A DNA stretch of 64,000 nucleotides from an uncultured bacterium (GTDB taxonomy: Bacteria > Krumholzibacteriota > Krumholzibacteriia > LZORAL124-64-63), in contig CAVSGO010000007.1 of assembly GCA_963727525.1 (NCBI GenBank), positions 896,001 to 960,000 on the forward strand. The letters run 5' to 3'. A program made the translations under genes and the position numbers. The notes under the pieces were generated by a model that searched no databases, was not told the DNA's origin, and saw nothing but the letters and a program-made list of their open reading frames with translations. Every line of letters starts with the position of its first letter. Position 1 is the first letter of the stretch. Below are positions 1 to 64,000 of this stretch, piece after piece.

Positions 1-2
1 AG

Positions 3-143
3 AAGCTGCTCGATCGCAAGCGCTTCACGGGGACGGGCAACTATCTGCTGGGCGACGGTTCCACGTCGGAAGCAACGGCCCGGCAACTGGCCGCCAACGA
101 GATCGTGCGCGACGTGATCGCGCAGATCGTCGAGGACTGGTGA
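3..143 (+). CDS. 3' end of probable LPS-assembly lipoprotein LptE-family gene (truncated by window edge)
   Basis: Open frame KLLDRKRFTGTGNY...EATARQLAANEIVRDVIAQIVEDW*; TGATG overlap with holA; lptE-holA is a conserved gene order. Confidence 0.55.
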   Translation, partial: KLLDRKRFTGTGNYLLGDGSTSEATARQLAANEIVRDVIAQIVEDW

Positions 144-1186
144 TGGCACGTCAGACGCCGCGCGAACGGACTTTCGACGACCTCGTGAAGCGGGATCTGC
201 GAACACGCGAATATGGCCCGGTCTACGTCTTCGACGGCGACGACGCCTATCGCATCGAGAGCGTGATCGAACGCCTGAAAGCCGATGCGCTCGATGCCGC
301 GAGCGCGGCGTTCAACGTACACACATTCCACGGCGACCAGACGGGCTGGTCGCCCGCGTTGCAACAGGCGCAGGGTTACCCGATGTTCGGGAGCCGGCAG
401 CTCGTGCTGCTGAAGCAGGTCGACCGGATCGCACGAGACGACCGCGCCGAGGCGACCCTCGCCGCCTATCTCGAGGCGCCGGCGACCACCACGATCTTCG
501 TCATGACCGCCGAGAAGCTCGATCGACGTCGCAAGTGGGTGCAGGACGTGCGCGCACGCGGCTACCTCGTGCACTTCGAGGCGCCGGAAGGCGAGGCCCT
601 CGTGACGTGGGCGGCGAAGGCGGCCCAGCGCGCCGGCCTGACGATCGGTCGCGACGCGTTGCAGACGCTGACCGATCTCGTCGGGCGCAACCTGCAGAGC
701 CTCGCCGGCGAGATCGAGAAGCTGGCCCTGCTGAGCGATACCTGGCAGCGGCCGCCCACCGCGGACGACGTCATGCGCGTCGTCATGGATCAGGCCGAGT
801 TGAAAGCGTTCACCCTGACCGACACACTCGAACCCGGTGGTGCGCCGACGGTCATGGCCACCTGGCGCAAGCTCGCGGAACTCGGCGAGGATCCCTACGG
901 TTTGACGCCGATCGTCATGGCCCACCTGCGCCGCATGGCGGTGGTGAGTGCGATGCTGGCCGATGGCGAGTCGCCGGACGCCATCGCGGCGAACACGGGG
1001 ATTCATCCCTGGGTCGTCCGCAACAAGCTCGTGCCACTCGCGCGACGCCTCGGCCCGCACGGCGCCGCACGGACTCTGCGGGCCTGCCTCGCCTGCGAGC
1101 GCGCACTCAAAGGCCGACCAGTGCCGCCGGCCTTGACGTTCGAGGCCTTGCTGCTGAACGTATCGCTACCGGAAACCCGCCCGTAG
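143..1186 (+). CDS. holA: DNA polymerase III delta subunit
   Basis: PVYVFDGDD, FN...FHG, YPMFGSRQLV, VGRNLQSLAGEIEKL motifs typical of HolA. Confidence 0.9.
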   Translation: MARQTPRERTFDDLVKRDLRTREYGPVYVFDGDDAYRIESVIERLKADALDAASAAFNVHTFHGDQTGWSPALQQAQGYPMFGSRQLVLLKQVDRIARDDRAEATLAAYLEAPATTTIFVMTAEKLDRRRKWVQDVRARGYLVHFEAPEGEALVTWAAKAAQRAGLTIGRDALQTLTDLVGRNLQSLAGEIEKLALLSDTWQRPPTADDVMRVVMDQAELKAFTLTDTLEPGGAPTVMATWRKLAELGEDPYGLTPIVMAHLRRMAVVSAMLADGESPDAIAANTGIHPWVVRNKLVPLARRLGPHGAARTLRACLACERALKGRPVPPALTFEALLLNVSLPETRP

Positions 1187-1224
1187 ATCGCGCATCGCGC
1201 GTCTGGAAAGAGAAAGGAAGATCC

Positions 1225-1554
1225 ATGTCGGACACTCTGAAGGACTTCACCGACGCCAGCTTCGATGCCGAGGTACTGGCCAGCAACAAGCCCGTGCTCG
1301 TCGATTTCTGGGCGCCCTGGTGCGGCCCGTGCAAGGCCCTGACGCCGACGATCGAGCAGATCGCACAGGACAGCGGCGAGAGCTGGTTGATCGGCAAGAT
1401 GGATATCCAGAGCCACCCGAAGACCGCGGCCAAGTTCGGGATCCGGTCGATCCCGGCGCTGCTGTTCTTCAAGGACGGGCAGGTCAAGGAGACGCTCATG
1501 GGTGCGGTGAACAAGGACAAGATCCTGAACAAGATGAAGAACGTCACCGAGTAG
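1225..1554 (+). CDS. trxA: Thioredoxin
   Basis: PVLVDFWAPWCGPCK active site, GIRSIP; RBS AAAGGAAG before ATG 1225. Confidence 0.97.
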   Translation: MSDTLKDFTDASFDAEVLASNKPVLVDFWAPWCGPCKALTPTIEQIAQDSGESWLIGKMDIQSHPKTAAKFGIRSIPALLFFKDGQVKETLMGAVNKDKILNKMKNVTE

Positions 1555-1558
1555 GCGC

Positions 1559-1598
1559 GAGGGGCCGGCCGGTCCGTGAACGGGCGGCCCCTTCTCTC
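1559..1598 (+). terminator. Probable intrinsic terminator after trxA
   Basis: GAGGGGCCG...CGGCCCCTTC GC-rich inverted repeat followed by a pyrimidine tract. Confidence 0.55.
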
Positions 1599-1608
1599 GA
1601 TATCATTG

Positions 1609-1636
1609 ACTTAACATAATATACATTATGCGCAAT
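1609..1636 (-). other. dif: dif site (XerC/XerD chromosome dimer resolution site)
   Basis: Minus strand ATTGCGCATAA-TGTATA-TTATGTTAAGT versus E. coli dif GGTGCGCATAA-TGTATA-TTATGTTAAAT (25/28); intergenic and AT-rich in a very GC-rich background; sits at the point of gene-orientation convergence. Confidence 0.93.
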
Positions 1637-1687
1637 TCTTGAAGTCCCAAAGACAAACCCCTCTCCTGGCGGGAGTTGCAGGCCTGG

Positions 1688-2053
1688 CTAGTCGATGGGG
1701 ATACGGTCCGCGATGTCCTCGAGTCCTACCACGGTATAGTCCTCGCCGGCGATTGCCTTGAGGAAGCCGAGCACCGAGAGTCCGAGGAAGAGCAGCACGT
1801 ACGCCAGGTGCAGAATGACCGTCACGAGGACGCCGAGTACCGGCACGGGCTGCAAGACCGCCTCGATCACGAGCACGACCAGGCCGAGCACGATCTCCGC
1901 GAAGAGTAGCGCGAATCCCTGGCGGCAATGCCGGGCCAGGAAAGGCGACTTGGGGTTCTGCAGCAAGGAGACGATGACGAGGACGCTGGCATAGCACAGG
2001 GCGCCGAGCCAACGATCCCGCGTCGTCACGGTCTGCGGATCCGCGGCGGCCAT
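1688..2053 (-). CDS. DUF4870-like small membrane protein
   Basis: Three hydrophobic segments, LGALCY...FLARHCRQG...KAIAGE pattern; RBS GGAGGTGA. Confidence 0.7.
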   Translation of the reverse strand: MAAADPQTVTTRDRWLGALCYASVLVIVSLLQNPKSPFLARHCRQGFALLFAEIVLGLVVLVIEAVLQPVPVLGVLVTVILHLAYVLLFLGLSVLGFLKAIAGEDYTVVGLEDIADRIPID

Positions 2054-2072
2054 GGTCACCTCCCGCGAGGCC

Positions 2073-2762
2073 CTAGCCTTCCAGGGCGCGCATCATTGCC
2101 AGACGCGTGTCGAGGTCCGTCTTGGAGACGCCCTCGAGGTCGCCACGAACGACCTTCGCGTCGAGGTCCTCCAGCACCATCACCGCGTCCTGCAATTTCC
2201 CTGCCGCTTTCAGACATTCGGCCTGTCGGACGGAGAGATCGTAGGTCTCGGCGTCGTTGCGAGCATCGGGGATCAGCTCACCATACGCGCTCGCGGCTTC
2301 GTCGTATCGCCCGAGCGACGCGAACGCCGCGGCGCGGGCTTGCTTCAGGCCACGCGCAGCCGGGCTGCCGGCGGGAACCTCGCCGAGCGCCGCGTCAGCA
2401 TTGGCGAGCGCCGCCTCGTACGACCCCTGCGCGAGCAACGACTTCGCGAGCCCCACGCGCGCGAAACGGCCGAAGGTGGTGCCGCCGTAGCGCTCGACAC
2501 ATTCCTGCAGCGGCGACTGCGCCAGCTCGGCCTCACCGTTGCTCAGCAGGGTTTCGCCCTGGTAGAGGAGGTAGCTCGCGCGATCGCGCGAGTGCGCCTT
2601 CGCCTGCTTCATGTACGTGACGCCCACGATCAACGCCACGATGACGAGAAGGCCGATGCCCAGCGGCATGGCGTTGTGCTGCAGAAACTCGAGCCCGCGC
2701 TCGGTGCTGTCGATGAAGCCGTCGTGCTTCATGTCTTTTTTGGTCAACTTCTGCGCAGCCAA
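2073..2762 (-). CDS. Single-pass membrane TPR protein (YfgM-like)
   Basis: KLTKKDMKHDGF N-terminus, one TM helix, then TPR-like helical repeats; TTG start with GAGGT RBS. Confidence 0.7.
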   Translation of the reverse strand: MAAQKLTKKDMKHDGFIDSTERGLEFLQHNAMPLGIGLLVIVALIVGVTYMKQAKAHSRDRASYLLYQGETLLSNGEAELAQSPLQECVERYGGTTFGRFARVGLAKSLLAQGSYEAALANADAALGEVPAGSPAARGLKQARAAAFASLGRYDEAASAYGELIPDARNDAETYDLSVRQAECLKAAGKLQDAVMVLEDLDAKVVRGDLEGVSKTDLDTRLAMMRALEG

Positions 2763-2919
2763 GACGCTTACCTCGTGTATGGGTTGTTTGTCGGTATCAC
2801 AGTCACCCATGATAGTGCATGTCGCGGTCGTTTTCCAGCCCGGCCCGCGGGATCTCACTTGCCGGGATCCCCCACGTCCGCCATGTTGGGCGGGCACCCT
2901 GGTCGGAAGGAACCGTGCC

Positions 2920-3306
2920 TTGTTCCACTGGTTACGCCACCGCTCCCGCTGGGAAGGGGTCAACTACCTCGACCTGATCCCCCGCCGCGCCGTCGACCAT
3001 GAGCCCGGCGGCACTCACGACAAGGTGGTCCTGCTCCAGCCGCGCTACCGCGACCCGATCCTGGGCCGCTGGCTGCAGCCCCGTCTGGGCCCACGCAAAC
3101 GCTGGCTCCGCATCCCCCTCGACGTCCGCGGCAGCTGGCTCTGGAGCCAGATCGACGGCGTCCGCACCGTCGGCGCCCTGGCGGCAGCATTCCCATCGCA
3201 ATTCACGGACGAATCGGAGCAGATCCCCGAACGCGTAAGCCAATACCTGGCAGCGTTGAACGCGAATGGCTTCGTCGACTTCCTGAACATGCCGCCCAAG
3301 CGTTGA
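2920..3306 (+). CDS. PqqD-family (RiPP recognition element-like) protein
   Basis: LDVRGSWLWSQIDGVRTV...ERVSQYLAALNANGFV matches the PqqD winged-helix pattern; start uncertain. Confidence 0.7.
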   Translation: MFHWLRHRSRWEGVNYLDLIPRRAVDHEPGGTHDKVVLLQPRYRDPILGRWLQPRLGPRKRWLRIPLDVRGSWLWSQIDGVRTVGALAAAFPSQFTDESEQIPERVSQYLAALNANGFVDFLNMPPKR

Positions 3307-3309
3307 GCG

Positions 3310-3386
3310 TGGTACCCCCGGCGGGATTCGAACCCACGACCCCCAGATTAGGAATCTGGTGCTCTATCCAACTGAGCTACGGGGGC
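3310..3386 (-). tRNA. tRNA-Arg(CCT)
   Basis: Cloverleaf; anticodon arm CCAGA-TT-CCT-AA-TCTGG; GGTTCGAATCC T-loop; encoded CCA. Confidence 0.97.
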
Positions 3387-3421
3387 ACCGTCAGGGCCGA
3401 CGGACGGGGAATCTAGCCCGG

Positions 3422-3937
3422 TCACGGATACCGCACAAGCGAAAACACCGGCGCGTCCGACAGGAGCTTGCGGCCGGCGAGGCCCTCCAGTTCGATCACG
3501 AAGAGGTAGGCCGCGACCTTTGCGCCGCACCGACGTACGAGGTTGCCGGCGGCCGCGGCCGTGCCGCCGGTGGCGATCAGATCGTCGAGGATCACGACCT
3601 TCTCCCCCGTGGCGATGGCGTCGCCATGGACCTCGATCGTGGCCGTGCCGTACTCGAGGTCGTAGGTCTCGGCCACGGTCTGGCGGGGCAGCTTGCCGGC
3701 CTTGCGCACGAGGATGAGCCCCTTCCCCAGGGCCAGCGACAGGGGTGCCCCGAATACGAAACCTCGCGACTCGATCGCCGCGATGCGGTCGAACTCGACC
3801 CCGGCGAGCTGCTCGGCGAGCTGGTCGACCGCCGCCTGAAGCGCGGGCGGGTGGGCCACCAGCGGTGTGATGTCGCGAAAGAGGATGCCAGGCTTGGGAA
3901 AGTCCGGCACGGCGGCGATGTGGGACTGCAGGTCCAT
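3422..3937 (-). CDS. apt: Adenine phosphoribosyltransferase
   Basis: PDFPKPGILFRDIT, ESRGF, RKAGKLP, YDLEYG, VILDDLIATGGT. Confidence 0.97.
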   Translation of the reverse strand: MDLQSHIAAVPDFPKPGILFRDITPLVAHPPALQAAVDQLAEQLAGVEFDRIAAIESRGFVFGAPLSLALGKGLILVRKAGKLPRQTVAETYDLEYGTATIEVHGDAIATGEKVVILDDLIATGGTAAAAGNLVRRCGAKVAAYLFVIELEGLAGRKLLSDAPVFSLVRYP

Positions 3938-3962
3938 GCTCTCATTCCTCGCGAAGGGGTGG

Positions 3963-4619
3963 TCAGCGCAGCAGGCGCGCCGGGTCCACGGCTTTCTCGT
4001 TCTTGCGCAGTTCGATGTGCAGATGAGGCGGATCCTCGGCCAACGGCGGCGTCGCCGTCCGGCCGATGAGATCACCGGCCAGTAGCGCCTGCCCCACGGC
4101 GCAGGTGAGGCTTGCCGGATCCAGCGGAGCGAACACGGTGTGATAGCCCGCGCCGTGTTCGAGGATGATCAGCGTGCCGTACTCGTCCATCTGACCCAGG
4201 TAGCGCACGATCGCGGGCGCCGGGCACAGCACCTCGCCGCCCACCGGATACGCCATGGTGACGCCCGAGCGTGGTAGCAGGATCTTGCCGCTCTTGTGGG
4301 GGCCGAACGGACGCAGCACGCGACCGCGATTCTTGTAGGGGCGTTCGAAATGGAGGTCGGAGCCGTGCGTGCGCGTGAAAGGGCGCTGCAGGTGCAGCTT
4401 CTGGCCGACATGGATCACGGAGGTCGCGAGGTCGTTGTCGCTCTTAAGCTCGCTCACCGACTCGCCGAAACGCTTGGCGATGACCGACAGGTTATCGCCG
4501 CGTCGCACCTCGTACCAGCCGGCGGACGCCGCGGCGCGTGCGATGGACACGAGCGCGAGACCACCGATCAGGACGGCGGCGAGTCGTGGGATCCGGCGTG
4601 TCGAGTGTCGCGAGGTCAT
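3963..4619 (-). CDS. LysM + M23/LytM-domain protein (NlpD/EnvC-like)
   Basis: Signal peptide, LysM (YEVRRGDNLSVIAKRFG), M23 core YGTLIILEH...PHLHIELR...VDP. Confidence 0.85.
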   Translation of the reverse strand: MTSRHSTRRIPRLAAVLIGGLALVSIARAAASAGWYEVRRGDNLSVIAKRFGESVSELKSDNDLATSVIHVGQKLHLQRPFTRTHGSDLHFERPYKNRGRVLRPFGPHKSGKILLPRSGVTMAYPVGGEVLCPAPAIVRYLGQMDEYGTLIILEHGAGYHTVFAPLDPASLTCAVGQALLAGDLIGRTATPPLAEDPPHLHIELRKNEKAVDPARLLR

Positions 4620-4721
4620 GCGTGCTCCGCGGAGATCGTAGTCGACCCACACAAGATGCCAAGAAAAAAGGAGCCGCGCGCTTGCGCTACTCCCTCGTCT
4701 ACCGCTGCGATACATCGAAGG

Positions 4722-4799
4722 TGGTCGGGGCGCCGAGATTCGAACTCGGGACCTCCTGCTCCCGAAGCAGGCGCGCTAACCGGGCTGCGCTACGCCCCG
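4722..4799 (-). tRNA. tRNA-Pro(CGG)
   Basis: CGGGGCGTAGCGCAGCCCGG...; anticodon arm CCTGC-TT-CGG-GA-GCAGG; CCA end. Confidence 0.97.
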
Positions 4800-4847
4800 A
4801 CCTGGAGTCCGAAGTGGCGGCCAATGTAATGCCTGGACCCTGAGACG

Positions 4848-5336
4848 TCAATTTCCCAGGGCGATGATTCCCTGGGCCGCCAGCGTCACCACCGCCCCGG
4901 CGATGAAGATACCCAGGACGATACACGGCACGGCGTATCGCAGGGGCAGCTTGAGCAGGTAGGCCGCCATGGCGCCCGTCCAGGCGCCCGTCATCGGGGC
5001 CGGAATGGCCACGAACAGCGTCAACCCGATGCTCTCGTACCGCTGGATGACCTGGGACCGCTGCATGGTACGGGCGAAGATCCAGGTGAAGAACCGGTCG
5101 CAGGCCCGGAATCGTCGCAGCCAGCGTTCCACGGGCCCCAGGAGCAACAGGATCGGCAGCACGGGCAGGAAGTTGCCCAGGACGGCCGCCACGTAGATCT
5201 CGACCCAGTTCCTCATGCCCATGGCGAATCCCAGGGGGATGCCCCCGCGCAGCTCGAAGATGGGCAGGGTGGAGACCACGAACACCGCCAGCGGCGGCGG
5301 CAGGCCATGGACCCAGGCGAGGATGGTGTCACGCAC
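4848..5336 (-). CDS. Small multi-drug export family membrane protein (COG2426)
   Basis: LPIFELRGGIP and FVAIPAPMTGAWTG signature motifs. Confidence 0.85.
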   Translation of the reverse strand: MRDTILAWVHGLPPPLAVFVVSTLPIFELRGGIPLGFAMGMRNWVEIYVAAVLGNFLPVLPILLLLGPVERWLRRFRACDRFFTWIFARTMQRSQVIQRYESIGLTLFVAIPAPMTGAWTGAMAAYLLKLPLRYAVPCIVLGIFIAGAVVTLAAQGIIALGN

Positions 5337-5988
5337 CGGCGGTCCCCTCCTCCATTCCGCGGCGCAACGGCACGAAGCGGCAGAGCACCGATTGCTGGGC
5401 GGCCAGCCCGTCGCCCTGACGCCGGAAGCGGGTGAGCACCTGGCTGCCCTCGTTGTCGCCGAGGGGTACGAGCAGGTAGCCGCCGTTGACGAGCTGCCGG
5501 GTGAGGGCCGCCGGCGTCGCTGGCGTGCCGGCCGTGACCATGATGCCGTCGTAGGGCGCTGCCGGTTCGTAACCCTCCGAGCCGTCGTCGGCGAGCACGG
5601 TGACATTATCGCAACCTAGCTCGGCGAGTACGGCGCGCGCGCGGTCGGCCAAAGGCACCACCCGCTCGATCGTGATGACGCGGCCGGCGAGGCGCGACAG
5701 GATCGCGGCCTGGTAGCCGCTACCGGTGCCGATCTCGAGGACGGTCTCGTCGCCCTTCAGTTCCAGCAACGCGGTCATGAGTCCCACCATGAAGGGCTGG
5801 CTGATCGTCTGGTCGTAGCCGATGGGCAGGGCGCAGGATTCGTAGGCGCGATGCTGCAGCGCGCTGGGTACGAATCGGTGCCGAGGCACCTCGCGCATCG
5901 CAGCGAGGACGCGCGGGTCGGTGATGCCGTCGGCCTCGAGTTGCTCGCGCACGAGCCGCCGCCGCGCCACCGCGTAGTCGCGCGTCAT
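5329..5988 (-). CDS. pcm: Protein-L-isoaspartate O-methyltransferase
   Basis: VPRHRFV, QTISQP, VLEIGTGSGYQAA, APYDGIMVTA. Confidence 0.96.
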   Translation of the reverse strand: MTRDYAVARRRLVREQLEADGITDPRVLAAMREVPRHRFVPSALQHRAYESCALPIGYDQTISQPFMVGLMTALLELKGDETVLEIGTGSGYQAAILSRLAGRVITIERVVPLADRARAVLAELGCDNVTVLADDGSEGYEPAAPYDGIMVTAGTPATPAALTRQLVNGGYLLVPLGDNEGSQVLTRFRRQGDGLAAQQSVLCRFVPLRRGMEEGTAGA

Positions 5989-6872
5989 GTCGGATCCTTG
6001 CCGGGGCCATGACCACCACGCGTGGGCCCATCGAAGACGAGTCCGCCCGGACCGGTGGCCGCCTGCACGAAACGATGCCCCACACTCTCGAACACGGCCG
6101 CGCCGGGCAGACCTTCGCGCGCGAGATCGCCAAACGCGTGCAACAGATGGTCGGCCGTCATGTCGACCTTCAAAGGCGTGAGGCTGGCGTAGCCGTCGCG
6201 GACGGCGGCGTAGTCGCTGTCTGCGCCCTCGTGCCAGGTGGGCCCCTTGCCGGCGATCCACACCAGCGGGATGCCGCGGGGATCCTCGAAGTCGTTCACG
6301 ACGTCGTGGTAGGTGCGCGAACCCTGGCGCGTGATGCGCAGGCCGCGCAGCGCTGCTTCCGGTCCGTTGGGCACGTTGATGTTCCACAGGCAACCCGTGG
6401 GCAGCGGCCGTTCGAACAGGATCGGCAGCAGGCGGCGCACGAGGGCGGCGGCCCCGCCGAAATCGGTGGGGTGCCAATCGGCGAGCGACACCGCTGCGCT
6501 CGGGATGCCGTGCACGCACCCTTCCATGGCCGCGGCCACGGTGCCGGAGTACTGCACGTCCTCGCCGAGGTTGGGCCCATGGTTGATGCCGGCGATGAGG
6601 AAGTCGGGCGGGTCATCGTCGAGCAGTTTGCCCAGGGCCACCATCACGGTGTCCGTGGGCGTGCCGGTGACCGACCAGCGGCCAGGCCCGAGGTTGCGCA
6701 CCCGCAGCGGCGCGTGAAGCGTGAGGCACCGGCTCGTGGCGCTTTGCTGCGCCGCGGGCGCCACGATGCTCACCCGCACGTCGGGCAGATCGCTCAACGC
6801 CTCCGCCAGGACGCTCAGGCCGAACGCAGCCACGCCGTCGTCGTTGGTCAGCAGAATGTGACGTTCACTCAT
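5985..6872 (-). CDS. surE: 5'/3'-nucleotidase SurE
   Basis: ILLTNDDG, GTPTD, GINHGPNLG..YSGTVAAAMEG; adjacent to pcm. Confidence 0.96.
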   Translation of the reverse strand: MSERHILLTNDDGVAAFGLSVLAEALSDLPDVRVSIVAPAAQQSATSRCLTLHAPLRVRNLGPGRWSVTGTPTDTVMVALGKLLDDDPPDFLIAGINHGPNLGEDVQYSGTVAAAMEGCVHGIPSAAVSLADWHPTDFGGAAALVRRLLPILFERPLPTGCLWNINVPNGPEAALRGLRITRQGSRTYHDVVNDFEDPRGIPLVWIAGKGPTWHEGADSDYAAVRDGYASLTPLKVDMTADHLLHAFGDLAREGLPGAAVFESVGHRFVQAATGPGGLVFDGPTRGGHGPGKDPT

Positions 6873-7566
6873 GATCTTCGGTCACCCGTGGTTCCCGGCT
6901 GGCCAGCAGCACGCTGACGAGTCGGAAAAACCGGTAGGTATCGACTACCGGGTTGATGCTGCTCTTCTCGTCGCCGTAGATCGTCGTCACGGCGACCGAA
7001 CCGATCCGGGCCCCGCGCCGCGCGAGGCGCACGAGGATCTCCGACTCCGTGTCGTAGCGTTGCGTCCGCAACCGCAGTCCCGGCAGCACGGCCACCCGCA
7101 GAAGTCGGTAGCCGTTCTGCGAGTCGGGAATGTCGGTGCCGGCAAGCCGGCTCACCACCCACGACGTGAACGCATTCGTGGTCTTGCGCAGCCAGGGCAT
7201 GCTGGCCGTGCGGTTCATGCGGTTGCCCACCACCACGTCCCAGTGGCCCCGCCGCGCCTCGTTGCGGAAGGCGACCATCTCCGACGGGAGGTGCTGGCCG
7301 TCCGCATCCATGGTGTAGACCCATTCGAGATCCGCGGCAACCGCCCAGGCGAATCCACTGGCCAGGGCCGCCCCCTTGCCGCGATTCACGGCGTGCACCT
7401 CGACGTCCACCCCGCAGCCGCGGGCGACCTCGGCGGTCGCATCGGCACTGCCGTCGTCGACCACGAGGATGCGCACGCCCGGCTCGCTGGCGCGGATCGT
7501 GGCGATCACCTCCGGCAGATGGCGGGCGACGTTGTAGCCGGGCAGGATGACGCCGGTACCAGACAC
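6865..7566 (-). CDS. GT2 glycosyltransferase (polyprenol-phosphate glycosyltransferase-like)
   Basis: VVDDGSAD, NRGKGAAL, MDADGQH, DSQNGYR. Confidence 0.9.
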   Translation of the reverse strand: MSGTGVILPGYNVARHLPEVIATIRASEPGVRILVVDDGSADATAEVARGCGVDVEVHAVNRGKGAALASGFAWAVAADLEWVYTMDADGQHLPSEMVAFRNEARRGHWDVVVGNRMNRTASMPWLRKTTNAFTSWVVSRLAGTDIPDSQNGYRLLRVAVLPGLRLRTQRYDTESEILVRLARRGARIGSVAVTTIYGDEKSSINPVVDTYRFFRLVSVLLASREPRVTEDHE

Positions 7567-7660
7567 GCGGGACGGTTCTCCTGGGGTTCCGGGCCAGCCG
7601 ATCGACCGATCGAGACGTGGACCCGCCGATGGTAGTCAACCGCGCGGTGAAATCAAGAAT

Positions 7661-7694
7661 CGGAGGGCGAGGCTCCTGAGAACCCCGCCCTCCG
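7661..7694 (-). terminator. Hairpin downstream of the secreted-protein pair
   Basis: CGGAGGGCG...CGCCCTCCG inverted repeat, followed on the minus strand by ATTCTTGATTT. Confidence 0.55.
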
Positions 7695-7727
7695 TGCATG
7701 CCGATCGCCCCACGAAAGGAGGAGCGA

Positions 7728-8417
7728 CTAGCGGAACAGACTCTTCACGTTGCTCCAGGTCGCCGGATCGCTGGCCGTGGGATCGTTCGGAGGAACGATC
7801 TTGAGGTCGAAGACCCGGTCCCAGCCATCGGGCACGGTGACGCCCGGGCCGGAGTCGGGATCGGCGACGTTGAGCGCGTTGACGATCCAGTTGGCCAGTT
7901 CGTACTCCGCCGCGGTCAGCTCGCCGAGGCGGGTGCCGCCGACCATGTCGCACATGCCGCTGCCGAAGCCGCTGTACAGGCCGTCGGTGTTGGTGTCGAG
8001 CATGGTGATGCCGAACCCGTCCTGCAGATTCGCCGAAAGGACCATCGTCCCGTCGGTGAATGTCGCCGGGTTGGCCCAGTCGGCCGCGGTCCCATTATCG
8101 GTGAAGATCTCGATCATGCCGCCATCGAGCGTCACGTTGCGCACCATCGCCGACGGGTTCGACACCGACGAGATGGTCCAGGCGCTGATGTGTACGGTGT
8201 GCTGGTAGTTGTCGAAATCGAACGGGATCGGCGTGGGGAAGCCGCCAGCGTCGGTGAGGATCCCGTAGACGTCGACGGTGGCTCCGACGGTGTCGACCGC
8301 CGGCGTGTACTTCGCATATCCGAACGAGACGAACTCGGCGCCAGCCATGGCCGTTCCGGTTCCGAAAGCCAGGACGAGCAAGGCGGCGGCGAGTACCAGC
8401 GAAACCCTTGCTTTCAT
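7728..8417 (-). CDS. Secreted hypothetical protein with C-terminal TWSNVKSLFR motif
   Basis: Sec signal peptide (MKARVSLVLAAALLVLAFGTGTAMA), acidic Gly/Thr/Asp-rich body, RBS GAGGAGGGAG. Confidence 0.85.
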   Translation of the reverse strand: MKARVSLVLAAALLVLAFGTGTAMAGAEFVSFGYAKYTPAVDTVGATVDVYGILTDAGGFPTPIPFDFDNYQHTVHISAWTISSVSNPSAMVRNVTLDGGMIEIFTDNGTAADWANPATFTDGTMVLSANLQDGFGITMLDTNTDGLYSGFGSGMCDMVGGTRLGELTAAEYELANWIVNALNVADPDSGPGVTVPDGWDRVFDLKIVPPNDPTASDPATWSNVKSLFR

Positions 8418-8451
8418 GTTTTACTCCCTCCTCGGCCCTGAGGGCCAGGAT

Positions 8452-9144
8452 CTAGCGGAACAGCGCCTTCACATCGCCCCAGGCCGACGGTTCGACCGAG
8501 ATCGACGGATCGAAGTTGACGTGCCCGACGGTCTCGAGATCGTAACCCTCGGGGATCTGCGCGTTGGTCGCGTCCACGGTGCCCGCGAAGGTGTAACCGT
8601 CACTCGGCACCTCGATGAGATCCGCACCACCGGTCCACGTGACCGTGCCCTCGAAGTTCCCGGTGTGGGTCGCGGGGTTGAACGTCATCGAGAAGCTCGT
8701 GAACTCGCCGCTGAGCACCACGGTGCCATCCATGAAGGTGGACTGCATGGTCGCGTTCGGCGGATCGATTCCGTAGTCGGCCGCCGTGAAGCCGCCGTCG
8801 GCGAACAGGTCGCTGGCGAATGCCAGCGTGCCGCCGGTGTACGAGATCTGCAGGATCCCGCCGCCGATATCGATCTGACCCGTCGACACGAGATCACTCA
8901 TGAAGAAGGTGAACTCGTTGTCGTCGAGCGTCCACGGCAGGGCAGGATTGATGTTCTGGATGAAGCCGCCGCCAGCGAGCACATCGCCCACATCGCTGGG
9001 CGGGAAGCCGATGGCGCCCGGTGTGTTGTCGGACTCGTAGAGCAGTCCGGTGAAATCGAGCATCGTGTCGGGCTGCGCGAAGGCCGCACCCGCCGCCATC
9101 ACGAGAACCAGTACGATCCCGGACATCGTGAGCAGATTCTTCAT
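8452..9144 (-). CDS. Secreted hypothetical protein with C-terminal AWGDVKALFR motif (paralog of 7728-8417)
   Basis: Signal peptide ending AFA; shares TAAD, TFxDGTxVLS and PxGxD blocks and the C-terminal motif with its neighbour; RBS GAGGGAGGGAG. Confidence 0.85.
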   Translation of the reverse strand: MKNLLTMSGIVLVLVMAAGAAFAQPDTMLDFTGLLYESDNTPGAIGFPPSDVGDVLAGGGFIQNINPALPWTLDDNEFTFFMSDLVSTGQIDIGGGILQISYTGGTLAFASDLFADGGFTAADYGIDPPNATMQSTFMDGTVVLSGEFTSFSMTFNPATHTGNFEGTVTWTGGADLIEVPSDGYTFAGTVDATNAQIPEGYDLETVGHVNFDPSISVEPSAWGDVKALFR

Positions 9145-9217
9145 CACTCCCTCCCTCACTGAATCAGCATGGTGACAGGAAAATCGCAGTAGCGCTTGCG
9201 AATCGAGATAGAGCTCA

Positions 9218-9249
9218 ATGGTGGCAGACCTCCTTGCTTGACCGTCAAG
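9218..9249 (-). promoter_or_regulatory. Candidate sigma70-type promoter with an overlapping dyad upstream of the secreted-protein pair
   Basis: Minus strand TTGACG-19 bp-CACCAT with TGn extended -10; perfect dyad CTTGAC-N-GTCAAG at 9237-9249. Confidence 0.3.
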
Positions 9250-9410
9250 GACTTCTCCCCTCAGCGGCCGCAGTGTAGCATCAACAGGATGAATTTTCCA
9301 CCGATTATGCGGCCGAGATGAGGAAATATTCGTTAATCCGCGGCATCCGACGCCGGACCTGGACACCAAATCAAAAATAATTTTGCGTATTCGCTGAAAT
9401 CTGGACGGTC

Positions 9411-9487
9411 TGGTCGGGGCGACTGGATTCGAACCAGCGACCCCTTGCCCCCCATGCAAGTGCGCTACCGGACTGCGCCACGCCCCG
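9411..9487 (-). tRNA. tRNA-Pro(GGG)
   Basis: Anticodon arm CTTGC-AT-GGG-GG-GCAAG; GGTTCGAATCC; CCA end; follows a MerR-family gene as is common. Confidence 0.96.
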
Positions 9488-9577
9488 ACCAAGACGATGC
9501 CGGCGGGACCGCCGGCAGAGGGATTCGTTTGCGACGAGCAAAGATAACCGCGTCGTCCGGCGTCCACAAGGCCAATC

Positions 9578-9994
9578 TCAGGCCTTCGCGCGCTGAGAGG
9601 TCGCTCGTTCGTTCTCGGGCGGGCCCAGTTCGCGCACGAGGTCGCGGACCTCGGCGAGTTCCTTGCGAACGAATGCGAGCTGCTCGTGGATCTCCATCTC
9701 GTTGAACGCCATCGAGAGCTGCTTCGGAGCCGCCGTATCCGCTGTCTGCCGGCGTTGCTGCTGCAGGTGCTTCCGGGCACCGGCGATCTTGAAGCCCTGT
9801 TCGTACAGCAGGCGCGCGATGGTCTGGATCTGGTCGATGTCGGGCTGGCGATAGCGCCGGCTGCCGGCGCGGCCCTTGCGCGGCCGCAGGGAGGGGAACT
9901 CGGTCTCCCAGTAGCGCAGCACGTGCGGCTTGATCCCCGTCAGCTCGCTGACTTCGCTGATCGTGTAGTAGAGCTTGCTGGGCAACTCGGCCAC
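9578..9994 (-). CDS. MerR-family transcriptional regulator
   Basis: [10 protein letters not shown]...[15 protein letters not shown]...RRY...[12 protein letters not shown]. Confidence 0.92.
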
Positions 9995-9995
9995 G

Positions 9996-11000
9996 TCACG
10001 CCTCCTCCTCGGAACGCGGCTGACGGCTCATGAGTTCACGGATGGCCCGCAACGGCGCCTTCCCCTCGAAGACCACCTCGTGAACCGCTTTGACGATAGG
10101 TAGTTCTATACCAAACTTCTCGCCCAGCTTCAAGGCTGCTTGTGTCATCGCCACGCCTTCCACCACCTGGACCGAATCGGACAGGACAGCCTTGGGTTCG
10201 CGGCGGCTGCGGGCCACCGCCTCGCCGAAGTTGCGGTTGCGGCTGTGCCGGCTGATGCTCGTGGTGATCATGTCGCCGATGCCGGCCAGACCGAAGCACG
10301 TTTCCGGGCGACCGCCGAGGGCGGCGGTGATGCGGGCCAGCTCGGCCATGCCGCGGGTCATGAGCGTGCCGCGGGTGTTGTCGCCCATGCCCAGGCCATC
10401 ACAGAGCCCGACCGCCACGGCGATGACGTTCTTGAACCCGCTGCTCGCCTCCACGCCGAGCATGTCGTCATTGGTGTAGACGCGAAAGAACGGGCCGTTG
10501 ATGGCCCCCTGCCAGACGGTCCAGTCATGGCCCGGATCGCCGGAGAGCACCACCGCGGTGGGCATCTCGGCAGCCACCTCCTCGGCGTGGCTCGGGCCGA
10601 GCAGCACGGCGATGGGATGGCCGGGCAACTCCTCGCGGATCACCTCGCTCAGGCGTTTCAATGTGCCCAGCTCGAATCCCTTGGCCAGGCAGATGATCGG
10701 GAGATCGGGCCGGCACGCGCTCGACACCGCCACCTTCGCCGCGACACCGCGGACCACCTGGCTGGGCACCGCGACGAACACGACCTCGGCACCGGCCAGC
10801 GCGATGTCGATGTCGAGGGTCGCGCCGAGATTCGGAGGCAAGAGCACGTTGCCGAGATAGTCGGGGTTGGTCGCCGTGCTGTTGATGACGGCCACCTGAG
10901 CCTCGCTCACGCCCCAGAGGGCCACCTCGTCCCACTTGTGCGCGAGGTGACGCCCGAAGGCGGTCCCCCAGCTCCCGGTGCCCAGGATGCAGGCCTTCAT
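9996..11000 (-). CDS. gpsA: NAD(P)H-dependent glycerol-3-phosphate dehydrogenase
   Basis: GTGSWGTA, GPSHAEEV, KNVIAVAVG, GDN, GLAGIGD, SRNR. Confidence 0.96.
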   Translation of the reverse strand: MKACILGTGSWGTAFGRHLAHKWDEVALWGVSEAQVAVINSTATNPDYLGNVLLPPNLGATLDIDIALAGAEVVFVAVPSQVVRGVAAKVAVSSACRPDLPIICLAKGFELGTLKRLSEVIREELPGHPIAVLLGPSHAEEVAAEMPTAVVLSGDPGHDWTVWQGAINGPFFRVYTNDDMLGVEASSGFKNVIAVAVGLCDGLGMGDNTRGTLMTRGMAELARITAALGGRPETCFGLAGIGDMITTSISRHSRNRNFGEAVARSRREPKAVLSDSVQVVEGVAMTQAALKLGEKFGIELPIVKAVHEVVFEGKAPLRAIRELMSRQPRSEEEA

Positions 11001-11698
11001 GGCTTGGGCTCCTTCTCGTCATCGCCATCGCTAGCGACCGGATCTGGCGGCGAGCCGAGGGGTTTCTCCGTCCCGGATTTCAGGCGCCGGATGTTGGCGC
11101 GATGACGCCAGATCGCGAGCGCGCTGAGCACGAAGCCGAAGACCACGAGGGTCTTGGACAGGGGCCGCGGCGAGCGGTACTCGAAGAAGACCACCGCCCA
11201 GGGAAACACCGCCATCGCCGCGATGCTCCCGAGCGAGACGATGCGGCCGGCGAGGAACACCGCCAGGAAGATCCCGAATGCGATGAGCGAGGGAAACGGT
11301 TCGAGCACGAGGCACACGCCGAACGACGTGGCGATGCCCTTGCCGCCCTTGAAGCCCACGAACGGCGAGAAGCTGTGCCCGAGAATGGCGAAGAACCCGG
11401 CGATGATGCGATAGAGGTCGGGCGGAAAGTGCAGGGGATAGACGCGACCCACGGGCCACGATTGCACGACGATGGTCATGACCAGGACGGCGAGCACACC
11501 CTTGGCCAGGTCGAGCGCGAAGCAGAGGCCGGCCCAGCCGGCGCCCAGATTGCGGTACACGTTCGTCGCGCCCAGGTTGCCGCTGCCGCAGTGCCGCAGG
11601 TCGATGCCCTTGACGCGCAGGCCGATGATGAGGCTGAACGGGATTGCCCCGAGAAGGTAGGCTCCGACCAGGGTCAACATGAGCAAGACGGTGGGCAT
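10997..11698 (-). CDS. plsY: Glycerol-3-phosphate acyltransferase PlsY
   Basis: YLLGAIP, GSGNLGATN, DLAKG, GH, FKGGKGIAT, RHRANI. Confidence 0.96.
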   Translation of the reverse strand: MPTVLLMLTLVGAYLLGAIPFSLIIGLRVKGIDLRHCGSGNLGATNVYRNLGAGWAGLCFALDLAKGVLAVLVMTIVVQSWPVGRVYPLHFPPDLYRIIAGFFAILGHSFSPFVGFKGGKGIATSFGVCLVLEPFPSLIAFGIFLAVFLAGRIVSLGSIAAMAVFPWAVVFFEYRSPRPLSKTLVVFGFVLSALAIWRHRANIRRLKSGTEKPLGSPPDPVASDGDDEKEPKP

Positions 11699-11714
11699 CG
11701 CGACCTGCCTCGGG

Positions 11715-13025
11715 CTAGTGGCGCTTCAGCTTCACGAACAGCCGGTTGCCGGTAAAACCGTACTCCTCGCGCAGCCGGTTGTTGATGTACCTGATGTAAT
11801 TCCTGGCGAAGAACTTTGGATCATTCACGGAAAGCATGAACTTGGGCGGCGCCGTTTCCACCTGGCTACCGAAGTAGATCTTGCCCACGCCGCCGCCGCT
11901 CGCGCGCGGCGGCTGGATCGCCGTGATGCGGGCGATGAACTCGTTCAGCTCGTGCGTGGGCACGCGTTTCTGGCGTGCCTCGTGCACCTCCCACACCATC
12001 TCCAGGATGCGCCCCATGCGCTGTTTCGTGACGGCGCTCAGCGTGAACCACGGCGCATAGGTGAGGAACGGGATCTCGCGGCAGAAGGCGTCCCACACCT
12101 TGAGGTGGGTGTTCGTCTCCTTCTCGACGAGATCCCACTTGTTGAAGGCCACCACCACGCCCTTGCCCGAGTCGTGGATGAGTCCGGCAATCTTCGAGTC
12201 TTGCGTCACCACGCCCTGCGCGGCGTCGACCATGAACACGGCGATGTCACACTGCTCGAGGGCCTGCATGCTTCGCAGGTTGCTGAAGTACTCCACCGAC
12301 TCGGTCACCTTGCTCTTGCGCCGCAGGCCTGCGGTGTCGATGAGGCGGACCACGCGGCCATGCCAGCGCAGGTCGGTGTGGATGCTGTCACGGGTGGTGC
12401 CCGGGATGGTGCTGACCAGAGCTTCCTCACGCCCCACGAGGAGGTTCAGGAGACTCGACTTGCCGACGTTCGGCCGGCCGAGGATGGCCACCTTGACATC
12501 GCACGGTTCCTCGATCGTCTGCGCAGGGAAACCCGCGACCACGACGTCCATGAGGTCGCCCACGCCCTGGCCGTGCAGAGCGCTGATGGCCATGGGGTCG
12601 CCGAGGCCGAGGCGGTGGAATTCGTGCACGGCCATCACCGCCCCCTGCTTCTCCGTCTTGTTGACGGCCACCACCACCGGCTTGCCGCTCTGGCGCAGCT
12701 CGCGGGCGATATGTTCATCCCAGGTCATGGGGCCCACCTGGCCGTCGACCAGGAACACCACGACATCGGCCGCGGCGAATGCATCGCGCGCAATCTGCGT
12801 GACCTGCACGTCGAATTCGGAGGCCGCCTCGCCGAAGGGAATGATGCCGCCGGTGTCGACGAGGTAAAAGCCGTGCCCCGCCCAGTCCGTACTCTCGACG
12901 ATGCGATCGCGCGTGACGCCCGGCTGCTCGTGCACGACCGCGCGGCGCCGCTGGATGATGCGGTTGAACAGCGTGCTCTTGCCCACGTTGGGGCGACCGA
13001 CGATGACGACGGTACGCAGCGCCAA
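11715..13025 (-). CDS. der: Ribosome biogenesis GTPase Der (EngA)
   Basis: Two GRPNVGKS P-loops, DTGG/DTAG, NKTE/NKWD. Confidence 0.97.
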   Translation of the reverse strand: MALRTVVIVGRPNVGKSTLFNRIIQRRRAVVHEQPGVTRDRIVESTDWAGHGFYLVDTGGIIPFGEAASEFDVQVTQIARDAFAAADVVVFLVDGQVGPMTWDEHIARELRQSGKPVVVAVNKTEKQGAVMAVHEFHRLGLGDPMAISALHGQGVGDLMDVVVAGFPAQTIEEPCDVKVAILGRPNVGKSSLLNLLVGREEALVSTIPGTTRDSIHTDLRWHGRVVRLIDTAGLRRKSKVTESVEYFSNLRSMQALEQCDIAVFMVDAAQGVVTQDSKIAGLIHDSGKGVVVAFNKWDLVEKETNTHLKVWDAFCREIPFLTYAPWFTLSAVTKQRMGRILEMVWEVHEARQKRVPTHELNEFIARITAIQPPRASGGGVGKIYFGSQVETAPPKFMLSVNDPKFFARNYIRYINNRLREEYGFTGNRLFVKLKRH

Positions 13026-13127
13026 GGACGCCGACCTCCTGCCGAGCCTGGCTCGTAACCGCCATGGCTCGAACGGATTAGAAGAGTGATCGAAAGCGCC
13101 GGCTCAGCTAAACGGCGCATCGCGAAG

Positions 13128-14447
13128 CTATGGCAAGCGACTCCAGAAGTCAACGAAACCCTCCTCGTCCGGCACGAGGACCGTGTGCGGCTGATCGGCC
13201 GCGATGTCGGCGAGGGTGAGATCGTCGAGCGTGAGACCGTCGCTGTTGAAGATGCGCGGCGAGAGGCACACCGTACGCACCGGCTCGGGCGCCAGCGCGA
13301 GGAGGGCGCGCCTCAGGTCGCCTCCCGTCATGAGCCCGGCCACGGTGACGGTGTGGCCGTAAAACTCGTTGGCGACGCCGACCACCTCCAGCGGCGGTGC
13401 CCCGGCGATTTGCAGCGCCGGCAGGTGCTCCCGGTGGAACGCCTTCGCGCCCAGCTCGCTGGTGAGGATGGTGAGCGGGCGGGTGGGTGCGCGCCCCTCC
13501 TCCTGGGCGACCGCGAGGTCGTCGAGCCAGATCTGCTTGAGACGCGGCGTGAGGCCGACGCCGTTGTCCTCCTGCGGGAACTCGACATAGTGCTCTGCCG
13601 CCGGGAAGGGCCGACCGGCCAGCAGATAGAACTCGTCGCTGAGGTACACGAAGTCGTGCCCCGCGATGGCACGCACCTCGGCCTGCAGAGCGGTGATCTG
13701 ATCGATCACCGCGCACGCGATATCGGGCGTCACCGGGTCGAGTTGCGCCAGACCCTCGCGGTGCGCGGACAGGCCCACGGGCACCACGGCGAGCGACCGC
13801 ACGCCACCCCCGCCGTCGGCCGGCGCTTGCAGCGCGAGCAGGTCGCGTACACTCTGTTCGAGATACGGGCCGTCGTTCCAGCCGGGGCAGAGCACGATCT
13901 GCGTGTGCAACTCGATCCCATTCTCCCCCAGCGACCGCAGCACCGTGCACACATCGTACTGCCGCTTGATCCCGAGCATGCGCGTGCGCACCTCGGTGTT
14001 GGTGCAGTGCACGCTCACGAAGAGCGGCGACATCTTCTGCTCCACGACCCGCTTGAGCCCCTGCTTCCCGAGCGACGTGAGCGTGATGTAGTTGCCGTAG
14101 AGAAAGCTGAAGCGGTAATCCTCGTCCTTCACGTAGACGCGTTCGCGCATCCCCTTGGGGTTCTGATCGATGAAGCAGAACACGCAACTGCACGCGCACC
14201 GCTTGAAGTCCATAGGCGCGAAGGTCCCCGTCAACGCATCGAGAGCCTCGGGCGGCAGACTCGCCGCCAGCTCGGACCCATCGGCCCGCCGCACAGTGAC
14301 GTGCATCGCCTCACCATCGGGCTGGTAGTAGTAGAGGTCGAGCACATCCTCCACCGGCTGCCCGTCGAGGTGCGTGAGGGTATCGCCCGGCTGCCAGGCC
14401 AGGCCGCGGTCGAAAGGAGCCGCGAGAGGTTTCGTGAGCTCGATCAT
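13128..14447 (-). CDS. DUF512/PDZ Fe-S (radical SAM-like) protein
   Basis: CACSCVFCFIDQNPKGMR..YVKDEDYRFSFLYGNYITLT; commonly upstream of der. Confidence 0.88.
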   Translation of the reverse strand: MIELTKPLAAPFDRGLAWQPGDTLTHLDGQPVEDVLDLYYYQPDGEAMHVTVRRADGSELAASLPPEALDALTGTFAPMDFKRCACSCVFCFIDQNPKGMRERVYVKDEDYRFSFLYGNYITLTSLGKQGLKRVVEQKMSPLFVSVHCTNTEVRTRMLGIKRQYDVCTVLRSLGENGIELHTQIVLCPGWNDGPYLEQSVRDLLALQAPADGGGGVRSLAVVPVGLSAHREGLAQLDPVTPDIACAVIDQITALQAEVRAIAGHDFVYLSDEFYLLAGRPFPAAEHYVEFPQEDNGVGLTPRLKQIWLDDLAVAQEEGRAPTRPLTILTSELGAKAFHREHLPALQIAGAPPLEVVGVANEFYGHTVTVAGLMTGGDLRRALLALAPEPVRTVCLSPRIFNSDGLTLDDLTLADIAADQPHTVLVPDEEGFVDFWSRLP

Positions 14448-14579
14448 GGGGCCAAGGTCGTGTGAGAGCGCGGTTTCGGCAAGGGTGGGGATCCCGGGAC
14501 GCGTCGTCCGATATCGATACAGGATCTTCACCCGGTGCCAGACCACGGACACGGCGTTGCCACCGCCGGATGAGATGCC

Positions 14580-14607
14580 TTGACTCTTTCCCGCGACCCG
14601 GTAGAGT
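14580..14607 (+). promoter_or_regulatory. Candidate sigma70 promoter for the orphan ORF
   Basis: TTGACT-16 bp-TAGAGT. Confidence 0.35.
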
Positions 14608-14740
14608 TGTCCCGGGGAATCAAACATCATCCGATTGACGAAGCGCCACTCCTCGGGATCGCGAGCGAACGATCTCGCCCGACGCAATGGGAAACGTATC
14701 GCCGTACCGGCCCATCACGGAGGACATCGAGGTGGATTCA

Positions 14741-15037
14741 ATGTTGACCGTCGAGGAAGCCGCGCGCCGCGCCTACGGAATCGGCGCTGGCTATAGACTG
14801 AAGACAGCCGTCGCGTCAGCCTTCGACACCGCATGGGACGCAGAAATCCGCTTCATCTCGCACTGGAAAGAGATCCTGAAGCAAGGCGCCCGCCAAGGAA
14901 TCGCCACAACCCTATCCCAACAGGACAACGGCCCCCTCACCCTCCCCCAGGCCCACTTCGCCTTCATGGCCGGCGCCACCAACCAGGACCTCGACAAGAC
15001 CCTCGCAAACATTGGCGGCCAATCAGCCGGCGCGTAA
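14741..15037 (+). CDS. Hypothetical protein (98 aa)
   Basis: Open frame with GAGGTGG RBS before ATG; fills the gap between DUF512 gene and tRNA-Gly; no family recognised. Confidence 0.6.
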   Translation: MLTVEEAARRAYGIGAGYRLKTAVASAFDTAWDAEIRFISHWKEILKQGARQGIATTLSQQDNGPLTLPQAHFAFMAGATNQDLDKTLANIGGQSAGA

Positions 15038-15115
15038 GCCCGACGGTCGCGGCGTGACGCCCAACCTCATTGCGCTATCCATCACCGATCCATGGATGGA
15101 CGAGACGAAGGGAAC

Positions 15116-15191
15116 TGGAGCGGGCAACGAGGCTCGAACTCGCGACCCTCAGCTTGGGAAGCTGATGCTCTACCAACTGAGCTATGCCCGC
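15116..15191 (-). tRNA. tRNA-Gly(CCC)
   Basis: GCGGGCATAGCTCAGTTGG...; anticodon arm TCAGC-TT-CCC-AA-GCTGA; TCCA end. Confidence 0.97.
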
Positions 15192-15215
15192 TCCGGATGG
15201 GCTGAGAGGCAGAAT

Positions 15216-16184
15216 CTATCCCGCGCTTGTCGGGCTGTCAAGGTTGGCCAGGGCGGTGTGGACTGCGTCTCGCAATGCGTTATGGACTTCGGGGCTTTCT
15301 GGTGGGCCCTCGGCAATGCGGGCGGTTTTGCGGAACCAGGTACGCTGGCGTTTGGCGTACTGGCGGGTTTCGAGGACGATGGCGGCGGTGGCATCATCGA
15401 GGGCCGACTCCCCTTGCAAATGCTTCACGAGCTGGCGGTAGCCTAGGCTGGCGAGGCCGGGACAGTCGGCGGCGTGCGCGGTCAGCAAGGATCTCGTCTC
15501 GTCCAGCCAGCCGGAGGCGAGCATGCGGTTGGTGCGGGTGGTGATGCGGGTGGCGAGGTCGGGCATGGGGTGGTCGAGGACGATGGTGGGGTAGGTGAGG
15601 CCCAGCATCGGGTGGGGCATCTGGGCGGCGGTGATCTCGCTCATCGGGCGGCCGGATAGGCGTGTGATCTCGAGGGCGCGCTGGCGGCGGTAGCGGTCGT
15701 TCGGGTGCAGGCGGGCGTGCGACGCGCGGTCCTCCGCGGCGAGGGCGGCGCGGAGCTGAGCGTCGGTCAAACGTGCCAGCTCGGTACGGATCTGCGGGAG
15801 CTTCTCTTCACTGCCCGCGGGGAGTTCGAGCAATCCCTCCGTCAGGGCTTTCAGATACATTCCCGCGCCGCCCACCAGGACGGGCAGCTTGCCTCTCGCG
15901 ACGATCTCCGGCCACGCTCTTGCGAAATCCACGCAGAATCGCTGGGCGGAGTAGGTCTCCTCCGGCGCGACGTAGTCGACGAGGTGGTGCCGACATGCCG
16001 ACATTTCCGCGGCCGTCGGTTGCGCCGTGCCGATGCGCAGGCCGTGATAGATCTGACGGCTGTCGAGCGAGATGACCTCGATCGGGAACTCGGCGACGAG
16101 GGACAGGATGAGCTGTGTCTTGCCGACGGCGGTGGGACCGACCAGGACGGGGCAGATTCCGGCTCGAGATCTAGGTGCGGCCAA
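15216..16184 (-). CDS. miaA: tRNA dimethylallyltransferase
   Basis: GPTAVGKT, DSRQIY, VGGAGMY, TRQYAKRQRTWF. Confidence 0.96.
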   Translation of the reverse strand: MAAPRSRAGICPVLVGPTAVGKTQLILSLVAEFPIEVISLDSRQIYHGLRIGTAQPTAAEMSACRHHLVDYVAPEETYSAQRFCVDFARAWPEIVARGKLPVLVGGAGMYLKALTEGLLELPAGSEEKLPQIRTELARLTDAQLRAALAAEDRASHARLHPNDRYRRQRALEITRLSGRPMSEITAAQMPHPMLGLTYPTIVLDHPMPDLATRITTRTNRMLASGWLDETRSLLTAHAADCPGLASLGYRQLVKHLQGESALDDATAAIVLETRQYAKRQRTWFRKTARIAEGPPESPEVHNALRDAVHTALANLDSPTSAG

Positions 16185-18024
16185 AGCGCCTCTCCAGTTC
16201 CGTCAGCGTGAACTGGATCATGGTGGGGCGACCGTGGGGGCAGCTCAGCGGCAGATCGGTGGCGAAGAGCTGGTCGACGAGGTTGCGCATCTCGGGAATG
16301 GTGAGGGGCTCGCCGGCGCGGATGGCGCCGTGGCAGGCGAAGGTGGCGAGGAGGTCGACCTGCTGTTCCTGGCTGGGGCGCTCGTCGAGGGCGAGGTCGT
16401 CGAGCATGTCGAGCAGCAGGCGTCCCTCCTGCCAGTTGCGCAGGCTCGTGGGGATGCCCTGCACGAGGACAGACTGGCCGCCGAAGGGCTGCACGAGGAA
16501 GCCGAGGCGTTCGAGTTCACCCTGGTGCTGGTGGAAGGCCTGCAGTTGCGACGGCGCAAGTTCGAGGTGAGCCGGGAACAGGAGCTGCTGGGTGGGAATC
16601 GCCCCGCCTCCACTCTCCAGCGCAAGCTTGGCCTGGTTGTAGAGGATGCGCTCGTGGCTGTTGTGCTGATCGATGAGCACGAGGCCGCCGCGGATCTGCG
16701 TGACGATGTAGGTGCGATGGAGCTGCCAGAACGGTGCCGGGTGCAACGCGGTCGCCACGGCGGCGCCGGCGCCGGCGTCCCCCTCCTCCCCGCCGTTCTC
16801 CACGTCCACCTCGCCACGCAGTGCCGAGAAGCCGAAGAGTTCGCCCTGCCCGGCCGGGATACCCTTGGCCTCATAGCCGGCGGAGCCGCCACGCTGGAAG
16901 TGCGACCGCAGGAAGTCGGCCTCGGCGCGGGCGAGCGAGCTGTCAGGACGTAAGGCGCCGAAGCCGGGCACGGCGTCGCTTCTCACGGGGTCGGTCTCGG
17001 TGACGGGACGCAGATGCTCGGCAGCGCGCAGGTCGAGTCCCTCCTGCAGCGCGTTCTTGAGCAGCGAGAACACCTGGCGTTCGAGCAGCAGGCGCACCTC
17101 CGTCTTGGCGGGATGCACGTTCACGTCGACCTCGCCCGCCGGAAGCTGCAGGAAGGCGATGATCACAGGGAACTTGCCCGGGGGCAACACCTCGCGGTAG
17201 GCCTGGCCGATCGCGGCGCCCAGGGTGCCGCTCTCGATGGGGCGGCGGTTGACGAAGAGGAACTGCTGGTCGCGGTTGCCGCGCACCCAGGTGGGGCGTG
17301 AGGCGAGGCCGGCCACGCTGAAGCCTCCGCTTTCCTTCTCGAAGCGCGCGAGGTGGTCGACGACCGAGGCGCCGAGCAGATCGCGGGCGCGGCCGGGCAA
17401 CGAATTCACAGGCAGCAGGTCGAGGAGCGTCTCGCGGTCGTCGCGCAGTTGCCAGCGCACCTCCCAGTGGGCGAGGGCGAGCGTGGTGACAGTGCGCACC
17501 ACGGCGCGGCGCTCGGCCTGCGCCGTCTTCATGAACTTGCGGCGGGCGGGCGTATTGTAGAAGAGATCGTCGACCGCCACCGATGTGCCGCGGTTGCGCG
17601 GCGCCGGTTCACGGCGCTGGATGGCGCCGCCCTCGAGCTCGATGAGGCCGCCCACCGTCTCATCGCCCACGCGGCTGGTGAGGCGCGTGCGGCTCACCGA
17701 CGCGATCGCCGCGAGGGCCTCGCCGCGAAAGCCGAAGCTGCCCACCTGCATGATGTCGGCGGCCGACGCGATCTTGCTGGTGGCGTGGCGCTCGAAGGCG
17801 AGGGGCAACTCGCGGAACGGGATGCCGTGGCCGTCGTCCTCGATGATGATCGACGTGAGTCCGCCGTCGCTCAACGTGACGGTGATGCTGCGCGCACCCG
17901 CATCGAGCGCGTTCTCGCAGAGTTCCTTCACGACCGACGCCGGCCGCTCCACCACCTCGCCGGCGGCGATGCGGTCGATGGTCGCGTCATCGAGCACGCG
18001 GATAGGGCGCGAACGCTCGGCCAT
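16171..18024 (-). CDS. mutL: DNA mismatch repair endonuclease MutL
   Basis: IAAGEVVERPASVVKEL, GFRGEAL, DVNVHPAK, endonuclease motif DQHNSHER and CPHGRP. Confidence 0.97.
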   Translation of the reverse strand: MAERSRPIRVLDDATIDRIAAGEVVERPASVVKELCENALDAGARSITVTLSDGGLTSIIIEDDGHGIPFRELPLAFERHATSKIASAADIMQVGSFGFRGEALAAIASVSRTRLTSRVGDETVGGLIELEGGAIQRREPAPRNRGTSVAVDDLFYNTPARRKFMKTAQAERRAVVRTVTTLALAHWEVRWQLRDDRETLLDLLPVNSLPGRARDLLGASVVDHLARFEKESGGFSVAGLASRPTWVRGNRDQQFLFVNRRPIESGTLGAAIGQAYREVLPPGKFPVIIAFLQLPAGEVDVNVHPAKTEVRLLLERQVFSLLKNALQEGLDLRAAEHLRPVTETDPVRSDAVPGFGALRPDSSLARAEADFLRSHFQRGGSAGYEAKGIPAGQGELFGFSALRGEVDVENGGEEGDAGAGAAVATALHPAPFWQLHRTYIVTQIRGGLVLIDQHNSHERILYNQAKLALESGGGAIPTQQLLFPAHLELAPSQLQAFHQHQGELERLGFLVQPFGGQSVLVQGIPTSLRNWQEGRLLLDMLDDLALDERPSQEQQVDLLATFACHGAIRAGEPLTIPEMRNLVDQLFATDLPLSCPHGRPTMIQFTLTELERRFGRT

Positions 18025-18107
18025 GCTGTTCTCCACGAGAGGGTGCCGTGTGATCGGACGGGTAGGATAGCGTCCGGATCAGGACGCGTCAACGCCGTGC
18101 GGCCGCG

Positions 18108-20369
18108 TCACGATGCCGCAGCCAGGAGAGCGCGAACGCGGTCGAGCAGCTCCTGCGGCAACCTCTGCGGGCCCGGGTAGACAGCGTGTGCCGACTGCAC
18201 CTGCAGGCCCGTGCCGCCCCCGAGCAGGCGCAGGTGATCGCGCAGGCGACGTTCGAGGCGCGGGAGGTTCATCACGTCCTCGGGCACGATGACGGCCGCC
18301 TCGCCGTCGCCTAGGTCGAAGGCCTGGTCGCTCGTGCGCAAGCGGGCGGCGAAGCGCGCGGCGAGACCCGGCACCGCCGTCTGCCCCGCTGCGGGACGCA
18401 CGAGCATGAGGCCGAAGACGTTGTGGTAGCGGTCGCAGCGATCGATCTCGCGCGCGAGCGCCTGGAGCAACGCCTGTTCGCCGCCCACGCGGACGGCCGG
18501 CGGCGGCGGGATATCGATCGCGGGCGACGGCGGCGGCGAGAAGGCGGCCGCCAGCGCGGCCACGGTATCAGGTGCTTCGGATGGGAGACGCCGCAGGAAC
18601 GCGGCAAGCGGGGCGGCGATCTCGGCGTCGAGGAAGGTGAAGCCGGCCCCGTCGAGAGGATGCACGGGTTGCTTGCCCAGCAGCACCAGTGCGGGGGTCG
18701 CCAGGCCGGCGCCCGCGGTGGCGACGAGCACGCTCAGAGGTTCGGGGCCCACGAGGTCGGAGCTGCCGAGGGTGGTGATGCGCCAGCCGTCGGCCTGGGC
18801 CTGCGCGATGAGTTGCGGTACGGCACCGAGCCAGCCCGCGTCCTGAGGGGCGTCGCCGCCGGCGAGGCGCACATCGTCACCGTCGATCGACACCACGGCG
18901 ACAGCGTGCCGGGCGCCCGTGAGATCCGCGGCCTCACGGCAGATGCGTTCGGCCTGCTGTCCGGGTGTCGGGTCGGCGGCGGCCAGGTCGACCATGATGC
19001 GCGTGAGACGCGTCAGTCGCTCGCGTTGCGCGCGCTCGGCGTGGCGCGTCACCTGCTCCTGCAGCACGATATCCAGGAGAGAGACCATCTCGCCGGCCAG
19101 CGCGTGGAAGGTGTTCACCGGGCCGCCATGGTGGAACTGCACGCCGAGGGCGGCGCGCGGCGTCTCGTCGCCCACGGGGAGGTAGAAGGCGGTGAGCACG
19201 TGGCCGTCGTCGCCGGGGGGTTCATCCTGACGCACCACGAAGGCCGCACCAGTGCCGAGCACCTCGCGCCAGGCCGGGTTGTCGAGAGCTTCGCGCCACG
19301 TGCGCGTGTCGCCGGCGGCGGTGCCCTCGCCCAGCAGCAGGCTGCCGTCCTCGCAGACGAGCGCCAGCGTGACCCGTTCGGCGATGGCCGTGACGGCGAG
19401 CGCGCCGCACCAGGCGGCGAGCAGATCAGGCAATTCCGTGCGGCGGGCGGCGAGGTCGCGCAGGCGGCGTTCGCAGAGGCGCAGCACGTCGGCGGCTCGC
19501 GATTCCTGCAGCCGCAGCACGCGATGCAGGATGTGCGCGAAGCGCTGGGCCAGGACGCTCAGTGTCTCGAGATCGTGAGGCGTGAGCGATGGCTGACCGC
19601 GCCCCGTGGAAACGTTGAGCACGCCCAGCACATGGCCGTCCCATTCCAGCGGCACGGAGATGGCCGACGCGATGTCGGGCCGATCGCGGTCGGCGTTTCC
19701 GTCGCCCGGACCCAGGATCAACTCGGCGCGGCGCGTGCGCGCCACGCGCCCGGCGATACGCTCGCCGTTCCGCTCGCCGATGCGCGCGCGGGTGCGATGC
19801 ACCGTGGCCTCGCTCAGGCCGCTCGCGTAGGCGATGTACAGCTCGCGGGTGGTCGTGTCGACGAGCATGAGCGACCCGGTGCGGGCGCCCACGGCGCGGG
19901 TGGCCAGCTCGAGCACACGTTGCAGCAGGGTGTCGCCGGCGAGGGCGTCCTCGAGCTGGGCGAGCGACGACTGCACGGCCGCGGTCTCCAGCTCGTTGAG
20001 CGTGAGGTCCCGCGGCGGATCGGGCTCCACGGTCCGGCGCACGAGCAGGCTGTCGCGGCGCAGGCGCACGCCAAGGTCAGCCGCGCGCACCGCCTCGAGG
20101 CCGCGCACCTCCGCCGCTACCGCCAGGTCGTTGGCCAGCGCCGACGGACGTGCGGGCAGCACGACGAGCGCATCGTCCGGCAACGACGCGCTGGCGAAGT
20201 CGGCGCACACGCGCAGGCCCATGATCTCGGCGATGTTCGTGCCGAGGGCCTTGCCCGTGGGGTCGACCACGGCGGCGATGGTCACGTCGTCCCGCTCCGT
20301 GAGGTCGGCGAGCAGCTTGAGCTCCGCCTCCCCCGGCAGCGCCAGGACGACCGTCAGCTTGCGTTCCAT
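18108..20369 (-). CDS. GAF-domain signalling protein with degenerate C-terminal GGDEF domain
   Basis: GAF core (GSLMLVD...IAGRVA...SAISVPL...VLGVLNV); C-terminal REIDRCDRY...LRTSDQAFDLGDGEA. Confidence 0.7.
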   Translation of the reverse strand: MERKLTVVLALPGEAELKLLADLTERDDVTIAAVVDPTGKALGTNIAEIMGLRVCADFASASLPDDALVVLPARPSALANDLAVAAEVRGLEAVRAADLGVRLRRDSLLVRRTVEPDPPRDLTLNELETAAVQSSLAQLEDALAGDTLLQRVLELATRAVGARTGSLMLVDTTTRELYIAYASGLSEATVHRTRARIGERNGERIAGRVARTRRAELILGPGDGNADRDRPDIASAISVPLEWDGHVLGVLNVSTGRGQPSLTPHDLETLSVLAQRFAHILHRVLRLQESRAADVLRLCERRLRDLAARRTELPDLLAAWCGALAVTAIAERVTLALVCEDGSLLLGEGTAAGDTRTWREALDNPAWREVLGTGAAFVVRQDEPPGDDGHVLTAFYLPVGDETPRAALGVQFHHGGPVNTFHALAGEMVSLLDIVLQEQVTRHAERAQRERLTRLTRIMVDLAAADPTPGQQAERICREAADLTGARHAVAVVSIDGDDVRLAGGDAPQDAGWLGAVPQLIAQAQADGWRITTLGSSDLVGPEPLSVLVATAGAGLATPALVLLGKQPVHPLDGAGFTFLDAEIAAPLAAFLRRLPSEAPDTVAALAAAFSPPPSPAIDIPPPPAVRVGGEQALLQALAREIDRCDRYHNVFGLMLVRPAAGQTAVPGLAARFAARLRTSDQAFDLGDGEAAVIVPEDVMNLPRLERRLRDHLRLLGGGTGLQVQSAHAVYPGPQRLPQELLDRVRALLAAAS

Positions 20370-20440
20370 GGCCTTCCCGTTGGTTCGTCCGCTGCGTCTT
20401 GATCGGCCGCAAATCGGTCGCCTTGATGCCTACGTCCCTG

Positions 20441-23134
20441 TCACTGGCCGAGTTGTCTCTTCAGACGCGCCAGCCACATGAAGGCGTCGACCGGACTGAT
20501 CCGGTCGAGGTCGAGGGTGCGCAGGGCCTCCAGGGCGTCGCGCTCCTGCTCGCGGAAGAGGCTGAGCTGCTGGCCCTTGAGCCCGGCGGCCACCTCGGCG
20601 GAGAGGTCGCCGTCCGCGGCCACGGAGGCGCCACCTGCGGCCGTGGCGGCCACGGCGCTGCGGCGGTCCTGACCCACGAGGAAGGCCAGGATGCTCTCGG
20701 CCCGGTGGAGCACCGGCTCCGGGATCCCGGCCAGACGGGCCACGTGGATACCATAGCTCTTGTCGGAGCCGCCGGGACCGACCTTGTGGAGGAAGATGAT
20801 CTTGCCCTCCCACTCCCGCACCTCGAGCTGCTGGTTGCGCAGGCCCTCGAGGGCGTCGGCGAGCTCGGTGAGTTCGTGGTAGTGGGTGGCGAAGATGGTA
20901 CGCGGGCGCGGGCCGCGGGCGTCGTGCAGGAACTCGGTGATGGCCCAGGCCAGCGAGAGTCCGTCGTAGGTGCTCGTGCCGCGCCCGATCTCGTCGAGGA
21001 TCACGAGACTGCGCCGGCTCGATTGGTGCAGGATGTGCGCGGTCTCGCTCATCTCCATGTAGAAGGTGGACTCGCCGCGGGCGAGGTTGTCGCTGGCGCC
21101 CACGCGGGTGAAGACGCGGTCGGCGACGCCGACGCGCGCGCCGCCGGCCGGCACCCAGCTTCCAGCCTGCGCGAGCAGCACGATGTGCGCCACTTGCCGC
21201 AGGTAGGTGCTCTTGCCACCCATGTTGGGACCGGTGAGCAGCACGATCTGGTGGGCGTCGCCGTCGAGATCGGTGTCATTGGGGATGAAGTCGCCGGGCA
21301 GGAGCTGCTCCACCACGGGGTGCCGGCCATCGCGGATGTCGAGGGCGAGCGAGTCGTCGCACGTTGGCCGGCAATACGACTGCACCTCCGCCAACTCGGC
21401 GAACGCGCTCATGAGATCGATGGCGGCCACGAGCTGCGCCGTGCGCACGACGGCGCCGAGCTGCCCGCCGGCACGCTGCACGAGTTCCGCGAAGAGAGCC
21501 GACTCGAGAGCCTCGGCCTTCTCCTCCGCCTCGAGGATGGTTTGCTCCGCTTCCTTGAGCTCAGGTGTGACGAAGCGGCACGAGTTGACGAGCGTCTGCT
21601 TCTGCTCGAAGTCGGGCGGTACCTTGTCGAGATTCTTCCGGGTGACGTCGAAGTAGTAGCCGAAGACCTTGTTGTATCCCACCTTCAGCGTGGCGATGCC
21701 CGTGCGCTCGCGCTCGCGCTGCTGCAGGCCGGCCAGGAAGCCGCGGGTATCGCGCGCCACCTCCCGGATGCCGTCGAGCTCGGCATCGACGCCCGCACGG
21801 ATGTAACCGCCCTGGCGCACGGTGGCGGGCGGCTCGTCGGGCAGGGCGGCGAGCAGTGCGCCGGCGAGGTCGTCCAGCAGCGGGAGCTCGCGGGCCCACT
21901 CGCAGACGGGATGCTGGGTGCGGCCCTCGGCCAGCGCCGCGGCCCGCACCTTCTGTGCGGCTTGCAGGGAGAGCCCGAGCTGGCGCAGGTGCAGGGGGCC
22001 AATGCGTCCCGACGCCGCGCGGGCGCCCATGCGTTCGAGATCGTGCACGCGCTGCAGAGCGGTGCGCAACGCCTGACGCCAGTCGCGATCGCTGACGAGG
22101 GTACCGATGCCCGCGTGCCAGCGGGCAAGGGTGTCGAGGTCGGTGAGGGGCTCGGCGAGGCGCTGTTCGAGCAGGCGATGTCCGGCCGCGGTGACGGTGC
22201 GATCGATGTGGTGCACCAGGGTACCGGCTCCACGCTCGCCGCGGAAGGTGCGAAAGATCTCGAGGTTGCGCAGCGTTTCCTCGTCGAGCAGCAGGCGATC
22301 ACCGCGGGCGCAGAAGCGCAGTGACGTGACCTGCGCCGGACGGCTGAGGTTCAGGCTCGTGAGGTAGCGCAGCAGCGACCCCGCCGCAGCGATGGCGAGG
22401 TCGCGCCCGTCGTCGCCCAGGCCGTAGGCCGTGAGGCTCTGCACCTGGAAATGGTCCTGCAGCGTGCGCCGCGCGAAGGCGGGGTGAAACCAGGCGTCAC
22501 TCACCTGGTTGATGACGAGGGACGGCAGCGCCTGGCGCCACGCTGCCAGATGCTCGCCGTCGAGGCTCTCGCGCACGATGACCTCGCGCACCGGATGGCG
22601 CTCGCAGAGCGCCGGCAACGTGGCGTCCTCCTGACCGCAGCGGAACTCGCCGGTGGTGGCGTCGAGCAGGGCCCAGCCACTCTCGCGGTCGGCCGCGCCG
22701 CCGGGCACGTAGGCCAGGCAGTAGCGGCCGGTGCGCCCGGACACCAGCTCCGGGGCGGTGGCCGTGCCGGGACTGATGACCTCCACCACCGCGCGCTTGA
22801 CCAGCCCCTTGGCCTGGGCCGGGTCTTCCACCTGCTCGCAGATCGCGACGGTGAGGCCAGCCTCGAGCAGACGCGCGAGGTAGGTCTCGATGGCATGGTG
22901 CGGGACGCCCGCCAGGGGCACCGGATGGTCGCTCTTGCTGTCGCGGCTGGTGAGGGTAACGCCGGCGATGCGGGCGAGGGTCTCGGCGTCCTCGAAGAAT
23001 GTCTCGAAGAAGTCGCCCATGCGGAAGAGCAGCAGCGTGCCCGGGTGCTGGGCCTTGATCTCGAGGTACTGCGCGAGCATCGGCGTGAGCTTGCCGGCAC
23101 CGCCGTCGGCATTCGCCCGGTCACGAGCGCTCAT
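20441..23134 (-). CDS. mutS: DNA mismatch repair protein MutS
   Basis: TPMLAQY, FRMGDFFE, GPNMGGKSTY, DEIGRGTSTYDG, ATHYHEL. Confidence 0.98.
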   Translation of the reverse strand: MSARDRANADGGAGKLTPMLAQYLEIKAQHPGTLLLFRMGDFFETFFEDAETLARIAGVTLTSRDSKSDHPVPLAGVPHHAIETYLARLLEAGLTVAICEQVEDPAQAKGLVKRAVVEVISPGTATAPELVSGRTGRYCLAYVPGGAADRESGWALLDATTGEFRCGQEDATLPALCERHPVREVIVRESLDGEHLAAWRQALPSLVINQVSDAWFHPAFARRTLQDHFQVQSLTAYGLGDDGRDLAIAAAGSLLRYLTSLNLSRPAQVTSLRFCARGDRLLLDEETLRNLEIFRTFRGERGAGTLVHHIDRTVTAAGHRLLEQRLAEPLTDLDTLARWHAGIGTLVSDRDWRQALRTALQRVHDLERMGARAASGRIGPLHLRQLGLSLQAAQKVRAAALAEGRTQHPVCEWARELPLLDDLAGALLAALPDEPPATVRQGGYIRAGVDAELDGIREVARDTRGFLAGLQQRERERTGIATLKVGYNKVFGYYFDVTRKNLDKVPPDFEQKQTLVNSCRFVTPELKEAEQTILEAEEKAEALESALFAELVQRAGGQLGAVVRTAQLVAAIDLMSAFAELAEVQSYCRPTCDDSLALDIRDGRHPVVEQLLPGDFIPNDTDLDGDAHQIVLLTGPNMGGKSTYLRQVAHIVLLAQAGSWVPAGGARVGVADRVFTRVGASDNLARGESTFYMEMSETAHILHQSSRRSLVILDEIGRGTSTYDGLSLAWAITEFLHDARGPRPRTIFATHYHELTELADALEGLRNQQLEVREWEGKIIFLHKVGPGGSDKSYGIHVARLAGIPEPVLHRAESILAFLVGQDRRSAVAATAAGGASVAADGDLSAEVAAGLKGQQLSLFREQERDALEALRTLDLDRISPVDAFMWLARLKRQLGQ

Positions 23135-24201
23135 CAGTTGCCGCTCTCGACCACGAACCCCTGCAGGCCGTTGGCACGCTGGATCCGCTGCGCCTCGGCC
23201 TGCGCCTGTGTGCGGCTGACGAAGGATCCGGCACGAACCTTGTAGAGGATCTGCCCGCTGTCGTCGTGCTCCTCGTCGACGTGCAGGCCCGGTATCTCCG
23301 CACTCCAGCGCGCTAGGAACTGCATGGCGAGGGCGCGGTCGGCGAAAGCCGCGAGCTGCACGGCGGCCACGGCGGCGTGCGACGGCTCCGGCGTCGCTGT
23401 CGCCGTCGTGGACGGAAAAGCCACGGCGGTGGTGTCGGCCGCGGCGGCCAGTTCGGCTGTCTCGCGTCGCTGGATCTCCTGGACCTCGAGGGCGGCGAGC
23501 GACGCCGGGGCATTGCTGATGATCGACTCCGCCAGCTCGCGTGCCTCCACGTCGCGTCCGAGCAGGCGCAGCGCCTGCCAGCGCCCCGCGTCCAGCTCCG
23601 GGCGTGCTATCGCCACCCTGTCGCGGCCGGCCGACTCGAAGTAGCGCAGCGCCAGCTCGTCCTCCCCCGACTCCAGACCGATGCGGCCGAGCTGGTAGCG
23701 CGCGTCGACGAACGCGGGATCGCCGGGCTTGACCGACGCGAAGTACTCGCGCGCGCGCTGCTGCAGACCGACGCCGCGTGCCGCCACGCCGGCCCAGTAG
23801 TAGACCGCGCCCGGCAGCGTCTGGGGATCTCCGTTGTCGAGGATGGGCAGCAGGAGTTGCAGAGCCGTGCGCGAGCGCCCGCCCGCCTGGGCGATGGTGG
23901 CGCCGTCGAGCGCGGCCTGCACGCGGATCGCGAGAGGCAACGTGGTGTCGTCGGCGAGTTCCGTGGCGATGGACGCGGCCTCGGCGGCATCGGTCGTCAG
24001 GCGCAGGCGCCACAGCGAGGCTTCGCCGCGCGCGCCACCCTCGACCTGCGCCACGTCGACGTCCCTTGCCTGCGAGAAGTCGCCCGACGCGAACAGCAGG
24101 GCCAGCTCGTCGTAGCTGGTGGCGAGCGCGGCGGCCGCTGCGCCCACGAGCGCGAAAATGAGGCCATGGCGAATGCGCGGCGCAGGCATGGTCAACGGCA
24201 T
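23134..24201 (-). CDS. Secreted TPR protein with C-terminal SPOR domain
   Basis: Signal peptide, TPR-like repeats, VQLAAF...YKVRAGSF SPOR pattern. Confidence 0.78.
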   Translation of the reverse strand: MPLTMPAPRIRHGLIFALVGAAAAALATSYDELALLFASGDFSQARDVDVAQVEGGARGEASLWRLRLTTDAAEAASIATELADDTTLPLAIRVQAALDGATIAQAGGRSRTALQLLLPILDNGDPQTLPGAVYYWAGVAARGVGLQQRAREYFASVKPGDPAFVDARYQLGRIGLESGEDELALRYFESAGRDRVAIARPELDAGRWQALRLLGRDVEARELAESIISNAPASLAALEVQEIQRRETAELAAAADTTAVAFPSTTATATPEPSHAAVAAVQLAAFADRALAMQFLARWSAEIPGLHVDEEHDDSGQILYKVRAGSFVSRTQAQAEAQRIQRANGLQGFVVESGN

Positions 24202-24217
24202 TCCTCTCCTGCCGTCC

Positions 24218-25438
24218 TCAATCGCGGGGCGGCTCGCGGAGCTGGGGGACATCGCTGGAGCGCCGCTCCGGTGCCTTCGTGGCCGGCAGGGCGCGCGGGC
24301 CGAAGCTGTCGAAGCTGCGGCAGTCGGGGCAGAACCAGCGCAACTCGCGCTCCTGCCGGCCACAGGTGCGGCACGCCCAGCCACGCGCCTGGGGCGGCAT
24401 GGTGAGCACGCGCCACAGGCGGTTGAACGGCGCCTCGGGCGTGACGGAAGCGAGCTGGCGCAGGTAGGGTGCCGCCGCGTCCGGCGTGAGCCGCGGATCG
24501 CCCTGCTTCGTCTCCAGGACGCCGATGGCGTCATTGCGCCGGCCGGTCTTCTCGTAGAGCAGCGCCAGCGCCACCCAAAGCGCCGGCGGTGACGACTCGG
24601 TCTGGCACGCCGTCTCGAGGATGGGGATGGCCTTGGCGAATTGCCCCGTCTCGAGCAGCGCCTCCTGCAGGATCGGTAGCACCGGGGCCATCTCCGAAGG
24701 ATAGTCGCGCAGTCCCTCCGTGGCGGCGGCGACGGCGTCCTCGGGCGCCTGCGCGCGCGCGGCGACGACGGCGCGGACGAGCAGCGAGCGTCCGCGAGCT
24801 TCCGGCAAGTCCCGCGCCTGGCTCAGCCAGTGCCGGGCCTGATCGAGCTGATTGCCACGCGCCAGCATGAGGCCGCGATCGACGAGGTAAGCCGCACGGG
24901 AGCGGCGAAACCGCTCGCGCTCCGTGGCCGGGACGCGCTTCTCGCCCACGCGCAATGCCTCGGCCGCAGCGGCGTGGTCGCCGAGTCCGTGCGCCACCGC
25001 GAAATTCGCGTAGTGGTAGCGCGGCGAGGCGACGGCGTGCAGGGCGAGGTCGTCGAGAACGGTGCGCGCCTCCGACCACTGCCCCAGGGCGACGAGGTCC
25101 TCCACGAGTTCCAGGCCGATGGTGACCCGCTTGTGCGTCGGGAGGCCCGGCCGCACGGCGAGGCTGCGGTGCATCACGGCAGCACGGCGCGCGTCGCCCG
25201 TGCTGCGCAGCAGGATCCCGAGCTGCAGGTAGGGGTCGACACGATCGGGCTCGCGATCGACGAGCTCGCGCAGCAGGTCGCGCGCGCCCGTGAGATCGCC
25301 GGCCAGCCATCGCTCCAGAGCGCGCGAGTAGAGGTCCTCGCCCGCCGCCGCCGGCGGCCGGCGCAGGATGCGCCAGAGGGCGAAACCGGCCAGCAGCAGA
25401 ACGGCGAGTCCCACGAACCAGGCCGAGAATCCCGTCAC
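24218..25438 (-). CDS. lapB: LPS assembly protein B-like (TPR + rubredoxin)
   Basis: N-terminal TM, TPRs, C-terminal CRTCG...WFCPDC; downstream of a lapA-like gene. Confidence 0.8.
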   Translation of the reverse strand: MTGFSAWFVGLAVLLLAGFALWRILRRPPAAAGEDLYSRALERWLAGDLTGARDLLRELVDREPDRVDPYLQLGILLRSTGDARRAAVMHRSLAVRPGLPTHKRVTIGLELVEDLVALGQWSEARTVLDDLALHAVASPRYHYANFAVAHGLGDHAAAAEALRVGEKRVPATERERFRRSRAAYLVDRGLMLARGNQLDQARHWLSQARDLPEARGRSLLVRAVVAARAQAPEDAVAAATEGLRDYPSEMAPVLPILQEALLETGQFAKAIPILETACQTESSPPALWVALALLYEKTGRRNDAIGVLETKQGDPRLTPDAAAPYLRQLASVTPEAPFNRLWRVLTMPPQARGWACRTCGRQERELRWFCPDCRSFDSFGPRALPATKAPERRSSDVPQLREPPRD

Positions 25439-25439
25439 G

Positions 25440-25763
25440 TCACGCGTCCTCTCGTTGACTCTTCGTCGTGGGCAGATCGCGCAGCGGCAGCGTGCGCAGG
25501 TCTGCGAGCTCCTTCGACTTGGCCGCGTTGTCGCGTCGCAGGCGCGTGTGCTCCCGGTGGTGCTGCCACTCGCGGATCACCAGCAAGCCCAGCGAGGCCA
25601 GCACGCCCAGGCCGAACGAGGCCACCACCACCCAGAAGATGTTCAGATCGAGGAAGTCGCGCCCCAGCAGCGTGATGTCCACCGTCTGATCCCCGTTGGC
25701 CACGAAGAACGCGACCAGAAGGAAGAGGAGCACCAGAAAAAAGACGAGCTTCAACACCCACAC
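25440..25763 (-). CDS. lapA: LapA-family membrane protein
   Basis: Two TM helices with FFVANGDQTV, coiled C-terminus; GTG start with GGAGGT RBS. Confidence 0.75.
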   Translation of the reverse strand: MWVLKLVFFLVLLFLLVAFFVANGDQTVDITLLGRDFLDLNIFWVVVASFGLGVLASLGLLVIREWQHHREHTRLRRDNAAKSKELADLRTLPLRDLPTTKSQREDA

Positions 25764-25857
25764 GACGGCGACCTCCCCCGGGATGGCATCCCGAGCCGTG
25801 AAACCGGATAGAATCCCGAGCAATGTAGCGGAAAGGCAGCCCGGTTGAAACCGTGAA

Positions 25858-27228
25858 TCAGACGGCTTCGCCGAAAAACGCCGAGTTGCTCCATCCCGTC
25901 ACCCGGACGCGCCGCGACTGGCCCACGGCGCCATCGGGAAGATCCACGAGCACCTTGCGGTTGTTGGCGGTGCGCAGGCGCCAGACGCCGGCCGGGCGCC
26001 GCGCCGGCTCCTCGACCACGCCTTCCCAGATCTGTCCCACCTGGCGCGCGGCGATGGTACGCCACACCGTCTCCTGCGCCGCGAGCAGCTCGGCGAGCCG
26101 GCGCTTCTTCTCGTCCACCGTCACGTCATCGTCCAGCCTGGCCGCCGGAGCGCCGGGGCGCTCGCTATACTTGAAGCAGAACAGCGTGTCGAAGCCCACC
26201 TCCTGCACGAGTTCGAGGGTGGCCTGGAAGTCGGCTTCCGTCTCGCCCGGGAAGCCGACGATGATGTCGCCGCTGAAGGTGACGTCGGCAATGCGCGACC
26301 GGGCGTAGCGAACCATCTCGAGGTAGTCGTCACGACGATAGAGGCGCTTCATCCGCTTGAGCATGCGATCGCTGCCGCTCTGCGCCGGGACATGCAGCCA
26401 GGGGCACACGCGGGGCTCGGCCGCGATCACGTCCATGAGATGCGGATGCATGTCGCAGGGGTGGCCGGTGAGGAAGCGGATGCGTTCCACGCCGTCGATG
26501 CGCACCACCTGCCGCAACAGATCCGCGAAATCGAGGTCGCCGTGGCGGTAGGCGGTGACGTTCTGACCGAGCAGGGTGACCTCGCGGCCGCCGGCGGCGG
26601 TGATGCCGCGGATCTCGGCCAGGATCGCGTCCAGCGGCTTCTCGCGCTGCGGCCCGCGTGTGGTCGGCACGATGCAGTAGGTGCAGCGATAGTCGCAGCC
26701 CTTGTGGATGGTCACGAGATGGCTGTTGTTCGTGGGGTAGGCGGCAGGCGGCGCCACGTAGTGCACATCGTCGCGGTGGCCGGTGACCACCGCCGCAGCG
26801 CGGCCGCCCGCGCCGCCGAGCTGCGCCGCCAGGAGCTGCGGCAGCTCGTGGTAACCATCGACGCCCACGACGAGGTCGACCTTGCCGCGTCCGCTCGCGA
26901 GCGCGTCGCCCAGGCGCTCGGCCATACACCCGAGGATGCCCATGACGGCGGGTTCGCGGCCGGCGGCCTGGCGCTGGGCGCGCAGCTCGCCCACACGGCT
27001 GACGACCTTGTGCTCGGCATGCTCGCGCACGGAGCAGGTGTTCAGCAGGATGACGTCGGCCGCCAGCGGATCGGTCGCCGCCGCGTAGCCAGCGCGGCCG
27101 AGGATGCCCGTGACGGCGCTGCTGTCGTACACGTTCATCTGGCAGCCGTAAGTCTCGAGGTAGACGGTCGCCCCGCCGGCGACCGGCGCCGCCACTGTCT
27201 TCAACTCATTTATCGGCAAGCTATTCAC
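25858..27228 (-). CDS. miaB: tRNA methylthiotransferase MiaB
   Basis: TYGCQMNVYDS, NTCSVRE, GCDYRCTYC, TRAM-like C-terminus. Confidence 0.93.
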   Translation of the reverse strand: MNSLPINELKTVAAPVAGGATVYLETYGCQMNVYDSSAVTGILGRAGYAAATDPLAADVILLNTCSVREHAEHKVVSRVGELRAQRQAAGREPAVMGILGCMAERLGDALASGRGKVDLVVGVDGYHELPQLLAAQLGGAGGRAAAVVTGHRDDVHYVAPPAAYPTNNSHLVTIHKGCDYRCTYCIVPTTRGPQREKPLDAILAEIRGITAAGGREVTLLGQNVTAYRHGDLDFADLLRQVVRIDGVERIRFLTGHPCDMHPHLMDVIAAEPRVCPWLHVPAQSGSDRMLKRMKRLYRRDDYLEMVRYARSRIADVTFSGDIIVGFPGETEADFQATLELVQEVGFDTLFCFKYSERPGAPAARLDDDVTVDEKKRRLAELLAAQETVWRTIAARQVGQIWEGVVEEPARRPAGVWRLRTANNRKVLVDLPDGAVGQSRRVRVTGWSNSAFFGEAV

Positions 27229-28601
27229 GGATTAGTCTCCAGCAATGTCTCAAAACTGTCGGCAAAGAGGCGCCCTCCGCTCCATTTGCACGGCGTCACG
27301 CGCACCGGGGTGCCGGCCGCGGGTGCGTCCGCCGCCGGATCGGCGGCGACGAGGACGGGGACGTAATTGTCGGTGGTCGCCCGTCGGTGGCCCGGCCGGG
27401 CGGCACGCTCATTCTCCACGATCGCTTCGCGCGCCGTTCCCAGCAAGCTGCGCTGGAAGGCGACGGTGCGGCGCCGTGCTGCTTCGCGGAGTACGGCCGC
27501 GCGCTCGGTGACGATCTGGGGTGGCACCGGATCGGCCAGCCTGGCCGCCGGTGTGCCGGGCCGGGGCGAGAAGCGGAAGACATGGAGGTAGGTGAAGGGC
27601 AGGCTCTCCACGCACGCGAGCGTCTCGGCGAACTCGGCGTCGGTCTCCCCCGGGAAGCCGACGATGACGTCGGCGCCGAGCCCCAGATTTGCGATGGTGT
27701 CGGCCACGCTCGCGATCGCCTGCTGGGCCGCCGTCGCGCGGTACGGTCGGGCCATCCGCGCGAGCACCGTGTCGCTGCCGCTCTGCAACGAGATGTGCAG
27801 GTGCGGGCGCAGGCGCGATTCCTCCGCGAGCAGCCGCGCCAGCTCCGGCGTGAGTTCATCGGGGTGCAGGCTGCCCAGCCGCACGCGCAGCCGCGGAAAG
27901 GCCGCCAAGACGGCGCGCACCAGGTCCACGAGCCGTGGCGCGCCCGGGCCCAGGTCACGCCCGTAACTGCCGAGATGCACGCCCGTGAGGATCACCTCGT
28001 GGTAAGCGGCCCCGGCGTGCAGCGCGCCGACCTGGGCCAGCACGTCGTCGATGGGACGCGACCGCCCCGGGCCGCGCGCCTGCCAGATCAGGCAGTAGCT
28101 GCAGCGCAGGTCGCAGCCGTCCTGCACCTTCACGTAGGCCCGGCTGCGGCCCGTGAAGCCCGCGATGGAAGGCGCGGCGAAGCGTTCGCGGCGGGCGAAG
28201 GAGGCGACCACGAGGCGGGGTGCGTCGCCGGGCGCTGCGAGCACCAGTGGCAACCAGGTGGCCACGTCGTCGCGGGCCGTGTTGCCGATGACCGCGTCGA
28301 TCTCGCGCACGGTGGCCAGCGCCTGCGGCTGGGCCTGCGCGTAGCAGCCGGCCACCACCACGCGCGCCTGGGGATGTTCCCGTTTCACCCGGCGCGCGAG
28401 GCGGCGCGTCTCCTGGTCGGCGCGCGTGGTGACGGTGCAGCTGTTGAGCACGTAGACATCGGCCTCGTCGCCCCAGTTCACCACGGTGATGGGGCGCGCG
28501 GCGCGCATGGCGGCCTTCATGCCCTCGGTATCCACCTGGTTGAGGCGGCAACCCAAGGTATGGAAGGCGACACGCAGGGGACGGGGTTCAGCGTCGGTCA
28601 T
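27225..28601 (-). CDS. mtaB: t6A methylthiotransferase MtaB
   Basis: TLGCRLNQ, NSCTVT, KVQDGCDLRCSYC, LHVFRFSPRPGT. Confidence 0.9.
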   Translation of the reverse strand: MTDAEPRPLRVAFHTLGCRLNQVDTEGMKAAMRAARPITVVNWGDEADVYVLNSCTVTTRADQETRRLARRVKREHPQARVVVAGCYAQAQPQALATVREIDAVIGNTARDDVATWLPLVLAAPGDAPRLVVASFARRERFAAPSIAGFTGRSRAYVKVQDGCDLRCSYCLIWQARGPGRSRPIDDVLAQVGALHAGAAYHEVILTGVHLGSYGRDLGPGAPRLVDLVRAVLAAFPRLRVRLGSLHPDELTPELARLLAEESRLRPHLHISLQSGSDTVLARMARPYRATAAQQAIASVADTIANLGLGADVIVGFPGETDAEFAETLACVESLPFTYLHVFRFSPRPGTPAARLADPVPPQIVTERAAVLREAARRRTVAFQRSLLGTAREAIVENERAARPGHRRATTDNYVPVLVAADPAADAPAAGTPVRVTPCKWSGGRLFADSFETLLETNP

Positions 28602-28638
28602 GCCGGATCCTCGCGGCCAGCCATTTCTCGTGTCGCAG

Positions 28639-28687
28639 GACGAACGGGGTGGAGACGAACGGGGTGGAGGCGAACCCCCACCCCGTT
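28639..28687. repeat. 15-bp tandem duplication overlapping a hairpin downstream of rpsA
   Basis: GACGAACGGGGTGGA x2 then GGCGAAC, followed by CCCCACCCCGTT, complementary to either copy. Confidence 0.8.
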
Positions 28688-28712
28688 GTGGCATACGCCC
28701 ACGGTAGGCGCC

Positions 28713-30680
28713 CTATTCGGCGTCGTCCTCGGGCGGGGAGAAGGCCGCGGCCTCGGCCGCCAGCTCCTCGTCGCCCGGCAACGACTCGGACTTGCCCTCG
28801 GCAGCCTGATCGGCCGCCACGACATCCTCGAGCCGCGGATGGTCGGCGACGAACTTCTCGGTCGCATCGTCTTCGAGGTCCTTCAGCCGTTCGCTGATGG
28901 ACAGGACGATGCGCCGGTTCTCGACGTCCATCTTGATGACCTGCAGGGGCACCGCCTCGCCCTCGCGGAAGTAGTACTGCGGCTTCTCGAGCTTCGGCAC
29001 CGTCAGGCCCAGGTGACCCGTGGGTACGAAGCCCTCGAGATCGTCGCCCAGGTCCACGATGAGGCCGTGGTCGAGCATCCGCGTGACCGTCCCGTCGAGA
29101 GTGTGGCCCACGGGGAAATCTTCCGCCAGGTGGGGCCACGGGTTGTCGTGGAGCTGCTTGATGCCCAGGCTGATGCGCCGCTTCTGCGTGTCGATGTCCA
29201 GGATCTGGACCTCCACGCTGTCGCCCTTGCGCAGCACTTCCTTGGGATGGCGCACGCGCTTGGTCCAGCTCATATCCGAGATGTGCACCAGACCGTCGAT
29301 GCCTTCCTCCACCTCGACGAACGCGCCGAAATCGGTGAGGTTGCGCACCTTGCCCTCGATCTGCGTGCCCATCGGATAGCGCTCGGCGAGGGTGAGCCAC
29401 GGATCGGTCTCGGTCTGCTTGAGGCCGAGGCTGATCTTCTCGTTCTCCTTGTCGATCTTCAGCACCATGACGTTCACCTCGTCACCGATACTGACCACCT
29501 TCGAAGGATGCTTGATGTGGCGCGTCCAGCTCATCTCACTGATGTGGATGAGCCCCTCGACGCCCTTCTCGAGCTCGACGAAGGCGCCGTAGTTGGTGAT
29601 CGAGACGACCTTGCCGGTCACGACAGTGCCCTCGGGATACTTCGCCTCGACGTTCTCCCACGGGTACGACTGGAGCTGCTTCAGGCCCAGGCTGATGCGC
29701 TCGCGCTCCTGCTCGAAGTCGAGCACCTTCACATCGATCTCGTCACCGATCTGCACGACCTCGCTCGGGTGCTGCACGCGACCCCAGCTCAGGTCGGTGA
29801 TGTGCAGGAGACCGTCGATGCCGCCGAGGTCCACGAAGGCGCCGAAGTCGGTGATGTTCTTCACGACACCACGGCGTACCTGGCCCTTCTCCAGCTCGGC
29901 GATGAGCTTGCGCTTCTTCTCCTCGCGCTCCGCCTCGAGCACGATGCGGCGGCTCACCACGACGTTGCGACGCCGCTTGTTCTTCTTGATGATGCGGCAC
30001 TCGATCTCCTTGCCGATCAGGTCTTCCAGGTTGGGCACCTGGCGCAGCGCCACCTGCGACCCGGGCAGGAACGTGTCCACACCCCAGAGCTTGACCACGA
30101 GTCCGCCCTTGATCCGACGGTCGACGGTCCCGTTGACGACCTCGTTGTTCTCGTGAGCGGTCTTGATCTTGTCCCAGACCTTGAGGAAGTCGGCGCGCTC
30201 CTTGGAGAGCGCGACCAGGCCGTCCTGGTTCTCGAGCTTCTCGAGGAAGACGTCGTAGACGTCGCCGGGGTTGACCGGCTGGCCGCCGAACTCCTCGAGC
30301 GAGATGACGCCCTCGCTCTTGAAGCCGATGTCGAGCAGGACCTCGTTCTCGCGCACCTCGACTACGGTACCGGACAGGATCTGCCCCTCCGCGATCTCGG
30401 TGAGCGTCTCCTCGTACTGGTTGATGAGCGCCAGCATGTCGTTGTCCGAGATGTCGGTTTCCTCGACGTCCTCGTCGCGGAAATCGACGTTGATGATGCT
30501 GGCCTCGTCCAGGTCCCTCGTCAGCTTGGTCCCCGAACCGCGATCGACTCTCGCCGCGCCATGGGTACCGCCGCCGGACGGCCTGGGGTTGGTGTCCGCG
30601 TCCGACGCCTGGGGCATGGGCGTGGGGCGATTGCCCACGGCATCGGGCCCTTCTGCGCCGGGATTCAGGTTGGTGGTCAT
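28713..30680 (-). CDS. rpsA: 30S ribosomal protein S1
   Basis: Six S1 repeats (TDFGAFV, GLLHITDLSW, RISLGLKQ); strong RBS AAGGAGG. Confidence 0.98.
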   Translation of the reverse strand: MTTNLNPGAEGPDAVGNRPTPMPQASDADTNPRPSGGGTHGAARVDRGSGTKLTRDLDEASIINVDFRDEDVEETDISDNDMLALINQYEETLTEIAEGQILSGTVVEVRENEVLLDIGFKSEGVISLEEFGGQPVNPGDVYDVFLEKLENQDGLVALSKERADFLKVWDKIKTAHENNEVVNGTVDRRIKGGLVVKLWGVDTFLPGSQVALRQVPNLEDLIGKEIECRIIKKNKRRRNVVVSRRIVLEAEREEKKRKLIAELEKGQVRRGVVKNITDFGAFVDLGGIDGLLHITDLSWGRVQHPSEVVQIGDEIDVKVLDFEQERERISLGLKQLQSYPWENVEAKYPEGTVVTGKVVSITNYGAFVELEKGVEGLIHISEMSWTRHIKHPSKVVSIGDEVNVMVLKIDKENEKISLGLKQTETDPWLTLAERYPMGTQIEGKVRNLTDFGAFVEVEEGIDGLVHISDMSWTKRVRHPKEVLRKGDSVEVQILDIDTQKRRISLGIKQLHDNPWPHLAEDFPVGHTLDGTVTRMLDHGLIVDLGDDLEGFVPTGHLGLTVPKLEKPQYYFREGEAVPLQVIKMDVENRRIVLSISERLKDLEDDATEKFVADHPRLEDVVAADQAAEGKSESLPGDEELAAEAAAFSPPEDDAE

Positions 30681-30774
30681 GAACTCGTTCCTCCTTCGAC
30701 GTGAATGTGCCCGTCTCCATGGACGGGCAGGCCCGCGAATATAGCACCACCGGAGGATCGGTGGCAAGTGAGGG

Positions 30775-32283
30775 CTAGTCTGCGGAACGGGCTACGTTTC
30801 GGTCCGGGCGGGCGAATGGTCGCTTGCGCGCCTCGTCGCGGGCGATCTGACGGGCCTGCTCGCGGCGCTCGGTCTCGCTCAGGGGATGTTCGGCGAAGGA
30901 GCGGGCCTGCAACTCGCGCACGGCGGCCAGATACTGGGCCCCGATGCGGCGGCAGACGTCGCGCCGGCCGTATCGTGCGAGCAGGATTGGCAGAGCGTGC
31001 AGCCTCATGAGCGGGCCGTAACGCACCTCGAGGGGCGCGTCGGGATTGCCGCCCACACGCAACAAGCTCGTGCCGCGCAAGAAGATGGGTAGGATGTCGG
31101 CGTGAGTTTCCTGGGCCAGCAACCCGAGCCCGGCCAGGATCGGCCCCGGCTCACCGAGGGGTCGCCGGGTGCCCTCGGGGAACATGAGCAGGCAACCGCC
31201 GCTCGCGAGCGTGGCGCCCGCCGTCGCGAAGGCGCTCCGGTCGAACCCGGCACGCCGGACGGGAATCACCTCGAGCCACCGCAGGAGGGCGTCCAGCGGG
31301 GCGAACCGGAAGAGTTCGGCCTTGGCCATCGCGCGCACCGGGGCCCGCCGGAACGTACTGCCCAGGAGCGGCGGGTCCCACTGGGTGACATGGTTGCTCG
31401 CCAGGAGCACGCCGGGCGGGGGCACGCGCCCATTCAGCCCGACCACGCGCAAACTGTAGGTGCGGGCGAAGACACTGGCGGTGCTGTAGGCAAGACGATA
31501 CTTGCCCGGCAGGGCGTGCCAGCAGGCGGCCGGATCGGTGAGCGGCACGAGTTGCGCGTCGAGATAGGGATTCACGAGGCAGGCCAGGGCCGCGCGGCGG
31601 TGCTGCTCCTCCTGGGACCAGTCGCTCGTGTCGAGCACGAGAGCGTCGGGCGCGATGGTGAGGGGGCTCTCGCTACGCTCGCTGTCCAGACGATCGCGGG
31701 CAGCAAGGTCGGCTTCCACCTGGGCACGGTCGGCCGTCTGGCCCCGCTGCTGGAACTGGCGGAAGCGCCGGTCGGCGCGCGCGGCGAGGCTGGCGTCGAG
31801 ATAGATCTTCGCCGTGGCCAGCGGGAAGACCACGCTGCCGATATCGCGGCCCTCCATGACCACGCCGCCGCGCCGGCCGAGCGCGCGCTGACGCTCCACC
31901 ATCTGCTGGCGCACCGTTGGATGCGCGCTCACCGCCGAGACCTGCGCATCCACCTCGGGCGCGCGGATGGCCTGCGACACGTCTCGCCCGCCCCAGATGA
32001 CGAGCGACTCCTTGCGGCCCGTCTTGAGCGTGAGATCCGCATGCTGCAAGAGGTCGGCAAGGCGCGTCTCGTCGTCGGCCGCGATGCCGTGATCGAGGGC
32101 CGCTCGCGTGAGGGCGCGGTACATGGCGCCCGTGTCGACATAGCTGAGTCCGTGATGCTGCGCGACATGCTGCGCCGTGGTCGACTTGCCCGACCCCGCC
32201 GGACCGTCGATCGCCACTACGGCATCCGCCGGCAGGCGGACGCCGCTGGTGGCGACGCGCTCGAACGAGGGCAGGCGGCGCAC
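30775..32283 (-). CDS. cmk: Cytidylate kinase fused to a PlsC-type lysophospholipid acyltransferase
   Basis: N-half AIDGPAGSGKST, DTGAMYR, EGRDIG; C-half SNHVTQWD and FPEGTR in the same frame. Confidence 0.9.
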   Translation of the reverse strand: MRRLPSFERVATSGVRLPADAVVAIDGPAGSGKSTTAQHVAQHHGLSYVDTGAMYRALTRAALDHGIAADDETRLADLLQHADLTLKTGRKESLVIWGGRDVSQAIRAPEVDAQVSAVSAHPTVRQQMVERQRALGRRGGVVMEGRDIGSVVFPLATAKIYLDASLAARADRRFRQFQQRGQTADRAQVEADLAARDRLDSERSESPLTIAPDALVLDTSDWSQEEQHRRAALACLVNPYLDAQLVPLTDPAACWHALPGKYRLAYSTASVFARTYSLRVVGLNGRVPPPGVLLASNHVTQWDPPLLGSTFRRAPVRAMAKAELFRFAPLDALLRWLEVIPVRRAGFDRSAFATAGATLASGGCLLMFPEGTRRPLGEPGPILAGLGLLAQETHADILPIFLRGTSLLRVGGNPDAPLEVRYGPLMRLHALPILLARYGRRDVCRRIGAQYLAAVRELQARSFAEHPLSETERREQARQIARDEARKRPFARPDRNVARSAD

Positions 32284-32287
32284 CTCC

Positions 32288-33394
32288 CTACACCAGGATG
32301 CCGGCGAGGGCGTCGAGACAACGCCGGTTCTCGGCTGGCAGGCCGATGCTGATCCGCACCGCGCCCTCGCCATCGCCGAGCCCGAATGCGTCCATGGGAC
32401 GCACGATCACGCCCTGGCGCAGCAGACCGTCGGCCAGCGCCTTGCCGCTGCCTGGGCAGCGGCAGAACAGGAAGTTCGTCTGGCTCGGCGTGACGGTCAG
32501 TCCCAGACGCGCGAGCTCCTCAGCCATCCACTCGAGCTGTTCGCGGTTGCGTTGCACCCGCCCGGCGACCTCGTCCCAGGCGTCGAGGCACGCGATGGCG
32601 GCGGCCTGTGCGAGCATGTTCACGTTGAACGGCGCGCGCGTCTTGTGCAGCTCGGCCACGAGGGCGGGGTCGGCCACACCGTAGCCCACGCGTAGACCGG
32701 CGAGGCTGTGGATCTTGCTGAAGGTACGGAGCACGACCAGGTTCGGATACTGCGCCTGCAGCGGCAGGGTCTGCGGGTAATCGGATGCCACGACGTACTC
32801 GTAATATGCCTCGTCGACGGCCACCACCACGTCGGGCGGCACGTCGGCCATGAACGCCGCAAACTCGTCGGCGGTGACGTGAGTGCCGGTGGGGTTGTTC
32901 GGATTGCAGACGATGACGAGCTTGGTCTTCCCATCGATCGCGCGCGCCATCGCAGGGAGATCGTGGCGCAGCTCGGCTGTGAGCGGCACGCCGCGCCCGA
33001 CCTCGAAGTGGACCTTCGAGGTGAGCGGGTAGACGATGAAGCTGTGCTCGCTGTAGACGACGTTCTCGCCCGGCGACGTGAGCGCGCGGATGAGCAGGTC
33101 GATGACCTCGTTACTGCCGTTGCCGAAGATGAGGCTTTCCGGTGCGACGTCGAGGTGTCGCGCGAGACGTTTGCCGAGGGCGAAGCACGTTGCATCCGGG
33201 TAGCGGTTCAGGTCGCACGCCGCGGCTTGCACGGCCGCGAGCACTTGCGGCAGCGGTCCCTCGGGATTCTCGTTGCTGGCGAGCTTGACGACGTCGGCAA
33301 GTCCGAGTTCCCGCTTCACTTCCTCGATGGGTTTACCTGGGGAGTAGGGTCGCGATGTGCGGATACCGGAGCGTAGCGTGCGATTGAGATCCAT
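32288..33394 (-). CDS. hisC: Histidinol-phosphate aminotransferase
   Basis: KLASNENP, GNGSNE, CNPNNPTG, DEAY, RTFSK..LAGLRVGY. Confidence 0.93.
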   Translation of the reverse strand: MDLNRTLRSGIRTSRPYSPGKPIEEVKRELGLADVVKLASNENPEGPLPQVLAAVQAAACDLNRYPDATCFALGKRLARHLDVAPESLIFGNGSNEVIDLLIRALTSPGENVVYSEHSFIVYPLTSKVHFEVGRGVPLTAELRHDLPAMARAIDGKTKLVIVCNPNNPTGTHVTADEFAAFMADVPPDVVVAVDEAYYEYVVASDYPQTLPLQAQYPNLVVLRTFSKIHSLAGLRVGYGVADPALVAELHKTRAPFNVNMLAQAAAIACLDAWDEVAGRVQRNREQLEWMAEELARLGLTVTPSQTNFLFCRCPGSGKALADGLLRQGVIVRPMDAFGLGDGEGAVRISIGLPAENRRCLDALAGILV

Positions 33395-33425
33395 CGTCCA
33401 CACCTCTCGTTCGGCGACTCGTCGT

Positions 33426-34205
33426 TCAGGCCGTGGGCGGCCGGCCGGCCGCGCGGCGCAGCGCATCCTCCTCGCGGCGATCAAGCCGTCGGAAACCGCC
33501 CTCGCGCAGACGGCCCAGTTCCACCGGACCGATCGCGGTGCGCGTGAGGCCGATCACCTTGGCGTTCACCGCGGCCATCATGCGACGGATCTGACGCTTG
33601 CGACCCTCGTGCAGTTCGATCACCCAGTGCCGGCGATCGCCTTCGGAGTCGGGAATCAGGTGGCACGTGCGCACTGGTCGTCCGTCGAGGACGATCACCC
33701 CGCCGGTGAGGGTACGCTCGGCGCCCATCACCAGCTGTCGGGCGAGGACGATGTCGTAACATTTCCAGACCCCGCTGCTCGGTCGCATCAACGCCTGGCC
33801 CAGATCACCGTCGTCGGTCCAAAGGAGCAACCCGGCGCTGTCGGCGTCAAGGCGACCAACCGGCTTGAAACGGTCGGGAATATCCGCGCGCAGGGCGTAG
33901 GGGGCGAGACCCTTCTGGCCTCCCTGGGTGCGCAGCGTACTGACGATGCCGATGGGCTTGTGGAAGGCGTACACGCGAAAGCCTTGCGGCAGCGCCGTGG
34001 GCATGCCGTCGACGGCGACCACGTCGCGACGCGGATCGATGCGGATGGCAAGGTCGCGCACCACAGTGCCGTTCACGCTCACGCGCCCCGCCGCGACCAG
34101 CGCCTCCACGCTGCGCCGCGATCCATGGCCGGCACGCGCCAGATACCGGTTCAGACGCAGCGCGTCGCCAGCGTCCTCACTCCTCGCGGCGGGTGTCTTC
34201 GGCAT
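33426..34205 (-). CDS. rRNA pseudouridine synthase (RluB/RsuA family)
   Basis: S4 domain RLNRYLA..SRR, GRLDADSAGLL, EGRKRQIRRM. Confidence 0.9.
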   Translation of the reverse strand: MPKTPAARSEDAGDALRLNRYLARAGHGSRRSVEALVAAGRVSVNGTVVRDLAIRIDPRRDVVAVDGMPTALPQGFRVYAFHKPIGIVSTLRTQGGQKGLAPYALRADIPDRFKPVGRLDADSAGLLLWTDDGDLGQALMRPSSGVWKCYDIVLARQLVMGAERTLTGGVIVLDGRPVRTCHLIPDSEGDRRHWVIELHEGRKRQIRRMMAAVNAKVIGLTRTAIGPVELGRLREGGFRRLDRREEDALRRAAGRPPTA

Positions 34206-34941
34206 CGTCTTCCTCGGTGACGTCGTCGTCGGTCTCGTCTTGGTCGGTCTCGTCTTGGTCGGTCTCGTCTTGGTCGGTCTCGTCTTCGTCGGGACTGGTC
34301 CCCCCGTCCACGCCGCCTCCGTCTACCGCGGACGGAGCTTCTCCCCCCGGATCCCGCAGCTCATCGAAGTCCTCGTCGGTGAGTTCGGTGCCGAACTGGC
34401 TCGCGAAGGCCTTCAGCTCGTCGCGGTCCTCGATGATACTCTCGAGGTCCGGCAGCGCGGGAAGCTGACCAAGGCCCGGCAGGCCGAGATGGTTGAGGAA
34501 CTCGCGCGTGGTGCCGTAGAGCAACGGGTGGCCCACCGACTCGGAGCGGCCGACGACCGTGATCAGGTTGCGCTCCTGCAAAGTGGTGATGGCGCCACTG
34601 CTGTTGACGCCGCGGACCTCCTCCACCTCCAGGCGGGTGAGCGGCTGGCGGTAGGCGATGATCGCCAGCACCTCGAGGCCGGCCCGCGAGAGGCGCGTGA
34701 AGCGGCGGGTCCGGAAGAGCCCCTCCACCAGGGGCGCGTACTCGGGTCGCGTGGCGATCTGCCAGCCCCCGCCGAATTCGACGACGGTGAAGGCGTGCGA
34801 CGCGGCGTCGTATTCGTCGACCAGTTCCTTGAGGACGCCCTTGAGATCGGTGGCGCTGGTGTCGGGGAAGATCTTCTTCAGGCGCGCCACCGTGAGCGGG
34901 CTATCGGTGGCGAAGAGCAAGGCCTCGATCTCCCGCTTCAA
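34177..34941 (-). CDS. scpB: SMC-Scp complex subunit ScpB
   Basis: EALLFA, LSRAGLEVLAIIAYRQP, RGV, LYGTTREFL. Confidence 0.95.
   Translation of the reverse strand: MKREIEALLFATDSPLTVARLKKIFPDTSATDLKGVLKELVDEYDAASHAFTVVEFGGGWQIATRPEYAPLVEGLFRTRRFTRLSRAGLEVLAIIAYRQPLTRLEVEEVRGVNSSGAITTLQERNLITVVGRSESVGHPLLYGTTREFLNHLGLPGLGQLPALPDLESIIEDRDELKAFASQFGTELTDEDFDELRDPGGEAPSAVDGGGVDGGTSPDEDETDQDETDQDETDQDETDDDVTEEDDAEDTRREE
34231..34290. repeat. 15-bp tandem repeat encoding an acidic (DQDET)n tail of ScpB
   Basis: GGTCTCGTCTTGGTC x3 plus one near-perfect copy. Confidence 0.9.
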
Positions 34942-35912
34942 CCCTGCACCTCCTGCGCGCTGGTCGCTGCGGTCGTGGCGTCCATCTCGGTCGTGGGTTC
35001 CGCGTCGTGGTCTTCACGCATCTGCAGCCAGATCACACCGTGGATCTCCGTCTGGAAGACCGCAACCTGCCCTCGCTTCACCAGTTCGAGGATGGCGATG
35101 AATGTGACGATGACCTCCATCTTGATGGCATCGTCGCGGAAGCAATCCACGAAGCGGACGGTCTCGCTCTCCTGCAGCCGGTCGAGGACCAGGGCGATCT
35201 TCTCCACCACGGTGTAAGGCTCGCGCTTGATCTCGTGCACCGGCCGCGCGCGGACACGATCGAAGATGTCGGCCAGGGCACTGAGCAGATCGTACATCTC
35301 GATCTTCAGCTCCGGCTCCACCTCCACCTCGCCCAGGAACGGGTACCTGGTGGTCCGCAGGTGATACTGCACGCGCTGCTCCTCGCACTCACGCAGCTTG
35401 CCGGCCGCTTCCTTGAAACGCTTGTACTCGAGCAGGCGCTTCACGAGTTCGGCGCGCGGATCGTCCTCCGTTTCCTCCTCGGGCTCGCCGGGCGCCTTCG
35501 GCATGAGCATCTTCATCTTGATCACGAGCAGCGTGGCGGCCATGGCCATGAACTCGCCGGCCATGTCGAGCGACACCATCTGCATGATCTCGATGTGGCG
35601 AATGAATTTGTCGGTGATCCCACTGATGGGGATGTCGTAAATATCGATCTCATCCTTCTGGATGAGATAGAGCAGCAGATCCAGCGGGCCCTGGAAGCCC
35701 GACAGTTCCACCTGGTAAGCGTCGCTGCGCCGGAAGTAGTCGAGTTCGGGCGGCAGGCTCTCGATGTCCCAGCCGGTCGGGTCTGCAGCCGGCATAGGGT
35801 TCGGCTGCTCGGGCGCCAGCTGCTCGGGGTTCGCCTGCTCGCGGGTCGGCTGCTCGGGCGCGGGCGGCTCGAAAGACTGCGGCCGGAATTGATCGTCGCG
35901 GGGTGCGATCAC
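34938..35912 (-). CDS. scpA: Segregation and condensation protein ScpA
   Basis: FQGPLDLLLYLI, DPRAELVKRLLEY, TFIAILEL. Confidence 0.95.
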   Translation of the reverse strand: MIAPRDDQFRPQSFEPPAPEQPTREQANPEQLAPEQPNPMPAADPTGWDIESLPPELDYFRRSDAYQVELSGFQGPLDLLLYLIQKDEIDIYDIPISGITDKFIRHIEIMQMVSLDMAGEFMAMAATLLVIKMKMLMPKAPGEPEEETEDDPRAELVKRLLEYKRFKEAAGKLRECEEQRVQYHLRTTRYPFLGEVEVEPELKIEMYDLLSALADIFDRVRARPVHEIKREPYTVVEKIALVLDRLQESETVRFVDCFRDDAIKMEVIVTFIAILELVKRGQVAVFQTEIHGVIWLQMREDHDAEPTTEMDATTAATSAQEVQG

Positions 35913-35936
35913 GCGGAGCTCCTTCTCTCGATATGT

Positions 35937-36923
35937 CTAGCCGATGCCCATGGCGTCGTGCACGCGGGCGAGCGTCTCGCGCGCCGTGGCGCACGCCTGC
36001 TCGCAACCGTGGTGGATGATCTCGTCGAGGTCGGCGGGTTTCGTCTCGTAGTGTGCGCGTCGCTCGCGCAACGGTGCGAAGTGCTCGACCACGCCCGCGA
36101 GCAGGCGCTTCTTGCAGTCGACGCAGCCGCGGGCGGCCGTGCGGCATTCCATTGCCGTCAGGTCCGCCTCCTCGGGCATGAACTTCTGATACCAGGTATA
36201 GATGGCGCAAACCTCGGGCGTGCCCGGGTCCTCGCGCCGCTTGCGGGCCGGGTCGGTGAACGCCGGCATGAGCTTGGTCTTGATCTCCTCGGGGCTCGCC
36301 GAGATCTCGATGGTGTTCCCGAGGGACTTGCTCATGCGCCGGCCATCGGTACCCGGGAAGCGCGCGAACCTGGTGACGAGCCCGTCCGGTTCGGGAAAGA
36401 CGTCGCCGAAGTGGAAGTTGAAGCGGCGGGCCATCTCGCGCGTGAGTTCCAGGTGCGGGAGCTGGTCCTCGCCCACGGGCACTGCATGGGCGCGGTAGAC
36501 GAGGATGTCGGCGGCCTGCAGCACCGGGTACCCCAGGTGGCCGAAGCTGATCTCGCCTTTCAGGTCGAGGTCCTTGACCTGCTCCTTGAAGGTGGGGTTG
36601 CGCTCGAGCCGGCCCAGGCTGATGTGCATGGCGAGAAGCAGGAACAGCTCGGCATGTTGCTTGACCTGCGACTGGATGAAGAGCACCGAACGCTCGGGAT
36701 CGAGCCCGGCACCTAGCCAGTCGAGAAACATCTCGCGAGTGTTGGTCGGGATCTCGCCCGCCTTGTCGAGCGCCGTGGTGAGGACGTGCCAGTCGGCCAC
36801 CATGAAGTAGCACTGGTACTCGTCCTGGAGGTGGACCCAGTTCTCGAGCGCGCCCGTGTAATTTCCCCAGTGCAGCCGCCCGGTGGGCCGCATCCCGCTG
36901 AGAATGATCTTCTTGGGCGCCAA
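35937..36923 (-). CDS. trpS: Tryptophan--tRNA ligase
   Basis: SGMRPTGRLHWGNY, YPVLQAADIL, VPVGEDQ, MSKS. Confidence 0.97.
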   Translation of the reverse strand: MAPKKIILSGMRPTGRLHWGNYTGALENWVHLQDEYQCYFMVADWHVLTTALDKAGEIPTNTREMFLDWLGAGLDPERSVLFIQSQVKQHAELFLLLAMHISLGRLERNPTFKEQVKDLDLKGEISFGHLGYPVLQAADILVYRAHAVPVGEDQLPHLELTREMARRFNFHFGDVFPEPDGLVTRFARFPGTDGRRMSKSLGNTIEISASPEEIKTKLMPAFTDPARKRREDPGTPEVCAIYTWYQKFMPEEADLTAMECRTAARGCVDCKKRLLAGVVEHFAPLRERRAHYETKPADLDEIIHHGCEQACATARETLARVHDAMGIG

Positions 36924-37053
36924 GGTGTTTCCCCTGAAGGCGAAGGTGTTACGCGAAAACAGCGAGGCGTGGTCGCCGCCATCGCACGCCGCCGGGAAGT
37001 TACCACGGCCAGGGTCGTCTGTCAAAGCGGCGCGTCTGCCAAAGCGGGGTGGT

Positions 37054-37986
37054 TCATCGGCGCGCGCGCCGGGCACCGCGCGCCCGCGGGTGCGCGGCCC
37101 GATAGGCCTCCAGGATATGGGCGCGGTCCACATGCGTGTAGATCTCGGTGGTGGCGAGATCGGCGTGGCCTAGGAGTTCCTGCACCACCCGCAGATCAGC
37201 CCCGCCCTCGAGCAGGTGCGTGGCGTACGTGTGGCGCAGGGTATGGGGTGAGACCCGGCCCGCCAGCCCGGCTGCCATGGCGCCGCGCCTGAGCAGGGTC
37301 CAGACAGACACCCGGGTGAGACGGCCGCCCCGCTGGTTCAGGAAGAGGGCCGCGTTCGGGCGCCGCCCCACGCACGTGCTGCGGCCCCCGTCGAGCCAGG
37401 CCAGGATGGCCGCCAGTGCGGGTCCCCCCACGGGCACGACGCGTTGCTTGCTGCCCTTGCCGCGCACCCGGAGCGTGGCGTCCTGGCGGTCGACGTCGGC
37501 GAGGTCGAGTCCGACGAGCTCGCTCACGCGCACGCCGCTGCCGTAGAGCGTCTCGAGGATGGCCCGGTCGCGCCGATCCACCGGACGGTCGCCCACCACG
37601 CTGGCGAGCAGACGTTCGACCTGGGTCAGGCTCAGCACCGAGGGCAAAGGGCGTCCGGTGCGCGGCGAGAGGAGCGTGGTCGTGGGGTCGGTGGCGGCCA
37701 GGCCCTCGGCCACGAGAAAGCGGAAGAACGAGCGCATCGTCGACAGCAGGCGCGCTCGCGAGCGAGCGGCGAGGTCGCCGGCCGCCGCCAGGAGGAAGGC
37801 GCGCAGATCGTGGTCGCGCAGCATGGCGGGATCGGCATGGCCTGCCTTGACGGCCCACCGTCGCAGGCGGGCCAGGTCGCGCTGGTAGGCCTGCAGCGTG
37901 TTCGTCGCGAGTCCCTTCTCGGCCGCGACGTGCACGGTGAAGGCGTCGAGGGCACGGTCCCAGGCCGGCATCGCTGCGGCGGTCAT
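37054..37986 (-). CDS. xerD: Tyrosine recombinase XerD
   Basis: RDRAILETLYGSGVRVSEL, GKGSKQR, SPHTLRH...LLGH..TTEIYTHV. Confidence 0.85.
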   Translation of the reverse strand: MTAAAMPAWDRALDAFTVHVAAEKGLATNTLQAYQRDLARLRRWAVKAGHADPAMLRDHDLRAFLLAAAGDLAARSRARLLSTMRSFFRFLVAEGLAATDPTTTLLSPRTGRPLPSVLSLTQVERLLASVVGDRPVDRRDRAILETLYGSGVRVSELVGLDLADVDRQDATLRVRGKGSKQRVVPVGGPALAAILAWLDGGRSTCVGRRPNAALFLNQRGGRLTRVSVWTLLRRGAMAAGLAGRVSPHTLRHTYATHLLEGGADLRVVQELLGHADLATTEIYTHVDRAHILEAYRAAHPRARGARRARR

Positions 37987-39875
37987 GAGGCACCTCCGGC
38001 CTGCGGATGCTCGGCGAAGTAGACGAGCACGTTCTGCACGTCGTGCCGGTTGAGGCCGCGCACCGTCTGCAGGTCGTTGGCCGTGGCCGTGCGCATGCGC
38101 GCCACCGAGCCGAAATGGTGGAGCAGGGCCAGCTTCTTCACCCGGCCGATGCCCGGGATGCGATCCAGCTCGCTCGCCGTGGTGCGCTGGTCGCGCAGCA
38201 GGCGATGGTACGTGATGGCGAAACGGTGCGCCTCGTCGCGCACGCGCTGCAGGAGCTTGATAGCCTCGCTCGTGCGCGGCAACTTCAGCTCGCCGTCGAG
38301 GCGTACGATCGTCTCCTCGCGCTTGGCGAGCCCGATGACCTCGGCGTCGGCGAATCCGTGATGGTCGAGTACCGCTCGCGCGCGGCCGAGCTGTCCAATG
38401 CCGCCGTCGATCACCGTGAGGTCGGCCGGACGCTCCTCTTTCTCCACGAGTCGGCGGCAGAAACGCGTGAGCACCTCCTCCATGCTCGCGAAGTCATCGA
38501 TGCCCGCGACGGTGCGGATGCGGAAGCGCCGGTACCGCGACTTGAGCGGCACGCCGCCCTTGAACCACACCATCGACGCCACGGTCTCCCGGCCCTGGAA
38601 GTTGCTGATGTCGAAGCAGGCGATGGTCTCGGGCACCTTGCGCAGGCCGAGGCTCTCGGCGAGCTGCATGTCGGCCGGGGTGACGCGGCGGCGCGCTGCC
38701 TGCACCCCCGCCGCGAGCGCATGCTCGCGCAGCTTGAAGGCGGCATTGGCCAGCGCCATCTCCACCGCTTCCCGCTTCGCGCCGCGTTGCGGCACCGCGA
38801 GCTGCACGGGTTGGCCGCGCAGCCGTGCGAGCCAGTCGGCGAAGGTGGGCAGGTCGTCGATCGCGTGCGAGAGCAGTACGGTGGGAGCGATGTCGCCGGC
38901 GCGCGGAAAGTACTCGCGCAGGAGCTGGGCCACGAAGTCGGGCGTGGGCGAATCGTGGACGTCGCGTAGCAAAAAGTGATGCGTGGTGAGGATGCGTCCC
39001 TGGCGCACGCGCAGCACGACGCCGCAGGCATCCTGGCCATCGCGCGCGAGGCCGCAGACGTCGAGATCGGCGGCGATGCCCGGCAGCTTGCGGCTGCGGG
39101 CCACCGTGGTGCGCAGCTTGGCCAGGCGATCGCGCAGCCGCGCCGCGGCCTCGAACTCCAGGTCGGCGGCGAGGTCGCCCATCTCCCGTTCGAGGTCGGC
39201 AATCACGCTGGCGTCCCGGCCGTCGAGGAAATCGACGAAGCGCCGCACCTGGCGGCCGTAGGCCTTGTCGTCGACGAAGGCCACGCAGGGCGCCGTGCAG
39301 CGGCCAATCTGGTAGTCGAGGCAGGGGCGATCGACGGCGGCGTCGGGCAGCTCGAGGCTGCAGGTGCGCACCTGGAAGAACCCGGCCGCGAACTTCATGG
39401 TCTCGCGCATCGACCGCACGTCGGTGAAGGGCCCGAAGTAGCGCGCGCCGTCTCGCGCCATGCGGCGGGCGACGCCGATCCTGGGAAACGGCTCGCCCAG
39501 GGAGATGCGCAGGTACGGATACCGCTTATCGTCCTTGAGGCGGACGTTGTAGCGCGGCTTGTACTCCTTGATGAGCTGATCCTCGAGCACGAGGGCGTCG
39601 GTCTCGGTCTCGGTGGCGATGTAGTCGAAATCGTGGATCCGCTTGACCAGGGCCCGGGTCTTTGGGTCGCGATCGGGCAGGTCCTGGAAGTACGAGCGCA
39701 CACGGGCGTTGAGCCGTTTGGCCTTGCCCACATAGAGGACCTTGCCCCGGGCGTCCTTGTGCAGGTACACGCCGGGGGCCGCGGGCAGGAGCCGGACCTT
39801 CGCCAGCAGATGCTCCGCGACGGCCGGATCTGCCGACGGGGTCGGGGGTTGGGGCTGCTGGTCGTCACTTGACAT
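37983..39875 (-). CDS. uvrC: Excinuclease ABC subunit C
   Basis: PGVY..YVGKAK, KDDKRYPY, FDIS, IDGG.GQ, RDEAHRFA, HhH. Confidence 0.97.
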   Translation of the reverse strand: MSSDDQQPQPPTPSADPAVAEHLLAKVRLLPAAPGVYLHKDARGKVLYVGKAKRLNARVRSYFQDLPDRDPKTRALVKRIHDFDYIATETETDALVLEDQLIKEYKPRYNVRLKDDKRYPYLRISLGEPFPRIGVARRMARDGARYFGPFTDVRSMRETMKFAAGFFQVRTCSLELPDAAVDRPCLDYQIGRCTAPCVAFVDDKAYGRQVRRFVDFLDGRDASVIADLEREMGDLAADLEFEAAARLRDRLAKLRTTVARSRKLPGIAADLDVCGLARDGQDACGVVLRVRQGRILTTHHFLLRDVHDSPTPDFVAQLLREYFPRAGDIAPTVLLSHAIDDLPTFADWLARLRGQPVQLAVPQRGAKREAVEMALANAAFKLREHALAAGVQAARRRVTPADMQLAESLGLRKVPETIACFDISNFQGRETVASMVWFKGGVPLKSRYRRFRIRTVAGIDDFASMEEVLTRFCRRLVEKEERPADLTVIDGGIGQLGRARAVLDHHGFADAEVIGLAKREETIVRLDGELKLPRTSEAIKLLQRVRDEAHRFAITYHRLLRDQRTTASELDRIPGIGRVKKLALLHHFGSVARMRTATANDLQTVRGLNRHDVQNVLVYFAEHPQAGGAS

Positions 39876-39930
39876 GGTGCGTCCGTCCGGTTACCTTCCT
39901 TGACCTGTGAATCTAACGGAGGTCAAGGTC

Positions 39931-40179
39931 TTGCCGCATCACAAGAGTTGCAAGAAGCGACTGAAGACGAGTCTGGAGCGTCGCGAGCGCAATCGGCAGA
40001 ATCGTGCCAACATGCGCACCGAGGTGAAGAGTTTCCGCACCGGTTCCAACGGGGAGGAACGCCAGGCCCAGTTGCCGCTGATGTACAGCCTGCTCGACGT
40101 GCAGGTGCGCAAGGGTGTCATGCCCAAGAAGCGCGCTTCGCGCCTGAAGAGCCGGCTCGCCGCACTCGCGCAGAAGTAG
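39931..40179 (+). CDS. rpsT: 30S ribosomal protein S20
   Basis: PHHKSCKKRL...RNR...KGV..K.ASRLKSRL; TTG start with GGAGGT RBS. Confidence 0.93.
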   Translation: MPHHKSCKKRLKTSLERRERNRQNRANMRTEVKSFRTGSNGEERQAQLPLMYSLLDVQVRKGVMPKKRASRLKSRLAALAQK

Positions 40180-40216
40180 CCGGCTCGGAAGGTGTTCTCG
40201 CGCTCCGCGAGTTTCC

Positions 40217-40246
40217 GGGGTGTGTCGGACGACACACCCCCCTTTT
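40217..40246 (+). terminator. Rho-independent terminator after rpsT
   Basis: GGGGTGTGTC-GGAC-GACACACCCC-CTTTTT. Confidence 0.9.
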
Positions 40247-40276
40247 TGTGCCTACCGAATCCGTGTGCCTGCTCAT

Positions 40277-41020
40277 TCAGCTCTGTTGTGCGAGATCAGT
40301 GAGCACGTCGGTCACCCCGTAGAACCCGGGCGTGCGCCCGTGTACGAACCGCACGGCCGGCAGGACGCCGCGCAGGAACGCCCGCCGCGAGTGCGCGCGG
40401 TGGGACACCTGCAGCGTCTCCTCCTCGTCGGCCACGGTCCAAGCGTGCTCGCCGATCACGCCGCCGACGCGCAGCGAGTGTGTGGGCGGCGGGTCGCCTC
40501 CGCGGATGCTGCGCCAACCGTCGGCGAGCCAGCGCGCGGTGCCGCTCGGGCGATCGCGCTTCGTGTGGTGGTGGATCTCCACCTGCTCCGCGTCGAAACC
40601 CGAGGGCAAGGTGCGCGCGAGGAGGCGCAGCACGAGCTGGAGCGCGGGAATGCCGACGCTGAAGTTGCTCGCCTGCACGACGGGCCAGCGTGCGGCATAG
40701 TCGCGCAGATCGGCCCACTGCGCGGCGTCGAAGCCCGTGGTGCCGACCACGAGGGCCGCCTCGACCGCCGACCCCTGATCGAGCAATCCCGCCAGGGCCG
40801 ACGCGAGCGAGAAATCGATGATCACGCCACCAGGCGGGTGCACGGCAGCGAGCCGGTCCTGGCCGGTCACCGGTAGCGTCGGATGCAGGGTGCCGGCAGG
40901 TCGTTCCCTTCCCGTCTCGGTGATCAGGGCGACGAGTTCGCAGTCGGGCGCGGCCGCCACGAGGTCGGTGACGAGCCGACCCATGCGCCCCTCGGCGCCG
41001 TGCACTGTGACGGGGATCAT
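40277..41020 (-). CDS. dapB: 4-hydroxy-tetrahydrodipicolinate reductase
   Basis: GAEGRMG, IDFS, VGTTG, NFSVG, EIHHHTKRDRPSGTA. Confidence 0.94.
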   Translation of the reverse strand: MIPVTVHGAEGRMGRLVTDLVAAAPDCELVALITETGRERPAGTLHPTLPVTGQDRLAAVHPPGGVIIDFSLASALAGLLDQGSAVEAALVVGTTGFDAAQWADLRDYAARWPVVQASNFSVGIPALQLVLRLLARTLPSGFDAEQVEIHHHTKRDRPSGTARWLADGWRSIRGGDPPPTHSLRVGGVIGEHAWTVADEEETLQVSHRAHSRRAFLRGVLPAVRFVHGRTPGFYGVTDVLTDLAQQS

Positions 41021-41943
41021 GCGTCCGCCTCCCCATCCTTGGCCATGAGCGCGGCGAGGTGGGACTCGTAGAACTGCACTAGGAAGCTGAGGCTGTCCTC
41101 CGTCACCGACACCAGCGGCAATCGAAGATCGCGCCGGCAGAGCCCCGCCAGGGCCAGCAGTTCCTTCAACGGGGCGGGGTTCGTCTCGACGAAGCAGGCC
41201 CGGCCGACCCGGTCCAGGCGCCGCGCGAGCGCCCAGGCACGCGTGATGTCGCCGTCGCTCCACGCCTGCCACATCGCCACGAGGGTGCGCGGGAGCAGGT
41301 TGCTCACCACGCTCACGGCGCCGCGACCGCCGAGTCCGAAGATCGCGAAGTTCAGGCCGTCATCGCCCGAGAACACCTGCAGGTGGGCGTGCTCGATGGT
41401 CTGCTCGATCTGCAGCAGATTGCCGGAGGCCTCCTTGATCGCCACGATGTTCGGCTCGGCGGCGAGAGTGGTGGCTGTCTCGGGTAGCAGGTTGCAGGCC
41501 GTGCGGCCCGGCACGTTGTAGAGCATGATCGGGATGTCCACGGCACGCGCCACTGCACGGTAGTGCGCCACCAGGCCGTGTTGCTGCGGCTTGTTGTAGT
41601 AGGGCGTGATGAGCATCGCAGCGTCGGCGCCCCAGCTCTTGACGTCGCGCGTCGCGGCGATCGTGCTCGCCGTGGCGTTGGTGCCGGCTCCAGCGATCAC
41701 CAGGCAGCGTCCGCGGCAGATGTCGACGGCGCTGCGTACGAGGAACTCGCGCTCGTCGGCCGTGAGGGTGGCGGCCTCGCCCGTGCATCCCACGGGGACG
41801 ACTCCCGCGACGCCGGCCGCCGCCTGGCGTTCCACGAGCCGCTGCCAGGTCGCGCGGTCGACCTGCCCGTCGGCGAAGGGCGTGACCAGCGCGGTGTAGA
41901 CGCCCTCGCGCATCGTCCACTTTCGAGACATCGTGTCAGACAT
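41017..41943 (-). CDS. dapA: 4-hydroxy-tetrahydrodipicolinate synthase
   Basis: TALVTPF, GCTGE, PYYNKP, LYNVPGRT, IKEASG. Confidence 0.96.
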   Translation of the reverse strand: MSDTMSRKWTMREGVYTALVTPFADGQVDRATWQRLVERQAAAGVAGVVPVGCTGEAATLTADEREFLVRSAVDICRGRCLVIAGAGTNATASTIAATRDVKSWGADAAMLITPYYNKPQQHGLVAHYRAVARAVDIPIMLYNVPGRTACNLLPETATTLAAEPNIVAIKEASGNLLQIEQTIEHAHLQVFSGDDGLNFAIFGLGGRGAVSVVSNLLPRTLVAMWQAWSDGDITRAWALARRLDRVGRACFVETNPAPLKELLALAGLCRRDLRLPLVSVTEDSLSFLVQFYESHLAALMAKDGEADA

Positions 41944-42748
41944 CGGCTGCCACCTCTCCGCGAAATGCGACCACGGCCGGCCCCCTCAGGTGCAGGCCTC
42001 GGGTCGCGAGGTCCACCGTCACTTGCAATTCGTCGCCGCCGCGGGTGCGCAGGGTCACGGGCGACGCGGCCATACCCAGGCTGCAGAGCACCACGGCGGT
42101 GGCCGAGGCGCCCGTGCCGCAGGCCAGGGTCTCGGCCTCGACTCCCCGTTCGTAGGTACGCAAGCGCCACGGCCCCGCGGGATGCGGCCGCTCGACCCAG
42201 TTCACGTTCGTGCCCGCCGGCTGGAAGGCATCGTGGAAACGGAGCCGACGTCCGTCCGCCGCCACGTCGACCACGTCCACGTCGGCCACCGGGATCACCA
42301 GGTGGGGCACGCCCGTGTGGCAGCCATGGTGCGCCGGATACGGCGACCCCGCCACTGGCAGGTCGAGGCGCAGGTCGCGCCAGCCACCAAGGCTCACCTC
42401 GACGCGTCCGGGCGCCAGGAGTTCGCCCTCGTGCGCACCGGCGCGGCTCAGGAAGCGGCACCGCGCGCCGGCCATGCCGCGCGCATGGGCGAACGCCACG
42501 CTGCAACGCGCACCGTTGCCGCACATCTCGGCCTCGCCGCCGTCGGCATTGTAGTAGGTCATGCGAAAATCAGCCTCGTCCACGGGCTCCACGACGATGA
42601 GCCCGTCGGCACCGATCCCGCATCGACGGTCGCACAGCGCGGCGATGCGTGCGCGGTCGAGACCGGCCGCGGGCAGGTCGTCGCCGGCGATCATGATGAA
42701 GTCGTTCCCGGCACCGTGCATCTTCGTGAAAGGCATCCCGCTGCTCAT
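41936..42748 (-). CDS. dapF: Diaminopimelate epimerase
   Basis: KMHGAGNDF, EMCGNGARC, ERGVE.ETLACGTG. Confidence 0.96.
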   Translation of the reverse strand: MSSGMPFTKMHGAGNDFIMIAGDDLPAAGLDRARIAALCDRRCGIGADGLIVVEPVDEADFRMTYYNADGGEAEMCGNGARCSVAFAHARGMAGARCRFLSRAGAHEGELLAPGRVEVSLGGWRDLRLDLPVAGSPYPAHHGCHTGVPHLVIPVADVDVVDVAADGRRLRFHDAFQPAGTNVNWVERPHPAGPWRLRTYERGVEAETLACGTGASATAVVLCSLGMAASPVTLRTRGGDELQVTVDLATRGLHLRGPAVVAFRGEVAADV

Positions 42749-43968
42749 CGCTCCCCTCCGTCCGGAAGCGGCGCCGCGGCGGTCGAGTCCGGCTGCGCCG
42801 CCAGGGAATCGGCTGCCACCGCCAGCGGCGACGCCCACGGCGTCAGCGTATCCGGCCACACCGGCGAGGGGAAGCGCGTCGTGAGCCCCGGCTCAACCGT
42901 GAGGGAGTCCACCAGGGCCCAGGGTTCGAGTACCCAGGCCCCCAGGGTGTCGCCGGGCACGGCGGGCATCGCCGAGAGCGCGCTGTCGGCATCGACATCG
43001 ACAAAGAACACCGCGCGCACAAGCCCCGGACCGGCCCTGGGGATCTCGACGACACCGGTGTCCGGCACCACGGCCGCCGGCGTACCGCCCCGCGCCACGG
43101 GCCCGGGAGCCCAGCCCGTGTCGCTATCCGCGATCTTGAGCACGAAGGCGAGCACGGACCCCGGCCAGGCCGGCCGGCCAGCCAGGCGACCACGGAGCTG
43201 CCCCGGCGCGTTCGGATCGTAGACCGCGGTGACGCCCAGGTCGATCGACGGGGCGGCCACCGTCACGCGCACCGTGTCCGGCAGCAGCCGCTGCGCTTCG
43301 TTGTCAGCCGGCCGCCGGTCGTGATTCGCGTCCGCGAACGCCCGCACGAGATAGGGCCCGCCGGGTACAGGTAGCCAAGGGAACCGGAACGTACCCGCGC
43401 TGTCGGTCACGGCGCGGCGCAGCAGGGGCTGCTGGAAGTAGCGCAGCGACTCCGGGGGCACGGAGAAGAGCTCGATCACGCCGTCGGCGAGCGGTTTGTT
43501 GTCCTTGACCAGGCTGCCGGTGATCACGCCGACGGGCAGCGAGTCGGCCGTGGCCACGGCCCAGGTGCGCCCGTGCACCAGCGGCACGCCGTGGGCGTCC
43601 TTGAGCGACGGCATCAGCTCGAAGACCACGACGGTATCGGACGGCAGCGGCGTCTCGAGCGTGACGGTGGCCTCGCGCGCCCCGTGCCAGCTCGTCTTCT
43701 GCGCCGTGATGCGAGGATAGAGCGAGAGCCAGCGGAAGGCGTCTTGCCGGTCCATCTTCTCGCTGAAAGTGAACCGCAGCGTCTGCAGATCGCGCAACGC
43801 CACCTGGTCGGAATCCGGACTGGCCGCCATCAGCCATGGCGGTGTGCGGTCCATCGGTCCCCCGGGCGGCGCCTGGGGGTCGGCGCATGCGAGGCAGAGG
43901 GCGAGGCCACCGAGGCCGATCACCAGGCCCAGCGTGCGTCCGCGTGCGTATGCGCGCCCAGGCAGCAT
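42745..43968 (-). CDS. Ig-like (Big_5) domain lipoprotein
   Basis: Lipobox LAC, CA...PPGGPMDRTPP, FSEKM pattern. Confidence 0.75.
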   Translation of the reverse strand: MLPGRAYARGRTLGLVIGLGGLALCLACADPQAPPGGPMDRTPPWLMAASPDSDQVALRDLQTLRFTFSEKMDRQDAFRWLSLYPRITAQKTSWHGAREATVTLETPLPSDTVVVFELMPSLKDAHGVPLVHGRTWAVATADSLPVGVITGSLVKDNKPLADGVIELFSVPPESLRYFQQPLLRRAVTDSAGTFRFPWLPVPGGPYLVRAFADANHDRRPADNEAQRLLPDTVRVTVAAPSIDLGVTAVYDPNAPGQLRGRLAGRPAWPGSVLAFVLKIADSDTGWAPGPVARGGTPAAVVPDTGVVEIPRAGPGLVRAVFFVDVDADSALSAMPAVPGDTLGAWVLEPWALVDSLTVEPGLTTRFPSPVWPDTLTPWASPLAVAADSLAAQPDSTAAAPLPDGGER

Positions 43969-43975
43969 CGGCCTC

Positions 43976-44893
43976 CTACTTCAGGAACGTGGCCAGGATG
44001 GCGCGTTGCGCATGCAACCGGTTCTCCGCCTCGTCATACACGGCCGAATGCGGACCGTCGATGACCTCGTCCGTGATCTCCTCGCCGCGGTGGGCCGGCA
44101 GACAGTGCATCACGATGTGGTCGGGATGGGCCGCCGCCAGGAGCTGCGACGTGATCTGGAAACCCTGGAAATCCTGACGCCTCTTCGCCGCCTCGGCCTC
44201 CTGGCCCATGCTGTAATACGAGTCGCTGTAGATCACGTGCGCACCGGCCACCGCCTCCGCCGGATCGTTCATGACGCAGAAGCTGGCGCCCCTGGCCTCG
44301 GCGTTCTGGAGGATGGCCTCGTCGGGGTCGTAGCCGGCAGGGCAGGCGAGCACGAAATTGAACGGGAACACACAGGCCGCGTTGAGCCAGCTATGCGCCA
44401 GGTTGTTGCCGTCGCCCACCATGACGACGGTCTTGTCGTCGATCGAACCGAGGCGTTCTTCCACGGTCATGATGTCGGCCATCACCTGGCAGGGATGCAG
44501 CAGGTCGGTGAGACCGTTGATGACGGGCACCGTGGCGTGCTCGGCGAGCTCGACGACTTCCTGGTGATCGAACCAGCGGATCATGATGCCGTCGACGAAG
44601 CGGCTGAGCACCCGGGCGACGTCCTTCACGGACTCGCGCGCGCCCATGCCGATCTCCTTGTCCGTGATGAAGAGCGAGTTGCCGCCGAGTTGCCGGATTG
44701 CCACCTCGAAACTGATCCGCGTGCGCAAGCTGGGTTTGGCGAACACGCAGGCGAGTTGACGGCCGGGATGGGTCGGCGCCAGGGCGTGCTGGCGCGCCGG
44801 TGGTTTCTGCCGGCGGGCGAGGTCGAGGATGGCGCGTAGCTCGGCGAGGCTGAAATCGTCGATGCGCAGGAAGTCCTTCTTGCTCGGGCTCAT
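43976..44893 (-). CDS. argF: Ornithine carbamoyltransferase
   Basis: KPSLRTR, HPCQ, SMG, HCLPAHRGEE, AENRLH. Confidence 0.94.
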   Translation of the reverse strand: MSPSKKDFLRIDDFSLAELRAILDLARRQKPPARQHALAPTHPGRQLACVFAKPSLRTRISFEVAIRQLGGNSLFITDKEIGMGARESVKDVARVLSRFVDGIMIRWFDHQEVVELAEHATVPVINGLTDLLHPCQVMADIMTVEERLGSIDDKTVVMVGDGNNLAHSWLNAACVFPFNFVLACPAGYDPDEAILQNAEARGASFCVMNDPAEAVAGAHVIYSDSYYSMGQEAEAAKRRQDFQGFQITSQLLAAAHPDHIVMHCLPAHRGEEITDEVIDGPHSAVYDEAENRLHAQRAILATFLK

Positions 44894-45040
44894 GCTCGCT
44901 CCTTGGGACCGCCGCCCGGCGGGCGCGGCGCGCTGATTCTCTGCGTCGGGACACCGCGGCGCCACCGGCGCCATCTCGAATGGCCCCAAGATAGCAGGCG
45001 GGACGGGCAAGTCCACAGAGATCCGGGTCCCGCCGCCCCG

Positions 45041-46396
45041 TCAGAGGATGTACCGGCTCAGGTCCTCGTCCCGGACCACCGTCCGCAGCCGCTCGCGCAC
45101 GTACGCGCCGTCGATCGTCACTTCGCCCGACCGCACGTGCGGCACGTCGTAGAGCAGGTCGTCGAGCACGAGAGCCATGATGGTCTGCAACCGGCGCGCG
45201 CCGATGTTCTCGAGGCGCGAGTTGAGCTGGGTGGCCATGCGGGCGACCTCGGCAATCGCATCATCCGTGACGATGACGGTGCAGCTATCCACGCTCAACA
45301 ATGCCTGGTACTGCTTCACCAGCGAGCCGTCGGTCTCGCCCAGGATGCGCACGAAATCGCCCTCGCCCAGGTCGTCCAGCTCCACGCGCACGGGGAAGCG
45401 CCCCTGCAACTCCGGGATCATGTCGCTCGGCTTGGTCATGTGGAACGCACCGGCCGCGATGAAGAGCACGTGATCCGTGCGCACCGGCCCGTACTTGGTG
45501 GCGACGGTGGCGCCCTCGACGATGGGCAACAGGTCGCGCTGCACGCCCTCGCGACTCACGTCGGGGCCGCCAGAACCCTGGCCGCGGCCGCCGGCGATCT
45601 TGTCGATCTCGTCGAGGAAGATGATGCCGCCCTGCTCCACGAGATCGATCGCCTCGGCAACGATCTGGTCCTGGTCGAGGCGCCGTTCGGCCTCCTGCTC
45701 GACCAGCGCCTTGCGGGCCTGCGCCACGGTGACCATGCGCTCCGACTTCTCCTTCGGAAAGATGTTCTTGAGGCTCTCGCCGAATGACGCGTCGAACTCC
45801 TCGCCCGCCGACGTGAAGATGTTCGCGATGGGCACCTTGGATCTCTCGGTGATGATGGTCACCTGCCGATCCTCGAGCACTCCGGATCGGAGCTGTTCGC
45901 GGATCTTGCCGCGGCTGCGCTCCCAGCGCACCCTGCGCTCGGGGTCCTCGTCGGCCAGGGGCGGAAAGAGCAGGTCGACGAGGGCTTCCTCCACGGCCTG
46001 GTCGATCTCCTCGCGATGGGCCGCCTCCTTGCGTGCGCGCACCACGGCGATGCCGTTCTCCACGAGGTCGCGCACGAGGGAGTCGACATCGCGGCCCACG
46101 TAACCGCGCTCGGTGAACTTGGAGGCCTCGGTCTTGAGGAAAGGCAGCCCGGCGATCTGGGCGAGGCGCCGCGCGATCTCCGTCTTGCCCACGCCCGTGG
46201 GGCCGATCATGATGATGTTGTTGGGCACGACCTCGCGCCGCACCTCCTGCGGCAGGCGCATGCGCCGCCAGCGGTTGCGCAGGGCGATGGCCACGGCGCG
46301 CTTGGCTGCGGCCTGGCCCACGATGAAGCGGTCGAGCTCGCCGACGATGTCGGCGCACGAGCGGTCGGTGGACCCGGGCAGCTGCTTGATCTCCAT
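45041..46396 (-). CDS. hslU: ATP-dependent protease ATPase subunit HslU
   Basis: GPTGVGKTEIARRLA, GYVGRDV, DEIDKI, ELQGRFP, ENIGARRL, C-terminal YIL. Confidence 0.97.
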   Translation of the reverse strand: MEIKQLPGSTDRSCADIVGELDRFIVGQAAAKRAVAIALRNRWRRMRLPQEVRREVVPNNIIMIGPTGVGKTEIARRLAQIAGLPFLKTEASKFTERGYVGRDVDSLVRDLVENGIAVVRARKEAAHREEIDQAVEEALVDLLFPPLADEDPERRVRWERSRGKIREQLRSGVLEDRQVTIITERSKVPIANIFTSAGEEFDASFGESLKNIFPKEKSERMVTVAQARKALVEQEAERRLDQDQIVAEAIDLVEQGGIIFLDEIDKIAGGRGQGSGGPDVSREGVQRDLLPIVEGATVATKYGPVRTDHVLFIAAGAFHMTKPSDMIPELQGRFPVRVELDDLGEGDFVRILGETDGSLVKQYQALLSVDSCTVIVTDDAIAEVARMATQLNSRLENIGARRLQTIMALVLDDLLYDVPHVRSGEVTIDGAYVRERLRTVVRDEDLSRYIL

Positions 46397-46962
46397 CACA
46401 CCGTCTCCTCGCGCACGCCGCCCGGCGCGCCCAGCTCCAGCACCGTCACATGCCGGTTCGTGTAGATGCAGATGTCACCGGCGATCTCGAGCGCAGCGCG
46501 GCAGATTCCCGCGGCATCGAGTTGACCATGCATCGTGAGGGCGCGGGCCGCCGCCAGCGCGTAGCCACCGCCGCTGCCGATCGCCGCCACGTGTTCCTCG
46601 GCCTCGAGGATGTCGCCGTTGCCCGACACGGTGAACACATCGTCACTGTCCATGACGATCATCATGGCCTCGAGACGTCGCAGGATGCGGTCGCTACGCC
46701 ACTCGCGCGCCATCTCCACCGTGGCGCGCCGCAGATGACCATGATAGCGATCGAGGTGCCCTTCGAACTTCTCCGTGAGGGTGAGGGCATCGGCGGCACC
46801 GCCGGCAAAGCCGACGAGCACCTGCCCGTCGCGGAGGCTGCGCACCTTCACCGCCGACTGCTTCACCGCCGTGTCGCCCAGTGTGACCTGGCCATCGCTG
46901 CCGATGGCGCCGCGGCCGTCCCTGAGCACCGCCAGGACGGTGGTGCTGCGCATGCGTGCCAT
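46396..46962 (-). CDS. hslV: ATP-dependent protease subunit HslV
   Basis: STTVLAV, DGQVTLG, GFAG, AIGSGG, DICIYTN. Confidence 0.97.
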   Translation of the reverse strand: MARMRSTTVLAVLRDGRGAIGSDGQVTLGDTAVKQSAVKVRSLRDGQVLVGFAGGAADALTLTEKFEGHLDRYHGHLRRATVEMAREWRSDRILRRLEAMMIVMDSDDVFTVSGNGDILEAEEHVAAIGSGGGYALAAARALTMHGQLDAAGICRAALEIAGDICIYTNRHVTVLELGAPGGVREETV

Positions 46963-46981
46963 GATGTGTCCTTCCGCCGCG

Positions 46982-47941
46982 TCAACGCCGTGTGCGTGCC
47001 CGCGGATGGGCTTTGAGAAATTCCTCGCGCAACCGTGCACGAGAAAGATGGGTGTAGATCTGGGTGGTCGCCAGGTTGCCGTGTCCGAGCAGCTCCTGCA
47101 CGACGCGGATGCCCGCGCCGCCATCGAGCAGGTGCGTCGCGAAGCTGTGGCGTAGCGTATGCGGGGAAACTCCACCCAGGCCCGCGAGCTCCCCGGCGTA
47201 GTGATGCACGCGCTGCTGGACGGTCCGGCGGCCGATGCGTCCGGTGCCGCGTCCGAGGAAGACCGGCTGGCGCGCCAGGTTGCCGCGCAGGATGCCGTCG
47301 GCGAGGTCGCGCCAGACGACGGGATCGAGTCGGGCGCTCAGGTAGGCGCGCAATGCCTCGTCGGCGCAACCGCACAGAGGCAGCACGCGCTCCTTGCGGC
47401 CCTTGCCGAGCACGCGCACACGCCCGTCCACGAGGTCGACGTCGCCGAGGTTCAGCCCCACGACCTCGGCCAGCCGTAGCCCCAGACCATAGATCATCTC
47501 GAGGAGCGCGCGATCACGCCGGCCACGAGGCGTGGCCGGATCCGGCAGACCGAGGATCTGTTCCAGGAGCTGCTCGTTGAGGTCGTGCGGCAGTTTGCGC
47601 TCGCGCCCGCCGCGGCCCCAGGCCAGGTTCTCGGGCGGTCCCGTGACGACGCCGCTGAGCGTCAAGTAACGGTAGAAAGCGCGGATGCTCGCCAGGTGCC
47701 GATCGACCGTGGCCCGGCTGCGCCCCAGCCGCCGCAACTTCGCCAGGTGGGCGCGCACCAGCCCGCGGTGACCGCCGAGCTGGCGCCAGTGGCCGGTATC
47801 GCCATCGGCCGGCACCACGTCCAGTTCCACGGCGGTGGCAAGGAACGCGCGCAGGTCGCGCGTATAGTGTTCGACCGTACGCGGACTGAGGTTACGCTCA
47901 GTTGCGAGATGGTCGATGAACGGTTGCAGATCGTGCGGCAC
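46982..47941 (-). CDS. xerC: Tyrosine recombinase XerC
   Basis: RDRALLEMIYGLGLR, GKGRKER, SPHTLRHSFATHLL..GH..TTQIYTH; in topA-trmFO-xerC-hslVU order. Confidence 0.87.
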   Translation of the reverse strand: MPHDLQPFIDHLATERNLSPRTVEHYTRDLRAFLATAVELDVVPADGDTGHWRQLGGHRGLVRAHLAKLRRLGRSRATVDRHLASIRAFYRYLTLSGVVTGPPENLAWGRGGRERKLPHDLNEQLLEQILGLPDPATPRGRRDRALLEMIYGLGLRLAEVVGLNLGDVDLVDGRVRVLGKGRKERVLPLCGCADEALRAYLSARLDPVVWRDLADGILRGNLARQPVFLGRGTGRIGRRTVQQRVHHYAGELAGLGGVSPHTLRHSFATHLLDGGAGIRVVQELLGHGNLATTQIYTHLSRARLREEFLKAHPRARTRR

Positions 47942-47956
47942 GTCGGCGCTCCGGCG

Positions 47957-49291
47957 TCAGCCGGCGAGGCCGGCCATGGCAAGGAAGGCCTCGAGGTCCC
48001 CGAGGCCACGCGCGCGGAGCGCCAGCTTGCGCTCACGCTTGTCGCGGATGCGTTCGTCGAGCTCTGGCAAGAGGCCGAAATTGGCGTTCATGGGCGATAG
48101 CCGCGCGCTCGTGTCGTCGAAGAGGAAACCGTGGTGGAGCCCCCCGAGGATCGTCGTGTACGGCCACGGCGGCAGCTCCTCCTCACGCAGGTCGGCCGTC
48201 AGATGCCACGCGGTGACGAGGCCGCCGGCGAGCGACTCCACGTAACCCTCCACGCCCGTGATCTGCCCCGCCAGTCGCACTGACGGGGCGGCGCGCAGGG
48301 CGAAGTTTCGCGCGAGCACCCGTGGACTGTCCACGTAAAAGTTGCGATGGAGCTGTCCCAGGCGCACGAACTCCGCCTGCTCGAGCCCGGGGATCATGCG
48401 GAAGACGCGCTTCTGTTCGCCCCACTTCAACCGCGTCTGGAAACCCACCAGCCCGTAGAGCGTGCCCTCGCGGTTCTCCTGCCGGAGCTGTACGACGGCA
48501 TGCGGCCGCTTGCCCGAACGTGGATCGATCAGGCCCACCGGCCGCAGCGGACCGAAGGCGAGGGAACGCTGCCCGCCCGCTGCGATCTCCTCGATCGGCT
48601 GGCACCCGTCAAAGAGTTCGCCGCGATCGAAGGCGTGTACATCGGCGCGTTCGGCCCGCGTGAGGGCCTCCCAGAATGCCTCGTATTGCTCGGCGTCGAG
48701 CGCCGCGTTCAGGTAGTCGGCCTCGCCTCGATCATAGCGCGACGCGCGGTACAGGCGGTCGAGATCGAGGGAGTCGCGGGTGACGGTGGGCGCGATGGCG
48801 TCGAAGAAATGCAGGCCGTCCTGCCCCGTGAGGCGGGCGAGCTCCGCCTGCAGCGCCTCGCTGGTGAGCGGTCCGGTGGCGACGATCCAGATACGATCGG
48901 GCGCGGATGGCAATGCCGTGATCTCGTCACGCGCCACCGTGATGAGAGGTTCCTCGAGCACGCGCTCGCTGACGGCCGCGGCGAAAGCCTCGCGATCGAC
49001 GGCGAGGGCCGCACCGGCGGGCACCGCACACGTGCGTGCGATCGGCAGCAGGGCGCAGCCGAGCTTGTCGAGTTCGTCCTTGAGCATGCCGCTGGCGGTG
49101 GTGGGATCGGTGCTCTTGAGTGAGTTGGAGCACACGATTTCCGCGAGGTCGCCGCCACGGTGCGCGAGGGTCGGTCTCTGCGGGCGCATCTCGTGCAGCG
49201 TCACCGGGAACCCGAATCGCGCCAGTTGCAGCGCGGCCTCGCATCCCGCGAGGCCACCGCCGACCACGTGGATATCGGGACGGCCGCTCAT
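47957..49291 (-). CDS. trmFO: Folate/FAD-dependent tRNA U54 methyltransferase TrmFO
   Basis: GGGLAGCEAA, AEIVCSNSL, FFDAIAP, VGFQTRL, AGQITGVEGY. Confidence 0.96.
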   Translation of the reverse strand: MSGRPDIHVVGGGLAGCEAALQLARFGFPVTLHEMRPQRPTLAHRGGDLAEIVCSNSLKSTDPTTASGMLKDELDKLGCALLPIARTCAVPAGAALAVDREAFAAAVSERVLEEPLITVARDEITALPSAPDRIWIVATGPLTSEALQAELARLTGQDGLHFFDAIAPTVTRDSLDLDRLYRASRYDRGEADYLNAALDAEQYEAFWEALTRAERADVHAFDRGELFDGCQPIEEIAAGGQRSLAFGPLRPVGLIDPRSGKRPHAVVQLRQENREGTLYGLVGFQTRLKWGEQKRVFRMIPGLEQAEFVRLGQLHRNFYVDSPRVLARNFALRAAPSVRLAGQITGVEGYVESLAGGLVTAWHLTADLREEELPPWPYTTILGGLHHGFLFDDTSARLSPMNANFGLLPELDERIRDKRERKLALRARGLGDLEAFLAMAGLAG

Positions 49292-52032
49292 GCGTCCGGA
49301 TCCTTCCGTTTCGCCGCTTTCTTCTTGGTCGTCTTCTTCTTGGTCGTCTTCTTCTTGGCTGTCTTCTTCTTCGCCGTCTTCTTCTTGGCCGTCTTCTTCG
49401 CCGCCGTCTTCTTGTTGCTCACCGACGTCTTCGCACCGCGCCGCCGCCTCGCCTTGGGGGCGGGGGCCTTGGCGAGCAGCACGACGGCCTCCTCGGCCGT
49501 CACGTCGGTCGGTTCGGTGCCGCGAGGCAGCGTGGCATTGCGTTCGCCGTCGGTGACGTAGGGCCCGTAGCGGCCTTTGAGCACGTGCATCGGCGCCCCG
49601 CTCTCGGGATGCGGGCCGAGGTCCTTGAGCACGGGCTTGCGGTGCTTGTTGCGGATGCGCTCGAGAGCCTCGTCCTGCGTGATCGTGAAGAGCAGGTCGG
49701 CCGACTCCACACTGGCGAAGATGCGATTGCATTCCACGTAAGGCCCGAAGCGGCCGAGACCCGCACGCACCGGCTTGCCGTTCTCGGGATCAGTGCCGAT
49801 CTCGCGCGGCAGCGACAGCAGGCGCATCGCCATGGCGAGATCGACGCGCGACGGATCGGTGCCGCGACCCAGGCTCACGCGCTTGGGTTTGCGATCGGCG
49901 TCGCCCTCGCCGAGCTGGAGATAGGGGCCGAACGGCCCCGTGCGCGCGTAGATCTTCTGGCCTGTCTCCGGATCCTGCCCGATCGGCTCCTGCGACTTCT
50001 GCCGCTGGGTCACGAAGTCGATGGCCGCCTCGGGTGTCAGCTCGTCGATGAGCAGATCCACCGGCAGGGTAGCCCGCCGCTCCTCGTCATCGCCCACCTG
50101 CACGTAGACATAGTTGCGGCCGATGCGCACGTGGATGGGTTCGCCGGTCCGGGGATCCTCGCCCACCGGCACGGCGGGGTACTCGATGCGCGGCAGTTCC
50201 TCGTCGATGCGCCGTACGAGGCCAGGATCGTCGTCGCCGCCCCGGTAGAAGGCACGCAGGAAGTCGAGCCAGTCGGCCTCACCCCGCGCGATCTCGTCGA
50301 GTCGCTCCTCCATCGCAGCCGTGAATCGCAGATCGACGTAGCGCGGGAAGTGGTCGCGCAGCAGGTGGACCACGGCCATCCCGATATACGTGGGCAGCAG
50401 AGCGCCGCTCTTCTTCACCACGTATTCGCGGTTCTGGATCGTCTCGATGATGGGCGCATAGGTCGACGGCCGGCCGATGCCCTCCTCCTCCAGCTTCTTG
50501 ATCAGCGCCGCCTCGGTGTAACGCGCGGGCGGCTGCGTCTCGTGGCGCAGCGCGTGCACCTCGGCCACGCCCTGCGGAGGAACCTCGTCCGCGGGCGCAT
50601 CCGGCGACGGAACCAGGTCGCCCGTCTTCATGTCGGGCAATAGCTCGTCGCGGTCCATGCCGCCGGCCACGCGCTTCCAGCCCGGGAACTTGACGATGGA
50701 TCCGCTGGCACGGAACAACAGCGTACGCGTGTCGCAGCCGCAGCTGAGATCGATCGACGTCTGGTCCATCACCGCGTCGGTCATCTGCGACGCGACCGTG
50801 CGCGTCCAGATGAGGCGGTACACGGCGAGGTCCTGCGGCGCGAGCACGCCAGCCAGACTGTCCGGCGTGCGGTCGATGCTGGTGGGACGGATCGCCTCGT
50901 GTGCCTCCTGGGCGCCCTTGCTCTTCGTACGATAGCGGCGGGGACCGTCGGAATACGCATCGCCGTAGATGCCGCGGATGAAGTCTGACGTCTCCGCCAG
51001 GGCCTTCTCGGCGAGATTCAGCGAGTCGGTTCGCATATAGGTGATCAGGCCGACGCGCTCGCCGTCCCCCAGATCGATGCCCTCGTAGAGGTGCTGCGCG
51101 ATCCGCATGAGGCGTCCCGGTGCGATCTTGAGCGCGTTACTGCCGGCCTGCTGCAGCGTCGATGTCGTGAAAGGCGGCGACGGACGCTGGCGCGTCTCCT
51201 TGCGCCGCACGTCGACCACGTGCCACGGCAGCGACTCGTGGCTGCGTGCGCACGCCTCGATGCCCGCAGCGGCTTCCGCGTCGAGCTGGATGCGGGTACC
51301 CGGTTCCTTGAGCTGACCGGTGGCCGGGTCGAAATCCTTGCCGGTCGCCAGGCGCACGCCATCGATCTCGTGCAGGCGCGCCGTAAAGCTCACACCGCCG
51401 GGACCATGAAGCAGCGCCTCCACGTCATGATAAATGGCGCTGTGGAAGCGCTGGCGCTCTTCCTCGCGTTCCACGACAAGGCGCACTGCCACGCTCTGCA
51501 CGCGCCCCGCGCTCAGCTTGGTGCGCACCTTCTTCCAGAGTACGGGTGAGAGGGTGTAGCCGTAGAGGCGGTCCAGGATGCGACGGCTCTCCTGCGCCCT
51601 CACGAGGCGGGTATCGACGTCGCGCGGGTTGGCGAGGGCAGCCGCGATGGCGCCGCGGGTGATCTCGTGGAATGTGATCCGGTGCACGGGGACCTTCGGC
51701 GCGAGGACCTCGAGCAGGTGCCAGCTGATCGCCTCCCCCTCCCGGTCCTCGTCCGTCGCCAGCAGCAGTTCATCGGCGTTCTTGAGGAGCGCCTTCAGTT
51801 CTGCAACGTGTTTCTTGCTGTCGGACGGCACCACGTAGACTGGCTGGAAGGCGTCGTCCACGTTCACGCCGAGGCGGCCCCAGTCCTTCTTGCGGTATTG
51901 CTCGGGGACCTCGCGGGCATTCCCAGGCAGGTCGCGGATATGGCCGTAGCTGGCCGCGACCTTGTAGTCCTTGCCCAGGAAGCGTTCGATGGTGCGGGCC
52001 TTGGCCGGCGACTCGACGATGATCAGCTTCAA
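49288..52032 (-). CDS. topA: DNA topoisomerase I
   Basis: IVESPAKA, ATDEDREGEAI, SAGRVQ, ITYMRTDS, GIGRPST, Toprim_C repeats (GPFGPY), Lys-rich tail. Confidence 0.98.
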   Translation of the reverse strand: MKLIIVESPAKARTIERFLGKDYKVAASYGHIRDLPGNAREVPEQYRKKDWGRLGVNVDDAFQPVYVVPSDSKKHVAELKALLKNADELLLATDEDREGEAISWHLLEVLAPKVPVHRITFHEITRGAIAAALANPRDVDTRLVRAQESRRILDRLYGYTLSPVLWKKVRTKLSAGRVQSVAVRLVVEREEERQRFHSAIYHDVEALLHGPGGVSFTARLHEIDGVRLATGKDFDPATGQLKEPGTRIQLDAEAAAGIEACARSHESLPWHVVDVRRKETRQRPSPPFTTSTLQQAGSNALKIAPGRLMRIAQHLYEGIDLGDGERVGLITYMRTDSLNLAEKALAETSDFIRGIYGDAYSDGPRRYRTKSKGAQEAHEAIRPTSIDRTPDSLAGVLAPQDLAVYRLIWTRTVASQMTDAVMDQTSIDLSCGCDTRTLLFRASGSIVKFPGWKRVAGGMDRDELLPDMKTGDLVPSPDAPADEVPPQGVAEVHALRHETQPPARYTEAALIKKLEEEGIGRPSTYAPIIETIQNREYVVKKSGALLPTYIGMAVVHLLRDHFPRYVDLRFTAAMEERLDEIARGEADWLDFLRAFYRGGDDDPGLVRRIDEELPRIEYPAVPVGEDPRTGEPIHVRIGRNYVYVQVGDDEERRATLPVDLLIDELTPEAAIDFVTQRQKSQEPIGQDPETGQKIYARTGPFGPYLQLGEGDADRKPKRVSLGRGTDPSRVDLAMAMRLLSLPREIGTDPENGKPVRAGLGRFGPYVECNRIFASVESADLLFTITQDEALERIRNKHRKPVLKDLGPHPESGAPMHVLKGRYGPYVTDGERNATLPRGTEPTDVTAEEAVVLLAKAPAPKARRRRGAKTSVSNKKTAAKKTAKKKTAKKKTAKKKTTKKKTTKKKAAKRKDPDA
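49321..49410. repeat. 15-bp degenerate tandem repeat encoding the (KKTAK/KKTTK)n tail of TopA
   Basis: CTTCTTGGTCGTCTT-like unit x6. Confidence 0.88.
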
Positions 52033-52078
52033 GAATCGAGGCTCCTACTCGTGTCCGCTTCCGGTCGTGTTGCCGGGA

Positions 52079-52447
52079 TCAGTGGGCGCGGGTGCCGCCC
52101 TCGGCAGCATGCCAGCGCAAGGGACCCGCCCGGTGCGCGAAGACGATGTGGTCCAGCAGTGGGTCGAGATCGCCAGGGGCCAGTGGACTCTCCGCCAGCC
52201 GCTGCGCGAATTGGATCAAGGTCTCCATCTGGGCCGCCGTGATCTGGCCCGTCCGCACGAGGGTCGTCAGGTAGCCAAACGCGGGTACCGAGAGGACATC
52301 GCGTTCCGGCTCCGCCTGCAACCGCACGGCGGTGCGGCTCGCGGACACGCCGGGCACGATCTCGTCGCCGGGCGCGAGATCCTCCTCGTCGAGCGTCTCG
52401 AGCAGGAGTGTCAACAGCGTCCGTAGATGGTCGCGTTCGGTATCCAC
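52079..52447 (-). CDS. DUF494/Smg-like protein
   Basis: R...E...LSVPAFGYL..L...G.I....E pattern; position immediately upstream of topA. Confidence 0.55.
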   Translation of the reverse strand: MDTERDHLRTLLTLLLETLDEEDLAPGDEIVPGVSASRTAVRLQAEPERDVLSVPAFGYLTTLVRTGQITAAQMETLIQFAQRLAESPLAPGDLDPLLDHIVFAHRAGPLRWHAAEGGTRAH

Positions 52448-52527
52448 GGGACGTCCTTTCCCTTCTCGGGCCGGCAGGGGCCGGTCACGCTAGCACGAGG
52501 CCCTCGGGCTGGCAAGGCGCGACGCCG

Positions 52528-55500
52528 TCACCGCCCGTGGCACTGCTTGTATTTCTTGCCACTCCCGCAGGGGCACGGATCGTTGCGGCCCACCTTGGGC
52601 AACTCCCGGCGAATCGGCTGCTGCACCGCGCCCTCGCCCCCGCCACCGCCGGCCGCCGCGGTCACGGCCGCCGGTTCCGGCGCCTCGTCGTACGCCGAGA
52701 AGTCGCGATGCTGCGCCTGGACCTGCCGCGTCGGTTCCGGCGGCGGCGGCGGCGCCACGGCGAGTTCCGCCCGGAAGTAGAGCTGCACCGACTCGGCCTG
52801 GATACTGCCCATGAGGCCCTCGAAAAGTTCGAAGCTCTCCCGCTTGTATTCCAGCAGCGGATCGCGCTGCCCGTAGGAGCGCAGCCCAATGCCGCTGCGC
52901 AGCATGATGAGTTCGTTGAGGTGATCGCGCCACTTCTCATCGATCACGCGCAGCAGCACGAAGCGCTCGAGCTGCGCGCTGATGGCCTCGCCCAGACGCT
53001 CCGCCTTGCGGCGCCGCGCGTCTCGCGCATGTTCGAGCAGGCGTTCGCGCAGGGCATCATGCCCGAGCTCGATGTACTCGTCCTTGGCCAGCGGCACCGG
53101 GGCGAGCACGAGGCCCTGGTAGCGATGGGCCAGATCGTCCATGCGCCAGAAGTCGGGCGGCTGCTCGGGATCGATGCAGTCGTCGACGATGCCCTCGACA
53201 GCAGCGTCGAGGAAGTCGTCGAGCACGGTGTGGATATCCTCGTCGATGAGGATCTCGCGGCGCTGGGCGTAGATGACCTCGCGTTGCTTGTTGACGACGT
53301 CGTCATACTCGATCAGGTGCTTGCGGATGTCGAAGTTGTGGCCCTCGACACGGATCTGGGCCTTCTCGATGGCGCGGGTCACCATCGGGTGGGTGATGAC
53401 CTCGTCCTCCTTCACGCCGAGCTTGTCCATGACCTTCATCATGCGGTCCGGACTGAAGAGGCGCATGAGGTCGTCCTCGAGCGAGAGGAAGAACACGGCC
53501 GCGCCGGGATCGCCCTGGCGACCCGAGCGTCCGCGAAGCTGGCGGTCGATGCGCCGGCTCTCGTGCCGCTCGGTGCCGATGATATGCAGGCCCAGCGGCT
53601 CGTCCTTGATGTCCTCCGGCGACAGTTCCGGATCCTGGGCCCAGCGCTCCGGGAGGTTCTTGATGGCGGGGTCGAGCTTGATATCGGTACCGCGGCCGGC
53701 CATGTTCGTGGCGATGGTCACCGCGCCCACGCGGCCCGCCTCGGCCACGATCTCGGCCTCCCGCAGGTGATGTTTGGCGTTGAGCACGTTGTGGTTGATG
53801 CCGCGGATCTTGAGCAGTCGGCTCAGCAGTTCCGACGCCTCCACCGTCGTCGTGCCCACGAGCACGGGCAGCCCCAGCTTGTGGATGCGCCCCACCTCGT
53901 CGATGATGGCCTTGTACTTCGCCTTCTTCGTGAGGTAGATGACGTCGTTGTACTCGGCACGCGCGACCGGCCGGTTCGTGGGGATGACCACCACGTCCAG
54001 CTCGTAGATCGAGTTGAACTCGGCCTCCTCCGTCTCTGCCGTACCCGTCATGCCGGACAGCTTGTCGTACATGCGGAAGAAGTTCTGGATGGTCACAGTG
54101 GCGAGAGTCTGCGTCTCCTTCTCGACAGTGACGCCCTCCTTCGCCTCCAGCGCCTGGTGCAGGCCCTCGCTGAAGCGGCGGCCCGGCATGAGACGACCGG
54201 TGAACTCGTCGACGATGAGGATCTTGCCGTCCTGGACGACGTACTCGTCGTCCTTCTCGTACAAGGCATACGCACGCAGGAGCTGATCGACGTTGCTGAT
54301 CTGCTCGTTCTTGACGGCGTACTCCTGCTCGACCTTGGCCAGCTTCTTTGCGCGCTGCTCCGGCGTGAGGTCGCTGTTGCCCTCGATCTCGGACGCGGCC
54401 TCGGCCAGGTCGGGCAGCACGAAGAAGTCGCGCTCCCGTTCGGCCAGGTAATCGCGGCCCTTCTCCGTGAGATCGACGTTGTGGTTCTTCTCCTCCACGA
54501 TGTAGAAGAGGTCCTCATCGGCCTCCCACATGGCCTTGTCGCGCATGAAGGCTTCCTCGGTGCGCTGCACCGTCTCCAGCACGCCGGGGATGTGAGTGAG
54601 CTTGCGGTAGCGCTTGTTCTTGGGCGCACCGCGGCTGATCCGCAGGAGCTTGAGGCGAGTGTCGTCGTCCAGCTCCACGTTGTCGCCGCTGTCGGCGCCG
54701 CGCAGCGCGCGCTCGCAGTCGGTGATCCACTCGTTGACGATCTGGAGCTGCGAGCGGACCAGACGATCGACTCGCGGCTGCAGTTCGTGGAAACGGTGGG
54801 TCGATTTGTCCACCGCGCCGCTGATGATGAGCGGCGTGCGCGCCTCGTCGATGAGCACCGAGTCGACCTCGTCGACGATCGCGTAGAAGAAGCCGTGCTG
54901 CACCAGGTGTTCCGGGTGCACCGACATGTTGTCGCGTAGATAGTCGAAACCGAACTCGTTGTTCGTGCCGTAGGTGATCTCGGCGGCGTAGGCCTCGCGC
55001 CTCTGGTCCGGCGTCATGTCGTTCGTGATGAAGGCGACCTTGCAGCCGAGGAAGGTGAGCACTCCGCCCATCCACTCGGCGTCGCGACGGGCCAGGTAGT
55101 CGTTCACCGTGACGAGGTGGGCGCCCTTGCCGGGAATCGAGTTGAGGTACAGGGGCATGATGGCCACGAGGGTCTTGCCCTCACCGGTGGCCATCTCCGC
55201 GATCTGGCCATTGTGAAGGACGACGGCACCGACGATCTGCACGTCGTAGGGAACCATGTCCCAGGTCTGCTCCTGGCCCCAGACGAGCCAGGACGCTTTC
55301 CGGTCGGAAAGGCGGCGGCAAGCCTCCCAGACCACGCCGAAGGCCTCGGGCAGCAGGTCGTCGAGGCTCTCGCCAGCCTCGTGGCGCTGACGGAACTCGT
55401 CGCGCTTCCCCCGCAGCTCGTCGTCGCTGAGAGACTCGTACTGGCCGCGAACGGCCTTCACGCGCTCGAGGACCGGGCGGATGCGATCGATGTCTCGGCG

Positions 55501-55548
55501 TCGTTTGCCGAAGAAGCGCTCCAGGAAGCCGAGCAGGCCCTTGGCCAT
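52528..55548 (-). CDS. secA: Preprotein translocase subunit SecA
   Basis: [39 protein letters not shown]-terminal [13 protein letters not shown]. Confidence 0.98.
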
Positions 55549-55646
55549 GAATCCACTCCTCAAGATGGGTCCGGGCGCGCCACCAGGCCTGCGCGCCACG
55601 CGGGGAAGGTAGAGGGGGCGTGTTGGGGTGTCAACCGTGCCGGACC

Positions 55647-56246
55647 TCAGGTCCCGGCCAGGTGGCGCGTAACCTGTACCGCCGCGGCAGCGGCAAGCGG
55701 CACCAGGATATTGTCGAGTCGGCGGCCCGCAAGGCGTTCGCCGAGGGCCGCCGCGGCGGCTCCGGCCACCGCCGGGAGCCACGCGCCCCCCGTCACCACC
55801 AGGATGGCCGGCGCCGTCACGGCGAAGCATGCGACGGTACCGACGAGCGTCTTGTGCCCGGGCGGCCACCCGCGCCTGCGAGCCCAGGCCCGACCCACGA
55901 GCGCCGCGGCGGCGTCGCCGAGGGCGAGGGCGAGGATACCGGCGGCGGCAGCCTCCCGCGAAAACAGGGCCGCCGTGAGCGCATATCCGACGAGCAGCAT
56001 GGCGGCCCCGGAGAGCTGATGACGTTCCGCCGGCCGGAACACCCCCGGCAGCGCGCGATCCAGACCGTCCTGCCAGCCGGGACGGCGCCTGCGCGCCACG
56101 TCGAGGCCGATGCCGACGCCGGCCGCGGCCACGAGACCGGCCCGCGCCACTGGGGTGGGGACCGCGAGGACCCACACGGCCGACAATCCCGTGGCGGCGT
56201 GGATCAGCTTGCGTCGGGTTTCGCCCGCTGGCGACGGCGCAATCAC
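55647..56246 (-). CDS. CTP-dependent polyprenol/diacylglycerol kinase family (SEC59/VTE5/DGK1-like)
   Basis: [26 protein letters not shown]. Confidence 0.8.
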
Positions 56247-58543
56247 CGCGCGAGCAGCCAGCGATAGATCTCGCGATCGGTGAGCACGGCAGCCACGTAG
56301 CGCCGGGTCTCGTCGTAGCCTATCCAGGCCTGGAAGATGGCGCGATCGGACACGCCGCCGAGCTGACGATCCCAGCGGGCCACGGCCCCGGCGCCGGCAT
56401 TGTAGGCCGCGACCGCCCGGTAGGGATCGCCTGCGAAGCGCACACGCTCTGCCGCCAGCAGCGCATCGCCCTTGCGAAGGGATGTGGCCGCCTGCGACCA
56501 GTGCTGGGCGCCGGGCAAGCGCGCTTCCTCGCCGAAGTGGATCGGCATGATCTGCATGTAGCCCAGGGCACCGGCTCGCGAACGGTCGGCCGGCTCGAAG
56601 AGCGATTCATTGCGCGCGATCGCCAGCAGCAGGGCCGGACCCACCTCCGCCTCACCGAGCGCCTCGCGGATGCTCGCCGCCGACGGCACGGGATACTCGA
56701 GGCGGAGCTGTCGGTCCTCCGTCACCCGCGAGAGGGGCAACGTCACGGCCGCTGCGATCTGACCGCGCGCGTCGCCGGTGACGATCGCCAGCCCGAGCAG
56801 GGCGTGGCGTCGGGCCAGGGCCTGCCCCTCGCTCCCGCGGCTCGCCGCCACCAGCGCGGGGACCGGCGACGCCTCGGGCAGGGCACCGTCACCCGCCGCG
56901 GCGCCCACGTCGCCAGCGAGCACCCACCGCCGCAGCCCCTCGGCATCCGGATCGGTTGCCAGGTACGCGCCGATCGCCTGGCACGCCGTTCGGTAGCGAT
57001 GCCCCGCGGCGCCGGCCACGCCCGCCAGGGCAAGCCGGTAGGCCGCGTCGCGCGCCGTCGTGCCGGGCAGCTCGAGGTGCTGCCCGAGCGCCGCCCAGTC
57101 GCCCAGAAGCGTATCGCACCAGGCCGCGGCCGACGGCAATGTCATGTCGATTGGGCCGGGTTCCGGCAAGTTCAGGTCCGGCGCCTCTCCCGCGATCACG
57201 CGCGCCCGGGCCGCATCCCGCCGGGTCGCCGGCGGGTCGGGTGCTTGCGCAGGATCGAGCCGAGCCAACCAGGGCGCCGCCTCCTCGGCGAAGGCCTCGG
57301 CCTGCGTACCGGTGAGGCGGTCATGGGCGAGCGTGAGCACGCGCTGCGCATCGTGTGGACGCTTCCGGGCCTCGGCGAGCACGAGCATCTGCACGGCCCA
57401 GCTCCGCAGCTTGCGCTGCATCGACCAGGAGGCGTCGCTGCCGATCAGGGCGAGTCCCTGGGCGAGGTCGGCCAGCGCCTGCGGCCAGGCTCCGGCGAGC
57501 AATCGCGCCTCGCTGGCACGGCGCCACATGTCGAGGCGGTGGCCGTCCTTGAGCCCGGGCAGGCCGGCCAGGCTCTCATACCAGGCGCCGTCTCCGGATT
57601 GCCGTCGGCGCTGTCCGCGCAGCCAGTAGCCCTGCAGGAGGCCGTCCGTCGGCGGCTTCGGAAAGCGAGCGAAGTGCGATGCGAGATCAGCCGCCGGCAG
57701 GACCAGCGCGCCGAGACCCGCCTCCACCTCGGGAGGAAAGCCCGCGGCACGAAGCTGCGCCGCCGTGAGCCAGGCCTCGCCACCACTCGCGAGCGCGAGT
57801 CCGAGGGCGGGAGTCGCTTCCCCGGGCGGCACGAGCGGCTGGCCCGTCGCGCGCCGGCAGGCCACCCAGAGCGCCCAGCCGGAGCGCACGTCGAAGAGGC
57901 CCAGGTCCGGCAGCAAGGGCCACACCACATCGAGCGCGACCGGTGCCTGCGCGCGCTGGGCCAGGCACCGCGCCCGGAGATCCCACACGAAAGCCTCCTC
58001 GCTGGAGAGACCGAGCACATCGCGCGCGGCCACGAGCCGCCACGCGCAGGCCGCCGCCGCCGCCGCGTTCCCGTCCTCCCAGAGCCGGCTCGCCATCAGC
58101 ATGAGACGCGGGGCCGCGAGCCAGGCGTGCGACCCCGGCTGCGGGGCCGCGAGCCAGCGCCCCTCGGCGGTCGCCACGAGCGTGTCGCGGGTCGCGCGCG
58201 CGCTGGCGACCCAGGCTGCGAGGGCGGCGTCGGACCCGAGACTGGCCGGGATCAGGAGCGCGCCGGCGCGCGAGGAGTCGGCCGTGATACCCTGAGCGCC
58301 GAGGCAGGCGTCCAGACCGTCCCGCCACGCCAGGTCGAGAGCGAGTGGGTGGAGCAGATCCGCGGGCCATCCACCACTCACGGACACATCGTCCGGTTCG
58401 CGAAAGACGCCCGTCCGCAGCTCCTCGAGGAAGGGGTCGTGCACCACGGCGCCGTACGCCACGGCGCGGGAATGCCCGACCGCCGGCGCCGCAAGGGCAC
58501 ACAGCGTACACAGGAAACGGATCACGGCGCCGCGCCCTCTCAT
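56243..58543 (-). CDS. Secreted lytic transglycosylase (C-terminal SLT domain)
   Basis: Signal peptide; [30 protein letters not shown]. Confidence 0.85.
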
Positions 58544-61329
58544 CGGACCCACGCCGCCTTGCGCGTCACGCATTGCCCGCGCGCCTCGAGACGCAGCACG
58601 TACACGCCCGCAGCGACCCGGCGACCACCCTCGTCCCGGCCATCCCAGGCGAGGGTGCCCTGCAGGGCGCCCAGGCGCCAGCGCCTCACGCGCCGTCCGC
58701 GCAGGTCGTAGATGCTCAGCCGCGCGTCCGGGTCGCCACCGCCGTCCACCTGCACGCGCATCTCCGAATGCGCCGGGTTCGGACGCGGCAGACCGAGGGC
58801 GATCGCGGCCACCGAGGACGTCGGCGACCACGCCACCGCGCGCGAAACGACGTCGCCGAGGCTGGTTGCCGCCGCCACGCGTAGCCACGTGACGGCGGCC
58901 GCGAGCGCGTCGGCCGGCACCGGCGCCGCTTGCAGCGCACCGGGCACGGGCGCCACCGTCGTGACCCGTTGCCAGGTCGCGCGCGCATCGCGGCTGATCT
59001 CGATGGCGTAGGTCTGCGCCGCCTCGCCCGCCCAGTTCCAGGTCACGGTCACCCCGCCGCCGTCGCCAACGTGCAAGGCCACCGGGAACGCGCTCGCCGG
59101 CGGCCGGCTCTGCAGCGTGTCCAGCCGGGCCACGAGCCAGCCCCGTTCCCAGAACGCGGGACTCGCCGCGAGGTGCAAGCGCAGGCGCCAGGGTCCCGGT
59201 CCGTCCGGAACCGGCACGACATCGACGCGCCAGCGCGGCCGGCCGTCGACGAGCACGCTGTCCACGCCCGTCCAGGCCGCCACGCCGTGCAGGGGCTGCG
59301 CGGCCTGCCCTGAGCAGCGCCCCGGATAGCCGTCGACCGGGATGGCCGGGGACACGGTCCCGTCCGGTCCGAGCCACTCAGCCACGCAGGCATCGACCCC
59401 CAACCCGGTGGGCAGCGCCTCCACCTCCACATGGTGCACGAGTCGGACACCCGTGACCTGCGGCGCCAGCAATTCGGAGACGAGGATGGCCTCGCCTCGA
59501 TTCGAATACCTCACGAAGGGCCACGCCGCGGCACTGGTGTAGGCGGCTCCCGTGCAGGCGAGCACGGGCGAGCCGTCGCCCGTCGCGCCCGTCCCCGGAC
59601 TCCAGCGGTGCCACATGGTCTCGCTGTCGCCACCAGGGTAGAGCTGCGACCACGGCCCCGGCCAGACCTGCGCGAAGTCGAGCGGTGCCGCCGACGCCGT
59701 CCACGCCCAGAGGCGGGTGACATGCGTCACCACCTGCATGCCGCCCCCGGACACTGCGTCGAGCACCTGCACGTCGAACGACGTCATCGCGCCGGCCGGG
59801 AGGTCCGGCGCGGGGTCCCAGGACAACGGTCCGGATCGCCAGAGTCCGGGCGCCACCGCTTGCAGCGGGCTCGTGAACACGTCGACACCCCCGGCGAACG
59901 AACCATGGTGGGCGCCGGGACCGAGCGCCACGGACACCGAGGGATCGGTGAGCGACCAGCCACGCTCCGTCACGTCGACGTAGAACGCCGGGGAGGGCGT
60001 ATCGTCGTCCAGGCTCAGAACGATATCGCAGGCGAAGTCGACCTGGTCATCCACCACGAGCGCGACACCCGTGGGCACCGTGGTGATCCCCGTGACGGCG
60101 ATGCCCGTGGCGCCGCCGTAGCGGTCGCTCGATGGGGTCGTGAAGGGGGTGAGCGCCGTCGTGCCGGCGCTGCCGGGAAAGACGTCGCTCGCGTCGCCGA
60201 GCGCGGCTCCCGTCGCCACGTCCGCGCCGCCGTCGGCCTCGACGAGGCGCACCCGCAGGTGCCGTTCCGGCCCGGCGGGATCGGCGAGGGCGCCCTCGGC
60301 GACGGTCTCGTCGATATGCGTGATCACGAGCTGGCCAGGCGGCAGGGCCGCGTCATAAGGAGCCGTCCGCGGATCGCCGCGCACCTCCAGCACGAAGAAC
60401 TCGGGCCCGGCGGCACCATCGGCCCAGAGGCGCCAAGCCGCGCCGGAATCGCGCGAGGGCGTGAGTGTTGCCGCCGTGGTGCCGTCGCCGCGCAATGCGG
60501 CGAGTGCGAGCCAGCCGAGCTGCGTGCAGGTGTAGGCGTCGGGCAGCGCAGGGTCATGGGCATCGCCGCTACCCCACATGCCCGCGGCCATCAGACTGAA
60601 GTTGCCGAGGCCTCCGCTTGCCACGACCTCGCCGCTGGCCGGAAGGTACGGGTCGTACCGATCCTCGAGTCCGAACAGGTGCGCCGTCTCGTGCGCCCAG
60701 AGGCCGAGACCGCTACGGGCAGCGACCACGGCGAACATCTGGGCCTTCACGCCATCCTGCACCACCGGGGTGACGAGGTAGTACTGCAGGGGCAGGATGA
60801 GCCCGTGCTCGATATCGTTCTCGACGCCGGTGCCTGCATGCAGGAGCAGCACCCCATCGACCTCGCCGTCGCCATCACGGTCGGCATCCGCCAGGCGCGC
60901 GCCGGCGGCGATCGCACCGCCGATCGCCTGGGCGGCCAGCGCCCGCGTGCGACTGTGCCCGTTGTAATCGATGTCGGAGTAGGCGCGGCGGTCGCCAGCG
61001 AGGCGCACGACCGGTGTCATCGTCACCGAGAGGGCCGCGTGGCCCTGCGACGCGACGTGGAAGTAGTCGGCCAGCGAACCGCGGGCATCGGCGACGAGGC
61101 GCGGCCCGAGCGCGGCGACGGTATCGTAATCGTCGGGGAAGCGCGCATCCGCGAAATCGACGGGGATCACGAGCAGCCCGAACGCGGCCGGCGCGTCGGA
61201 CTTCGCGTGCACCTGTTCGCGTACGGCCGCGCGGCGGCCGGCGCGCAGCGCATGCAGCAGGTCGTCCGCGACCGCGGACCGTGTCACGAGCACGACGAGC
61301 AGCGCCGCGATCACGGCGAGCCAGCGCAC
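58540..61329 (-). CDS. M6-family (immune inhibitor A-like) metalloprotease with FlgD-Ig/T9SS-like C-terminal domain
   Basis: LVIPVDFAD, HAG, HETAHLFGLEDRY, FSLMAAG; tail PRPNP...SIYDLRGRRVR...WDGRDEGGRRVAAGVY. Confidence 0.85.
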   Translation of the reverse strand: MRWLAVIAALLVVLVTRSAVADDLLHALRAGRRAAVREQVHAKSDAPAAFGLLVIPVDFADARFPDDYDTVAALGPRLVADARGSLADYFHVASQGHAALSVTMTPVVRLAGDRRAYSDIDYNGHSRTRALAAQAIGGAIAAGARLADADRDGDGEVDGVLLLHAGTGVENDIEHGLILPLQYYLVTPVVQDGVKAQMFAVVAARSGLGLWAHETAHLFGLEDRYDPYLPASGEVVASGGLGNFSLMAAGMWGSGDAHDPALPDAYTCTQLGWLALAALRGDGTTAATLTPSRDSGAAWRLWADGAAGPEFFVLEVRGDPRTAPYDAALPPGQLVITHIDETVAEGALADPAGPERHLRVRLVEADGGADVATGAALGDASDVFPGSAGTTALTPFTTPSSDRYGGATGIAVTGITTVPTGVALVVDDQVDFACDIVLSLDDDTPSPAFYVDVTERGWSLTDPSVSVALGPGAHHGSFAGGVDVFTSPLQAVAPGLWRSGPLSWDPAPDLPAGAMTSFDVQVLDAVSGGGMQVVTHVTRLWAWTASAAPLDFAQVWPGPWSQLYPGGDSETMWHRWSPGTGATGDGSPVLACTGAAYTSAAAWPFVRYSNRGEAILVSELLAPQVTGVRLVHHVEVEALPTGLGVDACVAEWLGPDGTVSPAIPVDGYPGRCSGQAAQPLHGVAAWTGVDSVLVDGRPRWRVDVVPVPDGPGPWRLRLHLAASPAFWERGWLVARLDTLQSRPPASAFPVALHVGDGGGVTVTWNWAGEAAQTYAIEISRDARATWQRVTTVAPVPGALQAAPVPADALAAAVTWLRVAAATSLGDVVSRAVAWSPTSSVAAIALGLPRPNPAHSEMRVQVDGGGDPDARLSIYDLRGRRVRRWRLGALQGTLAWDGRDEGGRRVAAGVYVLRLEARGQCVTRKAAWVR

Positions 61330-61330
61330 C

Positions 61331-62884
61331 TCACTCCCACTCGATCGTGCTCGGTGGCTTGCTGCTGATGTCGTACACGACACGGTTGACACCGTGAACC
61401 TCGTTGATGATCCGATTGCTGACGCGGGCGAGGATGGCGTCGGGGATGCGCGCCCAGTCGGCGGTCATGCCATCCCGACTGGTCACGGCGCGCAACGCAA
61501 CGACGTGCTCGTACGTGCGCTGGTCCCCCATGACCCCGACCGACCGCACGGGCAGCAGGATGGCGCCGGCCTGCCAGATCGCATCGTACTGTCCAGTGGC
61601 CAGCAGCTCCTCGATGAAGATACGATCCGCTTTCTGCAAAAGCGAGACGCGCTCGGCCGTCACCTCGCCGAGAATACGCACGGCAAGCCCCGGACCGGGG
61701 AAGGGATGGCGCTGCAGCAGTTCGCGTGGCAATCCGAGCTGCTCGCCGACACGCCGCACCTCGTCCTTGAAGAGGTCGCGAAGCGGTTCCACGAGGGCGT
61801 AGCCCAGCTTCTCGGGCAGCCCGCCGACGTTGTGATGGGTCTTGATGACGCTGCTCGGGCCGGCCACCGACTGCGACTCGATGCGATCCGGGTACAGCGT
61901 GCCCTGGGCGAGGAAGCCGAACGGTCCCATCTCCCGCGTCGCCGCGGTGAACGTCTCGATGAAGGTGCCGCCGATGATCTTGCGCTTGCGCTCCGGTTCG
62001 CTGACGCCCGCCAACCGCCGCAGGAACTCCGGGCCCGCGTCGACACGCTGCAGCGGATGGTGCAGCAGGCGGTTGAGATGCTGCTCGACCCACTCGCTCT
62101 CGCCGTCGCGCATCATGCCGGTGTCCACGTATACCGCGTGCAGCCGGTCGCCGATGGCCTGGTCCATGAGCACGGCCATCACGCTGCTGTCCACGCCGCC
62201 GGATACGGCGCAGAGCACGCGGGCGTCGCCCACCTGCGCGCGGATCGCCGCCACCGCCTCCGTCACGAAGGCCGCCGCCGTCCACCGCGCCGTGATTCCG
62301 CACACGTCGCGTGCGAAAGCCTCGAGCATCGCCATGCCGTGCGGCGTGTGGGCCACCTCGGGATGGAACTGCACGCCATAGATGCGCCGCACCGGATCGC
62401 CGGCCGCGGCGTACGGAATGTCGGGCGTCCGCGCCAGGGCCCGGAACCCCTCCGGCAACGCGTCCACGCGGTCGCCATGACTCATCCACACGGGCTGCGT
62501 GAGCGGCAGGCCGGCAAAGAGGGTGTCCGCCTCCAGCACCTCGATCTGGGCGTGGCCATACTCGCGGTTCGCCGACGGCGCCAGCTTGCCGCCGAGCACC
62601 TGGCAGACGAGTTGCATGCCATAGCAGATCCCCAGCAACGGCAGGCCGCGCGCGAAGAGATCGGCGCCCACGGTGGGTGCGCCCGGGTCGTGCACGCTCG
62701 AGGGGCCGCCCGAGAGGATGATCCCTTGCACGTCAGGATCGTCGAGCACCTCGCGATACCGGATGTACGGCACCATCTCGCTGTAGACGCCCGCCTCGCG
62801 CAAGCGCCGCGTGATGAGCATGCTCACCTGCGAGCCGAAATCGAGGACGACGATCTTCGGGTGCGATACTGCGCCGTTGTTCAT
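61331..62884 (-). CDS. guaA: GMP synthase (glutamine-hydrolysing)
   Basis: LDFGSQ, GICYGMQ, QFHPEV, SGGVDS, IKTHHNVGG, KPPSTIEWE. Confidence 0.98.
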   Translation of the reverse strand: MNNGAVSHPKIVVLDFGSQVSMLITRRLREAGVYSEMVPYIRYREVLDDPDVQGIILSGGPSSVHDPGAPTVGADLFARGLPLLGICYGMQLVCQVLGGKLAPSANREYGHAQIEVLEADTLFAGLPLTQPVWMSHGDRVDALPEGFRALARTPDIPYAAAGDPVRRIYGVQFHPEVAHTPHGMAMLEAFARDVCGITARWTAAAFVTEAVAAIRAQVGDARVLCAVSGGVDSSVMAVLMDQAIGDRLHAVYVDTGMMRDGESEWVEQHLNRLLHHPLQRVDAGPEFLRRLAGVSEPERKRKIIGGTFIETFTAATREMGPFGFLAQGTLYPDRIESQSVAGPSSVIKTHHNVGGLPEKLGYALVEPLRDLFKDEVRRVGEQLGLPRELLQRHPFPGPGLAVRILGEVTAERVSLLQKADRIFIEELLATGQYDAIWQAGAILLPVRSVGVMGDQRTYEHVVALRAVTSRDGMTADWARIPDAILARVSNRIINEVHGVNRVVYDISSKPPSTIEWE

Positions 62885-62916
62885 GGTCACCTGGTGGTTC
62901 CGCCTCGTGGTTCCGC

Positions 62917-63999
62917 TCAATGGTTGAAGTGCCGCCGATCCGTGAAGATCAGCGTGACGCCCAGCTTCTGCGCCGCCGCGGCCACCTCGTCGTCGCGGAT
63001 GGAGCCGCCCGGCGCGATGACGGCGCGCGCCCCGGCCGCCGCCAGGGCCTCCACGCCGTCGGGGAACGGGAAGAAGCCGTCGCTCGCCGCCACGCAGCCC
63101 TGCAGGTCGAGGTTCTGGTCGGCGGCCTTGCGCACGGCCAGCTTCACCGAATCGACGCGGCTCATCTGTCCGAAACCGCAGCCGAGCGTGGCGGTCTCGT
63201 CGGCCAGCACGATGGCGTTGCTCTTGCCGTGCTTGGCGACCATCCACGCCAGGGTGAGCGCGCGCCGCATGCCGGCATCGGGCTCATCGCCGGCCGCCAC
63301 GCGCCAGCTCGCCAGTTCCGGGAATCCGCGATCCTCGTCCTGATGCAACACGAGCTGGCCATAGCTGCGGCTACGGTCGCGCGTCGCCGCCGTGAACACC
63401 GAAAGATCGCAGCTCAGCACGCGGACGTTCTTCTTCTTGCGCAGCCGCGCGAGTGCCTCCTCCGCAAAGGCCGGCGCCACGACGACCTCGAGGAAGCGAC
63501 CGGCCAGGTCGTTCGCCGTGTCCGCGTCGATGGGTCGATTGAACGCGAAGATACCTCCGAATGCCGACACGGGATCGCAAAGCAGCGCTCGCGCGAGCGC
63601 CTCGCGCGATTCCCCGAGCCCGAAGCCGCAGGGGTTGGTGTGCTTGAGGACGGCGCAGCAACTCTCGGCACTGTCGGCCACCAGCTTCAGCGCCGCCACC
63701 AGGTCGACGATGTTGTTGTAGCTGAGTTCTTTGCCGCCGTGCATCTCGAGGCCGAGACCCGACAGCTCGCCCGCGCCGGCGTGTGGCGCCGGCACCACGA
63801 GCGACGCCTGCTGATGCGGATTCTCTCCGTAGCGCAAACCGAGCCGCGCCGTGGCCGAAGACGAGCCGCCGGTCTGGGTCGCGAACCAGCCGGCGATCGC
63901 GGCGTCGTACTTCGCCGTGAGCAGGAACGCGTCGGCCGCGAGGCGGCGGCGGAACTCGATGTCGGTATCGCCGTCGTGACGGCGCACCTCGTGCAGGAA
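62917..63999 (-). CDS. purH: Bifunctional AICAR transformylase/IMP cyclohydrolase (5' part outside window)
   Basis: LRYGENPHQ, GKELSYNN, KHTNPCG, GQMSRVDS, ASDGFFPF, RHFNH. Confidence 0.96.
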   Translation of the reverse strand, partial: FLHEVRRHDGDTDIEFRRRLAADAFLLTAKYDAAIAGWFATQTGGSSSATARLGLRYGENPHQQASLVVPAPHAGAGELSGLGLEMHGGKELSYNNIVDLVAALKLVADSAESCCAVLKHTNPCGFGLGESREALARALLCDPVSAFGGIFAFNRPIDADTANDLAGRFLEVVVAPAFAEEALARLRKKKNVRVLSCDLSVFTAATRDRSRSYGQLVLHQDEDRGFPELASWRVAAGDEPDAGMRRALTLAWMVAKHGKSNAIVLADETATLGCGFGQMSRVDSVKLAVRKAADQNLDLQGCVAASDGFFPFPDGVEALAAAGARAVIAPGGSIRDDEVAAAAQKLGVTLIFTDRRHFNH

Positions 64000-64000
64000 C

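Follow-up and report, generated by a model that had tools for sequence, protein, structure and literature searches.

The closest described counterparts of the C-terminal tag examined here are the type A CTDs of type IX secretion (T9SS; TIGR04183/PF18962) and the short signals of the PEP-CTERM/exosortase kind. According to the available text of PMC10994853, type A CTDs carry a conserved and functionally important Lys. The shortest CTDs described in the available text of PMC11969387, the 'short' CTDs of Prevotella intermedia, have 40-55 residues in three strands and keep motifs B, D, and E. Tripartite signals (LPXTG, GlyGly-CTERM, MYXO-CTERM, etc.) consist of a motif, a transmembrane helix, and a basic cluster, as outlined in the available text of 10.1101/2023.06.07.544157. 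A position near the C-terminus, many copies per genome, and a conserved motif are given in that same text as general attributes of portable signals, to which we added unrelated bodies, and the tag shows each of these attributes.

Two tandem secreted proteins and their common tail

The window analyzed is a 64,000-nucleotide stretch of a Krumholzibacteriota genome. On its minus strand, two genes lie in tandem with a 34-base gap between them, as read from open reading frames and their translations. The first (window 7728-8417, stop codon 7728-7730) encodes P0001, a secreted protein of 229 aa, and the second (window 8452-9144, stop codon 8452-8454) encodes P0002, a secreted paralogue of 230 aa, for which an alternative GTG start is present 15 bases upstream, at 9159. 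The two proteins share 28% identity over 181 columns (BLASTP, E = 7e-8), indicating that they are real but distant paralogues. Each begins with a hydrophobic N-terminal segment followed by an A-x-A site, which we read by eye as a signal peptide and with which a crude hydrophobic-window heuristic agrees. The signal peptide of P0001 (residues 1-25, 8343..8417, minus strand) is MKARVSLVLAAALLVLAFGTGTAMA before G, with a basic start, a hydrophobic core, and an A-M-A site, and that of P0002 (residues 1-23, 9076..9144, minus strand) is MKNLLTMSGIVLVLVMAAGAAFA before Q.

The C-terminal ends directly before the stop codons are PTASDPATWSNVKSLFR in P0001 and SISVEPSAWGDVKALFR in P0002, giving the pair ...TWSNVKSLFR / ...AWGDVKALFR. 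When the sequences were compared with the genome-wide logo given below, the tag covered residues 214-229 of P0001 (TASDPATWSNVKSLFR, 7731..7778, minus strand) and residues 215-230 of P0002 (ISVEPSAWGDVKALFR, 8455..8502, minus strand). The P0001 tag is a slightly divergent copy, in which T and D replace the consensus V and E. The preliminary description of this locus had reported paralogues of ~230 aa with Sec signal peptides and closely aligning tails flush with the stop codon, and the lengths, the signal-peptide-like starts, and the ends of both translations bear this out. All 27 homologues of P0002 (34-54% identity) also end in the tag, and W222 and K226 are invariant among them; the two residues W and K are thus kept in a family with a mean column identity of only 44%.

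The AlphaFold2 model of P0001 (39-row alignment, mean pLDDT 89.5) has a beta-rich body at residues 29-208. In the models of both proteins, a body with pLDDT of 90-98 is followed by ~12 residues at 58-61 and then by a helix at 64-66. The last two blocks of P0001 have pLDDT values of 61 and 66, with a low-confidence helix at 221-227, and in P0002 a linker at 212-221 (pLDDT 58) precedes a low-confidence helix at 222-228 (pLDDT ~64). In these predictions the tag is outside both folds, as a low-confidence linker and a short helix, which is consistent with the short amphipathic helix proposed earlier and leaves the tail outside the domain core in both proteins. Comparison of the body fold with the PDB by Foldseek gave no match at E <= 0.001. 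The best VIA-align match was 2q03 (Z 9.1, 119 residues aligned, rmsd 3.6), below which stood many small beta-barrels with Z of 7-8.7, which is the background level according to the tool. P0001 and P0002 are best modeled as small single-domain Sec-exported proteins with beta-rich bodies, possibly forming a small closed barrel.

A portable tag across the genome

The 4.66-Mb genome was scanned in six frames for W-x-x-[VILM]-K-x-x-[FYW] at 0-3 residues from the stop, in frames of at least 60 aa. Of the 40,231 frames between stops, 80 carried the motif at their end, and it occurred 100 times overall. Four permuted motifs gave 0, 0, 0, and 3 terminal matches among 12-19 occurrences, and the pattern is thus far beyond chance. 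The logo of the tag has 16 residues and reads V-[AP]-[TVA]-E-[PAS]-x-[TS]-W-[GS]-x-[VI]-K-[AS]-L-[FY]-[R>E,Q,N]-stop. Selection acts on the amino acids of the tag: the Ser that follows W uses TCN codons 13 times and AGY codons 13 times, and third codon positions are variable.

A scan of this kind had been called for in the preliminary description, together with a test for signal peptides and unrelated domains. By a crude heuristic, 74 of the 80 tagged frames have a signal-peptide-like start, and their bodies fall into 55 unrelated BLAST clusters. Pfam matches were obtained for 21 of 52 tagged representatives and belong to 18 different families, including Beta_helix, DUF642, CHRD, PPC, LTD, Calx-beta, DUF4397, NIDO, DUF7450, and Temptin_C. 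One representative corresponds to a 'choice-of-anchor C' domain (TIGR04362, 116.8 bits vs a cut-off of 120). Since P0001 and P0002 are paralogues, their shared tail could simply have been the conserved final structural element of a single family. However, this explanation is already refuted by the many unrelated clusters and Pfam domains and by a tail that lies outside the predicted fold, and we give it practically no weight.

The tag has no hydrophobic stretch longer than ~4 residues and a single terminal R, E, Q, or N. The last residue of the tag varies and can be followed by 0-5 more, which argues against recognition of a free carboxyl end. This tolerance could also fit an in-plane amphipathic anchor that needs no reader and holds periplasmic or surface proteins on lipopolysaccharide or a membrane leaflet. 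The C-terminal amphipathic membrane anchors of E. coli PBP5 (DacA) and of the MinD membrane-targeting sequence are family-specific and loosely conserved, and the tag resembles them in placing a short amphipathic helix at the terminus, behind a flexible linker, and in having no transmembrane span. Furthermore, in the AlphaFold2 models of both proteins the flexible linker leads into a free helix of 7 residues, and a helical-wheel reading of the logo groups W, V, L, and F on the same face, flanked by K and R. However, across the 55 unrelated families and several phyla W and K never vary and G/S, V/I, and L hardly do, whereas membrane-binding helices of a generic kind do not, to our knowledge, normally keep the same residues from one unrelated family to another. 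The tag differs from the PBP5 and MinD anchors both in this near-identity and in having a conserved non-helical N-terminal half, and the conserved V-x-x-E-P part would have no role in such an anchor. In addition, a nine-residue helix with four hydrophobic side chains would anchor weakly, and the body domains and CTD-bearing paralogues are of extracellular type. We consider a reader-free anchor improbable.

The beta-signal of outer-membrane proteins, which is read by BAM, is a C-terminal aromatic or hydrophobic pattern, and the tag likewise places such a pattern near the end of an exported protein. However, the tagged bodies are soluble domains, the aromatic residue of the tag is usually penultimate, and the spacing of its hydrophobic residues fits a helix and not a strand.

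Exchange with T9SS CTD and PEP-CTERM anchors

The preliminary description had asked whether homologues of the body carry PEP-CTERM or T9SS tails in other phyla, and homologues with either tail were found. In a wide library, 98 of 148 homologues end in the tag, and 13 of 15 long homologues of the P0002 body end in FlgD_ig/Por_Secre_tail, a T9SS CTD. The long homologues were found by an exhaustive profile search, and none of them by a word-indexed search. Another homologue, P0266, ends in PEP-CTERM above the curated threshold (TIGR02595, 30.3 bits vs a cut-off of 16), and the V-x-x-E-P start of the tag aligns exactly with the V-P-E-P of this homologue of the same body. That one family, with the P0002 body, uses any of three anchors (tag, T9SS CTD, or PEP-CTERM) is new here.

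The exchange also occurs within this genome, where 14 of 44 body matches to CTD proteins, from 5 of 20 tagged queries, stop where the CTD of the partner begins. For example, a tagged beta-helix protein aligns over its residues 22-402 with a paralogue at 6-415, and the CTD of that paralogue begins at 418. Such exchange bears on the idea that the tail is a handle for a periplasmic C-terminal protease or quality-control factor, and hence a degron or processing signal and not an address. A strictly C-terminal tail exposed on a flexible linker would suit this role. However, it is hard to see why ~80 unrelated secreted proteins should have in common a degron kept from phylum to phylum, the tail exchanges position with two bona fide sorting signals, and no protease gene is associated with the tags in their neighborhoods, making this idea very improbable.

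The tag shares with PEP-CTERM/exosortase and tripartite signals its short length, its C-terminal position, and its many copies per genome on unrelated exported proteins. In both cases a linker comes before the tag and the signature motif comes first (V-x-x-E-P vs V-P-E-P), and the tag is also borne by a 'choice-of-anchor' domain. However, unlike PEP-CTERM, tripartite, and LPXTG signals, the tag has neither a transmembrane segment nor an Arg cluster, with only one R, or E, Q, or N, in its place. Only E-P of the PEP-CTERM motif is conserved in the tag, with V three residues before E, and the tag has no TIGR02595 match. In addition, a regex search found no PEP-CTERM proteins in this genome, and exosortase (PF09721) was not found in this 96.7% complete assembly, with the control matched in 1 of 14 genomes.

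Type IX secretion and the search for a reader

This genome holds SprA, PorU (436.5 bits vs a cut-off of 420), and 8 intact PorV/PorQ-family paralogues plus one broken copy; the PorV adjacent to PorU is L188. With an HMM built from the genome's own CTDs, 221 CTD proteins were found, and none of the 70 tagged gene calls was among them. The CTD proteins have a median length of 763 aa, compared with 281 aa for the tagged gene calls. Tagged genes adjoin CTD genes in 21 of 70 cases (8.2 expected, maximum 17 in 1000 random draws), although this adjacency may merely reflect the clustering of secretome genes.

The tag and the type A CTD are both strictly C-terminal, ride on Sec-exported cargo with unrelated bodies, and occur in dozens of copies per genome. 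The tag takes the position of the CTD in paralogues and homologues, has an invariant Lys, just as type A CTDs have a conserved one, ends L-hydrophobic-basic as the CTDs of this genome do, and, as far as tested, is found only in genomes with T9SS hallmarks. However, its 16 residues compare with 40-100 in CTDs and ~85 in the CTD of this genome's large proteins, and it is about a third as long as the shortest CTDs in the available text of PMC11969387. The tag is predicted to be a linker with a 7-residue helix and not a beta-sandwich, lacks motifs B, D, and E, and has no HMM or profile similarity to CTDs. It is carried by small single-domain proteins, whereas CTDs are carried by large ones, and many T9SS genomes are without it. 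Comparison of the tag profile with the CTD profile of this genome gave an hhalign probability of 0.13%, and TIGR04183/PF18962/PF13860 had no match in P0001, P0002, or 52 other tagged proteins. The tail itself had no Pfam/NCBIfam match in any of these 54 proteins, in line with the earlier claim that it matches no known sorting domain. The preliminary description had inferred a sorting-type signal and named three findings against it, namely a motif confined to one paralogue family, a tail packed into the domain core, and a match to a described sorting domain; none of the three was borne out, and its inference is supported.

Because the tag lies on ~80 unrelated secreted proteins and at the position of known sorting signals in their relatives, it is most likely an undescribed address label, and we hold that it is probably a portable sorting or anchoring signal. 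That it works through T9SS is slightly less than an even bet. Our preferred reading, a portable sorting tag whose reader is part of or coupled to T9SS, has a probability of roughly 0.45. In this reading, the signal peptide would take P0001 and P0002 into the periplasm, where the tag would hang from the folded body by a flexible linker. The nine final residues of the tag would make up a short amphipathic helix, one face of which carries W, V, L, and F while K and R line the rim, and the conserved V-x-x-E-P stretch may be a processing site. An envelope component would read the tag and either place the protein on the cell surface or release it from the cell, and the tag would thus play the role that the ~85-residue T9SS CTD plays on large multidomain proteins of the same genome. 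Most likely, this reader would belong to the type IX secretion apparatus or be coupled to it.

We tentatively propose that, on small single-domain proteins, the tag serves as a third and minimal kind of signal for outer-membrane export or surface attachment, read by an unrecognized carrier or receptor in T9SS-bearing uncultured Krumholzibacteriota, Eisenbacteria, Latescibacterota, and allies. If so, a peptide five times shorter than any known CTD would suffice as an address for T9SS, or else a further route across or onto the outer membrane exists. With 16 residues and neither a transmembrane segment nor a folded domain, the tag fits neither the tripartite sortase-type nor the T9SS CTD design, and identification of its reader would show either that the minimal T9SS signal must be redefined or that a new envelope pathway exists. 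The tag is borne by ~1-2% of proteins in several large, uncultured, and environmentally abundant phyla (~80 of ~3,300 genes in this genome), so its destination is needed to read these secretomes, with their surface enzymes, binding modules, and beta-helix proteins. A tag this short is also attractive as a secretion or display handle. No description of the tail was found in the openly available article texts on PorV2/type IX sorting, on these phyla with T9SS, and on choice-of-anchor or novel sorting signals, nor for the tail motif itself.

A DNA probe for the tag plus stop matched 148 of 151 Krumholzibacteriota genomes and 52 of 61 genomes of an Eisenbacteria-type phylum, with controls near zero. 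In the phylum of genome G154, the probe had no match in 124 of 201 genomes and exactly one match in 73. A single-copy tag bearer, a small secreted protein encoded after rex and ending in TWGKIKALFK, is present in an Ignavibacteria-type phylum, which is also new here; cultured Ignavibacteria exist. This bearer, the specific DNA probe, and the within-phylum contrast set of tag-free and tag-rich genomes are resources that make the question directly testable. In the contrast set, G386, G389, G390, G395, G398, G402, G419, G421, and G425 have SprA but no probe match, and they stand opposite G423, G411, G409, G415, G375, and G372. Every tag-rich genome tested has SprA or CTDs. Two fragmented MAGs rich in tags, G364 and G366, both yielded CTDs but no SprA_N match, and G154, the one genome of its phylum's sample examined for T9SS, has SprA and 53 CTDs. 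SprA was found in 149 of 151 Krumholzibacteriota genomes and in 20 of 22 Eisenbacteria-type genomes, including 9 of 9 without a probe match. As T9SS is universal in these phyla, its co-occurrence with the tag carries little weight, and its presence in all nine zero-match genomes means that T9SS is clearly not sufficient for tags.

These zero-match genomes would also be expected if a separate, T9SS-independent sorting or anchoring machinery read the tag and merely coexisted with T9SS in these phyla; an outer-membrane receptor, a carrier, or a dedicated peptidase would be candidates. The lack of sequence relation between tag and CTD points the same way, and V-x-x-E-P at the position of the PEP-CTERM V-P-E-P hints at a cleavage motif of its own. 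Furthermore, tags of the WG and WS types differ in their last residue, which is R/K in 29 of 48 and 6 of 25, respectively. However, T9SS hallmarks accompany the tag in every tag-rich genome tested, exosortase is missing here, and no untagged family recurs near tags except weakly enriched Ser/Thr kinases. Within four genes on either side of the tags in this genome, no machinery candidate recurs; the recurring genes encode CTD-linked proteins, IS transposase, Ser/Thr kinases (8 of 32 in this genome), sensor kinases, and ABC ATPases. Similarly, only kinases, beta-helix proteins, and ABC ATPases recur at 20 tag-cluster loci of a distant phylum (G153, G157, G158, and G160). We regard a separate machinery as rather unlikely and continue to favor a reader within or coupled to T9SS.

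Two candidates for a specific reader were rejected. The PorV2-like L193 has its best NCBIfam match, at 154.6 bits vs a cut-off of 325, to NF052325 ('putative type IX sorting system protein PorV2'), and all 22 Eisenbacteria-type genomes tested, the 9 without a probe match included, have an orthologue of it at 36-44% identity. In the phylum of G154, 55 of the 77 genomes with a probe match and 28 of the 124 without one have an L193 match at E <= 1e-30, a difference confounded by kinship and threshold. The PorP-like L194, used as a query, is strong only in the tag-poor G393 and G403 and is missing from 5 of 6 tag-rich genomes. Complex prediction for L187 (21-310), a PorV/PorQ paralogue that is not adjacent to PorU, with mature P0002 (26-230) gave scores of 0.39, 0.13, and 0.00.

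Two secreted paralogues with a common tail

The genes for P0001 (window positions 7728-8417, 229 aa) and P0002 (8452-9144, 230 aa) lie in tandem on the minus strand, separated by a gap of 34 bases. Read by eye, the N-terminus of each protein is a basic, hydrophobic signal peptide of the A-x-A type, with which a hydrophobic-window heuristic concurred. The C-termini run flush with the stop codon as ...DPATWSNVKSLFR and ...EPSAWGDVKALFR, and a BLAST match of the two proteins to each other (28% identity, E = 7e-8) marks them as distant paralogues. The preliminary description of tandem secreted paralogues with closely matching stop-flush tails is thus borne out. Searched at E <= 1, Pfam and NCBIfam offered no family for either protein; the sole match, to OmpX on the signal peptide, was due to chance. 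The gene order on this strand is der, plsY, gpsA, a MerR-type regulator, tRNA-Pro, P0002, P0001, a family-2 glycosyltransferase, surE and pcm; because its surroundings are same-strand housekeeping genes, the locus is uninformative on function. The tRNA-Pro gene (anticodon GGG, 9411-9487, minus strand), located between P0002 and the MerR-type gene, accounts for the spurious call of a long ORF (8452-9780) by mechanical ORF listing.

The AlphaFold2 model of P0001 (39 alignment rows) had a mean pLDDT of 89.5, with the body at 92-98 up to residue 210 and the tail at 61 and then 66, including a helix at 221-227. The P0002 model (28 rows) had a mean pLDDT of 78 and strands up to residue 211, followed by values of 58 at residues 211-220 and 64 at 221-230, with a helix at 222-228. 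Judging from how abruptly pLDDT falls and from the predicted secondary structure, the tail is probably not packed on the body. Foldseek with the body returned no solved relative at E <= 0.001, and the best VIA-align match (Z 9.1) stood amid small beta-barrels at background level, so that there is no clear solved relative. With a predicted terminal helix of this kind, the tail might act as an amphipathic anchor needing no reader, that is, no component recognising it. We consider this improbable.

An exhaustive profile search with the P0001/P0002 family yielded 490 relatives at E <= 0.001, and the ends of 148 newly fetched relatives, from the best 150 of the 490, were examined. A tag-like tail ended 98 of these 148, and other ends included variants with F or L in place of W and fragments. 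In 15 long relatives (346-761 aa) the profile match stopped at about position 204; 13 of them ended in FlgD_ig/Por_Secre_tail (one weakly, E = 4e-4) and two had no Pfam match. Furthermore, P0266 (233 aa) had a PEP-CTERM end above the curated cut-off, and P0210 a similar tail of V-P-E-P, a hydrophobic stretch and R-R-R-R. The same body therefore occurs with three alternative ends, namely the tag, the T9SS C-terminal domain (CTD) and PEP-CTERM. One body with alternative ends is the pattern that earlier revealed sorting signals.

A tag carried by many unrelated bodies

The assembly containing the window comprises 4.66 Mb in 8 contigs. Its 40,231 stop-to-stop frames of at least 60 aa, in all six reading frames, contained the regex W-x-x-[VILM]-K-x-x-[FYW] 100 times, 80 of them 0-3 residues from the stop, and four permuted regexes occurred 12-19 times apiece, with 0, 0, 0 and 3 terminal cases. 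Among the 20 occurrences farther from the stop, three were the same tail with five extra residues, and two others resembled tags after which the frame stayed open for 42 and 52 residues. A signal-peptide-like hydrophobic stretch followed the start codon in 74 of the 80 tagged frames, by a crude heuristic and with a few of the 74 evidently fragments. A rough gene call gave 3,271 genes, of which 70 were tagged when up to five trailing residues were allowed. By the same kind of crude test, 56/70 tagged genes had signal-like starts vs 1,036/3,201 others, and most of the 14 tagged genes lacking one had over-long called starts.

For clustering, each of the 80 tagged proteins was cut ten residues ahead of the W, which removed at least 18 residues; BLAST at E <= 1e-5 then sorted the bodies into 55 clusters, of which the three largest had 12, 8 and 5 members. 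The tail is not special to the P0001/P0002 family. A Pfam scan covered 52 of the 80 tagged proteins. Excluded were nine that were fragmentary or had no signal peptide, as well as 17 that were redundant within one of the five largest clusters; P0001 and P0002 were scanned separately. The scan matched 21 of the 52 and left 31 without any family. The families were Beta_helix, GH28, NosD, DUF642, CHRD, PPC, LTD, Calx-beta, CBM_4_9, MAM, DUF4397, NIDO, DUF7450, Temptin_C and RskA_C, together with weak matches to Spond_N, GBD_T9SS_assoc and Copper-bind. Across the 52, no NCBIfam model spanned the tail; among the bodies, a spondin domain was named in one and a 'choice-of-anchor C' domain, slightly below its cut-off of 120 at 116.8 bits, in another. 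A description of the tail was absent from Pfam, NCBIfam and the literature searched.

Six frames that lacked a signal-like start were excluded, and the remaining 74 tails were aligned on the W, with W and K fixed by the regex. The upstream half reads V at -7 (55/74), A or P, T, V or A, E at -4 (47/74), P, A or S, any residue, and T or S. The W is followed by G (48) or S (25), any residue, V (51), I (15) or L (8), K, A or S, L (56), and F (43) or Y (28); the tails end in R (34), in E, Q, N or D, or in a few extra residues. W222 and K226 were also invariant in the P0002 family alignment, which is free of regex bias and has a mean column identity of 44%. Ser after W was encoded 13 times by TCN and 13 times by AGY, and third codon positions varied; conservation of the tag therefore acts on the protein level. 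A final R or K was found in 29/48 WG tails vs 6/25 WS tails (Fisher p = 0.006), and the tag may come in two flavours.

Given the 55 body clusters, the predicted position of the tail outside the fold and the lack of a model match, the initial reading of the tail as a candidate sorting signal matching no described domain is upheld, and we put the probability that it serves as a portable tag for sorting or anchoring at about 0.8.

Distribution across genomes

An IUPAC probe for the tag plus stop, WSNTGGDSNNNNNTNAARDSNHTNTWYNNNTRR, had 49 sites in this genome and the reversed pattern none. In a sample of its phylum, 148/151 genomes were probe-positive (114/117 high-quality ones), with 0-49 sites per genome and five control matches in total. 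PorV homologues 66-85% identical to those of the genome under study were labelled Krumholzibacteria. A stricter probe, run on one genome per GTDB species, matched at least 133 stretches, and among the matches listed all translated ends were tags. Record titles among these listed matches were Eisenbacteria (many), Krumholzibacteriia/ota, Latescibacterota and 'Fibrobacteraceae' or 'Fibrobacter sp.' MAGs, with single records from Gemmatimonadota, Ignavibacteria, Coatesbacteria and Limnocylindria.

Whole-genome counts were 19 in the 'Fibrobacter sp.' MAG G151, 17 in the 'Fibrobacteraceae' MAG G152, 26 in the 'Gemmatimonadota' MAG G153, one in the Ignavibacteria MAG G154, 12 in the Eisenbacteria genome G155, 16 in the 'Limnocylindria' MAG G364, three in the Coatesbacteria genome G365 and 24 in the Latescibacterota genome G366, with 23 and seven in two further genomes (G157 and G367). 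The GTDB phylum of G153 had 11-39 matches in 9/9 genomes. That of G155 was positive in 52/61 (0-40 per genome, control 0), a count that includes 15 matches in the unpublished G382 and becomes 51/60 without it. It should be noted that the titles 'Fibrobacteraceae', 'Fibrobacter sp.', 'Limnocylindria' and 'Gemmatimonadota' (loci L094, L108-L111, L133 and L114) look unreliable: G151 and G152 encode orthologues 63-67% identical to one protein of the genome under study, the 'Limnocylindria' MAG has T9SS CTDs beside its 16 tags, and the 'Gemmatimonadota' MAG falls within the GTDB phylum of nine genomes.

In the phylum of G154, 77/201 genomes were positive, 73 with exactly one match and four with two (control total two), and nearly all listed matches encode T-W-G-[K/R]-I-K-A-L-F-[K/R]-stop. 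In seven fetched loci (L229-L235, e.g., L230:8080-8499, plus strand) the tag forms the C-terminus of a conserved, 133-162-aa secreted protein, whose gene is directly preceded by rex in 5/6 longer loci. No relative of its body was found in the genome under study. This single bearer, in a lineage otherwise without the tag, may be the reader's original client.

T9SS and candidate readers

The genome encodes SprA (2,272 aa), PorU (436.5 bits, cut-off 420) with a PorV paralogue as the next gene, and in total eight intact PorV/PorQ paralogues (e.g., C7:670070-674016, C7:789330-794519, C7:354689-362919 and C2:51835-62333) and one broken copy (C3:388701-389624). Most paralogues immediately follow a very large CTD gene (983-2,819 aa), which suggests dedicated cargo-shuttle pairs. 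A GWxTD-domain protein (TIGR04514, C7:674168-675808) is encoded directly downstream of the top-scoring paralogue, L187.

TIGR04183 gave at least 150 matches among 209 candidates, and an HMM built from the genome's own CTDs found 221 CTD proteins, with the domain at the extreme end in 202. The 70 tagged gene calls were all outside this set, and CTD proteins were longer (median 763 aa) than tagged ones (median 281 aa). A CTD gene adjoined a tagged gene in 21/70 cases (expected 8.2, maximum 17 in 1000 random draws). Moreover, 20 tagged bodies matched CTD proteins (44 rows), and in 14 of these rows, from five queries, the alignment reached the tag in the tagged protein and the CTD start in its partner. 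Coupling of the tag to T9SS is the favoured but tentative reading, at somewhat under even odds.

Against it counts the lack of similarity between tag and CTD profiles (probability 0.13%). The tag also differs from the shortest described CTDs, which, in the accessible part of the source, have 40-55 residues and keep motifs B, D and E; there, the last 22 residues of one short CTD were absolutely required for reporter secretion (PMC11969387). As for the known small C-terminal signals, which are defined by the order of motif, transmembrane helix and Arg cluster (10.1101/2023.06.07.544157), the tail does not conform to them.

SprA was detected in 149/151 genomes of the phylum, the two negative ones being 86% and 88% complete and one having 39 probe matches, and in 20/22 selected Eisenbacteria-type genomes, including all nine probe-negative ones. 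T9SS without tags is common and, since T9SS is universal in these phyla, its co-occurrence with the tag proves little. G364 and G366, both fragmented assemblies with CTDs, gave no SprA_N match. A separate machinery handling the tag independently of T9SS is unlikely, albeit less so than a reader-free anchor; no exosortase was found in the genome under study, and gene neighbourhoods of tagged genes showed nothing specific as a reader.

Two candidate readers were rejected. The PorV-family paralogue L193 (C7:967255-969965, 7-10 kb past the window's end) adjoins a sigma-54-dependent activator. Its top NCBIfam match, at 154.6 bits against a cut-off of 325, is the model NF052325 ('putative type IX sorting system protein PorV2'); no paper on PorV2 turned up in the literature searched. 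It looked promising in the phylum of G154 (55/77 probe-positive vs 28/124 probe-negative genomes), but occurred in 22/22 contrast-set genomes, tag-free ones included. The distribution of a PorP-like paralogue does not follow the tag.

Of the genome's 32 Ser/Thr protein kinase genes, eight lie near tagged genes, and a distant phylum (loci L209-L228) had six in 5/20 loci, a weak enrichment; kinases beside tagged genes may form secreted-ligand and kinase pairs. A transposase-like family of 375 aa (start MPGPVFMNTKTLTSCP...) has 33 copies (e.g., C4:80839-81966 and C7:1144052-1145161), with a tagged gene no more than four genes away in ten instances, as a raw count uncorrected for island clustering. 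Finally, two identical copies of a gene pair lie near contig ends (C7:4998-7094 and C8:263359-265455); in each, the gene for a CTD protein of 290 aa precedes that for a tagged beta-helix protein of 389 aa. The copies reflect a recent duplication or else a repeat in the assembly.
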